NCBI GenBank assembly: GCA_958296125.1
Contig: OY282444.1
Location: forward strand, 1,289,176 to 1,353,175
Direction: 5' to 3'
Length of the DNA stretch: 64,000 nt
DNA from: an uncultured Poribacteria bacterium
Lineage (GTDB): Bacteria > Poribacteria > WGA-4E > PCPOR2b
Shown: in pieces, positions 1 through 64,000 of the stretch
How the letters are laid out: each line of letters starts with the position of its first letter
Numbering within the stretch: position 1 is the first letter of the stretch
The notes under the pieces: model-generated
What the model saw: the letters and a program-made list of their open reading frames with translations, nothing else
Told to the model about the DNA's origin: nothing
The model's database searches: none
Made by a program: the position numbers and the translations under genes

Positions 1-783
1 CGGTTGATGCGCGATCTTGAGCTGCACACCGTCTGTGAGGAGGCGCAGTGTCCAAATATCGGTGAGTGTTGGGAAAGCCGATCCGCTACCTTCATGATCT
101 TGGGCGATGTCTGTACTCGGCGGTGCATGTTTTGTGCGGTTACCAAAGGAAAACCGGAGGGGGTTGATTTCGATGAACCCCGTCGGCTCGGCGAGGCTGT
201 GGGACATCTAAAACTGAAGCATGTGGTCATCACTTCCGTCAACCGCGATGAGCTTCCCGATGGCGGTGCAAGCATCTTTGCGGCGTGTATCCATGAGTCC
301 CGTCGGCATAGCCCCGGCTGCACTGTTGAAGTGTTAATCCCAGACCTTGAAGGGAATTGGGACGCGCTTGCCGTGATTGTCGAAGCGAAACCTGACGTTC
401 TCAATCATAATACGGAGACGGTGCCGCGCCTCTATCGTAGGACGCGCCCGCAAGCCAAATACCAGCGAACCTTAGACCTATTGCACATCGGCAAGCAGAT
501 GGACGGGACGATGCTGACCAAGTCGGGCTTGATGGTGGGGTTAGGGGAGAGCCCTGCAGAATTGTTGGAAACGATGCAGGATATCCGCGATACGAATTGC
601 GACCTTTTAACGGTTGGACAGTACCTTTCGCCGACATCGAGGCATCTGCCGATTCAGCGGTATTACACGCCAGAGGAGTTTGAAGCGTTGAAAGCAGCCG
701 GTATGGAGATGGGATTTCGGCATGTGGAATCGGGCCCGCTCGTCCGGAGTTCGTATCACGCGCGGGAACAGGCGCGGCTGTGA
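1..783 (+). CDS. lipA: Lipoyl synthase (radical SAM), 5'-truncated by the window edge
   Basis: CEEAQCPNIGEC (CX4CX5C), CTRRCMFC (CX3CX2C) and C-terminal RSSYHA motifs. Confidence 0.97.
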   Translation, partial: RLMRDLELHTVCEEAQCPNIGECWESRSATFMILGDVCTRRCMFCAVTKGKPEGVDFDEPRRLGEAVGHLKLKHVVITSVNRDELPDGGASIFAACIHESRRHSPGCTVEVLIPDLEGNWDALAVIVEAKPDVLNHNTETVPRLYRRTRPQAKYQRTLDLLHIGKQMDGTMLTKSGLMVGLGESPAELLETMQDIRDTNCDLLTVGQYLSPTSRHLPIQRYYTPEEFEALKAAGMEMGFRHVESGPLVRSSYHAREQARL

Positions 784-863
784 GTTGGGTTTCGACGAAT
801 GTTCTTATGTTTACGGGAAAAATCTCCCAAAAACGCAATAAAATACCATAAGGAAATAAACCT

Positions 864-2651
864 ATGAAGAAACAACCTTTTCGTTTCACGTTTTCGCTGT
901 TAATTTGTCTCTTGATTCCGTTGATGGCAACGGCGCAAACAGTGCACATCCCCGACCCCAACCTCCGTGCCGCGATTGTGAGTTCGGGCAATCCAACCGT
1001 GGCGGATATGGAGTCGCTTGACGAGCTTATGCTCACTGACGCTAACGTAAGCGATTTGACTGGGTTGGAACATGCAATCAACCTTACATTCCTGGATCTT
1101 TCGAGGAACTCCATATCGGATATCTCGGCTTTGGCGGGCTTGACTCAACTGGCATTCCTGAGTATTGGGGAGAACTCCATATCGGACATCTCAGCTTTGG
1201 CGGGCTCGACTCAACTGATATTCCTGAATCTTTGGGGTAACTCTGTATCGGATATCTCGGCTTTGAGGGACTTGACTCAACTGACATCCCTAATCCTTGG
1301 GGACAACTCCATATCGGACATCTCGGCTTTGACGGGCTTGACTCAACTGACAGAGCTGAGTCTTACGATCAACTCCGTATCGGACATCTCGGCTTTGACG
1401 GGCTTGACTCAACTGACATTCCTGAGTATTGAGGACAACTCCATATCGGACATCTCGGCTTTGGCGGGCTTGACTCAGCTGACATTCCTGAATCTTTGGG
1501 GTAACTCCATATCGGATATCTCGGCTTTGACGAGCTTGACTCAACTGACAGAGCTGAGTCTTTGGGAGAACTCCATATCGGACCTCTCGCCCCTGGTAGA
1601 AAATACAGGATTGGGGAGTGGAGCCACGCTTGATGTGCAAGCCAACCCCCTGAGTTATCTATCGATTAACACTCACATCCCAACCCTCCAAAGCAGGGGG
1701 GTTACGGTTGAGTTTGACAACCAAGCGCAGCCGGCACTTCTGAAAATCTCAGGTGATAACCAGAAAGGCATGTCCGGTGTAGCCCTGTCGGCCCCGTTTG
1801 TTGTTGAGGTACAGGATGAGAACGGTCCAGTGTCTGATAGGGTTCAGGTCACGTTCGCTGTTACCGCGGGCGATGGAATACTCAGTATCACACGCAACAC
1901 AACTGACCAAAACGGCAGGGCGGAGAGTACACTCACGCTGGGCTCCTATTTGGGAACAAACACCGTCTCTGTGTCTGCCGATGGAATTGAGAATCCGGTC
2001 ACCTTTAACGCGACCTCCGATACTGGATCACCACCGATTACGGCGGATGTCAACCGCGACGGAAAAGTGAATATCCTTGATATAGTCTCGGTTGCATCCA
2101 GCCTCGGGAATAAGGGACCCAATCTGGCGGCGGATGTCAACGGAGATGGGGTTGTCAATATTCTAGATCTGGTCACGGTTGCAGGCATGTTTGAAGCTGC
2201 GGCAGCCGCCCCCTCAGCGCATCCACAAATATCTGAGACACTCACGGCGGTAGAAGTTCAGAAGTGGCTGACCGCCGCGATCTCGATCGAGGTTAAAGAT
2301 CCCATCACGAAAAAGGGGATTATGGTGCTTGGACACCTCATGGCAGCCCTGACCCCAACAGAGACGGAGTTGCTGCCCAACTACCCGAATCCGTTCAATC
2401 CAGAGACATGGATACCGTATCGGTTGGCAGAGGATGCTTCCGTCACGTTGACCATCTGTGACCAAAGCGGTTGGGTCGTCCGCACGCTCGACGTTGGGCA
2501 TCGGGTTGCGGCGGTCTACGAGAGTCGGTCGAAGGCAGTCTATTGGGATGGGAGAAACGAGACGGGTGAGCGGGTGGCAAGCGGTTTGTACTTTTACACG
2601 CTGACAGCGGGGGATTTCTCTGCTACGCGGAAGATGCTGATTGTCAAGTAG
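864..2651 (+). CDS. Secreted internalin-like LRR protein with Ig-like domain, dockerin-like repeats and FlgD-Ig/T9SS-like C-terminal domain
   Basis: Signal peptide; eight 22-aa LRRs; ADVNRDGKVNILD and ADVNGDGVVNILD dockerin-like pair; LLPNYPNPFNPETWIPY...WDGRN...ASGLYFY tail. Confidence 0.9.
   Translation: MKKQPFRFTFSLLICLLIPLMATAQTVHIPDPNLRAAIVSSGNPTVADMESLDELMLTDANVSDLTGLEHAINLTFLDLSRNSISDISALAGLTQLAFLSIGENSISDISALAGSTQLIFLNLWGNSVSDISALRDLTQLTSLILGDNSISDISALTGLTQLTELSLTINSVSDISALTGLTQLTFLSIEDNSISDISALAGLTQLTFLNLWGNSISDISALTSLTQLTELSLWENSISDLSPLVENTGLGSGATLDVQANPLSYLSINTHIPTLQSRGVTVEFDNQAQPALLKISGDNQKGMSGVALSAPFVVEVQDENGPVSDRVQVTFAVTAGDGILSITRNTTDQNGRAESTLTLGSYLGTNTVSVSADGIENPVTFNATSDTGSPPITADVNRDGKVNILDIVSVASSLGNKGPNLAADVNGDGVVNILDLVTVAGMFEAAAAAPSAHPQISETLTAVEVQKWLTAAISIEVKDPITKKGIMVLGHLMAALTPTETELLPNYPNPFNPETWIPYRLAEDASVTLTICDQSGWVVRTLDVGHRVAAVYESRSKAVYWDGRNETGERVASGLYFYTLTAGDFSATRKMLIVK
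1083..1610 (+). repeat. 66-bp coding tandem repeat, 8 units (LRR)
   Basis: Near-identical units such as aactccatatcggacatctcggctttg...ttgactcaactg recurring every 66 bp, in frame. Confidence 0.95.
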
Positions 2652-2772
2652 GAAAGCGCGGGCTCCCCTCTACATACCGCTTATAGAACTGGAAGGGGTA
2701 TGGAATAGGTAGCAACGTGCGTTAATTTAGATTTGTAATTGATATCAGATACTGCATACGGAAAGGCAATCC

Positions 2773-3777
2773 ATGATGCCCCCCCAATACAAAGTTTTGA
2801 TAGCCGATGCCCCGTGGTCTATAGAGCCGGAACGGGAGGTCTTAGGAGAGATAGGTGCGGAGTTAATCGTCGCCGAGACAAAGACAGCGGAGGAACTTCT
2901 CACCTTAGCCCCCCAAGCTGATGGGATACTCACTGATCGGCAATCGATCACCGGCGATATCATAGCAGTTGCTCAACGGTGTCAGGCTATCGCTCGGTAC
3001 GGTGTCGGGTTTGATAATGTGGCATTGGAAGAGGCAACGGCTGCAGGCATCGTTGTTACCAACGTCCCGGCCTACTGCATTGATGAGGTCACCGACCACG
3101 CGATGGCATTGCTGCTGGCGTGTGCTCGAAAGATTCCTCTGTTCCATAAGCACATCAATAGTTGGAATCGAGATGTGGGGCCCCCGATGCGTCGTATCCG
3201 CGGGCAGACGTTAGGGGTCATCGGGTTTGGTAGGATTGGGCGGGCAATCGCACCGAAGGCAAAAGCCTTTGGATTGGAGGTTATCGTCTTTGATCAGTAT
3301 CTCACGTCGGAAGCCATTCAAGCGCACGGTGCGGTGAAGGTTCAACTCCCTGAACTTCTCGCAAAATCTGATTTTATCTCTATTCATACGCCGTTGACAC
3401 CCGAAACGCAGAACTTGATTGGTGAAGCCGAGCTTCGTCAGATGAAGCCCAACGCCTATCTCATCAACACTGCGCGAGGGGGTATCATTGATACAGTTGC
3501 ACTCCACAAAGCGTTGAGCGAGGGTTGGATTGCTGGGGCGGGTCAGGATGTTCTACCGCAGGAGCCCGCGCCCCCTGATGAGCCGTTGCTCACGCTGGAA
3601 AACGTCATTTTAACACCGCACGTTGCGTTCCTCTCCGAAGAGTCAACCTACGATGCCCAGCGAACCGCAGCGTCAGAGGTCGCAAGGGTGTTGACGGGAC
3701 AGATGCCCGAATCGGTAGTGAATCCGGAGGTTCTGGACAGTCCCGTGCTTCGCGCCAAAGGGCTCGCGGGGAAATGA
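2773..3777 (+). CDS. D-isomer-specific 2-hydroxyacid dehydrogenase (CtBP/SerA-like)
   Basis: RYGVGFDNV, GVIGFGRIG Rossmann motif, INTARG, LTPHVAF. Confidence 0.92.
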   Translation: MMPPQYKVLIADAPWSIEPEREVLGEIGAELIVAETKTAEELLTLAPQADGILTDRQSITGDIIAVAQRCQAIARYGVGFDNVALEEATAAGIVVTNVPAYCIDEVTDHAMALLLACARKIPLFHKHINSWNRDVGPPMRRIRGQTLGVIGFGRIGRAIAPKAKAFGLEVIVFDQYLTSEAIQAHGAVKVQLPELLAKSDFISIHTPLTPETQNLIGEAELRQMKPNAYLINTARGGIIDTVALHKALSEGWIAGAGQDVLPQEPAPPDEPLLTLENVILTPHVAFLSEESTYDAQRTAASEVARVLTGQMPESVVNPEVLDSPVLRAKGLAGK

Positions 3778-3824
3778 TTGAATGCCGTTTCCCGTCTTCC
3801 CGCCTTTTATGGGGTTGGATTATA

Positions 3825-4793
3825 CTAACGCCCAACAAGCCAGAATTCGCCTTCGCTACGCGTCGCCAACATACCTAGCAACACCGCACCGGGGAAATCT
3901 TCCGCCATATCAATCGCCATTGTAAAGATTCGGGTATCGGTCGTTGTGTGTTGCGCGATAGCCTTTAGGTCGGGAATCCCTGAAGTCAGAATGCCATCGC
4001 TAAATAGCACCACGATTGTAGGCCCCCTGTTGCGCGTTTCTTGTAATGCTTCAAGCATATCTTTGTCTGAATAGCGCGAACTTTTCACAGGCTTTGCGCT
4101 CTCAAGGTGGGCGATGGTATCGGCGATGTCCACATCACTGACGGGGAGGAAGTTGGGTTGATAAAATTGGACCTCTTCGCTGAAGGTACAGACGTTGAAT
4201 TGATCGTGCGATTCGAGAAATTCTAGCGAATTCGTCATGATGGTGAGAATCTTCCGAAGCTTTCGCGGCTTCAAGCCAACCATGCTTGACGAAAGGTCTA
4301 CACAGTAGATAATCCGCTGCGGCCCTTCTTGCCTTTCGATGAATTTCACCAGGCGGCTTTTGGGGCGTTCCTCCGGATCGGTTTTTTTGATGGGGTTCGT
4401 TATCACCCGTTCCATCTGTGGCATCGCCTGCGGCACGACGCTGCCCGTTGATAATCCCACATTGTCGCCCAGATTTAATGGGCCAAGGCTAAACTGTGTC
4501 GGCTCCGCTGCTGAAACAACCCCTCGCTCCGTGGCAGGTGCGTTGCTTGTTAAAATCTTCAGCGATGGTTGGTTGGTTTGCACAGTCGTTTTCTGTCTCC
4601 GAACTTGAGGACGTTTGGGGCGATTCCTCCGTTTCGTCTTGGGTTGTTCGACCTTCATCAGCACTGCGTTGATAGCCCCTTGATCTGGAATAAAGTGCTG
4701 TGTGGGCCAGAAGAAAAATCCCACGATACCTACAATGAGGTGTAAGATGAACGAAACGAAAAGGGCTACCCTGGATTTAGACTTTGATTGCAT
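3825..4793 (-). CDS. Membrane-anchored vWA-domain protein
   Basis: N-terminal TM helix, low-complexity linker, MIDAS-like DLSSSM, LFSDG. Confidence 0.8.
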   Translation of the reverse strand: MQSKSKSRVALFVSFILHLIVGIVGFFFWPTQHFIPDQGAINAVLMKVEQPKTKRRNRPKRPQVRRQKTTVQTNQPSLKILTSNAPATERGVVSAAEPTQFSLGPLNLGDNVGLSTGSVVPQAMPQMERVITNPIKKTDPEERPKSRLVKFIERQEGPQRIIYCVDLSSSMVGLKPRKLRKILTIMTNSLEFLESHDQFNVCTFSEEVQFYQPNFLPVSDVDIADTIAHLESAKPVKSSRYSDKDMLEALQETRNRGPTIVVLFSDGILTSGIPDLKAIAQHTTTDTRIFTMAIDMAEDFPGAVLLGMLATRSEGEFWLVGR

Positions 4794-4811
4794 TTTTAGA
4801 TGATTGTTCCT

Positions 4812-5732
4812 TTAGTTTTGTGAAGGGTGTTGCCGTTCAACTGCTTCCCGCAAACGCGCCATATCCGCCTGCAATTCGGTAATAATCTGATCATGAGCCG
4901 CTGCAAGCATTTTTGCTTCAGTCGCATCAGCCATTGCTGCGTCGGCATCAATCCGTGCTGCGTCGGCATCTGCCCTCGCTTGTGCGGCTCTGGCTTCAGC
5001 AGCCTCGAATCGCATTGTTGCTTCAGCCGTTTCAGCTCTTGCTTCAGCCGTTTCAGCTCTTGCTGCTGCGGTTTCGGCTTTCGATTCCGTGAGTGTCACA
5101 AAGGGTGTGCCATCGGGCAGATAGGGGCGCATGAAACGAAGTTCGTTAGGGAGCTCTTCGGTTGAAAACAACAGATTCAGGGATTCGCTGTACAACGCGC
5201 CTCGCTCATCGGGCGGGATATCTTCATATCCAGCTCCCCTTCGCCGCCACCCGTGAAATTCGGGCGGACGCTTCCCTTCAGGTTGATGAATGAAGTATTC
5301 GTGGATACCTATTTCCGAGAAATACCGCCTCATTTTTTCCGCCCGATCTCCTTTCGCTGTCGAATCGGATAGAAATTCAAAAACAACAGTCGGAGCCGCG
5401 CCTTCCGCCCATGTATAAAAACTGCGACGCAGCGGTTCGGAGGGCACCCCCAACGCCACGAACACATCGGGAGCAACGACTTTTCGCACATCTCCCTCTT
5501 GATAGTAGACAAAGCTATCTGTTCCAACATACGCTAATGTGTCACCCCGACTGAAATAGTCGTTTAGTTGCCCGCTGAGGATGCTAATTTGGCGTCCATG
5601 AAATTCGGTAGCTGACATCGGTTCACCATCTTCTGTAGGATAGCCCTTCAGGTAAACAGTCGGTTGACCAAAGGCCCTCGGCACTTTTGGCAAGAACTTG
5701 CGGCGTTTCTCTTCAAAGGTTGTTAAGCCCAT
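4812..5732 (-). CDS. Uma2 (DUF820) family PD-(D/E)XK endonuclease with Ala-rich coiled-coil tail
   Basis: VAPDVFVALG, VVFEFLSDST, GIHEYFI motifs; AETAEARAETAEA tail. Confidence 0.88.
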   Translation of the reverse strand: MGLTTFEEKRRKFLPKVPRAFGQPTVYLKGYPTEDGEPMSATEFHGRQISILSGQLNDYFSRGDTLAYVGTDSFVYYQEGDVRKVVAPDVFVALGVPSEPLRRSFYTWAEGAAPTVVFEFLSDSTAKGDRAEKMRRYFSEIGIHEYFIHQPEGKRPPEFHGWRRRGAGYEDIPPDERGALYSESLNLLFSTEELPNELRFMRPYLPDGTPFVTLTESKAETAAARAETAEARAETAEATMRFEAAEARAAQARADADAARIDADAAMADATEAKMLAAAHDQIITELQADMARLREAVERQHPSQN

Positions 5733-5768
5733 TACCCATCCCTCCTTAATAAATCACTACGCATTGCG

Positions 5769-8700
5769 TTACCGCATTGACATTTTCTCAGGATTGCTTG
5801 TGCGCCGCAGGACAACACCCCACTGACCGACTATCCATAGCGTATCGTCGTTTGGAGCGCGGACGATAGTATATAGGTTGTTGGAGATATCTGTATATTC
5901 TCGTTCCCATGTTGTGCCGCCATCCGTTGAATGGAGGATTGTGCCGGCTGCACCAACGACGTAGATTTTCTGCTCCGATAGCGCGAGGATGCCGTAGAGT
6001 GCTTCGGTGACACCGCTCGACAAGGCTTCCCACTTAAATCCGCCTCCAGTTGTGCGGAGGATGATGCCGTAATCGCCGGCTGCCCACCCCTTCCGTTTCG
6101 TGATGAACGACACCCCATACAGATTATAACCGGTGTCGGTTTCGTGATGCTTCCAATATCCGCCCCCGTTGATTGTTCGTTGGATAATGCCGCTGTGCCC
6201 AACCGCCCAACCGAGCGGCGCAAATTTCATCTCGACCCTTTCGAGGTCTTTCCCTGTGGAGGTACGTTGGGGGGTCCAGATGGGGCCCCCGTCTTGGTTA
6301 TGGATAATCTGTCCATCCCTACCAACAGCCCACCCTTCGGAGAAATCGCCAAACGCGACATCGCTTATGGCAAACGGCAACGGCGGGTCTTCCTCAAAGA
6401 GACCTGGGAGCGTCGGGGTTTGTCCCACTGACCATTTCACACCGTTGGTTGTGTACAGCACGGTGCCATCGCGCCGCATTGACCAGCCCCATCGCGTTGT
6501 TCCTTCAGATTCGGCGTTTAACCCCGATACATCGGCAAAGTGAATGCCGACAAGCGTCTGTTCAGTTCCACTTTTCACTGGGGTCCAAGTCTGCCCGCCG
6601 TCTTGGGTCTCCAGCAGTAAGCCATTATCTCCGGTAATCCAACCGTGCGTGTCGTCTAGGAAGAGGATATCCCGGAAGTCATCAAGTTGCTCGCCGAGTT
6701 GACGTTCCCACGTTTGTCCGCCATTTTCAGTGTAATAGATATGCCCTGCGTCGCCAACTGCCCATGCGTGTTGGTCGCCGACGAAGTGCACATTGGTGAT
6801 TGGCAGCCCGGATTGACGACGACCCCGATGTTGGCGGGCTATCGGTCTTTCTCGGTTTTCCCTCTCTGTATCTGTCTGTGTGGTAGCTGTGTCCTCAGCA
6901 TCACTCTCAATCTCTCCTTCAGGCGTGAAACGCCCAACGCGCGATCGCCGCTCGCTCAAATCTCTCTGAAAGGTGTCAGCAAAGCCTTCGTCCAGTGGAT
7001 TGGTGACCGGTGGCTGTGGCTCTTGCGCGTGATCCGCTGCTGCCTCCATGTCTACCTGTTTACTCTGAGCAATTAGTTCTGCCATCGTCTCAAGCCCGAC
7101 GTAGTTCGGCAGCCAACTCTCGCCTTGGTCGCTTGTTACGAGAATCGCGCCGTTACGGTCAATGCCCCAAGCCCGCTGATGGCTATGGAACTTGATTCGA
7201 CGAATCCCTTCCACCACGGTTTCCGGGAAGATTTGTCGCCACGTTACGCCGCCATCAGATGTGATGAGGGACTTGCCCTCCCTGCCCACAATCCAGCCGG
7301 ATTTTGCATCGGCGAAATGCACTGCGGCAGCAGGCTGGTGGGTCTTGCTCTGAATCTCCCAGTAGTCCCCGCTGTTGACGGTATGCAGAATCAGTCCCCC
7401 TTCGACCCGTTGGGGGGTAATTGCCCACCCTTCGGTGCTATTGACGAAATGGAGTGCTGTGATGGGTTGGTTTGTCGTCCCGGTTTTCTGACGTTTCCAC
7501 GTTACGCCGCCATCGGTCGTATGGAGCGTTTGTCCCTGATCCGCACCGAGCCACCCTTCTTGACTATTGATGAACTGCATGGCACTAATCCTGTGGAAGT
7601 TTCGCACTACCTTTTTGATGACCTGCCACGTTTTTCCACCATTTTCTGTCCGAAGCAGCACACCGCGTCCGACAATCCATCCGTGATCTTCGTTGATGAA
7701 AGTGATGTGGCGCAAATCCTCCTTCACACCACTGTGTTGGGGCACCCACGTTTTGCCGCCATCCGTCGTGTGTGCAATCACGCCGCCGGATCCGACTGCC
7801 CACCCGCGTAAAGTAGCTGGCTCATCCCCTGTACGATGAAAATAGGTATCGGCGAAATCCGTCTGCCAAGTTGCCTGACGGACGATTTCCCAATGATAGG
7901 TGACCTCCTCGACGATCGGTGGTTCTTCAATAGCTTCGGCAGCTTCCGTTGGCTCTGCCATAGGGGGGAGTTCGGCTGGCAATTCTTCCGCGTCAACAGA
8001 GTAACGCATCGCAATTCCCCCTTTGCCAACAGCGACCATCCCTTCCGGTGAAAGGGCAAATCCGTATAGGTCGTTCTCCGTGTCGCTCTCCTGCAGTTCC
8101 CATTTCGCCCCACCGTTGGTAGTAGTTAGGATAACCCCGTTGTCCCCCACGACGAGGCCATGCTTTGCATCGGCGAAGTAGACCTTATTCAAATTTGCCT
8201 CCACACCGCTCCGTTGGAATTTCCACGTTTTTCCCCCATCTTTGGTGTGCAAAATTTCTCCAAACTGCCCAGTTACCCAGCCGGTCTTGTTGTCGATAAA
8301 GTAGATCGCGTATAGTTCATTGTAGGTAGGTGTCTTTTGTTGTGTCCATGTCAGTCCGCCGTTGGCTGTGCCGATAATAATGCCGGGCCAACCGACCGTC
8401 CAGCCTTCCTTATCGTTGAGGAAGAACACGCCTTTGAGCATGTGAAATTCGCCCGGCGTTTGCTGCACCCATGATTCGCCGCCATCAGCCGTATGTAAGA
8501 CCGTCCCAAGATCGCCAACAACCCAACCTTTTTTCGGACTGACGAAGTAGGTGCCCCGGAGCGAGTACCACCACCCGCTTTTTTGCGTTTCCCAGCTCTG
8601 TCCGCCGTCAGCGGTATGGACGATCATGCCCCGATCACCGACTGCCCACCCCTCTAGGTCTGAGACAAAATAGAGGCTTCGGATGTTGTCCCAGATATCC

Positions 8701-9824
8701 GTCTGAACCTCGGTCCATGTTTGCCCGCCATCTTGGCTCATGGCGATGGTGCCCCCTTTGCCGACAGCAATTGCCCGATTCGCATCAGCAAACTGTACCT
8801 CCTCAAGGTCGTTGGCGGTCGTGCCGCTGACTATCGCCCATGTTTCTCCGCCATCCTCTGAGTGCATGATTGTGCCATACCAGCCGATCGCCCATGCCTC
8901 GTTTGGGGTGGTAAACTGAATTCCTGTCAGATTATTTTCGGTGCCGCTCTCCAGCAATCGCCAATTGTCCCCACCGTCCTCTGTGAACGTGATGAAACCG
9001 ACATCAGCGACCGCCACGCCGCGTTTGTTGTCCACAAAGTGGATACTGTTGACGGTGTCTCGAACATGTCCGTTGATTAGTGGGATACGACTATCCTGAC
9101 GCGTCCATTCGGTACCTCCGTTTATGGTGTGAAAAATTGAGCCATCAGTCCCGACAAGCCAGCCCTCATTTTTGCTGATGAAGAAGACCCGCTTGTTGTC
9201 ATTGATCATCCGGTCGCGTTCACCCTCGTAGCGGTTAGTTTGTTGCCGCCACGTTTTGCCACCGTCCTCTGTGAAGAGAATCCGATCATTTGCACCGACA
9301 GTCCAGCCACGGTACTTGCTGACAAACCAGATGCCGCTAAGTGGAAAGTCGCTGATGTATTCATACCGTTCCCATGTTTTCCCGCCGTTCTGTGTGTATA
9401 GGACATCGGCATCCTCTCCGACGATCCACCCCTCATCGGAATTTGCGAAGCAGACATCCCTGAGCATTGCTAAGGTGCCGCTTTCCTGAAGATGCCAGTG
9501 CCGTCCGCCATCATCGGTGGTAGCGATTAAGCCCTTATCGCCCACTGCCCAACCGTAACGGGGATTGGTGAAATAGACCGCCTTGAAATCACCTTCCGTT
9601 GCAATTTCTTGGCGTTTCCACGTCTTTCCACCATCGCTCGTGTGGACGATTAATCCCTTTTCGCCGACGATCCAGCCGCGTTCGGCATCTGCGAAGTGCA
9701 AATCCGTGAAATTAGTTTCCCAATCCGCTTTGCGGGTCACGTCTTGTTTACAACCGACGAGTAAAATTATGAATGTAAAAGCAAGCGTCGTCGCTCGGAA
9801 TATATGTTGGTATGCCTGTTTCAT
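5769..9824 (-). CDS. Large YCF48/BNR-repeat beta-propeller lipoprotein (1351 aa)
   Basis: Lipobox LLVGC; many GWxVGxxG.I.HTxDGGxTW (Asp-box) repeats; acidic/Pro linkers. Confidence 0.9.
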   Translation of the reverse strand: MKQAYQHIFRATTLAFTFIILLVGCKQDVTRKADWETNFTDLHFADAERGWIVGEKGLIVHTSDGGKTWKRQEIATEGDFKAVYFTNPRYGWAVGDKGLIATTDDGGRHWHLQESGTLAMLRDVCFANSDEGWIVGEDADVLYTQNGGKTWERYEYISDFPLSGIWFVSKYRGWTVGANDRILFTEDGGKTWRQQTNRYEGERDRMINDNKRVFFISKNEGWLVGTDGSIFHTINGGTEWTRQDSRIPLINGHVRDTVNSIHFVDNKRGVAVADVGFITFTEDGGDNWRLLESGTENNLTGIQFTTPNEAWAIGWYGTIMHSEDGGETWAIVSGTTANDLEEVQFADANRAIAVGKGGTIAMSQDGGQTWTEVQTDIWDNIRSLYFVSDLEGWAVGDRGMIVHTADGGQSWETQKSGWWYSLRGTYFVSPKKGWVVGDLGTVLHTADGGESWVQQTPGEFHMLKGVFFLNDKEGWTVGWPGIIIGTANGGLTWTQQKTPTYNELYAIYFIDNKTGWVTGQFGEILHTKDGGKTWKFQRSGVEANLNKVYFADAKHGLVVGDNGVILTTTNGGAKWELQESDTENDLYGFALSPEGMVAVGKGGIAMRYSVDAEELPAELPPMAEPTEAAEAIEEPPIVEEVTYHWEIVRQATWQTDFADTYFHRTGDEPATLRGWAVGSGGVIAHTTDGGKTWVPQHSGVKEDLRHITFINEDHGWIVGRGVLLRTENGGKTWQVIKKVVRNFHRISAMQFINSQEGWLGADQGQTLHTTDGGVTWKRQKTGTTNQPITALHFVNSTEGWAITPQRVEGGLILHTVNSGDYWEIQSKTHQPAAAVHFADAKSGWIVGREGKSLITSDGGVTWRQIFPETVVEGIRRIKFHSHQRAWGIDRNGAILVTSDQGESWLPNYVGLETMAELIAQSKQVDMEAAADHAQEPQPPVTNPLDEGFADTFQRDLSERRSRVGRFTPEGEIESDAEDTATTQTDTERENRERPIARQHRGRRQSGLPITNVHFVGDQHAWAVGDAGHIYYTENGGQTWERQLGEQLDDFRDILFLDDTHGWITGDNGLLLETQDGGQTWTPVKSGTEQTLVGIHFADVSGLNAESEGTTRWGWSMRRDGTVLYTTNGVKWSVGQTPTLPGLFEEDPPLPFAISDVAFGDFSEGWAVGRDGQIIHNQDGGPIWTPQRTSTGKDLERVEMKFAPLGWAVGHSGIIQRTINGGGYWKHHETDTGYNLYGVSFITKRKGWAAGDYGIILRTTGGGFKWEALSSGVTEALYGILALSEQKIYVVGAAGTILHSTDGGTTWEREYTDISNNLYTIVRAPNDDTLWIVGQWGVVLRRTSNPEKMSMR

Positions 9825-10216
9825 TTGATTGTTCCTCCTCAGAATATCATAATGTTCTCAGAAACTCGGAAAGCTTGAAACTGTTTTATACGGTGGCGTG
9901 CTAGATTGCCTGTGAGCCCGTCTTAACTCCATGAACGAGCAGAGACTAACGATAAAAATACCGCCCGAAATTCCTGATTCTTTGGACGTAAAAGCATCCT
10001 AAATGTTGAAAGGGCTAATTCATTTCTATTTTACAAAGTATAACATAATTGTGCCCCAAACCCTATACCAAAATTTGCTGAACAAGGATGTTTGTCCATT
10101 AATCCTTTCCCATCTGCTGACTTGTGTATTTATATGATTCATTAATATCGCAATGTGCAACTTCCTTGCAGATGATTCCCGCTATTTTTCCCCTGTAGAA
10201 ACGCATCCGCGCGAAA

Positions 10217-10248
10217 TCCCCCTCTCTTACGAAGGGGGACCGGAGGGG
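10217..10248. repeat. REP-like palindrome
   Basis: TCCCCCT/AGGGGGA 7-bp inverted repeat followed by ccggagggg, intergenic. Confidence 0.4.
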
Positions 10249-10673
10249 ATAGGGAACAGAGATCTCCATCCCATCAGGAAAGCCCGGCACAAACTCAAGT
10301 CCCGCGAATACGACAAAATCAAAAATGTTTGAGAATTGATGGCCGACCTGCCTTGAGTCAAAATCCCTACCGCACTCTGCGGCGATGGATGCCTGAATGA
10401 AGATACGCATCTTGAAAGCGATTTTTTGTTGACAATGAGTCGCTAATGTGGCACCATTTTTCCAATTTTTTATGCTATGCTAACGATAGGCCAACCATAC
10501 TCGATCGTAACAAGAATAATGGGGTGCAGGTTTTCCCCACAAGATGGGGAAACCGAATCAGAAAGTATTGTCAAACTTGTCTCTATTTATTGTGTAAAAG
10601 GTGGTCTCATCGTAGCTCCGGTGTTGTTCGTTGGACAACGGAATTGATAATCTCTTAACAAGGAGGATTCAGT

Positions 10674-11417
10674 ATGAACACTCGCAGGTTTATTACCACG
10701 GCCATTCTGGCAATAGTGGTGTTAATCGGGATAAGTTCATTCGTTGTTTACGATATGAGGGCCCCTGTCAAAGAAGTAAGGGTCTATGAAGTCCCCGAAT
10801 CAAGGCAGGTGCAGCGTAAAGCGAATGTAATAGAGATAGCTGACAACCCAACCCTACCTCAAGATATTTCTACCCTTACGGCAGAAGAAAAGGCTGCTAA
10901 AATTGAACAGCTACGTGCTGAAATTGAACAGCTAGATGCTGAAACTGAACAACTACGTGCTGAAACTGAACAGCTACGTCAGGAAACAGCTGAAGCAAAT
11001 CGAAGGAGTGCTGCTGCCTTACAACGCATTGCGGAAGCAAAGCGTGTAGCTGCGAGCATAAAAGATGGAACCCATCCCCTGATTGTCGAAACTCGCGAAC
11101 TAGTGTATTGGATTGAAAATGATTTTACCCCCCGATTCGCTGCAGCGGCTGACGAGGCAGGGCATTTGGTAGTTCCCCACATGACGCGAGAGACTTTTGT
11201 TGAGATGTATCCTGACCCAGCGGACCAAGCATATTACATCCAAAAACTCCAAGAAATCGTAGGTCTCCATGAAGAACTTGCCACACGCATTGCCAATGCA
11301 TCGCCAGATGTCCGCGAGGCGAGTATTGAGGGATTTCGGCGGGTGTGGACTGTCGCCTTTGGAAAAGATGTAACGGACGATTTCCTCGCAGAGATTTCTC
11401 AACGGATAACCAACTAA
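10674..11417 (+). CDS. Hypothetical membrane-anchored protein with heptad coiled coil
   Basis: Strong RBS aaggagg; N-terminal hydrophobic helix; KIEQLRA-EIEQLDA-ETEQLRA-ETEQLRQ heptads. Confidence 0.75.
   Translation: MNTRRFITTAILAIVVLIGISSFVVYDMRAPVKEVRVYEVPESRQVQRKANVIEIADNPTLPQDISTLTAEEKAAKIEQLRAEIEQLDAETEQLRAETEQLRQETAEANRRSAAALQRIAEAKRVAASIKDGTHPLIVETRELVYWIENDFTPRFAAAADEAGHLVVPHMTRETFVEMYPDPADQAYYIQKLQEIVGLHEELATRIANASPDVREASIEGFRRVWTVAFGKDVTDDFLAEISQRITN
10897..10981 (+). repeat. 21-bp coding tandem repeat, about 4 units
   Basis: Units of the form aaattgaacagctacgtgctg. Confidence 0.85.
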
Positions 11418-11783
11418 GGAGAACCCCATGAGAAAATTGATTGTAATCCCCTTGAGATTTCAAAAACGCCTGAACGACCCACACCAGCGTCTACCTCAAT
11501 TCCCGCCTTCCCACTGAATGCCCTCGCTACCCATTCGATTTATCTTAAAGTTTCGGAGAAGTAGGTAGAAATAAAGTAAGAAATCGACCGCCCGTCCTAC
11601 CCCGATCGCGTGCCCAACCCCCTTCTATCAAATTTCAATCCATTATCGCGGACGCAATCATCGAAAACAGCGTCTCCGTCCGTAGCATAAGTGATTCATT
11701 GTGCTCATTGATATGCTGCTGCTCCCGTTAGATTTAACAATCCGATGGGAGCGTGGGGGATTTGTTGTTATCAGCCTTTTTGC

Positions 11784-11812
11784 TTGCATTTCAATAACGG
11801 GTATGCTAAGAT
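11784..11812 (+). promoter_or_regulatory. Sigma70-type promoter for the MetE-like gene
   Basis: TTGCAT-17 nt-TAAGAT with extended -10 TG, about 120 nt upstream of ATG 11933. Confidence 0.55.
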
Positions 11813-11932
11813 GAACACACTATTCCCGGTGGGAAATTGATACGGGTACAGGGACACACATTGCACTGTATGTGTATGACAAACGGATAAACATCGGGTT
11901 TGCAATGGAAACCGTATTTGCGAGGGGTGCCC

Positions 11933-13042
11933 ATGATCACGGCACATACCGATGTCATTGGCAGCTTGCTCCGTCCGCCTGAACTTCTCAAAGCAAGAAG
12001 CGAGGTCACCGCGGGCAGAATAAAGCAAGCGGCGTTCAAAGCCATCGAAGATCGAGCGGTTGACAAAGTTGTCGCGCTTCAGGAAGCGGTGGGCTTGGAA
12101 GTCGTTACCGATGGCGAAATGCGTCGGTTATCCTTCCAGAGCCAGATGACAGAAGCGATTGCCGGTTTCGGCGAATATGACCTCAATGCTTTCCTTTGGG
12201 GAGATTGGCGTGGCGACGGGGGTGCGGGGAACTTGAGCCTAGAACGTCCCAAAAGCTTGGGCGTTGTCGGCAAACTCACCCGCAAGCGTCACCTCTCAGC
12301 GGAGGAGTTCACCTACCTACGAGCGCGGACGACTCGCATACCGAAGATCACGTTGCCCAGTCCCAGCCTGTGGACGAACTTCTGGTCGCCAGAATACTCC
12401 CTGCCTGCCTATCCCACGCTTGACAGTTTCCTTGCGGATGCCGTTGACATCCTACGGGACGAGGTTGCCGAGTTGGTTCGACTCGGTGGAACCTACATTC
12501 AACTTGATGCCCCCCACTACCCGCTGCTGCTCGATCCCAAGACTCGAACCTTCTATGAAGAGCAAGGTTGGTGCCTTGATCAGTGGTTGGACCGAGGCAT
12601 TGAGATGGATAACGCTGTGATTGGCGATTTCCCGGAGGTGACCTTTGGCTTTCACCTCTGACGCGGCAATCAGGGCAGCCGGTGGTTGGCCGAAGGGGGC
12701 TATGACCTGATTGCCAAACCGATTTTTCAAGGCATCCGTGCACAGCGTCTGCTGCTCGAATATGACGATGAACGCTCCGGTCTATTTGAACCGTTGAAGG
12801 AGATTCCCGATGACAAGATTGCCGTTTTAGGCTTGGTTACGACGAAAACACAACGGCGAGAGACACCGGAAGCACTCACCACGCGTATCAAGGAAGCCAG
12901 CCAATTTGTGCCGCTAGAACGACTTGCGTTGAGTCCACAGTGCGGCTTTTCAACTTCGGTCATCGGCAATCGCATCACAGCAGAGGACCAGAGGCATAAG
13001 CTGTCGGTGATTGTTGAGACCGCTAGAAGGGTATGGGGCTGA
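11933..13042 (+). CDS. Selenocysteine-containing cobalamin-independent methionine synthase II-like (short MetE catalytic-domain family) protein, 369 aa, Sec243
   Basis: Track ORFs 11900-12661 and 12686-13042 are in the same frame, joined by TGA 12659-12661 read as FHL-U-RGN (canonical HLCRGN); other Zn ligands intact (H241, E276 in LLEYD, C337 in SPQCGF); RBS gagggg before ATG 11933. Confidence 0.88.
12674..12691 (+). promoter_or_regulatory. Putative bacterial SECIS element of the MetE-like gene
   Basis: Hairpin GGC-AGCC/GGTT-(G)-GCC with apical loop GGT beginning 19 nt after the UGA; G at loop position 1. Confidence 0.65.
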
Positions 13043-13055
13043 ACTGGGAGAAATT

Positions 13056-13235
13056 TTGAAGGAGGATGGATACGGCGCAAATCCCCAAAAACCATCAAAT
13101 GCGATCGGTGATTCCTATATTTGTACTGTAGACAATGTGAGCCCCGGTGCTGTTATCGCTCGATCTACAGCGGCAACCCGCGCAGATGCTGAATCTGATG
13201 CGTTAGCACAAGCGAAAGCTGCTATGGGGACTTGA
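13056..13235 (+). CDS. Possible 59-aa small protein
   Basis: TTG start after GGGAG; Ala-rich helical C-terminus; no family recognised. Confidence 0.3.
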   Translation: MKEDGYGANPQKPSNAIGDSYICTVDNVSPGAVIARSTAATRADAESDALAQAKAAMGT

Positions 13236-13270
13236 ACTCGCGATGATATAATTGTGTTATACGAGATTAG

Positions 13271-13303
13271 AGAAACCGAGTTTTTGTCAAAAACTCAGTT
13301 TCT
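13271..13303. repeat. REP-like palindrome / possible terminator between the MetE-like gene and selD
   Basis: AGAAACCGAGTTTTT-gtc-AAAAACTCAGTTTCT, 15-bp inverted repeat with one mismatch. Confidence 0.65.
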
Positions 13304-13343
13304 GGCACCTTTGCAGAAGGTAAGAAAAGTTGGGAGTGATAGG

Positions 13344-14405
13344 ATGAACTTAAATAAGCTGTCACGAAAACATACCCTCACAAGTTTGGCAAAAACGTGT
13401 GGGTGAGCGGCGAAAGTCAGTCCAGTTGGACTGGGAGAACTCTTGGCAAAATTGCCGAAGAAAAGCGACCCGAATCTGCTTGTTGGATTTGAAACTAGCG
13501 ACGATGCCGGCATCTACCGCCTCAACGACGAGATGGCATTGGTTACGACCGCCGACTTTATCACGCCACCCGTGGATGACCCGTATCTGTTTGGTCAGAT
13601 TGCTGCAGCCAATTCAATCAGCGATATTTATGCGATGGGCGGCAGACCTGTGACCTGTCTGAATTTGGTGGGGTTTCCGGCGGATAAATTGGCCCCAGAA
13701 ATCCTGCATGGCATTGTCGAAGGTGCGTTAAGTAAAATCACTGAATCGGGTGCAGTCTTGGCGGGAGGGCATACGACCGACGATGAGGAGCCCAAGTTTG
13801 GGTTATCGGTCACTGGGATTGTGCATCCGGAAAAATATTGGCGAAATGTCGGTGCAGAACCGGGGGATGTGCTAATCTTGACCAAACCGATCGGCAGCGG
13901 CGTGATTTTTAACGCCAATCTCAAAAATTGGGTATCAGACCAAGCGTTAAACGAATGCCTACAGACTATCACAACGCTCAACAAGCAGGCGGCGGCGGTG
14001 ATGGCTGACTTCGACATCCATGCGGTAACGGACATCACCGGATTCGGATTGGGGGGGCATGCCTTGGAAATGGCGGAAGGGTCGACTGTGACTTTGGAAA
14101 TTCATACCGACGACGTGCCGATTCTGCGCGAGGCACTGGAAATGTACCAAAAAGGGATGCGGACGGGTGTCAACGCTGCCAATCGAGCCTTGATTGAAGC
14201 TTTTGTACACTTTGAAAAATCACTCCCCGAATGGCATGAGGAAATTTTTGTTGATCCGCAGACCAGCGGTGGATTGCTAGTGTCTGTGCCGGATGCTCAA
14301 AGCAAATCGCTGTTGACGGCTCTACACAATGGCGGTGTGACAAAAGCACAGGTTATCGGGAATGTGAAATCCTTTGTTGAACCGAACCATCTTGTCTTTG
14401 TATGA
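13344..14405 (+). CDS. selD: Selenide, water dikinase (selenophosphate synthetase), Sec-containing, 353 aa
   Basis: ATG 13344 reads MNLNKLSRKHTLTSLAKTCG-U-AAKVSP, in frame with track ORF 13443; TGA 13404-13406 at the catalytic C/U-x-x-K site; DDAGIY, TADFITP, AAANSISDIYAMGG, DITGFGL, DPQTSGGLL motifs. Confidence 0.96.
13418..13433 (+). promoter_or_regulatory. Bacterial SECIS element of selD
   Basis: Perfect stem CAGTCC/GGACTG, loop AGTT beginning 17 nt after the UGA, G at loop position 2. Confidence 0.8.
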
Positions 14406-14408
14406 ATT

Positions 14409-15359
14409 ATGAAAATATGCTTAATTACCCCTGCCCCAACATACTCTCGGAAGGGTAACCGTGTGACTGCCCTTCGGTGGGCTCGCATCTTACGAGACCT
14501 GGGTCACCGCGTCGTTATCGCGGAGGAATATCGGGGGGAGCGATGCGATTTGCTGGTCGCGCTCCACGCGCGTCGTAGTCACGCTTCTATTGCGCGTTTC
14601 CATCACGAACACCCAGAGCTGCCTCTCATCCTCGCCTTAACTGGAACAGATCTCTACGGCGATATCCATACAGATGCATCAGCCCAAGAATCTTTGGAGA
14701 TAGCGGATCGTTTCATTCTGTTACAGCCCGCAGGCATTAAAGAACTCTCAGAACACCTGCGTGACAAAGCGTGGGTAATCTACCAATCAATAACAGCACC
14801 ACCGGGGAGGTTTGTCCCAAAAAAGCGCGTTTTCGAGCTGTGTGTGCTGGGGCATCTGCGGCCTGTAAAGGACCCATTTCGGACTGCGATGGCAGCTCGA
14901 TGGCTGCCTCCATCATCCCAGATTCAGGTGGTGCATGTTGGGGGTGCACTCACCGACGACATGAAAGCAGCGGCAGAGGCTGAAGCAGCCACCAATCCAC
15001 GTTACCGTTGGTTGGGTGAGCTCCCACGCTGGCGGGCACTCCGTATCCTTGCACGAAGTCGGCTGCTCGTGCTGACCTCTCAAATGGAGGGAGGAGCGAA
15101 TGCAGTTTCCGAAGCGCTCGCGTGTTCCGTTCCTGTCATTTCGTCGCGGATATCTGGCTCGATCGGTCTCTTGGGAGAGGATTATCCGGGCTACTTTCCG
15201 GTGGGAGATACAAAAGCGTTGACGGATCTGCTCATGCGTGTTGAAATGGATACCGCATTTTATGACATACTCAAAGCGTGGTGTGAAAGCCTAAAGTCGA
15301 TTGTCGATCCTGACCGTGAGCGTCGGAGTTGGAAAGGTCTGCTACAGGATTTGCGGTAA
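14409..15359 (+). CDS. senB: Selenosugar synthase (TIGR04348-type glycosyltransferase)
   Basis: ITPAP..SRKGNRVTALRWA, ALHARRS, LTGTDLY, HLRPVKDP, MEGGAN motifs; starts 3 nt after the selD stop. Confidence 0.88.
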   Translation: MKICLITPAPTYSRKGNRVTALRWARILRDLGHRVVIAEEYRGERCDLLVALHARRSHASIARFHHEHPELPLILALTGTDLYGDIHTDASAQESLEIADRFILLQPAGIKELSEHLRDKAWVIYQSITAPPGRFVPKKRVFELCVLGHLRPVKDPFRTAMAARWLPPSSQIQVVHVGGALTDDMKAAAEAEAATNPRYRWLGELPRWRALRILARSRLLVLTSQMEGGANAVSEALACSVPVISSRISGSIGLLGEDYPGYFPVGDTKALTDLLMRVEMDTAFYDILKAWCESLKSIVDPDRERRSWKGLLQDLR

Positions 15360-15407
15360 ATCTTCAGAGGTGACAGGGTTTAATCTATTGGATTGGTGGA
15401 GTCAACT

Positions 15408-16379
15408 ATGAAAAGGGTTGGAGTTGTGGGGGCTGGTGCGTGGGGGACTGCGCTCGCGGTTACGGCAGCGCGGGCGGGTAGCGAAGTCACCTTATGGGCG
15501 CGGGAGCCGGAGGTTGTGGCATCTATCAACGGACGACAGGAAAACAAGATGTTCCTTCCCGGTATCGAGCTGCCCGACACTATCCATGCGGTCAACGATT
15601 TGGGGGCGATGCTGGCACAGGACGCACTGTTGATGGTGGCACCCGCCCAATATGTGCGGGACACCTGTGAGCAGCTGGCTTCAGTCAGTTTGGATGTCTC
15701 TCCTCCCGTAATTATCTGCAGCAAGGGGATAGAGCAACAGAGTTTGAAGCTGATGAGCGAAGTTGTGGCGGAGCATTGGCCCAATCCGCTAGCGACACTC
15801 AGCGGACCCACCTTTGCGACGGACGTGGCAAAGGGACTGCCTGCGTCGGTAACGCTTGCATGTGGCGACGAAGCACTTGGGCGGAAACTAGCGCGGTTGG
15901 TCGTGCACCCAAAGTTTAACGTCCATCATTCCGACGATTTGATAGGGCCCCAAATCTGTGGACCCATGAAAAATGTCATTGCCATCGCTTGCGGTATTGT
16001 GGAGGGCAAAGGGCTCGGAGAAAGCGCGAAAGCCGCATTAATCACCGAAGGGTTGGCGGAGATAAGCCAACTGTGTGTTGCTAAAGGTGGCAAACCCGAA
16101 ACAGCGATGGGGTTATGTGGCCTTGGTGACCTGATTTTGACTTGCAACAGTCACACTTCACGCAATATGTCTTTGGGCTACGCATTGGGACAAGGAGAAA
16201 CGCTAGAGGCGATTTTGCGCGAACGTAACAGTGTCGCCGAAGGTGTTGCGTCGTCCAACGCTGTGGCGGGATTAGCAGCCCAACTGGGTATTCAGCTGCG
16301 GATCTGTGGAATCGTTAATCAGATTGTGCGAGGCGATGCAGATGTAGATCAGGTGGGCCTGGCACTTGTTCAGAGCTAA
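15408..16379 (+). CDS. gpsA: NAD(P)H-dependent glycerol-3-phosphate dehydrogenase
   Basis: GAGAWGTALA, CSKGIE, LSGPTFA, KNVIAIACG, GLGDLILTC, SRN, AEGV. Confidence 0.95.
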   Translation: MKRVGVVGAGAWGTALAVTAARAGSEVTLWAREPEVVASINGRQENKMFLPGIELPDTIHAVNDLGAMLAQDALLMVAPAQYVRDTCEQLASVSLDVSPPVIICSKGIEQQSLKLMSEVVAEHWPNPLATLSGPTFATDVAKGLPASVTLACGDEALGRKLARLVVHPKFNVHHSDDLIGPQICGPMKNVIAIACGIVEGKGLGESAKAALITEGLAEISQLCVAKGGKPETAMGLCGLGDLILTCNSHTSRNMSLGYALGQGETLEAILRERNSVAEGVASSNAVAGLAAQLGIQLRICGIVNQIVRGDADVDQVGLALVQS

Positions 16380-16446
16380 AGATGGAAGATCCGGCGGAAT
16401 TGTCATAGACCTATCGATCTACCGGGGTTATGTGGGTTGAAACGAA

Positions 16447-16749
16447 ATGATTAAATACACCCCATTGACGCTTGATGAAATCCCTGAAGATGAGCAGGAA
16501 GTGCTTCTCACAAAGGTTGCGATGGAGATTGTGAAGCGGCGGCTGACCGTGCCCGCGATTGTATTCCTTGAGACCTGTAAACCGCTCAACTTTATCGGGA
16601 GTCAAATGCTTATTGCGCTTAACCCTTTTGTCACTGCAATTTTTAACACCGCTGAATATCAGAAATTTGCTTTGATAATCGAAAAGGATGCAAATGTTGA
16701 ATTGCTGACTCAACTTATTGAGAAATTAGATGGAGAGGAGAAAAAGTAG
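16447..16749 (+). CDS. Conserved hypothetical protein upstream of the GlmL-like gene
   Basis: 100-aa ORF with plausible composition, stop 2 nt before the next start. Confidence 0.75.
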   Translation: MIKYTPLTLDEIPEDEQEVLLTKVAMEIVKRRLTVPAIVFLETCKPLNFIGSQMLIALNPFVTAIFNTAEYQKFALIIEKDANVELLTQLIEKLDGEEKK

Positions 16750-16750
16750 T

Positions 16751-18559
16751 ATGTCGGACCAGGCACAGGAGATGCGCTCGATTCTTGCAACAGATTGTGG
16801 CAGCACCACCACGAAAGCTATCTTGATAGAGAAACGGGGGGACGAATACCATCTTGTGGTTCGTGGGGAGGCACCGACAACGGTTGAAGCACCGGTGGAG
16901 GATGTCACCGCTGGGGTAATCAACGCGATAACGGAGGTCGAGGAACTCGCTGGACGTAGGCTCTTGAAGGACGGGCAGATCCTCAAGCCGCAACAGGGGA
17001 ATGAAGGCACAGATCTGTATATCTCGACGAGTAGTGCAGGCGGTGGTTTACAGATGATGGTTGCGGGTGTCGTGCGGAACCTCACCGCCGAGAGCGCGGA
17101 ACGTGCCGCACTGGGCGCGGGCGCGATTGTCATGGATGTAATCGCTTCTAACGACAAGCGGCTCCCTCACGAGAAGATTGAGCGCATCCGACATCTCCGC
17201 CCGGATATGGTGCTTCTTTCCGGCGGCATTGACGGCGGGACAACCTCCCACGTTGCGGAGTTAGCAGAGATCATTGGGGCAGCAAATCCCAAACCCCGTT
17301 TGGGGGTGAGTTATAAGTTGCCGGTGGTCTATGCAGGAAACAAGGAGGCGCGCTCGGTTGTCGGCGAGCGACTTGGCGATAAAATGGCGTTAGAGGTGGT
17401 CGATAACCTACGTCCGGTGTTAGAGCGCGAAAATCTGATGCCGACCCGTCTGAAAATCCAAGATCAGTTTCTAGAGCATGTCATGGCGCACGCCCCCGGC
17501 TACAGAACATTAATCTCTTGGACCGATGCGCCGATTATGCCAACGCCCGGTGCTGTCGGCGCAATTATGCAAACGATTGCCGCCCAGCAGAACATCGAGG
17601 TAGTTGGCGTGGACATCGGGGGCGCAACAACAGATGTGTTCTCGGTCTTCAGAAATCAAGAGGGTGAGGCGATTTTTAACCGCACGGTGAGTGCCAATCT
17701 GGGGATGAGCTACAGTATCTCCAACGTCCTTGCGGAGGCGGGGATGGAGAACGTTTTGCGTTGGGTACCCTTTGATATTGATGTCAGCAACCTTGGGAAT
17801 CGGATCAAGAACAAAATGATAAGACCGACAACGATTCCGCAGGCATTGGAGGAACTAATTATCGAGGGTGCCATTGCGCGTGAAGCCTTGCGATTGGCGT
17901 TTGATCAGCACAAGCAGCTTGCGGTCGAACTGCGGGGGGTGCAGCAACAGCGCACCATCTCCGAGGCGTTCTCTCAATCTGAGACCGGGGCGACACTTGT
18001 GGATATGCTTTCGCTGGACCTGATTGTCGGAAGTGGCGGCGTACTTTCCCACGCACCCCGCCGGAATCAGGCGATGTTGATGATGATTGACGCATTTCAG
18101 CCGGAGGGAGTTACCCACCTCGCTGTCGATAGTATTTTTATGATGCCTCAACTCGGTGTGCTCGCTCAGGTCAACGAAGCGGCGGCGACACAGGTCTTTG
18201 AGCGTGATTGTCTCATCCACTTAGGCACCTGCATTGCACCGATTGGGGTTGCCACCCCCGGCGATTCGGGTGTCACAATCACCGGCGATTTGACGGAAAC
18301 CGTGCCGTTTGGCGAATTGCGTCTCTATCCGTTGGGTGTCGGGGAGAAGGCACGGGTGACAATCCAACCTGAGCGTCGTCTCGACATGGGGGCGGGACGT
18401 GGACAGCTAGTGGAAGCGGAGGTTGAAGGGGGCGTAGTCGGCTTGGTAGTAGATACGCGCGGTCGCCCTCTCGAAGTTTCTAACGCGTCCACCGAGCGTG
18501 TCGCAATGCTCAAAAAGTGGTTCCAAGCGTTGGAGGTATATCCCGAAAGTTTCATGTAA
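16751..18559 (+). CDS. Glutamate mutase L (GlmL/MutL)-like ASKHA ATPase
   Basis: ILATDCGSTTTK and VDIGGATTDVFS phosphate loops; RTVSANLGMSYS. Confidence 0.85.
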   Translation: MSDQAQEMRSILATDCGSTTTKAILIEKRGDEYHLVVRGEAPTTVEAPVEDVTAGVINAITEVEELAGRRLLKDGQILKPQQGNEGTDLYISTSSAGGGLQMMVAGVVRNLTAESAERAALGAGAIVMDVIASNDKRLPHEKIERIRHLRPDMVLLSGGIDGGTTSHVAELAEIIGAANPKPRLGVSYKLPVVYAGNKEARSVVGERLGDKMALEVVDNLRPVLERENLMPTRLKIQDQFLEHVMAHAPGYRTLISWTDAPIMPTPGAVGAIMQTIAAQQNIEVVGVDIGGATTDVFSVFRNQEGEAIFNRTVSANLGMSYSISNVLAEAGMENVLRWVPFDIDVSNLGNRIKNKMIRPTTIPQALEELIIEGAIAREALRLAFDQHKQLAVELRGVQQQRTISEAFSQSETGATLVDMLSLDLIVGSGGVLSHAPRRNQAMLMMIDAFQPEGVTHLAVDSIFMMPQLGVLAQVNEAAATQVFERDCLIHLGTCIAPIGVATPGDSGVTITGDLTETVPFGELRLYPLGVGEKARVTIQPERRLDMGAGRGQLVEAEVEGGVVGLVVDTRGRPLEVSNASTERVAMLKKWFQALEVYPESFM

Positions 18560-18717
18560 AAAGAAAGTACAAAATGCGAAGATTACTCAAATTTTTGTCA
18601 AAAACGCAGGGGCTGTTACACCATTTCCTAACATGAGTTTCCAGACCCGATTAGTATGTCTCATGGATGCGGATTACCGGGGTAACACACAGACACTCAG
18701 AACAGGAGGAATCGACG

Positions 18718-19545
18718 ATGCCCATTATGGATGCGCTGCCGGATATGAAGCGAGAGCTCAAATTCTTTCCGGGCGGGAATGACAATCCCCAAAAACTGAC
18801 AGCAGAACAGATTCGTCAATTTAACGAAAAGGGCTACATCTTTCCGCTAGATATATTTACGGAAGCAGAGGTGACGGCGAACCGAGCGTATTTCGATCGG
18901 ATTGTGGGAATGGCAAAGGAAGCTGGCTTGAACAGTTATTCAATCAATGGTTGGCATCCCACCTGCCGGGGGATTTACGATTTGGCAATGAATGACCGCA
19001 TCCTCGATTATGTGCAAGACCTACTCGGCGAGGACCTGATCTGCACCATGACCCACTATTTCTGTAAGGAGCCGGGCGATACGAAACGGGTCACTTGGCA
19101 TCAAGATGCTTCCTATTGGCCCCTGACCCCCAGTAAAGTGGTCACAGTTTGGTTAGCGATTGATGATGCAGATGAAGAAAATAGCGCGATGAAGGTTATC
19201 CCCGGATCTCATTTACAGGGACAGATTCCGTTTGAGCATAGCACAGCGGAGGAGAACAACGTCCTGGGCCAGTCGGTGCGTCAACCGGAAGAGTATGGAG
19301 AAACACCTGTTGCTTTTGAAATGAGAGCCGGTCAGATTTCGCTACACACCGATCTATTGCTACATGGATCGGAGCCGAATACCTCAAATCGGCGGCGCTG
19401 CGGTCTCACTCTCCGCTATTTCCCGCCGGACGTGCGTGGGAGGGATCCGAAGCACGGTTCGGGTATCATCTGTCGTGGAAGCGATGGCGAGGGTTATTGG
19501 CAGCACATTCCGAGACCTGAGGGCGATCAGATCCGGAGGACGTAG
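18718..19545 (+). CDS. Phytanoyl-CoA dioxygenase (PhyH) family Fe(II)/2OG oxygenase
   Basis: WHQDASYW (HxD), distal HGS and NRRR; RBS ggagg before ATG 18718. Confidence 0.9.
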   Translation: MPIMDALPDMKRELKFFPGGNDNPQKLTAEQIRQFNEKGYIFPLDIFTEAEVTANRAYFDRIVGMAKEAGLNSYSINGWHPTCRGIYDLAMNDRILDYVQDLLGEDLICTMTHYFCKEPGDTKRVTWHQDASYWPLTPSKVVTVWLAIDDADEENSAMKVIPGSHLQGQIPFEHSTAEENNVLGQSVRQPEEYGETPVAFEMRAGQISLHTDLLLHGSEPNTSNRRRCGLTLRYFPPDVRGRDPKHGSGIICRGSDGEGYWQHIPRPEGDQIRRT

Positions 19546-19718
19546 GGTTCGATCGATACCGGTCCCATTCAAAAGGGGATAAGTCTCTGCTAGCTTAAAT
19601 TAACCGCAGAGACACAGAGTCCGCAGAGTTTTTTAAGGGATAGGGTTTTTGATATTCAAAAATGTGGAGAGAGGGCTTGGGCTCCAAGTCCTTGACCCAA
19701 ATTAATAAGGAGAAAAAT

Positions 19719-20540
19719 ATGCCAGTTTTAAGTGCAGCAGATATAGACTTTTGGGAAGAGAACGGTTACGTTGTCCTTCACGATGCGGTGCCACCGGAAA
19801 ACTGTAAAGCAGCCGAGCAGGCTGTCTGGGACTTCCTTGAAATGGATACAGATGACCCAGCGACTTGGTATCCAGACCCGCCGCGCCGCGGCATTATGGT
19901 CGAGATTTATCAGCATCAAGCGTTGTGGGACAATCGGCAATATCCCCGAATCCATCAAGCTTTTTCCGAGATTTGGGACACGGAGCAGCTGTGGGTCAGC
20001 TTCGATCGCGCCAGCTTGAACCCGCCAGAACGACCGGATTATAAATTTCCGGGGCCCCACCTGCACTGGGATATGTCTTTGGATATGCCGTTTGGCCTCA
20101 GGGTGCAGGGGGTGTTATACCTGACCGATACACCTGCCAATCAGGGGGCATTCACCTGTATACCGGGCTTCCACCGGAAATTGGAGGATTGGCTCAACGC
20201 TCTTCCGGAAGGGACAGATCCACGGCAGGTTATCAAGGAAAGAGATGCCGAGGCCGTGCCGGTTGCGGGGAAAGCTGGGGATCTGGTGATCTGGCACAGT
20301 GCTCTGCCACACGGGAGCAGTCCGAATAGCAGCGATCGCCCTCGAATTGTGCAATATATCACCATGTCGCCGGCACCGAAGGATAATGAGGAAGCGCGTC
20401 AGAACCGGATCAACGGATGGCGGGAACGGTTGACAGGGTTAGGCAAGGAAGAGAAGGAGAAGGAGCACCTCCAAGGTAAGACAGCGGAGTTGACCCCGTT
20501 AGGACGCAAACTTTTGGGGCTGGCCGCTTGGGAAGAGTGA
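19719..20540 (+). CDS. Phytanoyl-CoA dioxygenase (PhyH) family protein
   Basis: LHWD, VQGVLYLTD, LPHGSSPN..R; RBS aaggag. Confidence 0.9.
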   Translation: MPVLSAADIDFWEENGYVVLHDAVPPENCKAAEQAVWDFLEMDTDDPATWYPDPPRRGIMVEIYQHQALWDNRQYPRIHQAFSEIWDTEQLWVSFDRASLNPPERPDYKFPGPHLHWDMSLDMPFGLRVQGVLYLTDTPANQGAFTCIPGFHRKLEDWLNALPEGTDPRQVIKERDAEAVPVAGKAGDLVIWHSALPHGSSPNSSDRPRIVQYITMSPAPKDNEEARQNRINGWRERLTGLGKEEKEKEHLQGKTAELTPLGRKLLGLAAWEE

Positions 20541-20704
20541 AAGTGAGCAAGCGAGAAAGGGGTTGTGTTCATTGAACTGATGAAACTTAGAAATATCGAT
20601 CCTCCCCGATAAGATTGGGTCCGTCCCGCCCCTGGTCACGCCTGCACACGGAACGGGGAGACCAGGGATTCAGAGCAACTGGAGTGAGAGGCAAAGCACT
20701 TGAC

Positions 20705-20727
20705 GGGCGGGGAGACCGCGCCCCTAC
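20705..20727 (-). repeat. GTAG-type REP element
   Basis: Reverse complement reads GTAGGGGCGCGGTCTCCCCGCCC (GTAG foot plus imperfect palindrome). Confidence 0.6.
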
Positions 20728-20784
20728 AGGAAAAACGATGGATTTTCAATATCTAGAACCTAGGTTAATTTATGGAGGTTTATT

Positions 20785-21825
20785 ATGTATAAATGTGCAT
20801 TTTTAGGTTGTGGTGGACGGGCGCGTGCCCATGCACACGCATATCAATATATCAAGCGCGGTGAAATTGTCGCGCTGTGCGATATGAATGAGGAACTGCT
20901 CAATAGTTTCGGCGATGATTTTGGGATTGAAAAACGCTACACGGACATCCATGAAATGTTGGACAAGGAACGTCCTGACCTGCTGCATATCGTAACTGCG
21001 CCGGTGCTGCGGGGAACGAACCAATTGATCCGCTACCCGCTGATGAATATCGCATCGGAACATGAGGTGCCTGCCGCGATTGTTGAAAAACCGATTGCAG
21101 TGATGGGAGAAGATTGGCATCAGCTGAGCGACTTATGTCAGAATACCAAGACCAAATTCGCTGTGAACACGCAGCTCAATTTCCATCCACCGAATCTGAA
21201 GTTAAAGGCTGAGGTCGCCGCTGGGTCAATTGGGGACATTAACTTTATTGATGCTAGTGCGCGTTCAACGCCGATTGATCAGGGCCCGCATGTACTGCAA
21301 CTGGTCTCCTCGTATATCGACAATTCGCGTCCGGTCAAGGTTTTCGGTCAGGTTTCAGGAGGTGAGCATCTGGAGACCGCCCAACCGTCGCCCGATCATG
21401 CTACCGCGTCAATTACGTATGCCAACGGGGTTCGGGCGTTGGTCACGTTTGGCACAAAAGGCTCGCCCGAAATTAGCGATCATGAATCGGTGTTCCTGCA
21501 CAAACGGGTCCGCGTTTTTGGGAAGCGCGGGTTTGTCCATTGGTGGATGTTCGGATGGGAGTGCAACACATCGACAGATCGCTATAGTCGTGGAGCACAC
21601 GATTACGGTGAGCAGGATGTCTTGGGACAGGCGGGCCTCACCGAGGCGATGTTTGATTGGCTTGACGATGACGAAAAGGTACATCCCACCCACTTGGCGC
21701 AGTCGCTTGCGGAGTTCAATGCGATTTTGGGTATCTATCACAGTGCGTTGACGCATGCGCCGGTTGAGCTTCCCTTTGATCCTCCGGATGGGTTGATTGA
21801 GTCTCTCAAGACGCTGCTGCTGTGA
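20785..21825 (+). CDS. Gfo/Idh/MocA family oxidoreductase
   Basis: AFLGCGGRA N-terminal Rossmann motif, VEKP motif. Confidence 0.88.
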   Translation: MYKCAFLGCGGRARAHAHAYQYIKRGEIVALCDMNEELLNSFGDDFGIEKRYTDIHEMLDKERPDLLHIVTAPVLRGTNQLIRYPLMNIASEHEVPAAIVEKPIAVMGEDWHQLSDLCQNTKTKFAVNTQLNFHPPNLKLKAEVAAGSIGDINFIDASARSTPIDQGPHVLQLVSSYIDNSRPVKVFGQVSGGEHLETAQPSPDHATASITYANGVRALVTFGTKGSPEISDHESVFLHKRVRVFGKRGFVHWWMFGWECNTSTDRYSRGAHDYGEQDVLGQAGLTEAMFDWLDDDEKVHPTHLAQSLAEFNAILGIYHSALTHAPVELPFDPPDGLIESLKTLLL

Positions 21826-21971
21826 GATGAAGGAATAGGGACGGATTCCAGAGCGTTTCAAACAGTTTTCACCCCGATAGCTCTGTCTTGTTTGAGCTAT
21901 CGGGGATATCAACATCACTGGAAAGTCATATCAGTTAATATGTCCAAGGAAGGTGGATTGAGTCATAATCA

Positions 21972-24900
21972 ATGAATGAGATGAATTCTATACAAACCGA
22001 ATTAGACGCAGCACGGGCAGAGCTGCTTGATCAGAGTTTACGCAACCCCCTCATTAACTACAGACTGCTCAAGGCGCGAGGGCTTGAGGTGGTTGATGAA
22101 TCTCCTCCAGATGTTTACCGTATTCTTGTTCAAGAGGGTAAGGCTATGTCTTTCCTACGAAAGCCTGAACCTGAAGAAGATGATAACTTACAACTGTTTG
22201 AAGATGATGAGGTGGAGAAAGATTCGGATCGACATACCGATAACAAACTTCAAACAGACTATTCACAAACGGAGCTTCAAAAGCGTTTACTGAACACTCT
22301 TAATACAGCGCGGACAGCTATCGAAGAGCAAGGGGTGACTATACTCTATCTCGCACTCGGCATGCTTCAATGGTATGAATCCGAATCGAGTGATATACTG
22401 CATCGTGCCCCACTTATCCTGATTCCGGTGGGGATTGATCGTGCCAGTGTCCATGCGCGTTTTAATATCCGCTACACAGAAGAGGATATCGGGACAAATC
22501 TTTCCCTTCAGGAGAAATTAAAATCTGAATTTGGCATCCAACTCCCAGACCTTCCTGATGCGGATGATCTTGAGCAGTCCAACATTCAGAGCTACTATCA
22601 AACAGTAGATGCGGCAATTGATGGACGTAAGCGGTGGTCGGTTGATGAGACTGCAATTACGCTTGGTTTCTTTTCGTTTGCTAAGTTCTTGATGTATCAT
22701 GACTTAGATAGCGTAAACTGGCCCGACGATTCCCTATCTCAACATCCCGTATTGCACTCGCTGCTGACAACTGGATTTCAAGAACCGGAATCAGCCATTC
22801 CTGATGACGCTCAAATTGACAATGACGAACACTTCAATCCTGCGGAGACCCATCATGTCGTTGATGCAGATAGTTCACAGGCGTTGGCTATCCACGATGT
22901 GAGTCAAGGGCGAAACCTTGTTATTCAAGGACCACCGGGCACCGGAAAATCCCAAACCATTACCAATCTGATTGCGGAAGCCATTGCAAAGGGAAAGCGG
23001 GTGCTGTTTGTGGCAGAAAAGATGGCGGCTTTGGAAGTGGTCAAGCGTAATTTAGACAAGGTAGGGCTCGGAGATGCGTGTTTGGAACTGCATAGCCATA
23101 AGATGAACAAAAAGGCGGTAGTTGATGAACTAAAGCGAATCCTAGAACTCGGCGAGCCACGGACAACAGCCTTTGAAGAGGAAGTAAGATTACTGTGCAA
23201 TAACCGTGATCGCTTAAACAGTTACTGTCAGGCAGTCAACACGCCCATTGGCGAAAGTGGGATAACACCTTATCAGGCGTATGGAGAACTTTTAGCGGTG
23301 AAACGTCGCCTTTCAGGAGTGGAACTTCCGACTTTGGATTTACACCAATTTCAACATTCGGTGTCTGAATTTGGAGAAGGGTTAGAGCGCACAGAAGAAT
23401 TACAACGCCACCTCAAGCAGATGGGGATACCTGTAAACCACCCGTTTTGGGGCAGTCTTTGCAGACTTTTCCTTCCAACAGACAGGGATCTACTGGAACG
23501 GGTGGTGGGAGAGGCGACAGCGAAAGTTATAGCACTCAAGGATTCATCCGAACAACTCGCACAACACCTCAAACTTACGGTGCCGGACACTTGCGTAGCG
23601 GTCGAAAACCTGCTAAATGTGGCACATCGTGCGTTAGATGCGCCACACTTAGCAGGTGTCAATGTGCAGTCAACCGAATGGCGGACGCACCGTAGCGATT
23701 TGGAGGTAGGATTAAGCGCGGGGGAACGGTTGAGCGAACTTCATGCTAAATATGATAGTATCCTTATCCCTGAAGCGTGGGAACAAAATGTTCTGGAGAT
23801 TCGGCAGATGTTGGCAGCCTATGGAGGCAAATGGTGGCGATCTTTTTCGGGCAAATATCGACGCGCCCACGATAAACTAACAGGCTTATGTACGCAACCA
23901 CTACCCAAAACCCAAGAAGCGCGACTCCGTATCGTTGACGCGATTCTCGAAGCACGACGTGAACTACCCCATCTCGAAGATATACAGGAGCTCGGACAGC
24001 GGTTATTTGGCACACATTGGCAAGAAGAGTCCTTGAATTGGTCTCAACTTCAAGAAATTGTCAGGTATCTTTCAGCACTGCATGAATCGATAGTGAACCG
24101 TGAATTGCCAGGGGCATTGGTTGCATATCTCGCAGCAAACCCCGATTTGGAAACACTTCGGACATTGGTTTCAACGGTTGAGGGGCACAAAAACAGCCAT
24201 TCAGATCTCCTTCAAACTGTCCTCGAAAAGATTCAACTTGACGAAACAGTGCGTTTTGGATGCAATAATGGCCTGAAAGCGTGTCCACTCACAGAACAGG
24301 TACACACTCTTGAGTGTTGGGAACAGGAAGCGGAGAAACTCCAGGATATTGTCACCTATAACCACTTGGTGGAGGCGTTAAGGAACAGCGGCTTCGCTGA
24401 AATTGTGAAAATCGCGAATGTCTGGCCTGAGGCGAGCCAGTTTCTATCGGACGTACTCAGACGAGCTTGGTACAGTGCACGAGTTGAGAAAGCGATGCTG
24501 GAGCACCCCATCCTTGCGGGCTTTACTGGCGATTCCCATCAACATACTGTTGAACGGTTTACAGAATTAGACAGCTACTCACTTGAATCCAATAAGGCTA
24601 AAGTTGCATACGAACATTGGAAGCGTTTGCCTCAACACAAAGCGTCTAGTGGACAGTTAGGGCTGCTCAGGCGTGAATTTGAAAAAAAGCGACGGCATCT
24701 ACCAATTCGTCAGCTTATGGATAAGGCGGGAAATGCTATACAAGCGATTAAGCCGATATTCATGATGAGTCCACTCTCAGTAGCAGCGTTCCTAAAGCCA
24801 AACAGTGTTGATTTCGATTGGGTGGTGTTTGACGAAGCAAGTCAAGTCAAACCTGTTGACGCTTTCGGGGCAATAATTCGGGGTAGACAAACCGTTGTTG

Positions 24901-26699
24901 TTGGGGATAACCGTCAACTTCCACCGACCCGTTTCTTTGATAAGAACATAGCGGATGATCAAAATGGAGATGAGGGAGAAAACCTAGTAGGCGATATGGA
25001 GAGCATTTTGGGGTTGTTTAGTGCCCAGTACGCACCAGAGCGTATGTTACGCTGGCACTATCGCAGTCGACACGAATCGTTAATTACTGTATCCAACATT
25101 GAATTCTACGACAATAAGCTTCAACTCTTCCCAAGTCCTGACGCTGCGAAGGAGGAGGTAGGCTTAATTTATCATTACCTAAAAGATACTGCTTATGAAC
25201 GCGGGGGAAGTAAAGGAAACAGGAAGGAAGCTCAAATCGTGGCAGAGAAAGTGATGGAGCACGCCCGTTCATCTCCCGATCTGACGCTCGGTGTAGCAAC
25301 GTTTAGTACACCGCAGATGATAGCAGTTCAGGATCAACTTGAAATCCTGCGGCGGGCAGAGGATGATCCGTCGTGCGAAGAGACGTTTTTCAACGCGCAT
25401 CCTGAAGAACCGTTTTTCGTCAAAAATCTAGAGAACGTCCAAGGCGATGAACGCGATGTTATTTTTATTAGCATCGGCTACGGACGGGATGCCAATGGAC
25501 GCCTCACAATGAACTTTGGCCCTCTCAATCAAGATGGTGGGGAGCGACGGTTGAACGTATTGATTACGCGGGCGCGGCGGCGTTGTGAAGTGTTCACCAA
25601 CCTGACTGCTGATGATATTGATCTGAGTCTTACCCTTGCACCCGGTGTCGTAGCACTTAAACGTTACCTGAAATATGCAGCGACAAGCGAACTTGACATC
25701 CCAGAACCAAGCAACAGGGAGGCAGATTCACCGTTCGAGGAAGAGGTTGCAAACGCCTTGCGTGAACTTGGTCACCAAGTTGACCATCAAATTGGTTCCG
25801 CCGGATATTTCATTGATCTTGGGGTCAAAGATCCAGAGCGTCCGGGACGCTATCTGTTGGGCATTGAGTGTGATGGTGCGACCTACCATAGTGCACAATC
25901 AGCGCGTGACCGTGACCGCCTTCGACAGCAAGTGCTTGAAGATCTGGGTTGGCGTATCCATCGCATCTGGAGTACCGATTGGTTTAAAAGGCAGGACCAC
26001 GAAATCAGAAAGGCAGCAGAAGCGATCGAGGCAGCTAAAGCATATGTTCCTTCGCTACCTGAGTTGTCTCCCGGAAACAACTTCTCCGATTCCAATGGGA
26101 GTGAGGAAGAACCAGAGCCCAATCCTGATATAACTGTTCCTCCAGCACCAGAACCGACCGAAAAGTACAAACTCGCCAAACTGTTTATTTCTACCGGTGG
26201 AGTACATTTACATGAAGTTACGTTGTCCAAGATGGAAAATTGGATTCAGGATGTTCTTAAAATTGAAAGCCCAGTGCATCTTGACGAAGTAACGAAGCGT
26301 ATCACAAATGCTGTGAAGGTAAAGCGAAGAGGCAATCGCATCCGAGAAAAGGTCAAGAGTGCCGCTAGGCAAGCAACGCGTTCTGGTAGCGTTCAGATTA
26401 GAGGAGAATTTCTCTATTGGACAAAGCAAGGGAAGGTCACAGTGCGGGACCGAAGTGAACTCCCGAACCCTTCACGAAAGCTTGAACTTATCGCGCCTGA
26501 AGAGATAAAAGCCGCTATCAAGCAGGCCATATCGGACGCATTTGGGATCGAGCGAGACGATTTAGCCCGTGAGGTTTGCAAACTTTTCGGCTTCAAGTCG
26601 TCAAGCGGGGATATGCGACAAGGAGTTGAGAAGGTCGTAGAGGAACTGATCGAGGAGGAGCAGTTGATTCGGAAGGGGGATTCATTGATTATTCCTTAA
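21972..26699 (+). CDS. DUF4011 - SF1 helicase - Vsr/MTES_1575-like nuclease - DUF3320 protein (Hhe-type anti-phage protein)
   Basis: LLDQSLRNPLINY N-terminus; GPPGTGKSQT Walker A; FDEASQ; VVVGDNRQLPP; HYRS; NVQGDERD; RRLNVLITRAR; GIECDGATYH...RDRLRQ..LEDLGWRIHRIWSTDW. Confidence 0.9.
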   Translation: MNEMNSIQTELDAARAELLDQSLRNPLINYRLLKARGLEVVDESPPDVYRILVQEGKAMSFLRKPEPEEDDNLQLFEDDEVEKDSDRHTDNKLQTDYSQTELQKRLLNTLNTARTAIEEQGVTILYLALGMLQWYESESSDILHRAPLILIPVGIDRASVHARFNIRYTEEDIGTNLSLQEKLKSEFGIQLPDLPDADDLEQSNIQSYYQTVDAAIDGRKRWSVDETAITLGFFSFAKFLMYHDLDSVNWPDDSLSQHPVLHSLLTTGFQEPESAIPDDAQIDNDEHFNPAETHHVVDADSSQALAIHDVSQGRNLVIQGPPGTGKSQTITNLIAEAIAKGKRVLFVAEKMAALEVVKRNLDKVGLGDACLELHSHKMNKKAVVDELKRILELGEPRTTAFEEEVRLLCNNRDRLNSYCQAVNTPIGESGITPYQAYGELLAVKRRLSGVELPTLDLHQFQHSVSEFGEGLERTEELQRHLKQMGIPVNHPFWGSLCRLFLPTDRDLLERVVGEATAKVIALKDSSEQLAQHLKLTVPDTCVAVENLLNVAHRALDAPHLAGVNVQSTEWRTHRSDLEVGLSAGERLSELHAKYDSILIPEAWEQNVLEIRQMLAAYGGKWWRSFSGKYRRAHDKLTGLCTQPLPKTQEARLRIVDAILEARRELPHLEDIQELGQRLFGTHWQEESLNWSQLQEIVRYLSALHESIVNRELPGALVAYLAANPDLETLRTLVSTVEGHKNSHSDLLQTVLEKIQLDETVRFGCNNGLKACPLTEQVHTLECWEQEAEKLQDIVTYNHLVEALRNSGFAEIVKIANVWPEASQFLSDVLRRAWYSARVEKAMLEHPILAGFTGDSHQHTVERFTELDSYSLESNKAKVAYEHWKRLPQHKASSGQLGLLRREFEKKRRHLPIRQLMDKAGNAIQAIKPIFMMSPLSVAAFLKPNSVDFDWVVFDEASQVKPVDAFGAIIRGRQTVVVGDNRQLPPTRFFDKNIADDQNGDEGENLVGDMESILGLFSAQYAPERMLRWHYRSRHESLITVSNIEFYDNKLQLFPSPDAAKEEVGLIYHYLKDTAYERGGSKGNRKEAQIVAEKVMEHARSSPDLTLGVATFSTPQMIAVQDQLEILRRAEDDPSCEETFFNAHPEEPFFVKNLENVQGDERDVIFISIGYGRDANGRLTMNFGPLNQDGGERRLNVLITRARRRCEVFTNLTADDIDLSLTLAPGVVALKRYLKYAATSELDIPEPSNREADSPFEEEVANALRELGHQVDHQIGSAGYFIDLGVKDPERPGRYLLGIECDGATYHSAQSARDRDRLRQQVLEDLGWRIHRIWSTDWFKRQDHEIRKAAEAIEAAKAYVPSLPELSPGNNFSDSNGSEEEPEPNPDITVPPAPEPTEKYKLAKLFISTGGVHLHEVTLSKMENWIQDVLKIESPVHLDEVTKRITNAVKVKRRGNRIREKVKSAARQATRSGSVQIRGEFLYWTKQGKVTVRDRSELPNPSRKLELIAPEEIKAAIKQAISDAFGIERDDLAREVCKLFGFKSSSGDMRQGVEKVVEELIEEEQLIRKGDSLIIP

Positions 26700-26731
26700 C
26701 GCAAGTTGCCACCTTGACAAGCATTAGGGTT

Positions 26732-26776
26732 AGGGATTCCAAATCTTTCGAGGGAGCGTGCAGGTTCAAGGCCTGC
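26732..26776 (+). other. Degenerate tRNA-like fragment (anticodon arm, variable region, T-arm)
   Basis: AGGGA-TTCCAAA-TCTTT arm, 11-nt variable region, perfect GCAGG-TTCAAGG-CCTGC T-arm; no D-arm or acceptor stem. Confidence 0.35.
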
Positions 26777-27017
26777 CTATGTATCACGGTAAATATAGCT
26801 GATAAGGGGTTCACAAAGATAGAAGAATTAAAAAAGAATGGAGGATACAGATGATAGCCGCTCATGATATTGCTACAAGGGTAGTATCAGAAGACGAGGG
26901 TGAAATATCTTTTGCAATTAAAGCTTTGATTCAGAATTAGAGAATAACACTATACACCTTTCGCCCCGCTGAGACTTAAGGTGGCGATTCAGATTCTCTT
27001 AATTACGGAGGTATTAG

Positions 27018-28058
27018 ATGGCACAAAAGACATGTTTGATGATTGGCGGGAGCGGCATGGCAGGCGGCTGGATCCGAAACTTTGTCGATAACTTCAGCGA
27101 TCGGATAAAAATTATTGGATTAGCGGATGTGCTGCCGGATGTGCTGGCACAGCAGGGAGAAGCCCTCGGCCTCAACGAAAACCAGCTGTTCACGGACTTT
27201 AACGAAGCGTGTGCGACGGTTAAAGCGGACTTCTGCGGCGTTGCGACTCCCCCACCATTCCATAGCCCCGCGGCGATCGCTGCGATGGAGAACGGGCTGC
27301 CGGTGATTTGCGAAAAGCCGATCGCGGACACGCTCGAAGCGGCGAAGGCGATGGTAGCTACCGCCCAGAAAACCGGGCTGCCGTGTGCGATTATCCAGAA
27401 TTACCGTTATGCGAGGAACAAGCAGGAGTTGGTTCGGATTCGGGGAGAGGGACGGTTAGGGCGGCTTCAGCATATTGTAGGACGGTACGCCTGCGATTAT
27501 CGCCGTTATCAATCGTGGGGAAAGGCGTGGCGGCACGATATGGATTTCAGTCTGCTCTTTGAGGGTTCCGTTCACCATCTCGACATGCTGCGCTTCCTCT
27601 CCGGCGGCGACTGCGAGACACTAATCGGGTTCGGTTGGAATCCAGAGTGGTCCAGTTTTAAGCACTTTTCCAGTGGGCTATATCTGATGCAGATGGACAA
27701 TGGAGTTCATACCTGTTACGAGGGGAATAGCTCCGCTGCGGGCATCGTCAACTGTTGGCATAATGAACATTATCGAGCAGAATTTGAGGAGGGATGTGTC
27801 GAAATTGCCGGTGAAGATCAGGTTACGATTCATCGGGTCGGTCAGGAGCCTGAAATATACGAGGCACCGGAAATATCCCGCTTCGGTCATGAGCATCTGT
27901 TCGATGAGTTTATCAACTGGCTTGATGGCGGTGCACCCTCTGCAACGCGAATTGAGGACAACATCAAGAGTTTCGCGTTAGTGATTGCGGCGATGGAAAC
28001 CTCCGTTGATGGACAACCGAAACGGATTGCAGACTACTTGAGCGGGCTGGATCTTTAA
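27018..28058 (+). CDS. Gfo/Idh/MocA family oxidoreductase
   Basis: MIGGSGMA, ICEKPIA, SVHHLD motifs. Confidence 0.9.
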   Translation: MAQKTCLMIGGSGMAGGWIRNFVDNFSDRIKIIGLADVLPDVLAQQGEALGLNENQLFTDFNEACATVKADFCGVATPPPFHSPAAIAAMENGLPVICEKPIADTLEAAKAMVATAQKTGLPCAIIQNYRYARNKQELVRIRGEGRLGRLQHIVGRYACDYRRYQSWGKAWRHDMDFSLLFEGSVHHLDMLRFLSGGDCETLIGFGWNPEWSSFKHFSSGLYLMQMDNGVHTCYEGNSSAAGIVNCWHNEHYRAEFEEGCVEIAGEDQVTIHRVGQEPEIYEAPEISRFGHEHLFDEFINWLDGGAPSATRIEDNIKSFALVIAAMETSVDGQPKRIADYLSGLDL

Positions 28059-28110
28059 TCCGTCCACTCAGAATTTAGAGCGAACGCGTAACAATACAAG
28101 GAGAACGAAA

Positions 28111-29313
28111 ATGGCAAATTTAGCGATTAACGGCGGCACACCCGTTCGGACCGAACCGTATCCGTCGTGGCCCACCTTTGACGATAGCGACCTCAAAGCC
28201 TTTGAGGCAATCTATCGGAGCGGGGTATGGGGCACCGGCGGGTCAAGGGTTCCTGAGTTTGAAGAGCGTTTCGCTCAATTCCAAGGTGCAAAGTATGGTG
28301 TCTGTGTGAATAGTGGCACGGCAGCGTTATACGTCGCGCTCAAGGCTGCGGGGGTCGGGCTTGACGACGAAGTGATTACAACGTCATACACTTTCCAGGC
28401 GACGGTCGTGTCAATTTTGATGGCGAACGGAACGCCGGTTTTTGTGGATACACTTCCCGACGGTTTTAACATTGATCCATCAAAAATCGAGGCGGCGATA
28501 ACACCGAAGACCAAAGCTGTCCTGCCAGTTCATATTGCGGGTTATCCTGCCGATATGGATGGGATTTTGGAAGTTGCCGAGCGGAACAACCTCGTTGTGG
28601 TTGAGGACTGTGCTCAAGCACACGGCGCGGAGTGGCGGGCCAGAGGGGTCGGCGGTTGGGGGCATCTTGGTTGTTTTAGCTTTCAATCCTCCAAGAACCT
28701 CTGCGCGGGCGAAGGGGGTATTATCCTGACCAACGATCGGAAACTGTATGAACGAGCGTGGGCGATTCATAACTGTGGACGTTCTCTATCAGAGTCCGAG
28801 TTTGAGACGGAGCCGTTCGGCGGGAATTTCCGGATGACGGAATGGCAGGGCGGATTGCTACTCTCACGCCTTGAACGGTTGGATGGCGAGGTCAACCTAC
28901 GCAATACAAATATGCGCTTTTTAGATGCTGGCCTAGGAGAAATTCCCGGCATCAAGGTGGTGCCGCTCGATGCACGCGCAACCCGCGGCGGTTGTCACGG
29001 TTATAAGGCAATTTTCGACTCAGAGGAGTTTGAGGGTATCTCCCGCGAAACGTTCCTCAAGGCGATGGGTGCGGAGGGCATTCCAATGCGGCATTGGTAC
29101 ACGACACCGATGTACCGAGAGCCGTTTATGGAATCAGGTCTCTTGAGCGCGAAGCCTGACTATTCAAGCGTCTCCTGTCCAGAGACGGAAAAGCTATGTA
29201 AAAGCGGTTTAGCACTCGGTCAGAGCCTTCTGATGGGCACCGAGGCAGATATGGCAGATATCGTCACGGCGGCGACAAAGGTTCGTCGCTATGTGGGCGA
29301 ATTGAAGTCGTGA
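28111..29313 (+). CDS. DegT/DnrJ/EryC1/StrS family PLP aminotransferase
   Basis: NSGTAAL, VVEDCAQAHG, FSFQSSKNL (PLP lysine), GEGG. Confidence 0.93.
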   Translation: MANLAINGGTPVRTEPYPSWPTFDDSDLKAFEAIYRSGVWGTGGSRVPEFEERFAQFQGAKYGVCVNSGTAALYVALKAAGVGLDDEVITTSYTFQATVVSILMANGTPVFVDTLPDGFNIDPSKIEAAITPKTKAVLPVHIAGYPADMDGILEVAERNNLVVVEDCAQAHGAEWRARGVGGWGHLGCFSFQSSKNLCAGEGGIILTNDRKLYERAWAIHNCGRSLSESEFETEPFGGNFRMTEWQGGLLLSRLERLDGEVNLRNTNMRFLDAGLGEIPGIKVVPLDARATRGGCHGYKAIFDSEEFEGISRETFLKAMGAEGIPMRHWYTTPMYREPFMESGLLSAKPDYSSVSCPETEKLCKSGLALGQSLLMGTEADMADIVTAATKVRRYVGELKS

Positions 29314-29891
29314 AAACGAAAAGACGCGCAATGCACCAAGAACTCACTTACAAGCTCGCCCAATGTTGTTCACCAGAGGCGGGGGAGGACATCATCGGGT
29401 ACTTTAAGGAAGATGGCACGGTTGCTGTCCACCGATCCGATTGCGCCTCCGTTCAGCGGCTGCGCCTTGAACGGCTCCTTGAGGTGACATGGGATGAAAT
29501 CCACGCAGCGGAAACACCTACCGATATCAAAACAGAAGATCCGACGTTTGATCAACTCCATTCCGAGAGGCTTCGACTGGATGAGGTGGATTACCTCATC
29601 CTGAAACACCATCAGGAATTTGGGTTGGACTATTCGATTGTTGTCTCGGAGATGCTCGGTCTACCCTTGGAGGAGACCCATAAACGCCATCGGAAGCTGC
29701 GGGAGTTGGGCGGCTTGAAGCGTGTGGAGAAGCGGATGATTCAGTACCGTAAGAACATTGTGAAGGGGAAGTGGATCAAACACCGCAACCACACCTACTA
29801 CGAATTGACACCCAAAGGGGATCGATGGATACGCTCGTTTGAGGAGAAGACAGAGGCAGTTACATCGCAAAATTTGTCAGACGCGAAATAA
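29310..29891 (+). CDS. Fusion of RelA/SpoT Zn-finger (CC/RIS)-like domain and DUF2250 winged-helix domain
   Basis: LAQCCSP..GEDIIGY....VAVHRSDC; C-terminal KHRNHTYYELTPKG. Confidence 0.7.
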   Translation: MKTKRRAMHQELTYKLAQCCSPEAGEDIIGYFKEDGTVAVHRSDCASVQRLRLERLLEVTWDEIHAAETPTDIKTEDPTFDQLHSERLRLDEVDYLILKHHQEFGLDYSIVVSEMLGLPLEETHKRHRKLRELGGLKRVEKRMIQYRKNIVKGKWIKHRNHTYYELTPKGDRWIRSFEEKTEAVTSQNLSDAK

Positions 29892-29915
29892 ACGGAATAG
29901 TTTTAGGAGAGTGGA

Positions 29916-31286
29916 TTGCAGCAGAACGTAGAAATTCGGGATGTAAAAGGAGGGGTAACGGGACCCGGTGGTTACCGAGAGGTCTGGCTGTTAGCCTATC
30001 CGATTGTTATCACGATGTTATCGCGGACAGCGATGATGTTCGTAGATGCGGCAATGGTCGGACGTTTGGGCGCGACAGAATTGGCAGCTGTCGGATTGGC
30101 AGGGATATTGACATGGGCGTTATTCTCCTTTTTTCAGGGATTTTTGGGTAGTGTCAACACCTTCGTCGCACAACGTTATGGGGCGGGGAATCGGCAGGGT
30201 GCCACTGTTGCAGCATGGCAAGGGATTTATCTCGCACTTGGTTCGTATCTTGTCATACTGCTAATTAATCAATTCACGGGCCCTGCGTTCGCCCTGATGA
30301 AACCGTCTCCGGAGGTTCAACGTCTAGGGGGCATCTACGCGCGAATTCGGTTATATGGTGGAATGACTGTCTTTATCTCTTTTGCGCTAGGCAGTTTTTT
30401 ACGGGGCATCGGTGATACGAAGACACCGATGCGAATTGAGATTGTCGCAAATCTGGTTAACCTGCTCCTCGACTATCTACTGATCTTTGGAAAATTTGGT
30501 TGTCCCCGGCTTGAGGTTGTTGGGGCTGCGGTCGCTACGTTGGTTGCAGGTGCGGTCGCTGCAGTTTGCTATCTCGCCGTTTTCCTCTCGCGGAAGTCGA
30601 ATCGGGCGTTCCAAACCCGATCCCATTCACAGATCGATTTCCGTGACCTCCGCCGTATTCTGCGAATCGGTCTGCCGATGGGCGTTCACAATTTGATGGA
30701 TATGGGGAGTTTTACGGTGTTTGTCGCCTTAGTTGGGCGAATGGGCGATGTCGCGCTTGCGGCGAATAATGCTGGAGTAACTTTAATCTCTACATCGTTT
30801 ATGCCTTTGTATGGATTTTCAATGGCAGCAACGACGCTGGTTGGGCATTACATCGGATCCGGTCAAGTCCATCATGCGCGCAGGAGCGGCTACACGGCGA
30901 TAAAGTTGGGGGTTGTGTATACCTTTTTCGTTGCCATTGCGTTTTTTTTGGTACCGGAATTTCTTATCTCGCTGGTTACGCCGGATGCGGAGGTTATTCG
31001 TATCGGGACGCAGCTCCTGTTTTTCGCAGCACTTTTTCAACTTTCCGATGGATTCGGCATCTGTGCATCAGGCGCGCTCAAGGGGGCTGGCGATACCTTT
31101 TTCACAATGTGTGTTAGCATTGGCTATGCGTGGCTGCTCTTTCTTCCACTTGCATACATTTTGGGATTTTGGTTGGGGTATGGGGTGCCTGGCGCGTGGT
31201 GCGGCGCAACAATCTATATCATTTTGGCAGGTGTGACCTATTTTCTCCGTTTTCGGAGTGACCGGTGGGAGCGGATTCGGATCTAA
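29916..31286 (+). CDS. MATE family efflux transporter
   Basis: About 12 TM segments; VDAAMVGRLG, RGIGDTKTPM, LKGAGDT motifs. Confidence 0.93.
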   Translation: MQQNVEIRDVKGGVTGPGGYREVWLLAYPIVITMLSRTAMMFVDAAMVGRLGATELAAVGLAGILTWALFSFFQGFLGSVNTFVAQRYGAGNRQGATVAAWQGIYLALGSYLVILLINQFTGPAFALMKPSPEVQRLGGIYARIRLYGGMTVFISFALGSFLRGIGDTKTPMRIEIVANLVNLLLDYLLIFGKFGCPRLEVVGAAVATLVAGAVAAVCYLAVFLSRKSNRAFQTRSHSQIDFRDLRRILRIGLPMGVHNLMDMGSFTVFVALVGRMGDVALAANNAGVTLISTSFMPLYGFSMAATTLVGHYIGSGQVHHARRSGYTAIKLGVVYTFFVAIAFFLVPEFLISLVTPDAEVIRIGTQLLFFAALFQLSDGFGICASGALKGAGDTFFTMCVSIGYAWLLFLPLAYILGFWLGYGVPGAWCGATIYIILAGVTYFLRFRSDRWERIRI

Positions 31287-31369
31287 TAATTGATTCTAAT
31301 GCCGTGTCGGGGCGGCTGTGGTCTGGAACGTCCATAGCCTTCATACATATCAGCGGAAAGGAGGCACAA

Positions 31370-32584
31370 ATGCTGCAACAATATACGGATTTTAACAAAA
31401 CTCGGCGGCGGTCGGCGATATTGGTCGCGTTAATTTTACACATGATTATCGGAATTGTTTACGTCTTGAGACCTGACCGAGAGATTTCCGAAGATAAGGA
31501 TCATATCATGGTGGAGTGGGTGAAAGAACCACCGAGACCTGAGATCAAAGCAATCAAGACTAAGCCCCCACTGAAGATGCAGGTTCGTAAGCCTGACGAG
31601 AATCTGGCTCGCAGATCGAAGGAAAAACTCCTCGAATCCTCACGCCACAAACTGACAGAAGTTGCCCGCCTCAGCCAACGGATTGTACGCGAGAATCTTG
31701 ACGTGACCACAGCACCACTCACTGAGAAGCTGCCGAAGGTAATGACAGATGTGGACCTGCGTGAATCTGAAAGGTCGGATATTGGACGACCGGTTTCGCT
31801 TCGAGCGGACGGTCAAGGCAAAGTGACGGGACGAATGCGGGTGCGTGGACAACGCAGCGGCCTTGATATGGTTGACTCGTTGGGGGACTCAAAAGATGGG
31901 TTGATTGGTGGAGGCGGGGCTCCAGGCATTTTGAAAAAGTTGGGGAAAGTACCGAAGGATAAATTGGGTATTATCAAATTCATTGAGGAATCGGAAGGCC
32001 CCCAACAGGTTGTCTTCTGCCTTGATGTCTCCGCAAGTATGCAGGCCGCTGGGTTAAGAAAACTGGAATTGGCAATTGAGGCAATCAAGGAAGCACTGTC
32101 TTCACTTGACGATGATGACTCTTTCAATATTATCACCTTCGCGGCGAATGCCAAGCTGAGGAAGCGTAAACTGGCACCGGCAACAGAAAAGAATATCGAA
32201 ACGGTGTCGAAGTACCTAGACCGCTTCACGCCTGAAGGGATTGCAAATAATCAAGGAACGAATCTCCTCGAAACTATTGAAACGGCACTTGAGGTCAATC
32301 CATCAATGATTGTGTTGGTCACCGATGGTTTACCCACAACGGGTCCCAATGAAGCGATTGAAATAGATTCAACAAAAATTCTGGAAACCGTTAAGGCGAA
32401 AAATGTGAATGGTGCCAGCATCTATCTCGTGGCGTTTGAGATAGATTTAAAGTATTCACCCGGTGCCGCCCTCCTTGTCGATCTGGTGGAGCAAAACAAC
32501 GGAGAGATAACGGTCGTTGATTACAAGCAGCTCGTGAAATATGCAGAAGAGGACTTGAATACACAAAATTCACGAATACAGTGA
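31370..32584 (+). CDS. Membrane-anchored vWA-domain protein, paralog of 3825-4793
   Basis: TM helix LILH; EGPQQVVFCLDVSASM MIDAS; LVTDG; RBS aaggagg. Confidence 0.82.
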   Translation: MLQQYTDFNKTRRRSAILVALILHMIIGIVYVLRPDREISEDKDHIMVEWVKEPPRPEIKAIKTKPPLKMQVRKPDENLARRSKEKLLESSRHKLTEVARLSQRIVRENLDVTTAPLTEKLPKVMTDVDLRESERSDIGRPVSLRADGQGKVTGRMRVRGQRSGLDMVDSLGDSKDGLIGGGGAPGILKKLGKVPKDKLGIIKFIEESEGPQQVVFCLDVSASMQAAGLRKLELAIEAIKEALSSLDDDDSFNIITFAANAKLRKRKLAPATEKNIETVSKYLDRFTPEGIANNQGTNLLETIETALEVNPSMIVLVTDGLPTTGPNEAIEIDSTKILETVKAKNVNGASIYLVAFEIDLKYSPGAALLVDLVEQNNGEITVVDYKQLVKYAEEDLNTQNSRIQ

Positions 32585-32681
32585 TTGTAAAATTGAACCG
32601 TTCCCCCATCTTGTTATGTATCATAGCAGCAAACATGACATCATCATGTCAAACTAAACTCTCTGGAAAATTAGAATAGGC

Positions 32682-32710
32682 TTGACAGCCCATTTGGACT
32701 TGCATATAAT
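32682..32710 (+). promoter_or_regulatory. Consensus sigma70 promoter upstream of the BMP gene
   Basis: TTGACA-17 nt-TATAAT, exact consensus. Confidence 0.85.
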
Positions 32711-32810
32711 TTGAACCGATATTTGATTGAATGGCGGACAACGAGCGTTGTCCTGTACTCAGGAGATGTTGTAAATGCTAACTGATTAAATTGATTGTTG
32801 AGGTGTTTTT

Positions 32811-33800
32811 ATGGATAAAAAAAATTGGATTGTTTGTAGCTTACTCATTCTACTGTTTGGATTCACTAGCGGCACAGCCAATGCGGCGAAATTCAAGGTC
32901 GCCTTGCTGACCCCCGGCTCGATCAGCGATGCCGGGTGGAACGCGCTGGCTTATGAAGGGTTGAAGCGGATTGAAAAGGAACTGGGGGCAGAGATTAGCC
33001 ATGTCGAAAGCAAAACCCCATCGCAATGGGAGGAACATTTTCGATTCTATGCGAGTAAGGGGTACGGTCTGGTCTTCGGACACGGATTTGAGTATCAGGA
33101 GGCTGCAAAAGCTGTTGCGCCCGATTTTCCGGATACGGTGTTTATCACAACCTCCGGGAATACAGTTTTAGATAATGTGGCATCAATTGTTTTTGAGCTT
33201 GAGGAGGTAACATATCTGCTAGGAGTCATTTCCGGCGCGATGACCCAGACAGGAAAGATTGGGCTTGTCGGCGGCATGAACATCCCGCCGATTAACAGCA
33301 CTTTTCACGCCTTTGAAGAAGGGGCGAAATCTGTCAATCCAAATATCAAAGTTTCCCGATCCTACGTCGGAGATTGGGAGAACATCGGAAAAGCGAAGGA
33401 GTTGACATTGTCCCAAATCACAGAAGGAGCGGATTTCATCTTCCACAATGCGGATGCCGCCGGGCGTGGTGTTTTTCACGCTGTCGAAGAGAGCCGTAAA
33501 GCGGGTAAGGACGTTTACGCTTTCGGATCAAATCGGAATCAGAACGACATTGCCCCCGATGCAATACTTGCAAGTGCCGTAATCGATACCCAAGCCTTTG
33601 TATACGCCGCCGATTTGGTTCAGACGGGCAAATTTGAACCCCAAGTGATCTGGATGGGGATGTCGCTTAATGAGACTGTGAAGTTGGTTTACAACCCGAA
33701 ACTGAAGGGTCGCATCCCTGAGGATCTCCTCGCCAAAGTTGAGAAAATTCGTCAGGATATTCTCGTTGGTAATTTTAAGGCACCTCGCGTGAAATTTTAG
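32811..33800 (+). CDS. BMP family (nucleoside) ABC transporter substrate-binding protein
   Basis: Signal peptide; GSISDAGWNALAYEG, VFGHGFEY, IGLVGG, GADFIFH. Confidence 0.92.
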   Translation: MDKKNWIVCSLLILLFGFTSGTANAAKFKVALLTPGSISDAGWNALAYEGLKRIEKELGAEISHVESKTPSQWEEHFRFYASKGYGLVFGHGFEYQEAAKAVAPDFPDTVFITTSGNTVLDNVASIVFELEEVTYLLGVISGAMTQTGKIGLVGGMNIPPINSTFHAFEEGAKSVNPNIKVSRSYVGDWENIGKAKELTLSQITEGADFIFHNADAAGRGVFHAVEESRKAGKDVYAFGSNRNQNDIAPDAILASAVIDTQAFVYAADLVQTGKFEPQVIWMGMSLNETVKLVYNPKLKGRIPEDLLAKVEKIRQDILVGNFKAPRVKF

Positions 33801-33826
33801 AAACAGGGGGCATTTAGAGGTAAAGG

Positions 33827-36610
33827 ATGATTATATTACATGACAATTCAAATAGTGACTTATCGCATATTCAGGCAATGGGACGGATGGAGGAGAAGTT
33901 TGCTCTGTTTGATTATGTTCGTATAGAACAACAGGACGGTAAAGCGTGGATTGGACAGATTGTCCACCCTAACCGAAATATCTCGACCGTGGGTAATCCC
34001 CTTGATCCAACGATTCTTCATGGCCTCGAACTGATGGAATCCCACGCTGATGTGCACTCCGTAAAATCGGTACAGGTGTTTGATATATTGATATTAGGAG
34101 AAGACGACGGGAATCAGATGCTCACGCCGCGGATACGCCCCTTGCCGGGTGCTTCCGTGACTCCACTGGATAGAAAAACGATAAGCCTGGTTATTAGGAT
34201 CCCTGAACAAGCAGAGCATAGAGATGGAAGTTCTAACGTCATCGGTGAGCTTCTCAATGCAGGCGGTGTGCCGCTCTGCATTGATGAGCGAACGTTTAAC
34301 CACCACATCATGATTGCAGGTGGGACCGGTTCGGGAAAATCAAACATTGCCGCGAATTTAAGCGATCAGGCAATGAAATTTAACAAATGCGTTTTGGTTC
34401 ATGACGCAAAACCTGACTATGCGTTTATTGAGAATCAAAATAGCGACCCAAACGTAGAGACAGTCTGGAAACGCTTTGAAAAATATGGATTAAAACCTCG
34501 TTCAGCTAATGACATAATTCGTCGTGTCGGATTCTACGGCAAGTGCGATCCAAACCGTGTAGATATTGTCGCTGGGTGTAGGGCATCAGATTTATCACCG
34601 CCTATGCTAGCAGGTTTCTTCTTTCCTAGAAAAGAGGAAGAATTACAATTTGAAGGATTTGTAAGTGCCGCTGATTCCATCGCTGATTCCATCGCTGATT
34701 CCATTGAGGAGAAGCACTATTCACTTGATGACATCGTGAAAGTTGTTCGAGATCGCATGGGGTCCGTGGATCCGGGAGAAGGGATTCATCCTGCAACAGG
34801 AAAAACCATATTGGGAAAAGTCCAAACCCGCAGGAAAGAAATGCCGTGGCTTGATGCTGTTGGTGTCAAGACAGTTGACGGCAAGACAGTAAAAAAATTT
34901 GATATTAATGTAAGGGAAGGGCGGATTTTGGTCATTGATTATTCACAGATGGACGATTCGTCCTATGCCTTACTCTTGTCCTACGTCCTTGAGTATTGTC
35001 AATCGCTTCGCAGTAATGGAGAAGGAGTGGGCATTGTTCACATGGTAGATGAAGCACACCGCATTTTTGATAATGAGTCACGTTACAGCGATACACTCGC
35101 CGGTTCATTCAACGACATTATGCGTGAAGGGCGAACGCTTGATCACTCAATTATTCTTAGCCTTCAAAATGCTTCGCAAATCCCCCGGCTTGTGATGAAT
35201 AATCTCAACACGCATCTGGTGATGCATCAGAACAGCAAGGCTGAAGCGGACTTCGCAACGCAGGCAATGGGAAGAGAGTTTTCTGTAGAGGCGTTAGCAC
35301 TTGGCACAGGCCATGCCCTTGTTAAGATGTTTGAATCGTCCGCTGTTATTCTAGTGCAGATGGCACCCTCTCCATTTGAACTCATGCGTAGCGATAACAC
35401 GCTAAGCCGGGTTATTAGAATCCCTCAAAAAGTAGAGCATACAGATGGAAGTTCTAACGTCATCGGTGAGCTTCTCAAGGCAGACGGTGTGCCGCTCCGC
35501 ATTGATGAGCGAACGTTTAACCACCACATCATGATTGCAGGTGGGACCGGTTCGGGAAAATCAAACATTGCCGCGAATTTAAGCGATCAGGCAACGAAAT
35601 TTAACAAATGCGTTTTGGTTCATGACGCAAAATCTGACTATGCGTTCATTAAGTCTCAAAATAGCGACCCAAACGTAAAAACAGTCTGGAAACGCTTTGA
35701 AAAATATGAATTAAAACCTCGTTCAGCTAGTAACGTCACTCGTGTCGGATTCTACGGCAAGTGCGATCCAAACCGTGTAGATATTGTCGCTGGGTGCATG
35801 ACATCAGATTTATCACCGCGTATGCTAGCAGGTTTCTTCTTTCCTAGAGAAGAGGAAGCATTAAAATTTGAAATATTTGTAAGTGCCGCTGATTCTATTG
35901 AGGAGAAGCCATATTCACTTAATGACATCTTGGAAGTTGTTCGAGATCGCATGAAGTCCGTAGATCCGGGAGAAAAGATTTATGCTGGAACAGGAAACAC
36001 CATATTAAAAAAAGCCCAAACTCGCAAGGAAGAAATGCCGTGGCTGGATGCTGTTGGCATCAAGACAGTTGACGGCAAGACAGTACACGAATTTGATTTT
36101 AATGTAAATGAAGGGCGGATTTTGGTCATTGATTATTCACAGATGGACGATTCGTCCTATGCCTTACTCTTGTCCTACGTCCTTGAGTATTGTCAATCGC
36201 AGCGCAGTGAGAGAGAAGGAGCGGGCATTGTTCACATGGTAGATGAAGCACACCGCATTTTTGATAATGAGTCACTTTACAGCAATACACTCACCGATTC
36301 ATTCAACCGTATTATGCGGGAAGGACCAACTCTTGATCACTCAGTTATTCTTAGCCTTCAAAATGCTTCGCAAATCCCCCGGCTTGTGATGAATAATCTC
36401 AACACGCATCTGGTGATGCATCAGAACAGCGAGGCTGAAGCGGACTCCGCAACGCAGGCAATGGGAAAAGAGTCTTCTGCAGAGGCGTTAGCACTTGGTA
36501 CAGGCCATGCCCTTGTTAAGATGTTTGAATCGTCCGCTGTTATTCTAGTGCAGATGGCACCCTCTCCATTTGAACTCATTCGTAGCGATAACATAGATAA
36601 CAAAAAGTGA
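33827..36610 (+). CDS. HerA/FtsK-superfamily ATPase with HAS-barrel and two tandem ATPase domains
   Basis: N-terminal FDYVRIE...WIGQI; two GGTGSGKS Walker A and two HMVDEAHR Walker B motifs. Confidence 0.85.
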   Translation: MIILHDNSNSDLSHIQAMGRMEEKFALFDYVRIEQQDGKAWIGQIVHPNRNISTVGNPLDPTILHGLELMESHADVHSVKSVQVFDILILGEDDGNQMLTPRIRPLPGASVTPLDRKTISLVIRIPEQAEHRDGSSNVIGELLNAGGVPLCIDERTFNHHIMIAGGTGSGKSNIAANLSDQAMKFNKCVLVHDAKPDYAFIENQNSDPNVETVWKRFEKYGLKPRSANDIIRRVGFYGKCDPNRVDIVAGCRASDLSPPMLAGFFFPRKEEELQFEGFVSAADSIADSIADSIEEKHYSLDDIVKVVRDRMGSVDPGEGIHPATGKTILGKVQTRRKEMPWLDAVGVKTVDGKTVKKFDINVREGRILVIDYSQMDDSSYALLLSYVLEYCQSLRSNGEGVGIVHMVDEAHRIFDNESRYSDTLAGSFNDIMREGRTLDHSIILSLQNASQIPRLVMNNLNTHLVMHQNSKAEADFATQAMGREFSVEALALGTGHALVKMFESSAVILVQMAPSPFELMRSDNTLSRVIRIPQKVEHTDGSSNVIGELLKADGVPLRIDERTFNHHIMIAGGTGSGKSNIAANLSDQATKFNKCVLVHDAKSDYAFIKSQNSDPNVKTVWKRFEKYELKPRSASNVTRVGFYGKCDPNRVDIVAGCMTSDLSPRMLAGFFFPREEEALKFEIFVSAADSIEEKPYSLNDILEVVRDRMKSVDPGEKIYAGTGNTILKKAQTRKEEMPWLDAVGIKTVDGKTVHEFDFNVNEGRILVIDYSQMDDSSYALLLSYVLEYCQSQRSEREGAGIVHMVDEAHRIFDNESLYSNTLTDSFNRIMREGPTLDHSVILSLQNASQIPRLVMNNLNTHLVMHQNSEAEADSATQAMGKESSAEALALGTGHALVKMFESSAVILVQMAPSPFELIRSDNIDNKK
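34182..36593 (+). repeat. Intragenic tandem duplication (34182-35399 and 35403-36593)
   Basis: Long runs of identical DNA at an offset of about 1221 nt, in frame. Confidence 0.95.
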
Positions 36611-36620
36611 GAAATTTCAA

Positions 36621-37754
36621 ATGCTCAGAAGGATTTTGGAGTTCTTCAATCCATCGGAACACAAGAATCCATCGGAACGCAAGAATCCACCGGAACACGA
36701 GAATCCACCGGAACGCAAGCAACCTGTTGAAATGTTTCACGAACTGCTCAATGGATCGAGATGTGTATCGAGAAATGATTTTGCCGCTAATTTCGGTGGA
36801 ATTGCCAACGATGTTGTGAAGATGCTCACCAGCGATCAAGCAAAGCAGGCAATACAGGAAGCGCGTAAAACTATGGACAATGATCCGGTCGATTCCCGGT
36901 TGCGTAAGGTGAAGTTTGGTTTATTCAGTGATGCGAAAGAATTAGAGAGGGGAGAAGTCGCCGCTATAGACGGAACCTTCGCCCTTCCAATGCAGAAGTA
37001 TTCAGCAGGGCAGGCGATCTGCATTGGCATTGGTAGTCTCTCACATTGTCGACTAATGCAAGATTCGTCACACTATTGGTCAAGCAAGGCTTTTCTTTCT
37101 GATGCAGCCGATACAGATGATTTCATTGCACGCGAAAAACGAGGGCTTTTCGGCATATATCCAACAGCGTATTTGCGATACTATGAGATTAAGCACTGTC
37201 TTAAAATTAAGGAGCCATACCTGTTCTTAGATGGTCCCTTGATCGATGAGTCCCTCATATCAACTCAAGAAGGGGTGCAACTGTATAACAAACTATTTGG
37301 AAAGAAAAACAAGCAAGTTCTGGGGATTATCAAAAATATAGCGAATCCTGCATTTACCAAATTTGCTCGCGCCCTTAAATCCGGTGAAATTTATGTGATT
37401 GAAACTTTAGCAGACCACTTAAATCAGAGCAACGTAGCCCGTAGCCGCCCTGTATCGGCTGAGTTTAAGAATGGCATCGCCTGCGATGTGTTCAGGGGTG
37501 TCTTTAAGCCCGGAAAAAAAACATTCGGTTTCGAGGTACACAGGGATCACCTAGAGGATATGCTACGCATCATGGCCGCTGATTGTCAAATGAACAAACC
37601 CGGACACGAAATCCCATTTTTACTCAATCGAATTGATGAAGAAGTTCGCAAAAATTTCAGTCAACACATCTTAAGAGATCGAATCGCTACTGAGATGGCG
37701 ATTCAGAGTGAGGAGTTGTTTTTTGAGGAGACGGATGAGCGTTTTTTCCGTTAG
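36621..37754 (+). CDS. NurA-like nuclease
   Basis: AAIDGT and LFLDGPL acidic motifs, C-terminal IPFLLNRIDEEV; starts 10 nt after the HerA stop. Confidence 0.7.
   Translation: MLRRILEFFNPSEHKNPSERKNPPEHENPPERKQPVEMFHELLNGSRCVSRNDFAANFGGIANDVVKMLTSDQAKQAIQEARKTMDNDPVDSRLRKVKFGLFSDAKELERGEVAAIDGTFALPMQKYSAGQAICIGIGSLSHCRLMQDSSHYWSSKAFLSDAADTDDFIAREKRGLFGIYPTAYLRYYEIKHCLKIKEPYLFLDGPLIDESLISTQEGVQLYNKLFGKKNKQVLGIIKNIANPAFTKFARALKSGEIYVIETLADHLNQSNVARSRPVSAEFKNGIACDVFRGVFKPGKKTFGFEVHRDHLEDMLRIMAADCQMNKPGHEIPFLLNRIDEEVRKNFSQHILRDRIATEMAIQSEELFFEETDERFFR
36648..36719 (+). repeat. 18-bp coding repeat x4
   Basis: aatcca(t/c)cggaac(a/g)c(a/g)ag encoding NPSEHK NPSERK NPPEHE NPPERK. Confidence 0.9.
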
Positions 37755-37774
37755 TGAGGGGTCTTAACCAGCTA

Positions 37775-39316
37775 ATGGACTCTACCAAATCGTCTTTAGC
37801 ACTTGAATTGCACGGCATCACCAAAGCATTCGGGAGCAACCTCGCCGTGGATGGCGTGGACTTCGCGTTAGAGCGAGGGGAGATTCATGCCTTACTCGGT
37901 GAAAACGGCGCGGGTAAGTCCACGCTGATGAACCTAATCTACGGCTTGTATCAACCCGATGCCGGGGAGGTTCTAATCGACGGAAAGCCGAGGGTTGTCG
38001 ATTCACCAAAGACAGCGATTGCCTTGGGGTTGGGCATGGTGCATCAGCACTTTATGCTTGTGCCTTCGTTGAGTGTGGCTGAAAATATTGCCCTCAATTC
38101 TGGAAGCGGCAAATTTCGGTTTCGGCGGAACGAAGCGGAGGAAAACGCCCAGCAGCTTTCCACCCGTTACGGGCTGTCCATCTCGCCGGGCATGAAGATT
38201 TGGCAGCTGTCTGTCGGGCTTCAGCAACGGGTTGAGATTCTCAAAGCACTTTCAGCGGAGGCGCGAATCCTTATTCTTGATGAGCCGACCGCGGTCCTAT
38301 CTCCACAAGAAACCGCAGAACTGTTTACTATCCTCCGTCGCCTCAAATCGGATGGGCATTCCATTATCTTCATTAGCCATAAGCTGAAGGAGGTGATGGA
38401 AATCAGCGATCGGATTACTGTGTTGCGTCGTGGCAAAAGTGTTGCGACGACGAAAGTTGCTGATACCTCGCCCGCCCGTTTAGCGAAACAGATGGTCGGA
38501 TATGAGTTGCCACAGATTCAGCGAAGCCCACAAGTCCCCGGTGCGCCAATCCTTGAAATCCGCGAATTAACCGTTGCAGACCATCATGGCCGGAGGGTCG
38601 TTGATAGTCCTTCGTTTGATGTTTGTGCCGGTGAAATCGTGGGCATCGCTGGCATTGATGGTAATGGGCAGATTGAACTTGCCGAAGCGATTGTTGGACT
38701 CCGTAAGTCTTTGGGTGGTGCTATCCGTTTTAAGGGGGGAGCGATCACCAACCTTCCGACGAGCAAGAGTCGTCAGTTGGGATATGGCTATATCCCCGAA
38801 GACCGACAGACCGCCGGGCTCATCCTGAGTTTCACAATCGCAGAGAATCTGATTCTCAACGTTCACCGGCTCAGGCGGTATCGGTCGGAACTTTTGAAAG
38901 GTTGGCTGGCGTTTTTAGATCTTAAACGGATTGACGCTGATACCGAGGCACTCATCCAAAGCTATGACGTGCGGACAACCTACACACATGCGCCGGCGAA
39001 GTCGTTATCCGGGGGCAATCAGCAGAAGGTTGTTATTGCGCGGGAACTTTCACAGGAGCCACAACTGTTGCTAGCTGTCAACCCAACCCGTGGATTGGAC
39101 ATCGGTGCCGCGGATTACACACATCAGCAGTTTCTTAAGCAACGTCGGGATCAACGGGGTGTCCTGCTAATCTCAACGGAACTTGATGAGGTCTTGGCAC
39201 TGAGTGACCGAATCTTTGTCATGTATAGGGGTGGATTGATTGAGGCGACACAGTTTCGGGATAACCTGTCCAAAATCGGGCTATTGATGACGGGGAATTG
39301 GCAGCATGAACTGTAA
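37775..39316 (+). CDS. ABC transporter ATP-binding protein (two-domain, nucleoside/sugar type)
   Basis: GENGAGKS, LSVGLQQRVE, ILDEPT, LSGGNQQK, NPTRGLD. Confidence 0.93.
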   Translation: MDSTKSSLALELHGITKAFGSNLAVDGVDFALERGEIHALLGENGAGKSTLMNLIYGLYQPDAGEVLIDGKPRVVDSPKTAIALGLGMVHQHFMLVPSLSVAENIALNSGSGKFRFRRNEAEENAQQLSTRYGLSISPGMKIWQLSVGLQQRVEILKALSAEARILILDEPTAVLSPQETAELFTILRRLKSDGHSIIFISHKLKEVMEISDRITVLRRGKSVATTKVADTSPARLAKQMVGYELPQIQRSPQVPGAPILEIRELTVADHHGRRVVDSPSFDVCAGEIVGIAGIDGNGQIELAEAIVGLRKSLGGAIRFKGGAITNLPTSKSRQLGYGYIPEDRQTAGLILSFTIAENLILNVHRLRRYRSELLKGWLAFLDLKRIDADTEALIQSYDVRTTYTHAPAKSLSGGNQQKVVIARELSQEPQLLLAVNPTRGLDIGAADYTHQQFLKQRRDQRGVLLISTELDEVLALSDRIFVMYRGGLIEATQFRDNLSKIGLLMTGNWQHEL

Positions 39317-39483
39317 TCTGAATCAGGATACTCAGGATTCAAGGATTTACAGGATAGAAGACGCGAGGGCCCGTATCACCGCGTTGGGGCTAAGTGAACC
39401 AATGAACTGCTGCACCCTATACATATTGCCCTGCTGGAGTTTTCAGACAGCAACTTAGCTTAGAATAGGATTCGCGTGGGTTT

Positions 39484-40227
39484 CTACTTCAGTCGGAGAA
39501 TCTCACGTTGTGCCTCTGATAGGTTATCTGTGACGTGGTTGCTGAAAATTAAGCCCTGACCGCCCCAATCGGGCATGTAGCCGATACTGTAGCAGTAATA
39601 AATGGTTCGGCGCGGGCGTTTTGAGGTGTTCACCACCGAACCGTGTGTCAAGGCTTCGGTGAAAATAATGGCATCACCTGCCTTTGCAGGAATTGGTGTC
39701 AACACCGGATTTTCGTCGGGGTGGCTGCCCCAGGGTCTCAAGAAGTTGCTCTTATGTGCGCCCGGTATGACAGCAAAGCATCCGTCCTCAACATCGCAAT
39801 CCAGCATCGGAAATACAGCTTTGGTCAGCGTCGAGATCATTTGACCGTTGCGACAATGATACTGACATTTGGGGATGATTGGGGTGCCCTGCATGTGCAG
39901 CCCTGTATAACCGCCGCCCCACCGGTAGATTGTGTAGGTATGGTTGAGTCGGTAAGGTCCACCGGTCACACCTTCAACCACATCTAACACCTCAGGAAGG
40001 TCAATCAGTGGATTGAAAACGGGATCGGCTTCGAGAATATTGGAGATATAGAGTTCCTTTTCTGTCTTAGGGGTGCCGAGACAGAGCGGCGGTGGATAGT
40101 TTTCTGGCGGCATGTCTTCAAAGGGGTCTAATGTCTTATTACACGCTTCCACCACAGATTGAGGCACCACATTTTCCAAGACAATGTAGCCTTGCAGGTC
40201 AAATAGATATTTTTGTTCTTCTGTCAC
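39484..40227 (-). CDS. Phytanoyl-CoA dioxygenase (PhyH)-like protein
   Basis: QGYIVLENV, IPGAHKSN, FTEALTHGS...RR; the usual HxD reads HMQ. Confidence 0.8.
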   Translation of the reverse strand: MTEEQKYLFDLQGYIVLENVVPQSVVEACNKTLDPFEDMPPENYPPPLCLGTPKTEKELYISNILEADPVFNPLIDLPEVLDVVEGVTGGPYRLNHTYTIYRWGGGYTGLHMQGTPIIPKCQYHCRNGQMISTLTKAVFPMLDCDVEDGCFAVIPGAHKSNFLRPWGSHPDENPVLTPIPAKAGDAIIFTEALTHGSVVNTSKRPRRTIYYCYSIGYMPDWGGQGLIFSNHVTDNLSEAQREILRLK

Positions 40228-40307
40228 TGTCTGTCTCCCTAGTTATCGGTTGTTCTAGCCGGAAATTAGTTTCAATTTAACAATTTTTTCACGCTTTGCC
40301 ATAGACG

Positions 40308-41135
40308 CTAGGGCCACTGTGTTTCAAAGGCATCGGTTCCATCGCCATATACCAGTTTACCATACGCCTCCCAAAGCGGGAGATTTTGTGGGGGGTGTTC
40401 TGCCCCCTTCAGGGCGATTAGGTTCTCCTCCAACTGTGCCAGCGTCGCTGGTGCAGTTAATGCAATGTGGACAGCCGAGTGATGTAGGACGTATTGGTAG
40501 CAATTCGCTGCACTTGGGACGGGCCCGTCCCAATCTTGATGTCCTGTCAGCAGCGATCCCCACCGTGTGCATGTAAATGCAACCACCGGAACCCCAGCGT
40601 TGAGTGCTGCAGGGAGCACCTGTTCTTCTGCGCCTCGATGCGCCATGTTATAACGGTGCATAAGCACATCAATGCGACCACTCTCAATGAGCTCGACTGC
40701 CATCGGTCGGTTGTGTGCTGTGGCACCGACGTAACGGATGAGTCCTTCAGCTTTCCAACGATGAAGTTCGTCAAACACACCCCCCGCGCCCAGCAGCGTC
40801 TCCATGTCATCCCCAGGAGCGACATACTCTGCATAGAAGACATCCACCGCATCTAGCTCCAGTTGGCGGCGTATCTGATCGAGGTATGCACGCAATGTTT
40901 CGGGATTGCGAGATTCGCTCCCCGTTGCTACAACTATCGACTCCCAACTGTCGGATAGCAAGGATTTCAGTTCGCCGATGAGTATTGGATACGATTGATT
41001 ATAAAAGAAGAAGTAATTGATACCCGCATCATAAGCTGCGGTAACACAACCTTCCTCCATATTTGGATTGCCAGCCAGACCGAGCGGCTGTACCGGTTGA
41101 TTCAGCCGGGTTGTTATCTTGGCGATTTTTTCCAT
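40308..41135 (-). CDS. Aldo/keto reductase family protein
   Basis: AYDAGINYFF, LELDAVDVFY, GLIRYVGATAH, RYNMAHR. Confidence 0.85.
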   Translation of the reverse strand: MEKIAKITTRLNQPVQPLGLAGNPNMEEGCVTAAYDAGINYFFFYNQSYPILIGELKSLLSDSWESIVVATGSESRNPETLRAYLDQIRRQLELDAVDVFYAEYVAPGDDMETLLGAGGVFDELHRWKAEGLIRYVGATAHNRPMAVELIESGRIDVLMHRYNMAHRGAEEQVLPAALNAGVPVVAFTCTRWGSLLTGHQDWDGPVPSAANCYQYVLHHSAVHIALTAPATLAQLEENLIALKGAEHPPQNLPLWEAYGKLVYGDGTDAFETQWP

Positions 41136-41321
41136 GGGCGACTCCCTGTTTCTGTTTTCACAATTAGCTCTACGCCTCCATTATATACCTTTGATTGGCT
41201 ATGTCAACCAAATTTTTCTATACATATAGTTGGAGGTATGGTAACATAGCCCACGCGAAACCGAATGTGAGAAATTATCTGTATATCAAATTGAGAAGCC
41301 TATTCTAATGTAGGTTGCTAC

Positions 41322-42839
41322 CTATTTTATGTGGGGTTGATGGATATCAGGTTGTGTAGGGAATGCAGATCTGCGTTCCCTACTATTGTCGAGATCCGAG
41401 ACATAAAAGATAAGCCCAATCAGAAACCAGAAAATTAGCAGGGGTCGTTGATGGAGAATATGATCGGCGAGCCCGTAGACAAGGGCGGAGATCAGGAAAC
41501 CGCTGCCTCCGATGAACAAGCCAGAGCACCAAAAGTCGTCCCTTTTACGTAGGGCAGAAAGCCGACGAAAGATGAGAAAGAGTATCGCTAAAAACAGAAT
41601 TAGCGATGGAATTCCCTGTTCAACGGCGATGTGTAGGTAGATGTTATGGGCGTGATACGGCTTGTGATGGGTTCCTACTGGTGCGTGTAATTGGTATTCA
41701 TGACGAAACCTTCCCAAACCGATGCCGGTGATTGGATACTTTGCTATCAGTTGGGCGGACGTTTTCCACCATTGGGGCCGCTCGCTCATAAAGCCCTGCG
41801 GACGTTGGCGAATCGTTTCAAAGCGATCCTTGACGGTCTGGGGCATCAAAAAGGGGGATAGGATCACAAGGGCTAGCAATCCCCAGAGTAGTTTCCGCTG
41901 AAAGTAGACTGCGATATAAATTGTTGCGGCAAACACCCCAATCCATGCAGCCCGCGTGAGTGTGAGGGCGAGATTAGCTCCCATCGCGCATAAGAATCCC
42001 CCTAACACAGCGATGAACTTCCAGGCTTTGCCCACGCGCCAGCTTGCAACCAAATAACCTATCGCTATCGGTAAAACGATTACGAGGTAAGCTCCCAAGT
42101 CATTGGGCATCTTAAAGGTGCCGGCGAGTCGAGGTTCAATCATGTAAACTTTGAGTTGCCCTTCACTTTTCTCGATAGCGTATTTGCGGTTTTGGTTCTT
42201 ATCAACTATCAGCCAGTCACCGTATTTTTTCGAGGAAAAGATAGTCGCATTTTGAGAGAGCTGTCTGCCGTTTTCTTCATAAGCCCGCCGCAAATCCTCC
42301 GAGACCTTAATCCCATCATTACGATGGGCTGCATGGCTGAAGTGACTTTCTAAGTGTGACTCCATGCCGAACATATAGGCGGTTCCCATGTGTGTACCGG
42401 AGGCGTAGTAATATAGACCAAGGATAGAGGAGAACCCCCCGGCAAACACAAAAGCGATGATAAGGTGCCGCCAACGCCCATCCAGCCGACTGTGAACAAC
42501 CGCATAAAACAACATCACAGCTCGAAGCAATTTCCAGAAATACCCTAGGCTACTTGTCGCTCGATGTGGTGCAAAGAGTGAAGCGACAAGTGCAAGGAGA
42601 AGAAAGACCGCGATCGGGATGTCTAGCGGTGTTTTTTTCCATTCAAACCGACGCTCGCAACAGATACGCCCTACCCACCCAAACAATACGAGTAGTAGAC
42701 TCGCGTTCAAAATTGCCGTTGCATAGCCGAATGGGAGGATAAGCACGAAAAGAAGAAAACCAACGTAGATAGCCAGATCGAAAAACTCGCTTGGGCGGCG
42801 ATAGTATTGGATTGTGGTCTGCCGAATTTTGTCTAACAT
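41322..42839 (-). CDS. O-antigen ligase (Wzy_C) family membrane protein
   Basis: Multiple TM helices; RLAGTFKMPNDLG, LTLTRAAW, PITGIGLG, HAHNIYL. Confidence 0.88.
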   Translation of the reverse strand: MLDKIRQTTIQYYRRPSEFFDLAIYVGFLLFVLILPFGYATAILNASLLLVLFGWVGRICCERRFEWKKTPLDIPIAVFLLLALVASLFAPHRATSSLGYFWKLLRAVMLFYAVVHSRLDGRWRHLIIAFVFAGGFSSILGLYYYASGTHMGTAYMFGMESHLESHFSHAAHRNDGIKVSEDLRRAYEENGRQLSQNATIFSSKKYGDWLIVDKNQNRKYAIEKSEGQLKVYMIEPRLAGTFKMPNDLGAYLVIVLPIAIGYLVASWRVGKAWKFIAVLGGFLCAMGANLALTLTRAAWIGVFAATIYIAVYFQRKLLWGLLALVILSPFLMPQTVKDRFETIRQRPQGFMSERPQWWKTSAQLIAKYPITGIGLGRFRHEYQLHAPVGTHHKPYHAHNIYLHIAVEQGIPSLILFLAILFLIFRRLSALRKRDDFWCSGLFIGGSGFLISALVYGLADHILHQRPLLIFWFLIGLIFYVSDLDNSRERRSAFPTQPDIHQPHIK

Positions 42840-43007
42840 GATGTCTGGAACGTAAGCCGTGAATAGGCAGGTTGGTGCTGCCGAGCCTTCCTCAAGGTAA
42901 TTGGGCGCGTTATCTCAGTGCCCGTGGACAGACGCGAGCCAGCCATAATGTAACATATCAGGACTCGAAAGGACGAGCAAAAATGGTTCGACAACCGGAG
43001 ATAGATT

Positions 43008-44027
43008 GTGAACAGATTGAGGTTATTGTTTCTTATTTTCGCCGCTGGTTTCGTAGCTTCCACCGTAGGTGCACAGGAGCGCGGAATGATAATCCCCCAT
43101 TTGTCGTTTCACTTTGGCGTGAGCCAGAATCCACCGGGCGATCGTTTGTTGCCTGAGGTTTCTCGGCGTATTGTCTTCAGCTTGGATAACACCAAAATTA
43201 TCTCCAAACTGATGGATGGGCGCGTTGAGCAGTGGGATTTAGAAACCCGCGAAAAAAAACATATTACTACCACCAAAGCCCTATTTGCCTACTCACCGAC
43301 TCGCAATCTTCTCTTGGTCAAAAAAGAGAATGATGACGTTGTGCTTATCTTGTTGGACACCAATCAGGAGACAATTCTGACCAATGGTGCATTTGAAAGC
43401 GTGAGCCTGTCAGCAAACGGGAGATTCGTGGTGCTATCGCGTGGGGATAAACAGATAGAAATCTGGGAAATAGACCAGAAGCGGCTGCTAAAACGCCTGA
43501 ACACGGTTGAGCCGGTGAGAAACGGTTTAGCCATTTCCCACGATGGTCAGTACGTTGCCGCGGCTGAAGGCGTGTACAAGGATGGGGAAGGTCATCGCAC
43601 AGTCATCGAAGTGTGGGATATCAAGCGAGACACCCCGGCGGATCTGATTGATACGGAACCCATCTTGGGTGTCTGGAACGTGCATTTTTCTCCTGACGCT
43701 TCAATGCTCGCTGTTGATAGTCAAATACAGGCGCAGGCTGGGATTCGTGTCTGGGACAGAACGACAAGAAGACAACTATTTCAGAAAGACCTCTTGAAGA
43801 CGTATTGGGTGCGTGCCCTCACGTTTGCATCGGCGGGGAAATACATCGCGTTCGGCGATGAATCGGGAGTGATAGGACTCTGGAATATCAAAGAAGATAA
43901 AGAGGTGTTTACACTGAAAATCGATACCGGAATTGAATCCCTCGCGTTTTCTCATGACGGGAAGTATATGGCAGTTGGGCTTTTCGATTCGACAGTTCAA
44001 ATCTGGGAGATCGAATCCGATCTCTAG
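43008..44027 (+). CDS. Secreted WD40-repeat protein
   Basis: Signal peptide; LAFSHDGKYMAVG..DSTVQIWE-type repeats. Confidence 0.85.
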   Translation: MNRLRLLFLIFAAGFVASTVGAQERGMIIPHLSFHFGVSQNPPGDRLLPEVSRRIVFSLDNTKIISKLMDGRVEQWDLETREKKHITTTKALFAYSPTRNLLLVKKENDDVVLILLDTNQETILTNGAFESVSLSANGRFVVLSRGDKQIEIWEIDQKRLLKRLNTVEPVRNGLAISHDGQYVAAAEGVYKDGEGHRTVIEVWDIKRDTPADLIDTEPILGVWNVHFSPDASMLAVDSQIQAQAGIRVWDRTTRRQLFQKDLLKTYWVRALTFASAGKYIAFGDESGVIGLWNIKEDKEVFTLKIDTGIESLAFSHDGKYMAVGLFDSTVQIWEIESDL

Positions 44028-44068
44028 TGTTTGCTCGGAATTTTCATGAATTGGAGGGGAAATCTGTT

Positions 44069-44578
44069 ATGGATCCAAAAGGTGACACATCATATACCGA
44101 TGCAAAAGGTCGTACCCGTTGGCGACGCAATGACGAAATTGCTAAGAAACTCCGGCAGCTCCACGAGATCTTGGTCATTGGGGGCTACGAAGAATCCCAT
44201 GCTACACGATATTCAAGGTTAGCCTATACTATTTCGCGCCACCCGGAATCGATAGAGGAATTGCATCGGAAAGGACGTTTGGCGACGGTCTCCGGTGTCG
44301 GTGAAACGATTGCTGAGATTATCGGTGAGTTTATCGAGACTGGGACATGTGCGAAGTTGGAGGAATTCGCTGAGCATACCCCGAAAACTGTGCTGGAGTT
44401 GACAGCACTTCCCGGAGTTGGTATCAAGACCGCAAAGGCGTTGTACGATGAGCTTGGTATTGATAGCCTTGTCTCTCTTGGCGAAGCACTTAATGAAGAT
44501 AGGCTTGAAGGGTTCAAACTCATGACAAAAAAGACGCAGGAGAGGATTCGGCAGCACATCAGCGAGGATTTCAGATGA
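44069..44578 (+). CDS. Stand-alone DNA polymerase X N-terminal (HhH) domain protein
   Basis: NDEIAKKL, SGVGETIA, LPGVGIKTA HhH motifs; stops before any palm domain; RBS ggagggg before ATG 44069. Confidence 0.8.
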   Translation: MDPKGDTSYTDAKGRTRWRRNDEIAKKLRQLHEILVIGGYEESHATRYSRLAYTISRHPESIEELHRKGRLATVSGVGETIAEIIGEFIETGTCAKLEEFAEHTPKTVLELTALPGVGIKTAKALYDELGIDSLVSLGEALNEDRLEGFKLMTKKTQERIRQHISEDFR

Positions 44579-44681
44579 GGGGGTTGCGTTTCTATTCATA
44601 CAGTGATACCTTGTGGGTATGGAATAACCTCAGTTCCTACTCATAACGCAAGTTGCTAGACAGATAGAGGAGACAGAAAAG

Positions 44682-45509
44682 ATGCAAAGACAAGATCAAC
44701 CGTCTCAGCCTACGCCGGAATTTTCTCACCGACTCGCTGACAAAGTGGCAGCTGTCACCGGCACGGGCCAGGGGATCGGCAGAGCAACCGTCTTACGATT
44801 GGCACAGGAGGGAGCGTCGCTCTTTGCCAGTGACATCCAAGAAGATCTGCTAGAGAAACTCGAAAGTGACATCAAAGCGATCGGTGCCCCGATTGCCACA
44901 GGAATTTTCGATGCCGCTAAAGCGGCGGATGCCCCATCTTTTGTTCAGGCGGTCATCGAACGGTACGGACGCATCGATATCATGGTTAACAATGCAGGGG
45001 GCATACGGACGCAGCCATTTCCGGATGTTACGGAAGAGACGTGGGACTGGACGCTCAATCTGAACCTCAAAGGACCTTATTTTTATATGCAGGAAGCGGC
45101 GAAACCGATGATAGCGCAGAAAAGCGGCACGATTATCAATATTGCCTCGGTGGCTGGAATTGCTGGGGGCATGACTTACTCGCCACCTTATGCAGCGAGC
45201 AAAGCAGCGATCATTAATCTCACTAAGGTGGCTGCCGCTAACCTCGCGGAGCACGGGGTTACGGTCAACGCTATCGCCCCCGGTATTGTGGAGACCGCTT
45301 TTAACTGGACGCTCGATGACCTGATAGGGGTTCAGCAGATGGGGCTGGCCCCCGGCGAGTTTATGGAGCGTCGCCGTGCCTCTATTCCATTGGGTCGGCT
45401 TCAACAGCCGCAAGACATTGCCAACGTTGTAGCTTTTCTGGCAGGTCCAGATGCTTCCGAGATGACAGGCGAGACGGTTGTCGTTTCCGGGGGGTTGGTC
45501 ACGCGGTGA
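44682..45509 (+). CDS. SDR family oxidoreductase
   Basis: TGTGQGIG, NNAG, YAASK. Confidence 0.95.
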   Translation: MQRQDQPSQPTPEFSHRLADKVAAVTGTGQGIGRATVLRLAQEGASLFASDIQEDLLEKLESDIKAIGAPIATGIFDAAKAADAPSFVQAVIERYGRIDIMVNNAGGIRTQPFPDVTEETWDWTLNLNLKGPYFYMQEAAKPMIAQKSGTIINIASVAGIAGGMTYSPPYAASKAAIINLTKVAAANLAEHGVTVNAIAPGIVETAFNWTLDDLIGVQQMGLAPGEFMERRRASIPLGRLQQPQDIANVVAFLAGPDASEMTGETVVVSGGLVTR

Positions 45510-45527
45510 TTATTCAAAGGAGAAGTT

Positions 45528-47285
45528 ATGATCAAAGAATCGGTATTATCAAAACCTCAATATGAAACAGCTCATGACAAGAATCAAGAAATTTCCATGC
45601 GGGACGGCACGATTCTTCGCGCTAACATCACCCGCCCTGATGTGGAGGGCAAGTTTCCTGTACTCATAGAGCGCACACCGTATAACAAGGAGGGGGGATC
45701 CGAGAATGGGGTGGGCTCCCCCCAATTCTTCGCCCAGAGGGGGTATGTTGTCATTATCCAAGATGTGCGAGGCAGGTTCGCTTCTGACGGTGAATTTTAC
45801 CCATTTCGGGACGATGGGGCAGGGATAAACCGCGATGGCTATGATACCATTGAGTGGGCGGCGGCACAACCGTGGTCTGATGGCAATGTAGGAACGATTG
45901 GCGGTTCCTATTCTGGTGCCACGCAGTACAGAAACGCGCTGAGTCGCCCGCCTCACCTACGGGCGATGTTTGTCCGTGAGTCCGCCGCGGACTACTATCA
46001 GGAATGGGTGTACCGAAGTGGTGCATTTGAGCTCGCGTTCAACATGGCTTGGGCGCATGGTGTGACGTTGACTAATCTCGCACACCTCGCGGAGGGGGAG
46101 GAATTTAATCGACAAAAGGGCAGACTCGAAAGGGTTCAGCAGGAGATGGATAACTGGTATGCGCGCCTTCCGCTGCATCCATGCCCGTTCCTTGAGGGTT
46201 TGAGCGATTGGTTCAACGATTGGCTTCAACACCCGATGGATGGTGGATACTGGGACCGCTTTAACATCGACAAATTCCACGATCAGATAGAAACGCCCAT
46301 GTACCACCTGGGGGGATGGTTTGACATCTTTTTGGCGGGGACTTTCAAGCACTATATGGGTATTAAGCAGCGTGGTCGTACAGAAAAAGCTCGCCAGAGC
46401 CAGAAACTGATTATTGGACCGTGGGTGCACGGTCCTGGGAACATCAACACCCAATTTGCTGGCGAATTTGATTTCGGCGTTGATGCGGCTAAGGATTTCA
46501 ACGAAATGCGTCTCCCTTGGTTCGATTATTGGCTCAAGGGAATTGACACAGGAATTATGGATGTACCGCCGGTACGCATTTTCGTGATGGGGTGCAACGA
46601 ATGGCGCGATGAGTCCGATTGGCCCCTACCCGACACGCAGTACACGAACTATTATCTACACGGTGGACAGAGTGGTTCAGTCAAATCATTGAACGATGGA
46701 ACACTATCGCCGAAACCTCCCGAAGGAAGTGAAGATCCGGAGAGTTTTGTGTATGATCCACTCCAACCCGTTCCCACTCAAGGCGGCAACACATTAAATG
46801 TACCCGGCGGCGTTTATGACCAGCGCGAGGTTGAGCAGCTGTGTCTTACATTCACCAGCGAGCCATTAACGGAAGAACTCGATGTCACGGGCCCTGTGAA
46901 AGCGGTGATATATGGGTTGTCCTCTGCGCCGGATACCGATTGGGTCGTGCGGCTCACCGATGTGCACCCGGATGGTTACTCGCGACTATTATGTGACGGC
47001 ATCCTTCGCGCACGATACAGGGATTCTTTCGCGCATCCTGAGCTGTTGGAGGTTGGTAAGGTATACAGATATGAGATTGATATGTGGGCAACGAGCAACG
47101 TTTTCCTACCGGGGCATCGAGTGCGGGTGTCGGTCACGAGTAGTTGTTTCCCTCGGTTTGACCGAAATCTCAACACCGGTGGATCCATTCACAACGAGGC
47201 TACCGGGCAAGTTGCTATCAATACGGTCATGCACGACGAAATGAGACCATCCCATATCGTGCTGCCCGTGATTAAGCGAAGGTGA
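45528..47285 (+). CDS. CocE/NonD family serine hydrolase
   Basis: MRDGTIL, RTPY, QDVRGRFASDG, GGSYSG nucleophile elbow, GPWVH. Confidence 0.93.
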   Translation: MIKESVLSKPQYETAHDKNQEISMRDGTILRANITRPDVEGKFPVLIERTPYNKEGGSENGVGSPQFFAQRGYVVIIQDVRGRFASDGEFYPFRDDGAGINRDGYDTIEWAAAQPWSDGNVGTIGGSYSGATQYRNALSRPPHLRAMFVRESAADYYQEWVYRSGAFELAFNMAWAHGVTLTNLAHLAEGEEFNRQKGRLERVQQEMDNWYARLPLHPCPFLEGLSDWFNDWLQHPMDGGYWDRFNIDKFHDQIETPMYHLGGWFDIFLAGTFKHYMGIKQRGRTEKARQSQKLIIGPWVHGPGNINTQFAGEFDFGVDAAKDFNEMRLPWFDYWLKGIDTGIMDVPPVRIFVMGCNEWRDESDWPLPDTQYTNYYLHGGQSGSVKSLNDGTLSPKPPEGSEDPESFVYDPLQPVPTQGGNTLNVPGGVYDQREVEQLCLTFTSEPLTEELDVTGPVKAVIYGLSSAPDTDWVVRLTDVHPDGYSRLLCDGILRARYRDSFAHPELLEVGKVYRYEIDMWATSNVFLPGHRVRVSVTSSCFPRFDRNLNTGGSIHNEATGQVAINTVMHDEMRPSHIVLPVIKRR

Positions 47286-47306
47286 GGGACGATAAATTGT
47301 AATTGC

Positions 47307-48458
47307 TCAGCCCTCACGTAGATGTTGAGGGCGTGTCAGCTCCGCTGTCAGTGCTTCAATAGAGTGGCTCAGTACTAGGTCCTCCTTGAGTAGTGTTTCA
47401 ATTCGTTGACAGCTTCGCACGACTGTTGTTCGACTCTGTCCAAACCCTTGATAAATCTCTTTCAACGAGAGGGTGGTTAACTGACGCGCAAGATACATTC
47501 CGACTTGTCGAGGGAGTACAAACCGTCTTTCGCGCTTTCGAGAACATAGGTCTGATACGGTGAGGTGGAAATACCTAGCAACGGTTTCCTGAATAATTTC
47601 CAGCGTGATTGTGTCGGATGGAGGTCGATCCGGGCTTCTACCCTCTAACGCGTGATGAGCAGTCTGTAGGGTCAAGGGTGAGCCCAAACGCGCCTCTGCC
47701 ATTAATCGGTTTAAAGCACCTTCAAGCTGACGAACGTGCTGCGTCAGATGTTTTGCTAAATAACGTAGCATTTTCAAGGGCACGGGTCCAGATTCCCGTT
47801 CTTTTAACTTCTGCTTCAGGATTGAAAGCCGCAAATCAAACTCAGGCGCACAAATTTCAACGATGTGCCCCTGCGTGGGTTCATTGGACGAGTCCCAAAA
47901 CTCCTTCAGAAACTGCGGTAAACGATCGCAGGTGCATACGAGCCGTTGGCTTCGTTCACTCAAGCAGTTAAGTAAGTGGAAAAACTCCTCCTGAATCCTT
48001 TGCTCCGGCGATAAAAAGTGAATGTCGTCAATCAGCAACAGATTGACATCCTTATACTGTTGCCGCAGTGCGGCAGCTTTCCGAGGGTCAGCAATGGATC
48101 GAAGCCATTCACGCATGAATTTCTCTGCTGAGGAACAGTACACCGTGCGATTCAGGTGCCCCTGACGAAATTGGTTTCCAATTGCATGCAACAGATGGGT
48201 TTTCCCTAGCCCAACGTCTCCATGTATAATTAATGCCCGCTCTACCCTTCCAACCCCATTTGTCAAGCTTTGCGCTGCTTCACACGCCTCTTGATTGCTT
48301 TCCCCAACGACAAACCGATCAAAAGTTAATGCTGGATTCAATCCTGAATTGGCAGGTATGCGTGGTGCTGAAGTTGGCATATAAGTCAGCAATTCGGCTG
48401 ACTGTGATACCGGAGGCTGGGAAGGGCGATCATCGCTGCCGCCATTCGAGTGATTCAT
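47307..48458 (-). CDS. DnaA-like protein (AAA+ domain III and DNA-binding domain IV, lacking domain I)
   Basis: TFDRFVVGESN, GDVGLGKTHLL, LLIDDIHF, VRQLEGAL, LPRQVGMYLAR..T..SLKEI. Confidence 0.85.
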   Translation of the reverse strand: MNHSNGGSDDRPSQPPVSQSAELLTYMPTSAPRIPANSGLNPALTFDRFVVGESNQEACEAAQSLTNGVGRVERALIIHGDVGLGKTHLLHAIGNQFRQGHLNRTVYCSSAEKFMREWLRSIADPRKAAALRQQYKDVNLLLIDDIHFLSPEQRIQEEFFHLLNCLSERSQRLVCTCDRLPQFLKEFWDSSNEPTQGHIVEICAPEFDLRLSILKQKLKERESGPVPLKMLRYLAKHLTQHVRQLEGALNRLMAEARLGSPLTLQTAHHALEGRSPDRPPSDTITLEIIQETVARYFHLTVSDLCSRKRERRFVLPRQVGMYLARQLTTLSLKEIYQGFGQSRTTVVRSCQRIETLLKEDLVLSHSIEALTAELTRPQHLREG

Positions 48459-48535
48459 TGCTATTGTCCTATGATTCGCGATTAAATATTTCTGCTAATA
48501 CTCAATCCACATCCACACGTTGCAAAGATGCCTAG

Positions 48536-48557
48536 GTAGGGGCGACTGAAATCGCTC
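48536..48557 (+). repeat. GTAG-type REP element
   Basis: GTAGGGGCGA-ctgaaa-TCGCTC. Confidence 0.55.
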
Positions 48558-48912
48558 TTTCTCTGTCATTAGCAACATCATAATTGAAGCTTTGTGTGGG
48601 GGCTCATCATCCTCTGCCACAATATAGGCTGGGAAGACAATTTGGGTAGCACAATAGTCTATTAAAAAATCAAAACGAGATCAAGCCTTTTTTTCGAGGG
48701 CTCATAGGGGAATTGCCCCTGTAAATGTTAGCAGAGCGCAGATGATGGCACAGATTACCATCACAATCGTATCCATCAGTTTATGACAGGTACGACTGTC
48801 ATTGCGTCGGGGAGCTGTCAAGTCGGAAAAATGTACTTAGATTGAGGCGATTGGTACTTTCGCCATTTAATCTGCTCCTTATGGGTTTGGATAGCTTAAT
48901 ACATTACCTCAA

Positions 48913-48952
48913 GTGACATATTCCCAAGCCTAAATGCTTGGGAGTATGTCAC
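48913..48952. other. 17-bp inverted repeat hairpin at the left edge of the phage-like remnant
   Basis: GTGACATATTCCCAAGC-ctaaat-GCTTGGGAGTATGTCAC, one G.U pair. Confidence 0.8.
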
Positions 48953-49480
48953 CGTTACGGTAAGCAGCATTTTAATCAATGGATCGGGATTAGCCTTGAT
49001 GAAGTGACACGGATGAAAAAGTCTAATTTGAAGTCGGTCAGTTTTTATTATCCGCTTGTCGAGAAACGGTGGACGCGGAACGACTGCGTTCAGTATCTTC
49101 ATAAACACGGCATTCCTATCCCCAATAAGAGTGCCTGTGTCGGGTGTCCGCTTCATTCTAATGTCACGTGGCTAAGCCTGACGGATGCTGAGAAACAGGA
49201 TGCGATCGATTTTGATGAGGCTATTCGAGATAGCCAATTACATATAGATAATACGCCCAAGGCTAAAAAGGCTGTCAAGGGACAACTGAACCTGCTGGAT
49301 ATGGAGGAGGTGGATGCAACAACGAAACAGAGAACTCCTCGACAAGGAGGCACGCAACTATTTATCCATTATTCGGGCAGACCGTTTCGAGACGTACTAT
49401 CAGATATAGGCGATTCACAACAACAACCAGAACTCTTTAATAGAAAAGATGAAGAGTGCGCTGGAGTGTGTTTTATCTAA
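48938..49480 (+). pseudogene. 5'-truncated phage-type PAPS-reductase-like (adenine nucleotide alpha hydrolase) gene
   Basis: QWIGISLDE..RM, YPLVE..WTRNDC, KSACVGCP, C-terminal CAGVCFI; N-terminal PP-loop half and RBS absent. Confidence 0.7.
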
Positions 49481-49538
49481 ACCTAAAAGAGAAACCTTGA
49501 GGAAAGACTCAAGCGTACCGAATTTCTTATTTAATCAA

Positions 49539-49609
49539 TCGAAACGCTCCCGCAGGGGAGCGTCGGGGCAACCTAAGCGTCGGGAGCCCCCTGATGAGAA
49601 CCCCGACGC
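49539..49609 (+). ncRNA. Type II hammerhead ribozyme with pseudoknot; predicted cleavage after C49564
   Basis: UC-GAAA-C 49539-45; stem III GCUCCC/GGGAGC; GUC 49562-64; stem I GGGGC/GCCCC; CUGAUGA 49591-97; 2-bp stem II; 8-bp pseudoknot GCGUCGGG 49577-84 with CCCGACGC 49602-09. Confidence 0.92.
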
Positions 49610-49636
49610 ACAACCTTAACCATAAGGAGATTTATA

Positions 49637-50323
49637 ATGTTACGCTTTGTTTTGGCAATTACAGTTTTTCTCACCCTTCAGCTATCACTGCTTTCATTTT
49701 CAGATGAAGATAACCAAAAGCCAAAGATTCGAGCAGCCATACCGCTTATTGCATATACAGAAGATGGACGAAAGGTTCTATTAAAAAGCGATGGAACTTG
49801 GGAATGGGCAATTGACGCTCCCGCTCCCCCATCATCTAAACCTATCTATCCCAAACAAACAGTGGCTAAAATCATATCTTCAGGTGTTCTTGTAACAACC
49901 CCACATCTACAAGATGTGAGCATAAGCCTCGGGCAGAATATAGTCGAATTAGAACAATTATATGGCGCAGCTGCCCCTAGTCGCTACGACGAAGAAACAG
50001 GATTAACCTTTCCTGGTAATCGTGGTAATGCCCGATTCGGCGGCCTTGAGATCAGTTTGGATAATGACCACAAAGTAGAAACTATTATGATTTACGATTC
50101 AAAGTATAAAACGAATAAAGGAGTTGGAGTTGGCAGTCTCCATCATAAAGTTCGTATCGCTTATGGCATCCCGACAGACATCGGTAGCGGTGGCACGGAC
50201 GCAAGGCTTGAGCACTACAAAGCAGGTGAAGCAGGTGAAATTACGCTAACTTTTGGGTATACAAAGGGTAAGGTTATACTCATTGCGCTATCAGCCATCC
50301 CAATCCCCAACTCAAACCAATAG
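49637..50323 (+). CDS. Secreted hypothetical protein with DUF3157-like motif
   Basis: RBS aaggag; signal peptide; AYTEDGRKVLLKSDGTWEW motif; C-terminal TNKGVGVGS...AYG. Confidence 0.8.
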   Translation: MLRFVLAITVFLTLQLSLLSFSDEDNQKPKIRAAIPLIAYTEDGRKVLLKSDGTWEWAIDAPAPPSSKPIYPKQTVAKIISSGVLVTTPHLQDVSISLGQNIVELEQLYGAAAPSRYDEETGLTFPGNRGNARFGGLEISLDNDHKVETIMIYDSKYKTNKGVGVGSLHHKVRIAYGIPTDIGSGGTDARLEHYKAGEAGEITLTFGYTKGKVILIALSAIPIPNSNQ

Positions 50324-50361
50324 ATAACAACATCGGGGGCGACTTCCCTCGTCCCCGACTG

Positions 50362-50426
50362 TAATGCAGCCCCCGCTGTCATGTAGACAGTCGGTGACGG
50401 TCCCAAGTCCGGAGCGATGCAGAGGG
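50362..50426 (+). ncRNA. Twister ribozyme (P1-type topology); predicted cleavage U50362/A50363
   Basis: UAA; P2 UGCA 50365-68/50418-21; T2 GC/GU; P3 hairpin 50373-94; A then P4 CGG/CCG; L4 UCCCAAGU; GA-GGG giving T1 with CCC; P1 stem not evident. Confidence 0.78.
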
Positions 50427-50469
50427 ATAACAAGGAGGTTAGACACGGAATACAACACACAAGGATATT

Positions 50470-50577
50470 ATGAACGTCATGGATAGAACCATCATTGTGA
50501 ATGCGCCTTGCGGGGATTGCGGCGGCGACTTGTATTCAGGCTATAGCACAGTAAAGAAGCCAGCCCCCATCAATTAA
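50470..50577 (+). pseudogene. 35-aa ORF with a single CxxC, probably a truncated Zn-ribbon gene
   Basis: MNVMDRTIIVNAPCGDCGGDLYSGYSTVKKPAPIN after aaggat. Confidence 0.35.
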
Positions 50578-50592
50578 ACCTGTTAATAAATC

Positions 50593-50620
50593 TTGCATTC
50601 CTTTTATTAATCTGTATAAT
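50593..50620 (+). promoter_or_regulatory. Sigma70-type promoter for the MFS gene
   Basis: TTGCAT-16 nt-TATAAT. Confidence 0.55.
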
Positions 50621-50743
50621 GAATGCGCTGACCGTACGGTGGATCTCGATTTCCGTTCAGCTTTAGTTTGGCGTAGTTGACAATGGAGATGTGCCTATGT
50701 GTATCTTATCTAAAAACCGACGAAGACAGGTGCCCTCAATCTG

Positions 50744-51904
50744 ATGTGGAATCGCCAATTCATCTCATTGTGCCTTATTCTACTTGTAGCGGGCCTTGTC
50801 ACCGCGCCCATCGAACTCCTTTTCCCAGTCTACGTGGAAGATGTATTGGGAAAAACGGTATGGTTTGCCGCGTTATTACGGTCAATCCCAATCACCCTCG
50901 GTGGTTTATTTGCTCTGGTCGGTGGCGCATTCAGTGATCGATTGGGTCGGAAGCTCACGTTAATCTTGGGCATGACCGGGGCGTTGGTTGTGGGTATTGT
51001 GTTTATAAGCAAACAACTGCTGCTAATCTGGGGCGTGCTCTGCTATCAGGGAATTGCTTCCGGTTTCCGTATCGCGGGTGGACAGTCGTATCTCATCAGT
51101 GCCGTTGATGCGAATCGGCTCGGCTTAGCCGCCGCTGTCTACTTCCTGACGTATACATTCGGGGGGGCAGTTGGTAGTGCGATTGGTGGTAAATTAATTG
51201 ACCGTTTCAACTACGGGGTCGTTGGCGGTGGGGCAATCTTTGTCATGGCCCTACTCATTTTAACGGCACTTATCCTTCTACCTCGCCTGCCGCGTGAGAG
51301 CGATGAACGGGAATCTTTCACTCAAATGCTAGTAGGGTATCGCAAAGCACTTCAACACCGAGAGATTCGTTTACTGCTCGGTATGCGTTTTCTGCCGACC
51401 TACTATTGGGGAACGGTTAGCCTTCTTCTGCCGGTTCTGATCGACCGCGCCGTGGGCGTCAAGTTGGCGGGATACTACGGTGCATCAAGAGATTTATTTG
51501 CCGCCTGCTGCCAACTAATCTCAGGCCGCATTTGTGACGCTGTCGGAGCTAAGTCAACGGCCCTTGTGGCAACTTGTCTTGTCGCACTGATCGCGGCCCT
51601 AATTACGCTGAATACAGACTCGACAATTCTTCTATTTGCGTTGGGGGTTTTCAGCGCGGGGGCAGCATGGTCAATCTCGATCACAATGCCCCGCTTTATC
51701 GATGAATTTTTTGCGACGGAGGAAAAGGGGCGAGGCGTTGGGATCACCCATCTCGCATGGAGTTCAGGTTTCCTCTCAGGACACATGGTCGGGGGCAGAC
51801 TTGAATCGGTAGAGATTTCCTTGTCGTTTGCTGTGGCTGGCGGAATGGTCATCATTTCGGCGATACTCGCTTTTCGGCTTTGGCGAAGTGAAACAAGTGT
51901 GTAG
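50744..51904 (+). CDS. MFS transporter
   Basis: About 12 TM segments; GAFSDRLGRK motif A, GRICDAVGAK. Confidence 0.92.
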   Translation: MWNRQFISLCLILLVAGLVTAPIELLFPVYVEDVLGKTVWFAALLRSIPITLGGLFALVGGAFSDRLGRKLTLILGMTGALVVGIVFISKQLLLIWGVLCYQGIASGFRIAGGQSYLISAVDANRLGLAAAVYFLTYTFGGAVGSAIGGKLIDRFNYGVVGGGAIFVMALLILTALILLPRLPRESDERESFTQMLVGYRKALQHREIRLLLGMRFLPTYYWGTVSLLLPVLIDRAVGVKLAGYYGASRDLFAACCQLISGRICDAVGAKSTALVATCLVALIAALITLNTDSTILLFALGVFSAGAAWSISITMPRFIDEFFATEEKGRGVGITHLAWSSGFLSGHMVGGRLESVEISLSFAVAGGMVIISAILAFRLWRSETSV

Positions 51905-52101
51905 CAGGATGTAGTGGAACTGGTAACATGGTATCCTGGCAATAGTGACGCGAAATCTTCTACAAACGGTTTCAGTCGGATAGCCTAGTTGATTTACAGC
52001 GATAATTATGATACTATCAGCATTGCTCTCACGAAGAGATTGGGATATTCATCAGATTTCTGCATCTGTGACAGACTGTGCACGGATTGAAAGGAACTTT
52101 T

Positions 52102-53211
52102 ATGCATCAGCGGGCTTCGATCGCACTCTTTCACGGCGTGAATCAGCCATTTGAACTTTGTGAACGGAAGATTACAGCACCAAATAAAGACGAGGTACTA
52201 GTTCAGATCTCGTTAGCAACCATCTGTGGTTCGGATCTACACACCCTTACGGGCCGACGGACCGCACCCATACCGTGCGTGTTAGGTCACGAAGCGATTG
52301 GGCGTATCGCTTGCCCAACGACGGTCCGTGATGCGTATGGTGAACCTTTGCACGAAGGCGACCGCGTGACGTGGAGCATCATGGCTGCGTGTGGTGCGTG
52401 CGACTATTGTAACGAACGGAATCTGCCACAGAAGTGTGAGCGGCTGTTCAAGTATGGGCATGCACAGAGTATTCCTCCTCATTTTTTCAACGGCGGGTTC
52501 GCGGAGCATATCTGCCTTCGGCCGGGGACAGCCATCTATCGTATCCCCGATACCATCAGCGACCTTGAAGCAGCACCGCTTAACTGCGCCCTCGCTACCG
52601 TTTTAGGTGGACTAGCAACCCTTGACCCCACAGGAGGAGCCAGCGCGGTTGTTCAAGGTGCGGGCATGTTAGGTATTTATGCTGCGTGCTGTTTACGTGA
52701 ACGTGGGTTTGAAATTGTCGCCTGCGTAGACCGTGTCGCCGAGCGGCTCCGCATCGCGGAAACCTTCGGGGCGACGCATACATTTAATCTTTCGGAAGGT
52801 TCTGCGGTTGAAATTGGGGAAGCCTTACATGATTTAACGGGCGGGCGCGGCGTAGATTTCGCTGTCGAGGTGAGCGGTGCAGAGGCTGCGCTGGTCAACT
52901 CCCTCGATTGGCTGGGAATCGGCGGCAGCTGTTTGACGCTCGGCTATGTCTTCCCGCACGCGGATGTTACGGTGGACGCGCACAAGATTGTGACAAAATG
53001 CTTGACGATGCGAGGAAATCACAACTATCATCCGTCTGCACTAGGAAACGCGCTCCGGTTTGTCGAGGAAACGGGCGCGCGTTATCCATTTGAGGAATTA
53101 GTCGGTGCGGTCTATCCCCTGCAGGACATCAATGCTGCGTTTGACCGAGCGGTGCAGGGAGATTTAATCCGAGTTGGTATTAATCCAACCTCAGAAGGGA
53201 GGCCATTTTGA
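52102..53211 (+). CDS. Zn-dependent alcohol dehydrogenase, similar to the phosphonate-catabolism-associated family (HpnZ-like)
   Basis: CGSDLH, GHEAIG, CGACDYC...C, LNCALAT, GAGMLG; overlaps the phnA-like gene by 4 nt. Confidence 0.85.
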   Translation: MHQRASIALFHGVNQPFELCERKITAPNKDEVLVQISLATICGSDLHTLTGRRTAPIPCVLGHEAIGRIACPTTVRDAYGEPLHEGDRVTWSIMAACGACDYCNERNLPQKCERLFKYGHAQSIPPHFFNGGFAEHICLRPGTAIYRIPDTISDLEAAPLNCALATVLGGLATLDPTGGASAVVQGAGMLGIYAACCLRERGFEIVACVDRVAERLRIAETFGATHTFNLSEGSAVEIGEALHDLTGGRGVDFAVEVSGAEAALVNSLDWLGIGGSCLTLGYVFPHADVTVDAHKIVTKCLTMRGNHNYHPSALGNALRFVEETGARYPFEELVGAVYPLQDINAAFDRAVQGDLIRVGINPTSEGRPF

Positions 53212-54317
53212 GCCGACGTAAAGTTTTGATTATCTGTATTGATGCCGGTGGGCACGATTACCTGGCCGCTAGCGACACACCAAATATCCAAAGGTTAGCG
53301 GAGGATGGCTTCTACCAACACGCGAGGTCAGTTATTCCCTCGGTCACGAATGTCAACAACGTGAGCCTTGCGACCGGGACGTTCCCAGAGACGCACGGTA
53401 TCACGACTAACTACCATGTTGACCGCGAGACGGGCGAAGGGGAGTTTATCGAGGATAATCGTTTTCTACTTGCACCGACGTTATTTGAGCACGCCAAATT
53501 GTCGGGTTTTGCAGAGAAAACCGCCCTGCTCGTTACGAAGAAAAAATTGTTACGGATGCTTGAGGCTGGAACGGATATCGCTATCGCTGCGGAAGCCCCA
53601 CCTATCGAATATGTTGAGGCGGCTGGACCGGTTGAGGATATCTACTCGTCGGAAATCAATTGGTGGCTACTGCGGGCATTGCGTCAGGTCCTACGCGAGC
53701 ATGACCCACAACTCGCCTACTGCTCAACAACGGATTGGACGCAGCACAAGTACGCCCCAACGGAGGCACCTTCGCTGGAACATATCGCTGAACTCGATCG
53801 ACTCATTGGAGCGATTGTGGATGATAACCCGGAGCGGGAGATTTATATCACCGCGGATCACGCGATGTTGCCGAAGCCCCGCGCGCTCGATCCGGGGCGG
53901 TGGTTGATCGAGCATAGTATCCCGTCAAGTGCCATCCCTATCATCAAAGACCGCTATGTCGCCCATCACGGTAATTTGGGAGGGGCAGCGTATGTTTTTC
54001 TACAGCGGGAAGCAGATCTTCCGAGGGCACTTGAAACGTTAGGTGCTGCGCCGGGTGTCGAAGAGGTCTATACTTCGGAGGAAGCGGCGCGTCAATTTCG
54101 GCTCCATCCGGATCGGATTGGGGATATTTTCGTTCTCGCAGATCGAGATACCGTTTTTGGCGAGCTCATCGAGACCGAGATGTCCGTCGCTATCAGATCT
54201 CACGGGTCACGCCATGAGAGCGAGGTGCCGGTCATCGGCTACAACGGTCCTTGGACAGCGAGTGATTTCGCGTATAATCTTGATGTCGGTCGCTTGTTCC
54301 TGAAAAGTCTCGAATGA
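53208..54317 (+). CDS. phnA: Phosphonoacetate hydrolase-like (alkaline phosphatase superfamily)
   Basis: PSVTNVNNVSLATG, TTDWTQHKYAP, ITADHAM, LHPDRIGD, RSHGSRHE. Confidence 0.75.
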   Translation: MSRRKVLIICIDAGGHDYLAASDTPNIQRLAEDGFYQHARSVIPSVTNVNNVSLATGTFPETHGITTNYHVDRETGEGEFIEDNRFLLAPTLFEHAKLSGFAEKTALLVTKKKLLRMLEAGTDIAIAAEAPPIEYVEAAGPVEDIYSSEINWWLLRALRQVLREHDPQLAYCSTTDWTQHKYAPTEAPSLEHIAELDRLIGAIVDDNPEREIYITADHAMLPKPRALDPGRWLIEHSIPSSAIPIIKDRYVAHHGNLGGAAYVFLQREADLPRALETLGAAPGVEEVYTSEEAARQFRLHPDRIGDIFVLADRDTVFGELIETEMSVAIRSHGSRHESEVPVIGYNGPWTASDFAYNLDVGRLFLKSLE

Positions 54318-54431
54318 ATACCTTGATTAGCCACGGAGCGGGTCAATGATAGAGGAATCCCAATGCTTTAGGTTTGGGAGTATATCAATAGTGAGCAGGG
54401 GGGTTATGCCCCACAACGATAGGAGACCATC

Positions 54432-54902
54432 ATGGCACGAAAAGGACCATCTTCGCCGAAAAAGCGGAGAAAACCGCTTGAGGATTTGAGAACGCCTGAT
54501 TTTTCAATTCAGTATTGGTCAGAAGTGGCTGATAGTTTGCTTTGGCTTTTTGAGTTGACCCGAGTCAATCAAAATTTCATAGAAGAATGCACAGATCCGA
54601 TTCTTTTAGAGATTGCAGATTTCCTTAATGCGACATTAGAGCCAATGAACGATACTGGGGAATGGTTTGAGCATCTTCATGCATCCGTGCTGAGTAAATG
54701 TCCAGAACTTGAGCATGAAGCAGAAAAAGAAATATCTCGGCTGCTTGGGTCACAGGATCATGTATCAGAAAACGTCCAACAGGAAATCTTCTTTTTTTTA
54801 CTAGAGCACCTGTATAGGCAGCTTCTGACCGGGCTCCTTGAAGGATTAAACGGATCTAGTTTGAGAGATAAACTTTCTACACGAGAAATCGAGAGTGTGT
54901 AG
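54432..54902 (+). CDS. Hypothetical protein
   Basis: RBS aggag; 156-aa ORF, no motif recognised. Confidence 0.65.
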   Translation: MARKGPSSPKKRRKPLEDLRTPDFSIQYWSEVADSLLWLFELTRVNQNFIEECTDPILLEIADFLNATLEPMNDTGEWFEHLHASVLSKCPELEHEAEKEISRLLGSQDHVSENVQQEIFFFLLEHLYRQLLTGLLEGLNGSSLRDKLSTREIESV

Positions 54903-55008
54903 CGCGCCAGAAAATTAACTGACGCTTTAGATCGCGGCTTTGCCGAATGCGAAACGTAACGAGGCACAATCGACTTTAACGGTAATTAGGAAATGGAGAG
55001 GTAGCAAC

Positions 55009-56370
55009 ATGGCAAGCACTTCGGATCAGCCTAATGTAATCGTGTTTTTCACAGACCAGCAACGGTGGGACACAACAGGCGTACACGGCAATCCGCTGGA
55101 TTTGACACCGAATTTTGATCGGATGGCACGACAAGGAACGCACGTCTACCACTCGTTCACATGCCAGCCTGTTTGTGGTCCTGCGCGGTCCTGCTTGCAG
55201 ACCGGGCTTTACGCCACTGAAACGGGTTGTTACCGAAACGGTATCCCATTGTCGTCAAATCTGAAGACGCTTGCCCACCATTTTCGTGAAAGTGGCTACA
55301 GAACCGGCTACATCGGCAAGTGGCATCTTTACGATAGGGGTGATGAGGGAGCTGTCCCTGAGTCCGCGCGTGGGGGTTATGAATATTGGCTTGCCTCCAA
55401 TGTGCTTGAATTTACCTCCGATGCCTATCACACTGTTCTCTACAATAATGACAACCAACCTGTCAAACTCCCCGGCTATCGTGTGGATGCCGTTACCGAT
55501 GCCATGATTCGCTACATTGACGCTCACCAAGGCAATCCATTTTACCTTTTCACCTCGTATATTGAGCCGCACCACCAGAATCACCTTGATGATTATCCGC
55601 CGCCCGATGGCTACCGTGAACGTTACGCGGGGCGATGGATTCCGCCAGATCTCGCTGCGTTGGGTGGCTCAACGCATCAGCACATCGCCGGCTATTACGG
55701 CATGGTCAAACGCCTTGATGAAGCACTTGGCAGGGTGTTGGATGCCCTCAAGAGTCTTAACCTGCTCGATAACACGATTCTGCTCTTTACATCGGATCAC
55801 GGTTGTCACTTCAAGACCCGAAATGCGGAATACAAACGCTCCTGCCACGAAAGTTCCATCCGTGTTCCCACTGCACTGCACGGGCCCGGTTTCGATGGTG
55901 GCGGGCAGCTTCAACAACTAGTCAGTCTCGTTGACCTACCGCCAACCCTTCTCGATGCTGCCGGGATTCCTGTGCCCGAAGAGATGCAAGGGCGTTCAAT
56001 GCTTCCACTGACAAGAGGTGAAACGGATGGGTGGCCCGAGGAGGTTTTCGTTCAGGTAAGCGAGTCACAGGTGGGACGCGCGGTCCGCACCCACCGATGG
56101 AAATACGGTGTTGCTGCGCCGGGGGGACGCGGCGCGCAGGGTGCAGCATCAGAGCGGTATGCCGAGGAGTCTTTCTATGATCTACAGGCAGATCCATACG
56201 AGTTGACAAATCTCATCGGCCGAGAGTCGCATCAGGAGGTTGCTGCGGTGATGCGGGATCGTCTTATCCGACGCATGATTGAAGCAGGTGAAGCGGCACC
56301 GACCATCGAACCTGCGCCGACACAACCGAGTGGGCAGCGGCGGGTTTCTCCTGAGGAGGCACGTGCCTAA
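55009..56370 (+). CDS. Sulfatase (S1, formylglycine-dependent)
   Basis: FFTDQQR, CGPARSCLQTG (CxPxR), GKWH, FTSDHG. Confidence 0.93.
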   Translation: MASTSDQPNVIVFFTDQQRWDTTGVHGNPLDLTPNFDRMARQGTHVYHSFTCQPVCGPARSCLQTGLYATETGCYRNGIPLSSNLKTLAHHFRESGYRTGYIGKWHLYDRGDEGAVPESARGGYEYWLASNVLEFTSDAYHTVLYNNDNQPVKLPGYRVDAVTDAMIRYIDAHQGNPFYLFTSYIEPHHQNHLDDYPPPDGYRERYAGRWIPPDLAALGGSTHQHIAGYYGMVKRLDEALGRVLDALKSLNLLDNTILLFTSDHGCHFKTRNAEYKRSCHESSIRVPTALHGPGFDGGGQLQQLVSLVDLPPTLLDAAGIPVPEEMQGRSMLPLTRGETDGWPEEVFVQVSESQVGRAVRTHRWKYGVAAPGGRGAQGAASERYAEESFYDLQADPYELTNLIGRESHQEVAAVMRDRLIRRMIEAGEAAPTIEPAPTQPSGQRRVSPEEARA

Positions 56371-56402
56371 ACCTGAGTTGGAATGAATTAAGCGAGCAGC
56401 CC

Positions 56403-57845
56403 CTAAATCCTTGCTAAGTTTGCGTAAACTTTTCGTCCTTCGTTGAACAAGTGTAGGACTTCTTCCCGCTGAGTATCCTTTGTAAACCGCCAATCCCGGT
56501 TCACTATCTCCATCGCACTGTCAATTGAGCGAACAAAGAACGCTGCTGATGCCTGTGCGATGTCAGCAGGGATGCCCGTGCCGATATAGACAGGGCTTGT
56601 GTGTGCATAGATCGGTTGTGCAAAGCTGTCACGGGCTTCCCCAAAAGCGCGTGCCGCGATCCAACCGTCAGATTCGATTCGGAGGTCAAACGCCCACTCC
56701 CCACCCTGTCTCACTCCGTCGAGGGGCACTGTTTGTGTGACTACCCCGTTGTAAACCAATTCGACACGGTCGAGCGGATAGTGCGACTGCCACGCGATTT
56801 GCCCTGATACCTTACGAGGATGTCCATCCGGCGATTTGATGGTGCTGCCGGGTGTTTTCCCATCAAGGTTCAGGAACAGTGCCGGTCCGTTCGTGATAAA
56901 TGTACATCCCGCCTGCAAGCCTCTCAACCAGTTTTCATAGGTAAATTCGCCATCAGTCTGGACATAAACACGATTGTTCGCGCAGATGAACCAATCTGTC
57001 CCTGTGGATGCAGGCAGCGGGATACCGCAGTTGAGCAGGTGATACCAGAGGTCGTATTCAAGGTCTTTCCAGCCGGGATCGAACAGGTTAAAGGCATCCA
57101 ATTTCCCTAATGCAGCCGCCACCGGTGCTTCCATCCCGCTACCGTTGTGGCACCACAGCACGATGCCTCCCTGTCGTTTCGCATCGTCACAGGCATAACA
57201 GATCGGCGGATAGTCGGGGTCAAAGCTACTGACGAGATCGCCACGACTGACAGGCTTAACCAGATTCTCAATGTGCAAGAACATGACGTGCCCGGACCCA
57301 CCACCGTAATGGGAGTTATGGCGGTTCTCCTCGCCGCAATCGACGAGGTGATGCGCGGTCGAATAATCGGTCATGAACCCGAGCGGATACTTATTGCTGG
57401 CATAGGGCAGTTCACCCCGCTGAAGGATGCTGATGACGGTCACGCTGAGGTCGTGGACTTTTGGATCGAGCCGCAACCGATCATCAGGCTGAGCCTCCTG
57501 CTCATTGTAGTGCAGATGTGTATTCCCCGGATACCAACCTTGCGACGGTAGGTCTGCCCACCGTTTGAGATCCAACTCGACCTCAACCGCCCCTTTTGCA
57601 GGCATCGAAACGACCTTCCGAAGGGGTTCATACTCCGTGCCGCGCTCAACTACGATGTCCGTTGAACCGCGGGGCACATCCACAGTAAACTCGCCCGGAC
57701 AGTAGAAAAACGGGTCGCCCGGTCCAATCTTCAGGATGCTATCGGTCGGGTGGACAAACTGCCCGCTACTGGTCAGGACATGGACTTTCGCCTCGACGCA
57801 GGCACCTGAAACGCTGTCTCGAATAACGCCTTTAAGTGTTGCCAT
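56403..57845 (-). CDS. CehA/McbA family PHP-like metallohydrolase
   Basis: WYPGNTHLH, GEE, WCHN, ASTGTD, FITNGP, AHTSPVY. Confidence 0.85.
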   Translation of the reverse strand: MATLKGVIRDSVSGACVEAKVHVLTSSGQFVHPTDSILKIGPGDPFFYCPGEFTVDVPRGSTDIVVERGTEYEPLRKVVSMPAKGAVEVELDLKRWADLPSQGWYPGNTHLHYNEQEAQPDDRLRLDPKVHDLSVTVISILQRGELPYASNKYPLGFMTDYSTAHHLVDCGEENRHNSHYGGGSGHVMFLHIENLVKPVSRGDLVSSFDPDYPPICYACDDAKRQGGIVLWCHNGSGMEAPVAAALGKLDAFNLFDPGWKDLEYDLWYHLLNCGIPLPASTGTDWFICANNRVYVQTDGEFTYENWLRGLQAGCTFITNGPALFLNLDGKTPGSTIKSPDGHPRKVSGQIAWQSHYPLDRVELVYNGVVTQTVPLDGVRQGGEWAFDLRIESDGWIAARAFGEARDSFAQPIYAHTSPVYIGTGIPADIAQASAAFFVRSIDSAMEIVNRDWRFTKDTQREEVLHLFNEGRKVYANLARI

Positions 57846-57859
57846 GGAGTTGCTCCTCT

Positions 57860-59326
57860 TTACACATCGTCACGTAGGGCATCGGCGGGCCCCCACGGCG
57901 CAAATGCTACTGTTGCATACGGGTTGAAGATGATGTCGTCTTCGCGTCCTGCGAACCGCCACATCCGACGCACTAGATCGCGCTTCACCTCCTGATAATC
58001 GGCATGGTCGCTGAGGTTCACCATCTCGTGCGGGTCGTTCCGCAAATCATATACCTCGTCGAAGTCAAAACCGTTGTAGACGTATTTGAACGCTTTGGTG
58101 GTCACGACGCGCTGGCTATAATACAACTCGACACCGTTGAACTGTGTGTAGAATGTGTCCGTCCAATCGGAGGGGGTTTCGTCTTTCAGGAATGGCACGA
58201 GGCTCCGCCCCGTTAGGTTCTCCGGGGGTGGTTCGCCCGCCAACTCGATGAAGGTCGGTGCAAAATCGGCGAGGCTCACAAATTCGTCAACTTCGCGGTT
58301 GGAATTGGCAATCCCTTGGGGCCAGCGGGCAATCGTGGGGATGTGATAAGCCTCACGGAATGCCGGCACCCCTTTGAGGTACAATCCGTGTGCGCCGCAG
58401 TAATCGCCGTGGTCGCTCATTCGTAAAACAAGGGTGTTCTCCGCCTGCCCTGTTTCCTCCAATGTCTCAAGCACCTCACCGAACATCGCGTCCTCCATTG
58501 TGCAGTATCCCCAATAGTGCTGGATGGACTCGCGCACCTCGTCCTCCGAAAGTTGTCCCCAATACTGTTGACGCGCACGCTGATACGCGCGAGGCTTGTC
58601 TTCAAGTGTGTCGTGGAAGTTCGGCGGCAAGGGAATCTCTTTGGGGTCATACATCCGGGCGAATCGCTCTGGCACGATGAACGGGTCGTGGGGCCCACTC
58701 GGTCCGATGTATAGACACCACGGCGCATCCGCTTGGGATAATCGCTGCAACGCATCCAATCCAGACTGCACAACACGATAATCTCGGTGGTCTTCATAGC
58801 CTTTCGGTGTGTCGGTCGGGTAGGATTGATACAGTTGATAGTGCCCCCAGCCGGGGCGGAGGATTTGCCCACGCTGGCGTTCCGTTGATTCGGGTTGTTT
58901 GGCTTGTTCCTGCCACTGTGCAACAGAACGGTGCATGTAGCTGCCTTTGCCCGCTGTGATGTGCAAATCTTCCCAGCCCCGGTCGGATGGATTCTCGGCA
59001 TCGGTGACATGCCATTTCCCGGCATACGCCAAGTTATAGCCCGAAGATCGGAGGACCTCACTGAACATCCCGACACCTTCGTAGAGAGCGTGGTGGATGG
59101 CGGTCGGATTGCTGACGTTGTTGTAGATGCCGTGCCGACTGGGATACAAACCTGTCATGAACGTTGCCCGTGAGGGGCAGCAGTGCGCCGTTGGACAAAA
59201 TGAACGGCGAAAGAGAACTCCCTCCTGCGCTAATCTCGTAGCGTTAGGTGTGATACATGGATGGTCTGGATGCACCACATCGGCTTGCTCTTGGTCGGTC
59301 ATAAAAATAAGAATGTTGGGTCTCAT
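57860..59326 (-). CDS. Sulfatase (S1, formylglycine-dependent)
   Basis: PNILIFMTDQ, CCPSRATFMTG, GKWH, GPHDPF, SDHGD; start at ATG 59326 with RBS. Confidence 0.93.
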   Translation of the reverse strand: MRPNILIFMTDQEQADVVHPDHPCITPNATRLAQEGVLFRRSFCPTAHCCPSRATFMTGLYPSRHGIYNNVSNPTAIHHALYEGVGMFSEVLRSSGYNLAYAGKWHVTDAENPSDRGWEDLHITAGKGSYMHRSVAQWQEQAKQPESTERQRGQILRPGWGHYQLYQSYPTDTPKGYEDHRDYRVVQSGLDALQRLSQADAPWCLYIGPSGPHDPFIVPERFARMYDPKEIPLPPNFHDTLEDKPRAYQRARQQYWGQLSEDEVRESIQHYWGYCTMEDAMFGEVLETLEETGQAENTLVLRMSDHGDYCGAHGLYLKGVPAFREAYHIPTIARWPQGIANSNREVDEFVSLADFAPTFIELAGEPPPENLTGRSLVPFLKDETPSDWTDTFYTQFNGVELYYSQRVVTTKAFKYVYNGFDFDEVYDLRNDPHEMVNLSDHADYQEVKRDLVRRMWRFAGREDDIIFNPYATVAFAPWGPADALRDDV

Positions 59327-59516
59327 GTGCCCCTCCCGTGCCAAGCTTGTCTCAACGGTCAAGTAGTTAAGTGGATTTGCATTTCTTTCAACGATTTCCC
59401 CGCTTGATCCCTTCCGCAACTAGCAATATCTAATTAGGTTATCATAAGTCGAAAGTTAGGTTATGATAGTCGGACTATGTCAAGCTTTTAGTCCGTTAAT
59501 CAACCCTCAATACCCG

Positions 59517-61760
59517 TTAAAATTCGGTGGTAATCCCTAAGTAGGGGATGATCGGAAATTGGTAAATTTCGTTTTTTTCTGTATAATCGTCGCTGTAACT
59601 AAACTCGAGCAGGTTCTTGCGATTATAGGCGTTTAGGAGTTCAAGAAAGAGACTCATCTCCCAACTTTTAAATCGAAACGCTTTACTGAGTTTCATATCC
59701 AACCGATGATAGGGTGGAAGTCGCCCCGAATTTGTTTCCGCGTAAATGGGGATGTAGATAGACTCTCCGTTACGCGGGTCGGTTTGCAGGATTGCATCTA
59801 GCACCGGAGTATAGGGGTTGCCGGTTCGGTATTGCCATTTTACACCAATCTCCCAAGTCGGCGTTAGGCGGTAAGTCGCCGCCAAGGTCGCAACGTGCGT
59901 CTGGTCAAACGAATAGTAGCGATACGGCTCCTCTGGTCGATCCCGGCGTTTGGAGAGCCCATACGCATAGGAACCCCAACCCAAAAATCGATCGCCCGTG
60001 CGATGGCGTAAAAACACCTCAGTCCCTTGCGCGAATCCAGCCCCTTGGTTAAGATAGATCATATTATCATCATTTGTGACAAGGTTCGCAAGATTTTTGT
60101 AATAGCCTGCAAATTTGAATTCGGTCCCCTCCGAAACTTGGCGTGTGAATTCCAATACATAGTGACTCGCTTGGCTTGTGCTCAAATCAGGGTTCCCAAT
60201 GCTCTGGGTCAATCGCGGCGGGCCTGGGACCTGATAATAGTTGCCGTAAGAGAATTGGAGTTGAGAACCTTCCATAATGTCCAACAGGAGACTTCCGCGC
60301 GGTTGAATAGAAAACTCATCAATCAGACTATAGTAATCCACCCTCAAACCGAGCGCAACCGACAAGAATGGTAACACCCGATACCGGTCTTGCAGATACA
60401 CTTCCACCCGTTTGCCAAGGACGGATTCATCGAACGTTTGCTTTTCAACAAACCGTGGATCATAATCGACTTCCCCCTCATCGGGCGGACGGATAAACCG
60501 ACCAGTGGCTCTGCCCGGTTCGAGCCCAAGTATCACGCCGGATTCAAGTCGATGTTTTGGCGTTAAGGTGTAGATGAGGTCCTCGCGGAGTATGTAATCG
60601 GGTGCATCAATCTCGAGAGAAAGCCCCGGACCGACATCCACATCGAATTGGAAATAGGAGCGGGTCAAGGATAAAAAGGAGGTCAACCGGTCCGTGAACT
60701 GGGAACGGAGGTGAATACCAGCTCCTTCAAAGCCGCTCCCGAAGCTAACGTTCCCTCTAATATCCTCGTCCACATCTTCGCCATCCAGCTTGAGTGCAAA
60801 GTTGTCCCCGGAGGCAAATAGGTTCAGCGAGAGTTGATGTTTTTCGTCGAGGTTATAGGCTCCCTTTACCTGATAATCCCAGAAGCGGGGGAAGGCGGTG
60901 ATTTGTCCGGTATCAAACGACAACGATCCGAGAAACAGATCAATGTAACTCCGTCGCCCGGCGGCATACCAGAACCCCTGATCGCCGATTTTTCCCTCCA
61001 AGAGTCCTTCCGAGTAAAGCACGTTCAGGTTAAATTTTGCACGGAAGCCGTCCGTGTTCTTGTAGCGGGAATAGATGTCAATCACCGCCTGGGAATCGAC
61101 ACCAAATTCGGCACCGTAGCCGCCGGCGTAGACATCGATCCGCTCAATGACTTCAGAACTGAGAGACGAGACGATGCCACCAAGATGGTAGGGATAACCG
61201 ATTGGCACTCGATCAAAATAGTATAGGTTGTCTTCATCGGAGCCGCCGCGGATATAGAGGGCCCCGCTAAAGTCGTTTGCGACACCGATACTGGGCAAGG
61301 CTTGCAGAGCGCGCAGGGCATCGCCTACGGATCCGGGGACACGCTGAATCTCTGCACTGCCTAAACTCTGTCTGCCAACGACTGACGCAGCCCGCTCGCC
61401 CGTCACTTCTACCTCATCAAGAGTAACTACCACCTGTTCAACGTAAATTTTAATTTGGGTGGTTTCTCCCGGCTCGATGGTGACGGCGACATCGTTCTCC
61501 AGACGATACTCGGAAGCGGAGACGGTGAGTGTATATTTTCCGGCGGGTAAGTCGCTGAATCGAAATTCGCCATTCTGATTGGTTACGGTGCGCTGATTTG
61601 TTTCTACGATGCGGACCTGTATGGATGCGACAGGCTGCTCAAGATTCTGTTGATAGACTGTGCCGTAGATTTCCCCGGTGCCGCTTGGGACTTGTTGTCC
61701 AAATACAACATAGGGGTAAAAGGATAGGACGAATAGAAAACAGATTGAAAACCTTTTCAC
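59517..61760 (-). CDS. TonB-dependent receptor with N-terminal carboxypeptidase-regulatory-like domain
   Basis: Signal peptide; TNQNGEFRF, LDEVEVTG, plug IRGG, C-terminal aromatic F. Confidence 0.92.
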   Translation of the reverse strand: MKRFSICFLFVLSFYPYVVFGQQVPSGTGEIYGTVYQQNLEQPVASIQVRIVETNQRTVTNQNGEFRFSDLPAGKYTLTVSASEYRLENDVAVTIEPGETTQIKIYVEQVVVTLDEVEVTGERAASVVGRQSLGSAEIQRVPGSVGDALRALQALPSIGVANDFSGALYIRGGSDEDNLYYFDRVPIGYPYHLGGIVSSLSSEVIERIDVYAGGYGAEFGVDSQAVIDIYSRYKNTDGFRAKFNLNVLYSEGLLEGKIGDQGFWYAAGRRSYIDLFLGSLSFDTGQITAFPRFWDYQVKGAYNLDEKHQLSLNLFASGDNFALKLDGEDVDEDIRGNVSFGSGFEGAGIHLRSQFTDRLTSFLSLTRSYFQFDVDVGPGLSLEIDAPDYILREDLIYTLTPKHRLESGVILGLEPGRATGRFIRPPDEGEVDYDPRFVEKQTFDESVLGKRVEVYLQDRYRVLPFLSVALGLRVDYYSLIDEFSIQPRGSLLLDIMEGSQLQFSYGNYYQVPGPPRLTQSIGNPDLSTSQASHYVLEFTRQVSEGTEFKFAGYYKNLANLVTNDDNMIYLNQGAGFAQGTEVFLRHRTGDRFLGWGSYAYGLSKRRDRPEEPYRYYSFDQTHVATLAATYRLTPTWEIGVKWQYRTGNPYTPVLDAILQTDPRNGESIYIPIYAETNSGRLPPYHRLDMKLSKAFRFKSWEMSLFLELLNAYNRKNLLEFSYSDDYTEKNEIYQFPIIPYLGITTEF

Positions 61761-61933
61761 GGGGTGCTGTTCTCCTTTGATGTTTTTAGTTTGTTCACAT
61801 AACGGAAATATTTCGATCTAAGTTGACACCTCAATAAGAAAGGAAGCAATTGAATTTTTGAGACGGGTGCACAGTTAGGGAGAACATCGGGACCATGCTG
61901 GCTTGCGGGATGGAAATCGGAAGGGATGAATCT

Positions 61934-62257
61934 CTAGGCATTTGGCAAGATTTGGAGGTGGTGCTGCCGCTCTTCCCAATCGGGCAGGTAGGCGGACATA
62001 AAACTCTTGAACACCCTCCCGTGGTTCGGGGCGAGGAGATGGACTAATTCGTGGACGATGACAAACTCTCTCAACGCTTCCGGCAGGTTAAGCAAGTCGG
62101 TGCTGAGGGTCAACCGCCCACTCGTTGATATAGATGCCCACTTCCGCCGCATGTCGCGTAGGTGCACCTCTCGCACAGTGACACCGATGCGGTCTGCCCA
62201 TTCCCACACAGCACCTTTCAAATCCTCTGAATCATGTCGGACACTTTTGCTCTTCAT
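61934..62257 (-). CDS. YgjP/DUF45 (M48-like) metallopeptidase associated with type I R-M
   Basis: KWASIS, VIVHELVHL (HExxH), NHGRVF; overlaps the hsdR stop. Confidence 0.9.
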   Translation of the reverse strand: MKSKSVRHDSEDLKGAVWEWADRIGVTVREVHLRDMRRKWASISTSGRLTLSTDLLNLPEALREFVIVHELVHLLAPNHGRVFKSFMSAYLPDWEERQHHLQILPNA

Positions 62258-64000
62258 ATCCGTTGTATCTTCAATAAGGCATTTGTTGGCTCTATAACAC
62301 CTTGGTTAAGGATTGGTCTCAAGGTCCGGTAGAGCTTAATTCTTAACTCACGATCCTGCTGTCTGTTCCATTGATAATCGGGAAATTGGTCAAATATGCT
62401 ATTGACCGCTCCCACCTGTTCTGGGGTAATGTCTTTTTCAAACTCCTTAAGAACCGTATAAACCGTGTAGGCGTTTTCGTCTAGGTTCATTCGGGCGCGT
62501 TCGCTTGATGCCTGTTCACATTCCTTCACTAACTCCCTAAACTCAACTAATACCTCTTGCGTTGTCAGTTGACGGTTTTCATAAGCTTCGGTCAGTGCCT
62601 CCGCCCGTTCCCCAATTGAGATGAGAAAAGGTTTTGACCGACTCTCTTCTGTCACTGTTTTATGCAGTATCTTCCGCAAATTCAGCACCTTCACCTTATC
62701 GGAGACATCGCGATCCCCAACTTCCCTCAATGTGTTAGCGTCCAACACTTGAATAGACCCCGGTAACGCAAACCGATCGCTGCCCGTATGCTGCTGTAGC
62801 AGTTCCCGCGTCTTGGCAGTCAATTCCTTATCAACGTAAATACGATCAGCGTATGCGTTACGAATCAGTCCATAGAGCGATGCAAGCGATTGATAATCAT
62901 CAATAAAGGGGTGTAAGTAGGCATCTGGCGAAAGGATGGTATAGATATCCTGCAACCGCTTGAAGAATTTGAAAAAGGTCTCTCTGTCCTCCCTGTCATC
63001 AAAGTGCTCAATCGCGTGCTCTTTCGCCCTATCGTCCCACCCCCTCGCAAAGGGCAAATACTGCGCCGCGTCCTCCTGAATTAGCTCAACGAACAGTTTC
63101 TTGAGTCTATCAAGATTCCGAATCACGCTCCCCACCTCTTCTGAATCAAACGCGAGGGCTTTTTCCAAGTTTGCAAAAATACCGACAAAATCTAGGACAA
63201 ACCCGTAAGGTTTTATTAGCCCGTCGTCGTCGTCATAAGGACGGTTGACACGCGCAATTGCCTGTAACAGCACATGGTCACGCATCGGTTTATCGAGGTA
63301 GATGCAGTAGAGAATCGGAGCATCGAAGCCGGTCAACAACTTTTGGGTCACAATCAGAATTTTTGGATGCTTGCTTTTATCGGAGAATTTTTTACGAATC
63401 TCCTTCTCTTGGTCATCGGTGCGATGATACGCTTTCATGGCTGCGGGGTCTTGATGGTAGGGTGAATAGACCATCTCCGAATATTCTGGCGGTAAATATT
63501 TATCGAGTGCCGCCTTGTATAACGCACACGCTTCACGGTCAACAGCAACGAGAAACGCCTTGAATCCCATCGGCTCCACGTTTTCCTGAAAATGTTTGGC
63601 AACAGCCGCGGCAACGTTATCAACCCGATCGGAGGCTTTCATTATCTCTTTTAAGCTGATCGCACGGTCTAGAATCGCGTGCAGCTCTTCAAAATCGCTC
63701 ACGCCTTCTGCTACCACAAGGCTTAAAAATTCTCGCTCCAGTGTTTCGCGGTCAACCTGCAAATCGGACGGGGCAAGGGCATAATTCAGTGGAACGGTGG
63801 TGCCGTCTTCAATGGATTCGACTATTGCGTATTTATCTAGATAGCCCTGATCGTCGTCCACACCGAACACCTTAAAGGTCCCTTTGCCCTGAGAGAGGTT
63901 ATCGATTGGGGTGCCAGTAAAACCGATATAGGTCGCATTGGGTAGGGCTGCCATCAGGTAGTTGCCCAAATCGCCGCCGGTCGTTCGGTGCGCTTCATCA
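62254..64000 (-). CDS. hsdR: Type I restriction enzyme R subunit, 5' part outside the window
   Basis: DEAHRT at the window edge, GFTGTP, KLLTGFDAP, YLDKPM, LLQAIARVNR. Confidence 0.93.
   Translation of the reverse strand, partial: DEAHRTTGGDLGNYLMAALPNATYIGFTGTPIDNLSQGKGTFKVFGVDDDQGYLDKYAIVESIEDGTTVPLNYALAPSDLQVDRETLEREFLSLVVAEGVSDFEELHAILDRAISLKEIMKASDRVDNVAAAVAKHFQENVEPMGFKAFLVAVDREACALYKAALDKYLPPEYSEMVYSPYHQDPAAMKAYHRTDDQEKEIRKKFSDKSKHPKILIVTQKLLTGFDAPILYCIYLDKPMRDHVLLQAIARVNRPYDDDDGLIKPYGFVLDFVGIFANLEKALAFDSEEVGSVIRNLDRLKKLFVELIQEDAAQYLPFARGWDDRAKEHAIEHFDDREDRETFFKFFKRLQDIYTILSPDAYLHPFIDDYQSLASLYGLIRNAYADRIYVDKELTAKTRELLQQHTGSDRFALPGSIQVLDANTLREVGDRDVSDKVKVLNLRKILHKTVTEESRSKPFLISIGERAEALTEAYENRQLTTQEVLVEFRELVKECEQASSERARMNLDENAYTVYTVLKEFEKDITPEQVGAVNSIFDQFPDYQWNRQQDRELRIKLYRTLRPILNQGVIEPTNALLKIQRI

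Follow-up and report, generated by a model that had tools for sequence, protein, structure and literature searches.

A single gene for a secreted protein, lying in a decayed prophage fragment in the chromosome of an uncultivated sponge symbiont (Candidatus Poribacteria, 5.16-Mb genome), is flanked on its coding strand by two self-cleaving ribozymes of different classes, a type II hammerhead on its 5' side and a type-P1 twister on its 3' side. The arrangement is probably a phage-derived expression module, in which the two ribozymes would release from a longer transcript an mRNA of one gene, capped by hairpins at its ends. To our knowledge, no such ribozymes have been noticed in Poribacteria. 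The locus adds little in kind and is of interest as a compact, fully delimited example, with one gene and two different ribozymes; hammerhead, twister and related ribozymes number in the hundreds in bacteria and phages and have yet to be given a settled biological role (PMC6765202).

Positions are those of the window, which is the whole 64,000-nucleotide (64-kb) stretch of DNA that was analysed. An earlier note, made from the letters of this DNA, had placed a hammerhead, a ribosome-binding site with a complete 228-aa ORF, a hairpin and a twister on the + strand, and all of them were found at the positions that it gave. Both ribozyme motifs are genuine members of their classes, with every catalytic nucleotide present. 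The features of the locus are as follows.

48698 to 50743, no strand: low-GC island that 11 related Poribacteria genomes lack; right end not defined
48944 to 49480, + strand: phage PAPS-reductase-like gene, 5'-truncated (tblastn, phrog_424 and DNA match to phage contig L001)
49539 to 49609, + strand: type II hammerhead, predicted cut C49564/G49565 (core from the sequence, Rfam RF02276)
49577 to 49609, + strand: loop-I/3'-tail pseudoknot of the hammerhead, GCGUCGGG at 49577-84 with CCCGACGC at 49602-09, 8 Watson-Crick pairs
49624 to 49629, + strand: Shine-Dalgarno sequence AAGGAG, 7 nt before the ATG
49637 to 50323, + strand: cargo ORF, secreted-protein gene of 228 aa, with signal peptide, DUF3157-like motif and conserved C-terminal domain
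50333 to 50358, + strand: P0 auxiliary hairpin of the twister, 10 pairs and a 6-nt loop (P0 as in PMC11662667)
50359 to 50430, + strand: type-P1 twister without a P1 stem, predicted cut U50362/A50363 (Rfam RF03160, model R1 and direct reading)
50433 to 50439, + strand: orphan Shine-Dalgarno sequence AAGGAGG, directly 3' of the twister, lacking a start codon within reach

The two ribozymes

The hammerhead has the three stems of its class, with stem III (49544-51/49556-63, 8 pairs, loop GCAG) and stem I (49565-69/49586-90, 5 pairs) closed by loops and stem II, of two pairs (G49598-C49540 and A49599-U49539), left open. The conserved core (C3 U4 G5 A6 N7 G8 A9, G12 A13 A14, A15.1-U16.1, H17 and G10.1-C11.1) is complete, being made up of CUGAUGA at 49591-97, GAAA at 49541-44, the pair A49544-U49563, C49564 as C17 and the pair G49598-C49540. 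The 8-bp pseudoknot between loop I and the 3' tail is typical of bacterial type II hammerheads; earlier work defined this kind of pseudoknot, showed that fast cleavage depends on it, and found a stem II of only 2 bp to be common (PMC3088659). A stem II of 2 bp with a short spacer and a loop-I pseudoknot is the architecture of phage type II hammerheads, and in Desulfovibrio vulgaris members of the type are active in vivo (PMC8782182). Against the processing favoured below stands an alternative pairing that is possible between the 3' tail of the hammerhead and a copy of GCGUCGGG at the cleavage site (49560-67).

With the Rfam Hammerhead_II model (RF02276), which does not score the pseudoknot, the motif reaches 29.2 bits and stays below the gathering score of 37, with E = 0.0015 when a 1.2-kb region is searched and 0.078 when the whole window is. 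Our own descriptor, applied to both strands of the 64 kb, found this type II hammerhead alone. In 1000 dinucleotide shuffles the compact motif was expected 0.071 times per window by chance, a number that fell to 0.008 when the G10.1-C11.1 pair was included and to 0.003 when a pseudoknot of 5 bp or more was required, or 0.001 for one of 7 bp or more. A loose form of the hammerhead descriptor is prone to false positives, with 0.39 hits per shuffled window, and the type III hits that it gave in loci L013 and L059, together with long-loop hits in L003, L049 and L065, were unconfirmed and were set aside. The available phage hammerhead sequences represent one narrow lineage.

The twister contains both of the stems required for the class, P2 (50365-68/50418-21, 4 bp) and P4 (50398-400/50409-11, 3 bp with a basal A.G mismatch), as well as the optional P3 (50371-80/50386-96, 9 bp, interrupted by one mismatch and one bulge) and P0. 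Both pseudoknots can be drawn, PK1 from C50370-G50407 and the wobble G50369.U50408, and PK2 from C50402-04 with G50424-26 plus A50405 with A50423. The catalytic and loop nucleotides are in place: U50362/A50363 and A50364 at the cleavage site, G50422, in GAGGG, as the general base and UCCCAAG at 50401-07 as L4. The motif deviates from the class in having no P1 (50358-61 do not pair with 50427-30), one G.U pair in PK1 and one basal mismatch in P4. Most phage twisters have a P1 of 3 bp, whereas the window and locus L085 have none; of 36 unique sequences 8 lack P1, as do 7 of the 34 that remain once the window and L085 are taken out. In earlier work on 2,600 natural twisters, P1 was dispensable for activity, a G.U wobble in PK1 was tolerated, and each of the deviation types seen here falls within the range of what was tolerated (PMC11662667).

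Scored with the Rfam twister-P1 model (RF03160), the motif obtains 36.9 bits against a gathering score of 67.2 (E = 2e-4 per window); with R1, a covariance model trained on 37 phage twisters, it obtains 46.0 bits, with a rough E of about 5e-11. The Rfam gathering threshold leaves pattern-matched twisters unreported in 9 of 12 phage loci. Therefore, genome scans at this threshold under-report phage twisters. At gathering thresholds Rfam gives no match in the window, and the scores above come from a permissive run. A metagenome scan for twisters that share the GAGGGAUA end of the window's twister gave three matches, which were rejected as unrelated high-GC phage contigs.

The hairpin at 50333-58, first taken for an additional feature next to the twister, is the known auxiliary stem P0, which reduces cleavage in vitro (PMC11662667). 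A P0 was found in the upstream sequence of all 30 unique phage twisters, against 47% of shuffles, and it covaries among them, with changes on both sides at all 7 modelled pairs. That the stem is universal and covarying, yet lowers cleavage in vitro, argues that it is kept for a non-catalytic reason.

The cargo gene and its chromosomal setting

The cargo ORF is a member of a real protein family and is intact together with its Shine-Dalgarno sequence; its C-terminal domain has weak matches to BLIP/BamE/YfeY-like folds. No relatives of it were found in 185,579 species genomes or in IMG/VR. Its homologue in L085, with about 40% identity (41% by phmmer), is again followed by P0 and a twister and then by a Shine-Dalgarno sequence with ATG, and no hammerhead lies within the 46 nt available upstream of it. 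An alignment of seven cargo relatives is divergent.

Synteny with the 11 related Poribacteria genomes breaks at about 48697, where an island of roughly 2 kb begins with a GC content of 0.42-0.47, against about 0.52 in its flanks. The locus is spanned by two independent contigs (30 and 14 kb), which show zero differences from the window within the cassette, and is contained in four public runs, all of them low-depth DNA assemblies. A paralogue, P0003, was recorded on the same genome; its position in the genome was not found. A blastn search of a phage database with the island gave zero matches.

The phage origin of the island, which the earlier note had suspected, is evident from the gene that adjoins the hammerhead. 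This PAPS-reductase-like remnant retains the 3' 58% of its gene and has lost the N-terminal stretch of about 129 codons, the PP-loop included. It matches residues 130-305 of the 305 residues of P0012 with 75% identity (tblastn) and positions 257-352 of 460 in phrog_424, its homologues are found in phage contigs, and it has 84% DNA identity with L001 in a match that stops exactly at its stop codon (49480). Among six such homologues (in L001-L010), neither a hammerhead nor a twister was found in the surrounding sequence, which shows that the ribozymes do not go with this gene.

On the other side, no recognisable gene follows the twister. The orphan Shine-Dalgarno sequence at 50433-39, which has intact counterparts in L085 and L060, is the remnant of a lost downstream gene. 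Of the two neighbours that had been described as truncated, the upstream one is indeed so, and the downstream one is represented by a Shine-Dalgarno sequence without a start codon. No promoter signal above chance was found upstream; since the upstream gene is truncated, the original phage promoter may have been lost with it. No intrinsic terminator was found on the + strand between the two ribozymes.

The same layout in phages

The layout of the locus recurs in phage contig L060 (IMGVR_UViG_3300034023_000704), which carries on its minus strand a Hammerhead_II motif (1547-1484, 53.2 bits), a Shine-Dalgarno sequence, a 117-aa ORF, P0 with a twister (1109-1016, 59.7 bits), a further Shine-Dalgarno sequence with the next ORFs, and a second P0 with twister (330-236). 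The order and spacings are those of the window (hammerhead, about 25 nt, Shine-Dalgarno sequence, one ORF, P0 and twister, Shine-Dalgarno sequence), whereas the cargo genes differ; the hammerhead of the window has the longer pseudoknot (8 vs. 5 bp) and the shorter stem I (5 vs. 7 bp). In many phage contigs two or three twisters lie 0.3-0.7 kb apart on one strand, and 37 of 38 hammerhead descriptor hits share the strand of the twister. The window follows this pattern, with both ribozymes on the coding strand, directly flanking an ORF, in prophage DNA. A link between the gene neighbourhoods of hammerheads and twisters goes back to Roth et al. (2014) according to PMC6765202, where the processing of polycistronic transcripts is also given as a proposed role of such ribozymes.

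Perreault et al. (2011) described clustered hammerheads flanking prophage genes, the tandem ones of which process polycistronic RNAs of about 2 kb in vitro and in E. coli, and proposed that long phage transcripts are thereby converted to gene-length mRNAs (PMC3088659). Those loci share with the window the same-strand ribozymes around one gene or short block in phage-derived DNA, and type II hammerheads with a loop-I/3'-tail pseudoknot and a 2-bp stem II. They differ in that the 3' partner is a second hammerhead and not a twister, and in that the window is a fragment stranded in a Poribacteria chromosome rather than an intact prophage. The novelty implied by the earlier note is thus not borne out: ribozyme-flanked prophage genes have been known since 2011, the hammerhead-gene-twister layout recurs in L060, and arrangements of this kind are already common in phages. 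The note had also proposed a search for other copies or other cargo between the same ribozymes; no copy was found in the collections searched, and a different cargo (the 117-aa ORF of L060) does lie between the same ribozyme types.

Predicted processing and competing explanations

In the explanation that is favoured here, a transcript would read through the locus, to be cut after C49564 by the pseudoknotted type II hammerhead and after U50362 by the P0-bearing twister. This processing would be protein-free and co-transcriptional and would free the secreted-protein gene of its neighbours, on a single-gene mRNA of 798 nt (49565 to 50362) containing the Shine-Dalgarno sequence and the complete ORF, a prediction in which the cut positions and the one-gene product of the earlier note are upheld. 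Given the positions of the cuts, every new RNA end would be buried in structure. The 5' end of the cargo mRNA would be a 5'-OH inside stem I and the pseudoknot of the hammerhead, and its 3' end would consist of the 10-bp P0 hairpin, four nucleotides and a 2',3'-cyclic phosphate, resembling a terminator hairpin; the upstream RNA would end in stem III of the hammerhead, and the downstream RNA would begin with the folded twister and continue into the Shine-Dalgarno sequence. The likely effect would be that the stability and translation of the cargo are uncoupled from the remaining transcript. We infer that the locus is transcribed, that cleavage occurs in vivo and that the structures protect the ends. 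The type II hammerhead and the P0-bearing type-P1 twister are permutations that would leave a hairpin on each new RNA end, suggesting the testable hypothesis that these ribozymes are end-forming and end-protecting processing sites.

A possible though doubtful alternative is that the locus is a dead relic, in which ribozymes that functioned in the ancestral phage are now untranscribed or inactive and at most the cargo gene has been kept. The truncated upstream gene, the lost downstream gene with its orphan Shine-Dalgarno sequence, the lack of a promoter signal above chance and the position of both motifs below their Rfam gathering scores all fit with such decay. Additionally, the twister departs at two positions that are nearly invariant among phage twisters (C50408U and A50397), which may be early decay, and helices that compete with it (50350-62 with 50387-99 and, in the minimum-energy fold, 50359-63 with 50418-22) could, by these fold predictions, trap inactive structures. 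However, all catalytic nucleotides, stems and pseudoknots are intact, including the 8-bp pseudoknot and the 10-bp P0, as are the cargo ORF and its Shine-Dalgarno sequence, and natural twisters tolerate each type of deviation that this one shows (PMC11662667).

It is unlikely that the conserved ribozymes serve instead as module boundaries at which phage 'moron' genes are swapped by recombination, so that the cassette is mobile or exchangeable. The DNA homology to the nearest phage relative does end precisely at the stop codon that precedes the hammerhead, the divergent L085 homologue is again found with a 3' twister, and near-identical twisters stand beside different genes in many different phage contigs. 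Against this, the pairing of cargo and twister is seen in two instances only, the L085 twister is barely closer to that of the window than the L060 twister is (alignment score 37 vs. 36), and the available sequence upstream of the L085 gene (46 nt) contains no hammerhead. There are no flanking repeats, and a second copy of the cassette was not found in any collection searched. The idea that the unit moves as a whole is not supported; at L085 only the pairing of gene and twister recurs.

The earlier note had further proposed that RtcB ligates the 798-nt piece, through its 5'-OH and 2',3'-cyclic phosphate ends, to a translatable circular mRNA, which is very improbable. The end chemistry itself is established and would suit the reaction (PMC8782182), the excised piece would carry a Shine-Dalgarno sequence and a complete ORF, and the native RtcB of E. 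coli supports the engineered Tornado system there (PMC12628768); if the proposal were true, phage ribozyme pairs would be the native counterpart of Tornado. In both cases a coding RNA lies between two self-cleaving ribozymes that leave 5'-OH and 2',3'-cyclic phosphate ends, which are RtcB substrates. However, Tornado relies on designed complementary 'sticky ends' that form a ligation stem, whereas no specific complementarity of this kind was found in the window. The end-to-end complementarity first seen against simple shuffles (z about -3.9) vanished against unrelated twister 3' ends, with a duplex of -34.7 kcal/mol compared to -32.5 +/- 5.7 for the same 5' end with 32 such ends. In the predicted two-strand fold each end remains sequestered in its own stable hairpin and no end-joining structure forms. 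Moreover, no rtcB was present among the ten window ORFs of 369-520 aa scanned against Pfam, the serial arrangement of these ribozymes along long phage operons is in keeping with linear processing, and a literature search on the topic gave no report of a natural circular mRNA made by bacterial ribozymes. Retrozymes and viroid-like circular RNAs with paired hammerheads (PMC4918200, PMC7229834) are likewise delimited by two ribozymes at about 0.6-1 kb, but their two ribozymes are copies of a single one, set in repeats, where the window has two unrelated classes, and they are eukaryotic or infectious, mostly non-coding and demonstrated as circles, in contrast to the bacterial, phage-derived and coding locus described here.

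Finally, a chance resemblance of one or both motifs to ribozymes, which their scores below the Rfam gathering thresholds and the frequent hits of the loose hammerhead descriptor in shuffled windows might suggest, can be dismissed with near certainty, given that the compact hammerhead with its pseudoknot is expected 0.001-0.003 times per window, that the twister has the E values given above with Rfam and R1, and that the two motifs stand 750 nt apart on one strand of phage-derived DNA, at canonical positions relative to the Shine-Dalgarno sequence, the ORF and its stop codon.

The ribozymes flanking the cargo gene

The earlier note had described a hammerhead, a Shine-Dalgarno (SD) sequence, a complete 228-aa ORF, a hairpin and a twister on the + strand, and this arrangement was confirmed from the sequence, with Rfam in E-value mode and with R1, a covariance model of phage twisters.

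Features of the ribozyme-flanked unit, read from the sequence
49539-49609, + strand, type II hammerhead: UC-GAAA, stem III, C49564, stem I, CUGAUGA (49591-97), GA
49544-51/49556-63, + strand, hammerhead stem III, loop GCAG
49565-69/49586-90, + strand, hammerhead stem I, loop of 16 nt
G49598-C49540 and A49599-U49539, + strand, hammerhead stem II, open, 2 bp
14 nt past the hammerhead tail and 7 nt before the ATG, + strand, SD AAGGAG
49637-50323, + strand, cargo ORF, 228 codons
50333-58, + strand, P0 hairpin, 10 pairs, starting 9 nt past the cargo stop codon
50359-50430, + strand, twister right after the hairpin: CUGU/AAUGCAGCC...ACGGUCCCAAGUCCGG...UGCAGAGGG (slash, predicted cut)

At gathering thresholds Rfam had no hits in the window. 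In E-value mode exactly two ribozymes came up, both at this locus: Hammerhead_II scored 29.2 bits against a threshold of 37 (E = 0.078 over the window, 0.0015 over a 1.2-kb region), and twister-P1 scored 36.9 bits against 67.2 (window-wide E = 2e-4).

The hammerhead core matched the consensus at every nucleotide with zero deviations, and loop I has eight bases, GCGUCGGG (49577-84), fully complementary to the 3' tail, CCCGACGC (49602-09); such a loop-I/3'-tail pseudoknot is needed for fast cleavage, and two-pair stems II are common (Perreault et al., PMC3088659). Our own structural descriptor found this type II hammerhead and no other on both strands of the 64 kb. In 1000 dinucleotide-preserving shuffles, 0.071 compact motifs were expected per window, falling to 0.008 when the G10.1-C11.1 pair was also required and to 0.003 or 0.001 when the pseudoknot had to reach 5 or 7 bp, although the thresholds were set after the candidate was known and these counts are indicative only. 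The architecture (stem II of 2 bp, a 2-nt spacer, and a pseudoknot 5' strand ending 1 nt before the stem I 3' strand) matches that of an extracted set of phage type II hammerheads (3-bp stem II, 1-nt spacer, 5-bp pseudoknot), and in vivo cleavage by type II hammerheads is known from Desulfovibrio vulgaris (PMC8782182). Judged from its sequence, the window hammerhead is probably active. GCGUCGGG is present twice (49560-67 and 49577-84), giving the tail (about 49601-09) two possible partners: pairing with loop I can form the active pseudoknot, and pairing with the cleavage-site copy can form an inactive fold.

For the twister, R1 was built from 37 phage twisters with the upstream hairpin included, and covariation in its alignment exceeded that of all 500 shuffles. 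R1's match in the window spans 50325-50433 and scores 46.0 bits (E roughly 5e-11); across another 74 kb from related loci it matched L085 alone, a contig carrying a cargo relative. The window's twister retains A50363 as general acid, A50364, G50422 as general base, and both P2 and PK2. It deviates by lacking P1; in PK1 a C-to-U change at 50408 gives a G.U wobble, the basal P4 position is an A.G mismatch (50397/50412), and P3 has one mismatch and one bulge. Across about 2,600 natural twisters assayed by McKinley et al. (PMC11662667), P1 was dispensable, PK1 wobbles left cleavage largely unchanged, and P4 imperfections away from the loop were tolerated, as were combinations of P4 and PK1 changes. 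P1 is also missing from the L085 twister and from 8 of 36 unique sequences (7 of 34 without the window and L085); therefore, its absence in the window is no sign of decay. The two point changes (50408, 50397) fall at positions nearly invariant in phage twisters and could represent early decay. Overall, the twister is more likely active than not, if less surely so than the hammerhead, and the reading of the unit as a decaying relic is unlikely while keeping some weight.

Two alternative helices were noted in the twister, a competing helix (50350-62 with 50387-99) and a register-shifted helix in the minimum-energy fold (50359-63 with 50418-22). Both would hide the cleavage site, competing with P0, P3, P4 or P2; neither is conserved in L085, and they might act as a switch or favour misfolding.

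Hairpin 50333-58 is the auxiliary stem P0 known from twisters, which occurs in about 10% of all twister candidates and reduces cleavage in vitro (PMC11662667). In 30/30 unique phage twister upstream sequences a hairpin with 5 or more pairs ends no more than 7 nt from the cut, vs. 47% of shuffles, and both-side changes were seen at 7/7 modelled P0 pairs.

Ribozyme arrays in phage

The gene neighbourhoods that twister shares with bacterial hammerheads led to its recognition as a ribozyme, and its proposed role is polycistronic processing (PMC6765202). Hammerhead descriptor hits lay on the twister's strand in 37/38 cases within a sample of 73 twister-bearing phage loci, and in many phage loci two or three twisters are spaced 0.3-0.7 kb from one another. 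The minus strand of phage contig IMGVR_UViG_3300034023_000704 (L060) has the same layout as the window: a Hammerhead_II match (53.2 bits), about 25 nt, an SD, a 117-aa ORF and a P0-twister (59.7 bits), followed by an SD, two ORFs and a second P0-twister. The hammerhead-gene-twister arrangement therefore belongs to a known kind. The L060 Hammerhead_II matches (1484-1547 and 7896-7961, minus strand) score well above gathering and read CUGAUGU-GGC vs. CUGAUGA-UGGC in others, which in the catalytic core looks like either A9 changed to U or a shift of register. Additionally, in three phage loci (L018 10983-11062, L032 13817-13896, L047 2262-2343) the hammerhead/twister arrays are followed a few kb further on, on their own strand, by RAGATH-28 RNAs above the gathering threshold.

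The Rfam twister-P1 gathering score reported 3 of 12 phage loci holding full-core twisters, those three scoring 68.1 bits, and R1 recovered 115 twisters across 74 phage loci at 26-94 bits. This threshold is unsuited as a yardstick for phage-type twisters here, and scans relying on it will overlook most of them. Phage contigs L013, L018, L032, L047, L059, L060, L062, L064 and L065 are cited for this under-reporting.

Proposed processing of the cargo transcript

Cutting at the predicted sites, after 49564 and 50362, would release the 798-nt piece previously proposed. Cleavage would be co-transcriptional and protein-free, and the ribozyme permutations would position the cuts so that all four new RNA ends carry structure: the upstream RNA would end 3' in hammerhead stem III, the cargo mRNA would run from a 5'-OH end with stem I and the pseudoknot to a 2',3'-cyclic phosphate end with P0 plus 4 nt, and the downstream RNA would begin with the entire twister, an SD directly after it. 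In computed folds each cargo end is stable alone (5' UTR -21.6, 3' tail -19.7 kcal/mol). From this model we infer that the ribozyme pair may insulate the cargo mRNA and cap it against end-dependent decay. Self-excision of the cargo RNA is plausible and has precedent. Perreault et al. (PMC3088659) had already reported prophage genes flanked by ribozymes and showed cleavage on ~2-kb constructs. The earlier interpretation is supported in part; circularisation and movement as a unit are unsupported.

Circularisation of the excised piece is permitted by its end chemistry, and in E. coli native RtcB suffices for the engineered Tornado system, although the latter depends on complementary 'sticky' ends (PMC12628768). 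Here, the best 5'/3' end duplex (-34.7 kcal/mol) is ordinary compared with -32.5 +/- 5.7 kcal/mol for the same 5' end with 32 unrelated twister 3' ends, a control that undid an apparent significance against simple shuffles, and the two-strand fold keeps each end within its own hairpin. Literature searches on the topic found no report of a natural bacterial circular mRNA made by ribozymes, and a scan of ten ORFs of 369-520 aa in the window gave no rtcB. A circular mRNA is very improbable.

Genomic setting and cargo relatives

Two independent metagenome contigs (30 and 14 kb) span the locus with zero differences from the window within the cassette, which is therefore not an assembly artefact. 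To the left, a dnaA-like gene shows 77-86% protein identity to 11 Candidatus Poribacteria genomes; synteny with these covers an S15 peptidase, dnaA and the 239 nt ahead of it but ends at ~48697, the sequence beyond is absent from all 11, and GC drops from about 0.52 to 0.42-0.47. ORF 48938-49480 preserves the 3' 58% of a PAPS-reductase-like phage gene, aligning at 75% identity to residues 130-305 of a 305-aa homologue (P0012); its DNA is 84% identical to relative L001, the match stopping at the stop codon. Such homologues sit among terminase, portal, SSB and methylase genes, and no ribozymes were found in their loci. After the twister, an SD (50433-39) has no start codon in range, indicating that the downstream gene was lost. 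No promoter signal upstream exceeded chance, and no + strand terminator was found within the unit.

The cargo protein carries a signal peptide and a weak DUF3157-like motif, and its C-terminal domain (~140 aa) recurs in a handful of mostly lipoprotein-like metagenome proteins (35-46% identity); an AlphaFold model of the protein (mean pLDDT 77) gave weak matches only, to BLIP-like, YfeY and BamE-type folds. A 234-aa paralogue (P0003, 42% identity) lies outside the window on the same 5,156,246-bp contig. On L085/L086, a cargo homologue about 40% identical (P0005) is followed by a P0 of different sequence, a twister (52.4 bits with R1 on L085) and the SD-ATG of another paralogue, and L084 extends the series with a third; no hammerhead was found in the 46 nt covered upstream of P0005. 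The gene and 3' twister pairing thus recurs once and the gene and hammerhead pairing does not, leaving the proposed movement as a unit unsupported. L084 and L085 overlap, giving three tandem paralogues with a twister after the first only, and their contig ends (L084 1-58, L085 1259-1306) are Nextera adaptor sequence CTGTCTCTTATACACATCT and its complement.

Exactly at the PAPS-reductase-like truncation point lies a 17-nt inverted repeat (48913-48952; 94% complementary, 6-nt spacer). Its right arm belongs to the gene and its left arm is an inverted copy of the right, an arrangement that points to a deletion junction of snap-back or palindrome-mediated origin. At the synteny breakpoint, a ~35-nt element (48703-48738) with palindrome AGGGGAATTGCCCCT also occurs on other, unrelated contigs of four metagenome runs holding the locus; the window and related loci hold no further copy. 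DnaA-box-like TCCACA motifs in tandem (AATCCACATCCACACG, 48500-48520) fall within the 239 nt ahead of the dnaA-like gene, a stretch conserved across Poribacteria. A weak whalefall-1 RNA match at 37666-37715 (24 bits, gathering 37, E = 0.07), in or beside an ABC-transporter operon, is probably due to chance. Finally, L003, a 68-kb phage-like contig also encoding a PAPS-reductase-like homologue, carries a sub-threshold Poribacteria-1 RNA match (3194-3288; 39.3 bits, gathering 74.2, E = 0.003), hinting at a phage of Poribacteria.

Follow-up and report, generated by a model that had tools for sequence, protein, structure and literature searches.

The locus examined here raises the question of whether a twister sequence without its P1 stem is a natural form of the ribozyme or an element in early decay, and of what might stand in the place of the missing stem. 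It lies within the window, by which we mean the whole 64,000-nucleotide stretch of Poribacteria DNA that was analysed and whose numbering is used throughout, and the sequence occurs in four public runs, all of a single sample, as assembled long contigs without joints or molecule ends. An earlier note on this DNA had described UAA, P2, P3, P4, both pseudoknots, and the L4 and GAGGG motifs in the proper order between flanks that do not pair, and had offered these same two readings. All of the elements that it named proved to be present, in that order and at the positions that it gave. The genome is a single contig of 5.16 Mb, and the MFS gene next to the locus matched Poribacteria MAGs only.

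Core elements and Rfam score

Aligned to the Rfam twister-P1 model (RF03160) with Infernal, the cleavage triplet of the window copy is UAA at 50362-50364 on the plus strand, which also carries all of the elements that follow, and the scissile bond is predicted to lie between U50362 and A50363. P2 joins UGCA (50365-50368) to UGCA (50418-50421) through four Watson-Crick pairs, its 3' strand being placed by both the RF03160 match and the clade alignment described below. The L2 dinucleotide GC (50369-50370) is the 5' half of pseudoknot T2, and its partner is the GU of L4 (50407-50408), which it contacts through C50370-G50407 and the wobble G50369.U50408. The optional stem P3 is a hairpin (50373-50394) of 8 bp, in which 50373-50380 pairs with 50386-50394 while U50391 is bulged and AUGUA forms the loop. 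P4 (50398-50411) consists of C50398-G50411, G50399-C50410, and G50400-C50409 and encloses the L4 sequence GUCCCAAGUC, within which CCC (50402-50404) supplies the L4 half of pseudoknot T1. The three Watson-Crick pairs of T1 are made with G50424-G50426, the GGG of the GAGGG motif that the RF03160 alignment locates at 50422-50426. When compared to the consensus G-U-C-C-C-A-A-G-C-C, L4 matches at nine of ten positions, the exception being a C-to-U change at 50408. The conserved L1 and L4 nucleotides are all present bar this one, which leaves T2 paired as G.U. Among them are the conserved adenine A50363 and the conserved guanine G50422, the latter at the position of the guanine assigned as general base in twisters. 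The adenine at the equivalent of A50363 has been assigned the role of general acid (PMC5408937, PMC6765202). The window copy thus has the UAA, the 4-bp P2, P4 with L4, T1, and T2 of a type-P1 twister, together with its optional stems P0 and P3.

The earlier note had proposed a comparison with the Rfam twister-P1 model as a check. The RF03160 match covers 50358-50430 on the plus strand and scores 36.9 bits, with E = 1e-6 when a 301-nt stretch is searched and E = 4.1e-6 when the whole 5.2-Mb genome is searched. The match is significant (E of about 4e-6 genome-wide) but remains below the curated gathering score, which for twister-P1 is 67.2 bits; a default Rfam scan at that score returned no match for the window. 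This gathering score is a strict one, since ten of twelve clear natural twister-P1 matches, taken from phage and bacterial contigs and scored in the same way, reached 47-66 bits and fell below it as well. The window copy nevertheless has the lowest Rfam score among the clear twisters compared. Misfolding was rejected as the cause, as forcing the nested twister helices costs 5.3 kcal/mol, a typical value that ranks 55th among 88 natural twisters. The sequence is certainly twister-derived, and we file it as a twister-class variant rather than a plain member, because P1 is lacking and the curated score is not reached.

With the type-P1 twister (RF03160; Roth et al. 2014), as it is presented in the reviews PMC5408937 and PMC6765202, the window copy shares the cleavage between N and A in UAA, the 4-bp P2, the L2 GC with T2, the optional P3, P4 with its L4 loop GUCCCAAG.C, GAGGG with T1, and the order of the elements, as well as an intergenic site on the sense strand beside a hammerhead. 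It differs from that type in P1 (0/4 pairs), in the G.U wobble of T2, and in its score (36.9 versus 67.2 bits).

Relatives in Poribacteria and variation of the pseudoknots

No twister match was found in the 60 nearest genomes, and searches of the other genomes of the genus (18 in one search, 19 in another) did not find the window element. A phylum-wide Rfam search returned weak matches (29-42 bits) in a different Poribacteria family, in four of its genomes, and alignments A2 and A3 revealed that these relatives are homologous to the window copy in P0, P2, P3, L2, and P4. A covariance model (R1) was built from a 10-sequence clade alignment that included the window sequence, and it identified 17 elements in total, spread over 7 of the 176 Poribacteria genomes searched and often grouped in clusters of 2-4. 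The six genomes besides this one (G089, G090, G095, G098, G105, and G108) belong to genus g8 of family f2. R1 gives the window copy 53.9 bits (E = 4e-13), a match that is partly by construction, as the window sequence is in the seed, but the homology that joins it to the clade can be seen without the model in alignment A2. In metagenomes, an exact-pattern scan for lineage-specific sequence yielded 0 matches.

Standard pairs account for 90% of P2, 87.5% of P4, 95% of T2, and 96.7% of T1 in the 10-sequence alignment, but for just 52.5% of P1, where the relatives form 2-3 pairs (GUC/GAC) with one pair covarying. The three outer pairs of P2 are standard in 10/10 clade sequences and its inner A-U pair in 6/10, the window copy included. 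The earlier note had named covariation in homologs as a further check, and this was borne out by compensatory changes in T1 and P4 across the six other Poribacteria genomes: in P4, the pair at 47-60 (alignment A3) covaries, being C-G in some sequences and A-U in others, and T1 is GGC:GCC in the relatives and CCC:GGG in the window, a compensatory change at two pairs. The window copy therefore has neither the GGC:GCC T1 nor the short GUC/GAC P1 that characterize the clade, and its complete loss of P1 is derived, because the relatives retain a P1 of 2-3 bp. The relatives also carry a G-C pair in T2 at the site of the wobble. They are intergenic, like the window copy, and are followed by a Shine-Dalgarno (SD) sequence and AUG 25-40 nt after the ribozyme. 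In the one relative whose cluster was examined (L190), twisters occur 2-4 per cluster before tandem lipoprotein-like and TPR-like genes with no hammerheads nearby, whereas the window copy has a hammerhead partner and comes after a gene with a signal-peptide-like start. Overall, our preferred reading, to which we assign a probability of about 0.6, is that the window copy is a divergent member of this Poribacteria clade and a genuine twister-class ribozyme, one that would cleave itself with P0 in the place of P1.

Two further copies exist in the same genome, both on the minus strand. Copy 2 (G000:C1:2807009-2807082) shares P0, UAA, the P2 5' strand, P3, and L4 with copy 1, the window copy, and it retains the P3 helix by means of an inserted U-A pair, while its 3' half is lost, including the P2 3' strand and GAGGG. 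Copy 3 (G000:C1:1658346-1658421), which R1 scores at 29 bits, deviates as follows: its cleavage site reads CAA, T1 contains a U.G wobble, P4 has an A.C mismatch, and the first adenine of L4 is replaced by C.

T2 covaries across distinct natural sequences, with GC:GC in 57, AC:GU in 23, and GC:GU in 2. The G.U wobble is thus rare, being present in only 2 of 85 natural sequences (the window copy and one other), and the damaged copy 3 likewise carries it. Pattern scans gave the same picture from both sides, as fixing L2 as GC retrieved complete twisters whose free L4 position was C in every case, while fixing L4 as GU returned AC at L2 in nearly all cases. From 50398 to 50427, 29 of 30 nt are identical to a Subdoligranulum twister, the sole difference being U50408, and the equivalent position is still C in copy 2, from which we conclude that U50408 is a derived C-to-U transition. 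Wobbles of this kind in the pseudoknots leave cleavage nearly unchanged (PMC11662667). As for T1, UCC:GGA is also seen in other natural twisters, and the flipped GGC:GCC form was found in a single instance outside of Poribacteria, in a Planctomycetaceae MAG; a search of viral contigs for the pattern CCCGACNGTAATGCAGCC gave chance matches only, without a ribozyme. The low Rfam scores of the clade result from this flipped T1 and from pseudoknots not being modelled as pairs.

The missing P1 and the upstream hairpin

The unpaired flanks described in the earlier note were confirmed, as ACUG (50358-50361) and AUAA (50427-50430), where the P1 3' strand would be, form 0/4 pairs and AUAA has no complement in the 5' flank. 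A P1 in shifted register was rejected, since offsets of up to 3 nt yield at most 2 pairs. A long-range P1 was rejected as well, given that AUAACAAGGAGG has no complement within 49480-50600, and no complement of the 3' flank was found within about 1 kb. To place this in context, 90 distinct natural twisters were gathered by pattern scans, and in 12 of them (13%) no more than 2 P1 pairs are possible when offsets are included. P1 has been called 'dispensable for cleavage activity', and a P1-less construct cleaves at almost the wild-type rate (PMC5408937), while twisters proved 'essentially impervious' to imperfections in P1 when 2625 natural candidates were assayed in massively parallel form (PMC11662667). 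The literature (PMC5408937, PMC11662667) thus agrees with the earlier note that P1-deleted 'mini-twister' constructs are active. Its interpretation stands as far as this activity is concerned (PMC5408937), but the absence of P1 is less novel than it had assumed, because about 13% of the sampled twisters are P1-poor. It had not brought up the part played by P0, the hammerhead partner, or the homologues. Given the published tolerance data, the P1-less window copy is a modest variant and not a surprise.

The engineered 'mini-twister' (Kosutic et al. 2015, cited in PMC5408937 and PMC11662667) offers a parallel. It is a truncated env22 construct whose core works without P1 and which needs just a single nucleotide on the 5' side of the scissile bond; the core of the window copy is likewise predicted to work without P1. 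The two differ in that the 5' side of the window copy is folded into a long hairpin instead of being truncated. This hairpin (50330-50362, plus strand) pairs 50330-50342 with 50349-50362 in 13 bp, with C50359 bulged and 50343-50348 as the loop, and it corresponds to the optional twister stem P0. Its folding energy is -20.4 kcal/mol (z = -4.5), 0/200 shuffles equal it, and the MFE and centroid structures agree. The P0 3' strand finishes with the four nucleotides from which a P1 5' strand would otherwise be made, such that P0 abuts the cleavage site. As a candidate contact of the P0 loop, an anti-SD-like CUUCCC that might pair with the downstream AAGGAGG was considered and set aside as weak, since it has one mismatch and is unseen in the relatives.

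In the usual P0-bearing twister, a P1 of 3-4 bp occupies the 3-5 nt that separate the hairpin from the cleaved nucleotide. For 85 natural twisters in which a stable hairpin precedes a P1 of 3 bp or more, this distance was most often 4 nt (35/85). The three copies in this genome, however, all have a hairpin that extends to the cleavage site, ending 0-1 nt from the cleaved nucleotide in copies 2 and 3, the latter with a perfect 12-bp stem. As the sister copies share this layout, having a hairpin instead of P1 is a trait of the lineage rather than an accident of one copy. The same layout is also present in independent twisters (two in L129, and others in L059 and L096), and these look-alikes, together with the three-copy layout, favor the reading as a natural P1-less variant. 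Hairpins ending at the cleavage site occur in 7/19 P1-poor twisters versus 15/85, an enrichment that is only suggestive.

We infer that P0 may stack where P1 would otherwise sit. Its geometry would then be that of a P1 closed by a loop at the end away from the cleavage site and interrupted by a nick following GAGGG, with the second strand of the helix coming from upstream. Alternatively, the window copy may simply work as a natural 'mini-twister'. A comparable arrangement exists in the circularly permuted type-P3 and type-P5 twisters (clan CL00120), which likewise have a closed hairpin (P1 with a loop) right before UAA. In those, the 5' strand of the hairpin is covalently continuous with GAGGG, and the opening of the chain lies in P3 or P5, whereas the P3 of the window copy is closed and its chain break comes after GAGGG. 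The P0-bearing twisters of Mu-like Oscillospiraceae phages (L040, L072, and others) have a G+C-rich hairpin immediately upstream, as in the window, and an SD plus start codon downstream, but their P0 ends 3-5 nt before N-1 and is followed by P1, whereas the P0 of the window copy reaches N-1. The Poribacteria clade spans twisters with a 3-bp P1, with a 2-bp P1, and with no P1 and P0 in its place, and this locus provides a natural test of the need for P1 in vivo.

Genomic setting, proposed action, and rival readings

The whole cassette is carried on a strain-specific insert of ~1.65 kb (48912-50562). In a genome of the same genus (G008, locus L031), the match to 48739-48910 lies only 57 nt from the match to 50593 onward, and 18/18 same-genus genomes with a match align from about 50588 onward only. 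The stretch from 48912 to ~50562 is therefore a strain-specific insert, as the flanking matches of the relatives nearly adjoin. No orthologues of the twister were found by synteny, the relatives being without the whole insert. A multi-copy palindrome (48913-48952) forms the left end of the insert, and a fragment of a phage-type PAPS reductase gene is present at 48938-49480 on the plus strand. It matches positions 257-352 of the 460 in profile phrog_424 (E = 5.7e-15) and phage PAPS reductases at 27-39% identity by tblastn. No DNA similarity to GenBank phages was found for the insert.

A type II hammerhead ribozyme (49537-49607, plus strand; Rfam RF02276) scores 29.2 bits against a cut-off of 37 (E = 0.002 on 1.7 kb) with its cores CUGAUGA and CGAAAC present, and it lies 27 nt upstream of the start codon of a 228-codon ORF, P0001 (49637-50323, plus strand). 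This ORF has an N-terminal signal-peptide-like segment and is bracketed by the hammerhead and the twister, its TAG stop codon (50321-50323) being 7 nt upstream of P0. It has two clear paralogues in this genome (E <= 1e-10) and a third, weaker tblastn match; none of the paralogues adjoins a twister, and no homologues were found in genome contigs, viral contigs, or 40 relatives. Downstream of the twister is an SD-like AAGGAGG (50432-50438, plus strand) with no start codon at normal spacing, as judged by reading the sequence, and a 35-codon ORF without a family match (50470-50577, plus strand) extends over the right border of the insert and is probably the stump of the original downstream gene. 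The arrangement of gene, P0, twister, SD, and gene is common among phage and bacterial twisters, and Mu-like phages of the gut have twisters between their early genes. Hammerheads and twisters are known to occur in common genomic neighbourhoods, and the processing of polycistronic mRNAs is a role that has been proposed for them but is unproven (PMC6765202). We also considered whether the repeat GATAACAA (50323-50330 and 50426-50433), which brackets P0 and the twister, might be a target-site duplication, but 45/300 shuffles contain a repeat of at least this length and the pattern is absent from the clade, and it was thus treated as chance.

If the window copy is a genuine twister-class ribozyme, its RNA would be transcribed together with the upstream 228-codon gene and cleaved between U50362 and A50363, which would leave the mRNA of the gene with a P0 hairpin end and a 2',3'-cyclic phosphate, while the downstream RNA would begin with a 5'-OH. 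The type II hammerhead would trim the 5' side of the same mRNA. Judged from its sequence, the twister most likely still cleaves after U50362 and would thereby trim the mRNA 3' end; we consider self-cleavage in vitro to be likely, and the element perhaps retains a role in this genome, although here our expectation is below even odds. Several observations weaken this account: the loss of P1 is derived, the G.U pair in T2 is rare, P0-bearing twisters cleave less on average, the Rfam score is the lowest of those compared, and the P0 3' strand has an alternative pairing with P3 and P4 that is nearly as good as the native fold. There is also no demonstrable purifying selection, because the element sits on a recent insert that is absent from the same-genus genomes searched.

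The main rival to this account is that the element is a decaying relic on a scrap of foreign or rearranged DNA, one that has lost P1, has a weakened T2, and has no biological role now, whether or not cleavage in vitro persists. The insert is consistent with this, as it is strain-specific and truncated at both ends (the PAPS reductase fragment on the left and the 35-codon stump on the right), its first SD lacks a start codon, and the twister is absent from every other genome of the genus that was searched. The ribozyme itself also shows the derived change at U50408 and 0/4 pairs in P1, compared to an average of 2-3 pairs with some covariation in the relatives, and both sister copies are damaged, copy 2 by the loss of the 3' half and copy 3 at four sites in the core. 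Nevertheless, the catalytic and tertiary-contact nucleotides of the window copy are intact, each of its deviations is of a kind that is tolerated (PMC11662667, PMC5408937), and the bracketed ORF and the hammerhead are intact as well. The extension of the hairpin to the cleavage site in three copies and in unrelated twisters further suggests an architecture rather than random damage. We consider decay to be less likely than the preferred reading, and its strongest competitor.

A separate line of reasoning concerns P0 itself, which is present in about 10% of the candidates analysed by massively parallel assay; P0-bearing twisters cleave less on average (0.40 versus 0.85), and the authors suggested inactive conformers as the cause (PMC11662667). 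In the window, the P0 3' strand (50350-50362) is complementary at 12 of 13 positions to a possible alternative target at 50387-50399 on the plus strand, which comprises the P3 3' strand and the P4 5' strand. When forced, the alternative helix reaches -37.0 kcal/mol versus -34.7 for the nested native helices, with pseudoknots uncounted in both. When the P0 5' strand is blocked, the corresponding values are -32.6 and -16.5, such that the alternative wins by about 16 kcal/mol. The duplex between 50350-50362 and 50387-50399 has z = -3.1 and ranks second of 106 natural twisters, and the abundant family of Oscillospiraceae-phage twisters shows the same kind of complementarity, in that case between the P0 3' strand and the P3 3' strand. 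From this, one could imagine a switch in which the P0 3' strand serves as an anti-ribozyme that destroys P3 and P4 and is neutralised by the P0 5' strand. Whatever kept the P0 5' strand open would in that case switch off cleavage, and one candidate is a ribosome that terminates at the TAG (50321-50323). The complementarity, the favourable fold energies, and the rank of the duplex all point in this direction, as do the lowered cleavage and suggested inactive conformers of published P0-bearing twisters (PMC11662667). On the other hand, copy 3 lacks the complementarity (z = +0.7), which could also be a by-product of two similar G+C-rich hairpins, the fold energies exclude the pseudoknots, a terminating ribosome would not reach beyond the outermost few pairs of P0, and the proposal was made post hoc. 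Such a switch seems improbable to us. An outside chance is likewise all that we would give to the combined proposal that the upstream hairpin supplies P1, with its 5' strand replacing the P1 3' strand and the chain open after GAGGG, and doubles as the switch. If this combination were true, cleavage would depend upon a folded P0, for instance once the ribosome has moved off the stop codon, and translation of the upstream gene would be coupled to its own 3'-end processing. More generally, a real alternative pairing between P0 and P3 would offer a mechanistic account of the lowered cleavage published for P0-bearing twisters; if it is not real, the window copy is an ordinary, slightly eroded twister whose behaviour is predicted by the published tolerance data.

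Another conceivable outcome is that the hammerhead and the twister together excise an RNA of 798 nt (49565-50362), which RtcB would ligate into a circular mRNA. Both ribozymes are on the same strand and flank one ORF, the excised RNA would carry the 5'-OH and the 2',3'-cyclic phosphate, and the genome encodes RtcB. However, the proximity of hammerheads and twisters is common in bacteria with no known circular product (PMC6765202), and the clade relatives have twisters without hammerheads; we regard this outcome as very unlikely. Finally, although the score lies under the Rfam gathering cut-off, a chance resemblance to a sequence not derived from a ribozyme is refuted by the existence of clear homologues with covarying T1 and P4, with the genome-wide E-value of 4e-6 and the 29/30 identity to a bona fide twister arguing against it as well. 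These homologues extend the twister family to a candidate phylum of sponge symbionts, and the clade with the flipped T1 illustrates how the Rfam twister-P1 cut-off and the unmodelled pseudoknots hide whole clades.

Features of the insert and of other loci in the genome

A match to the type II hammerhead ribozyme (RF02276) is located at window positions 49537-49607 on the plus strand, with a score of 29.2 bits that is under the cut-off of 37. The 228-codon ORF begins downstream of it, with 27 nt between the match and the start codon. Thus, two different types of predicted self-cleaving ribozyme bracket this gene. The left border of the insert is formed by a 40-nt palindrome (GTGACATATTCCCAAGC...GCTTGGGAGTATGTCAC; window 48913-48952), which is found at 90-94% identity at no fewer than five other sites in the genome and looks like a repeat of the REP or MITE type. 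Immediately left of the insert is a gene for a DnaA-like/DnaC-like AAA+ ATPase (window 47307-48458, minus strand), which has a paralogue of 39% identity at G000:C1:2673632-2674732 of the same genome.

At locus L160 (G000:C1:1236947-1240396), this genome also encodes a paralogue of the 228-aa protein. CRISPR-like direct repeats, each 37 nt long, form one block on either side of the paralogue, and both sides give weak Rfam CRISPR-DR matches. Its RtcB gene (G000:C1:254262-257099, minus strand; L162, L163) is one open frame of 1012 aa, in which Pfam positions 1-50 and 46-426 are separated by ~1.5 kb. The gene appears to be interrupted inside its single open frame, and an intein would fit the gap.

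Twister-like elements in Poribacteria

Besides the window twister, G000 holds two twister-like elements, both on the minus strand: copy 2 (G000:C1:2807009-2807082; L002/L183), which has lost its 3' half, and copy 3 (G000:C1:1658346-1658421; L186/L192), which has four core deviations. Upstream of each, a hairpin extends to the cleavage site. The neighbors of copy 2 are a HicA/HicB-like pair and a 43-aa zinc-ribbon ORF.

Elsewhere in the phylum, a clade of twisters has its T1 pseudoknot flipped to GGC:GCC, and none of its members listed here reaches the Rfam cut-off. They are grouped at 2-4 per cluster, at L190 (G098:C6:35500-46500), L191 (G095:C125), and L165/L168/L171/L172 (G108). At L190, the twisters precede tandem genes encoding lipoprotein-like, TPR-like proteins, which have the sequence MKRQIQT... 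and carry a lipobox-like cysteine.

Natural twisters on metagenome and phage contigs

Among natural twisters on metagenome contigs (L111-L156), L4 AAGU goes with L2 AC almost always, and T2 covaries cleanly between GC:GC and AC:GU. Many of these twisters come from A+T-rich marine contigs, where the P1 stems are poly-A/poly-U. On one group of contigs from soil, the Shine-Dalgarno sequence of the next gene is the 3' strand of P1 itself (GAGGG-GAGGAG..AUG). The gut-phage set comprised Oscillospiraceae MAGs and IMG/VR contigs (L039-L109). In its commonest family, the P3 3' strand is strongly complementary to the P0 3' strand and P1 5' strand taken together (CUGUGCCCCGGCCG; -26.8 kcal/mol), a pairing that could possibly serve as a built-in inactive conformer.
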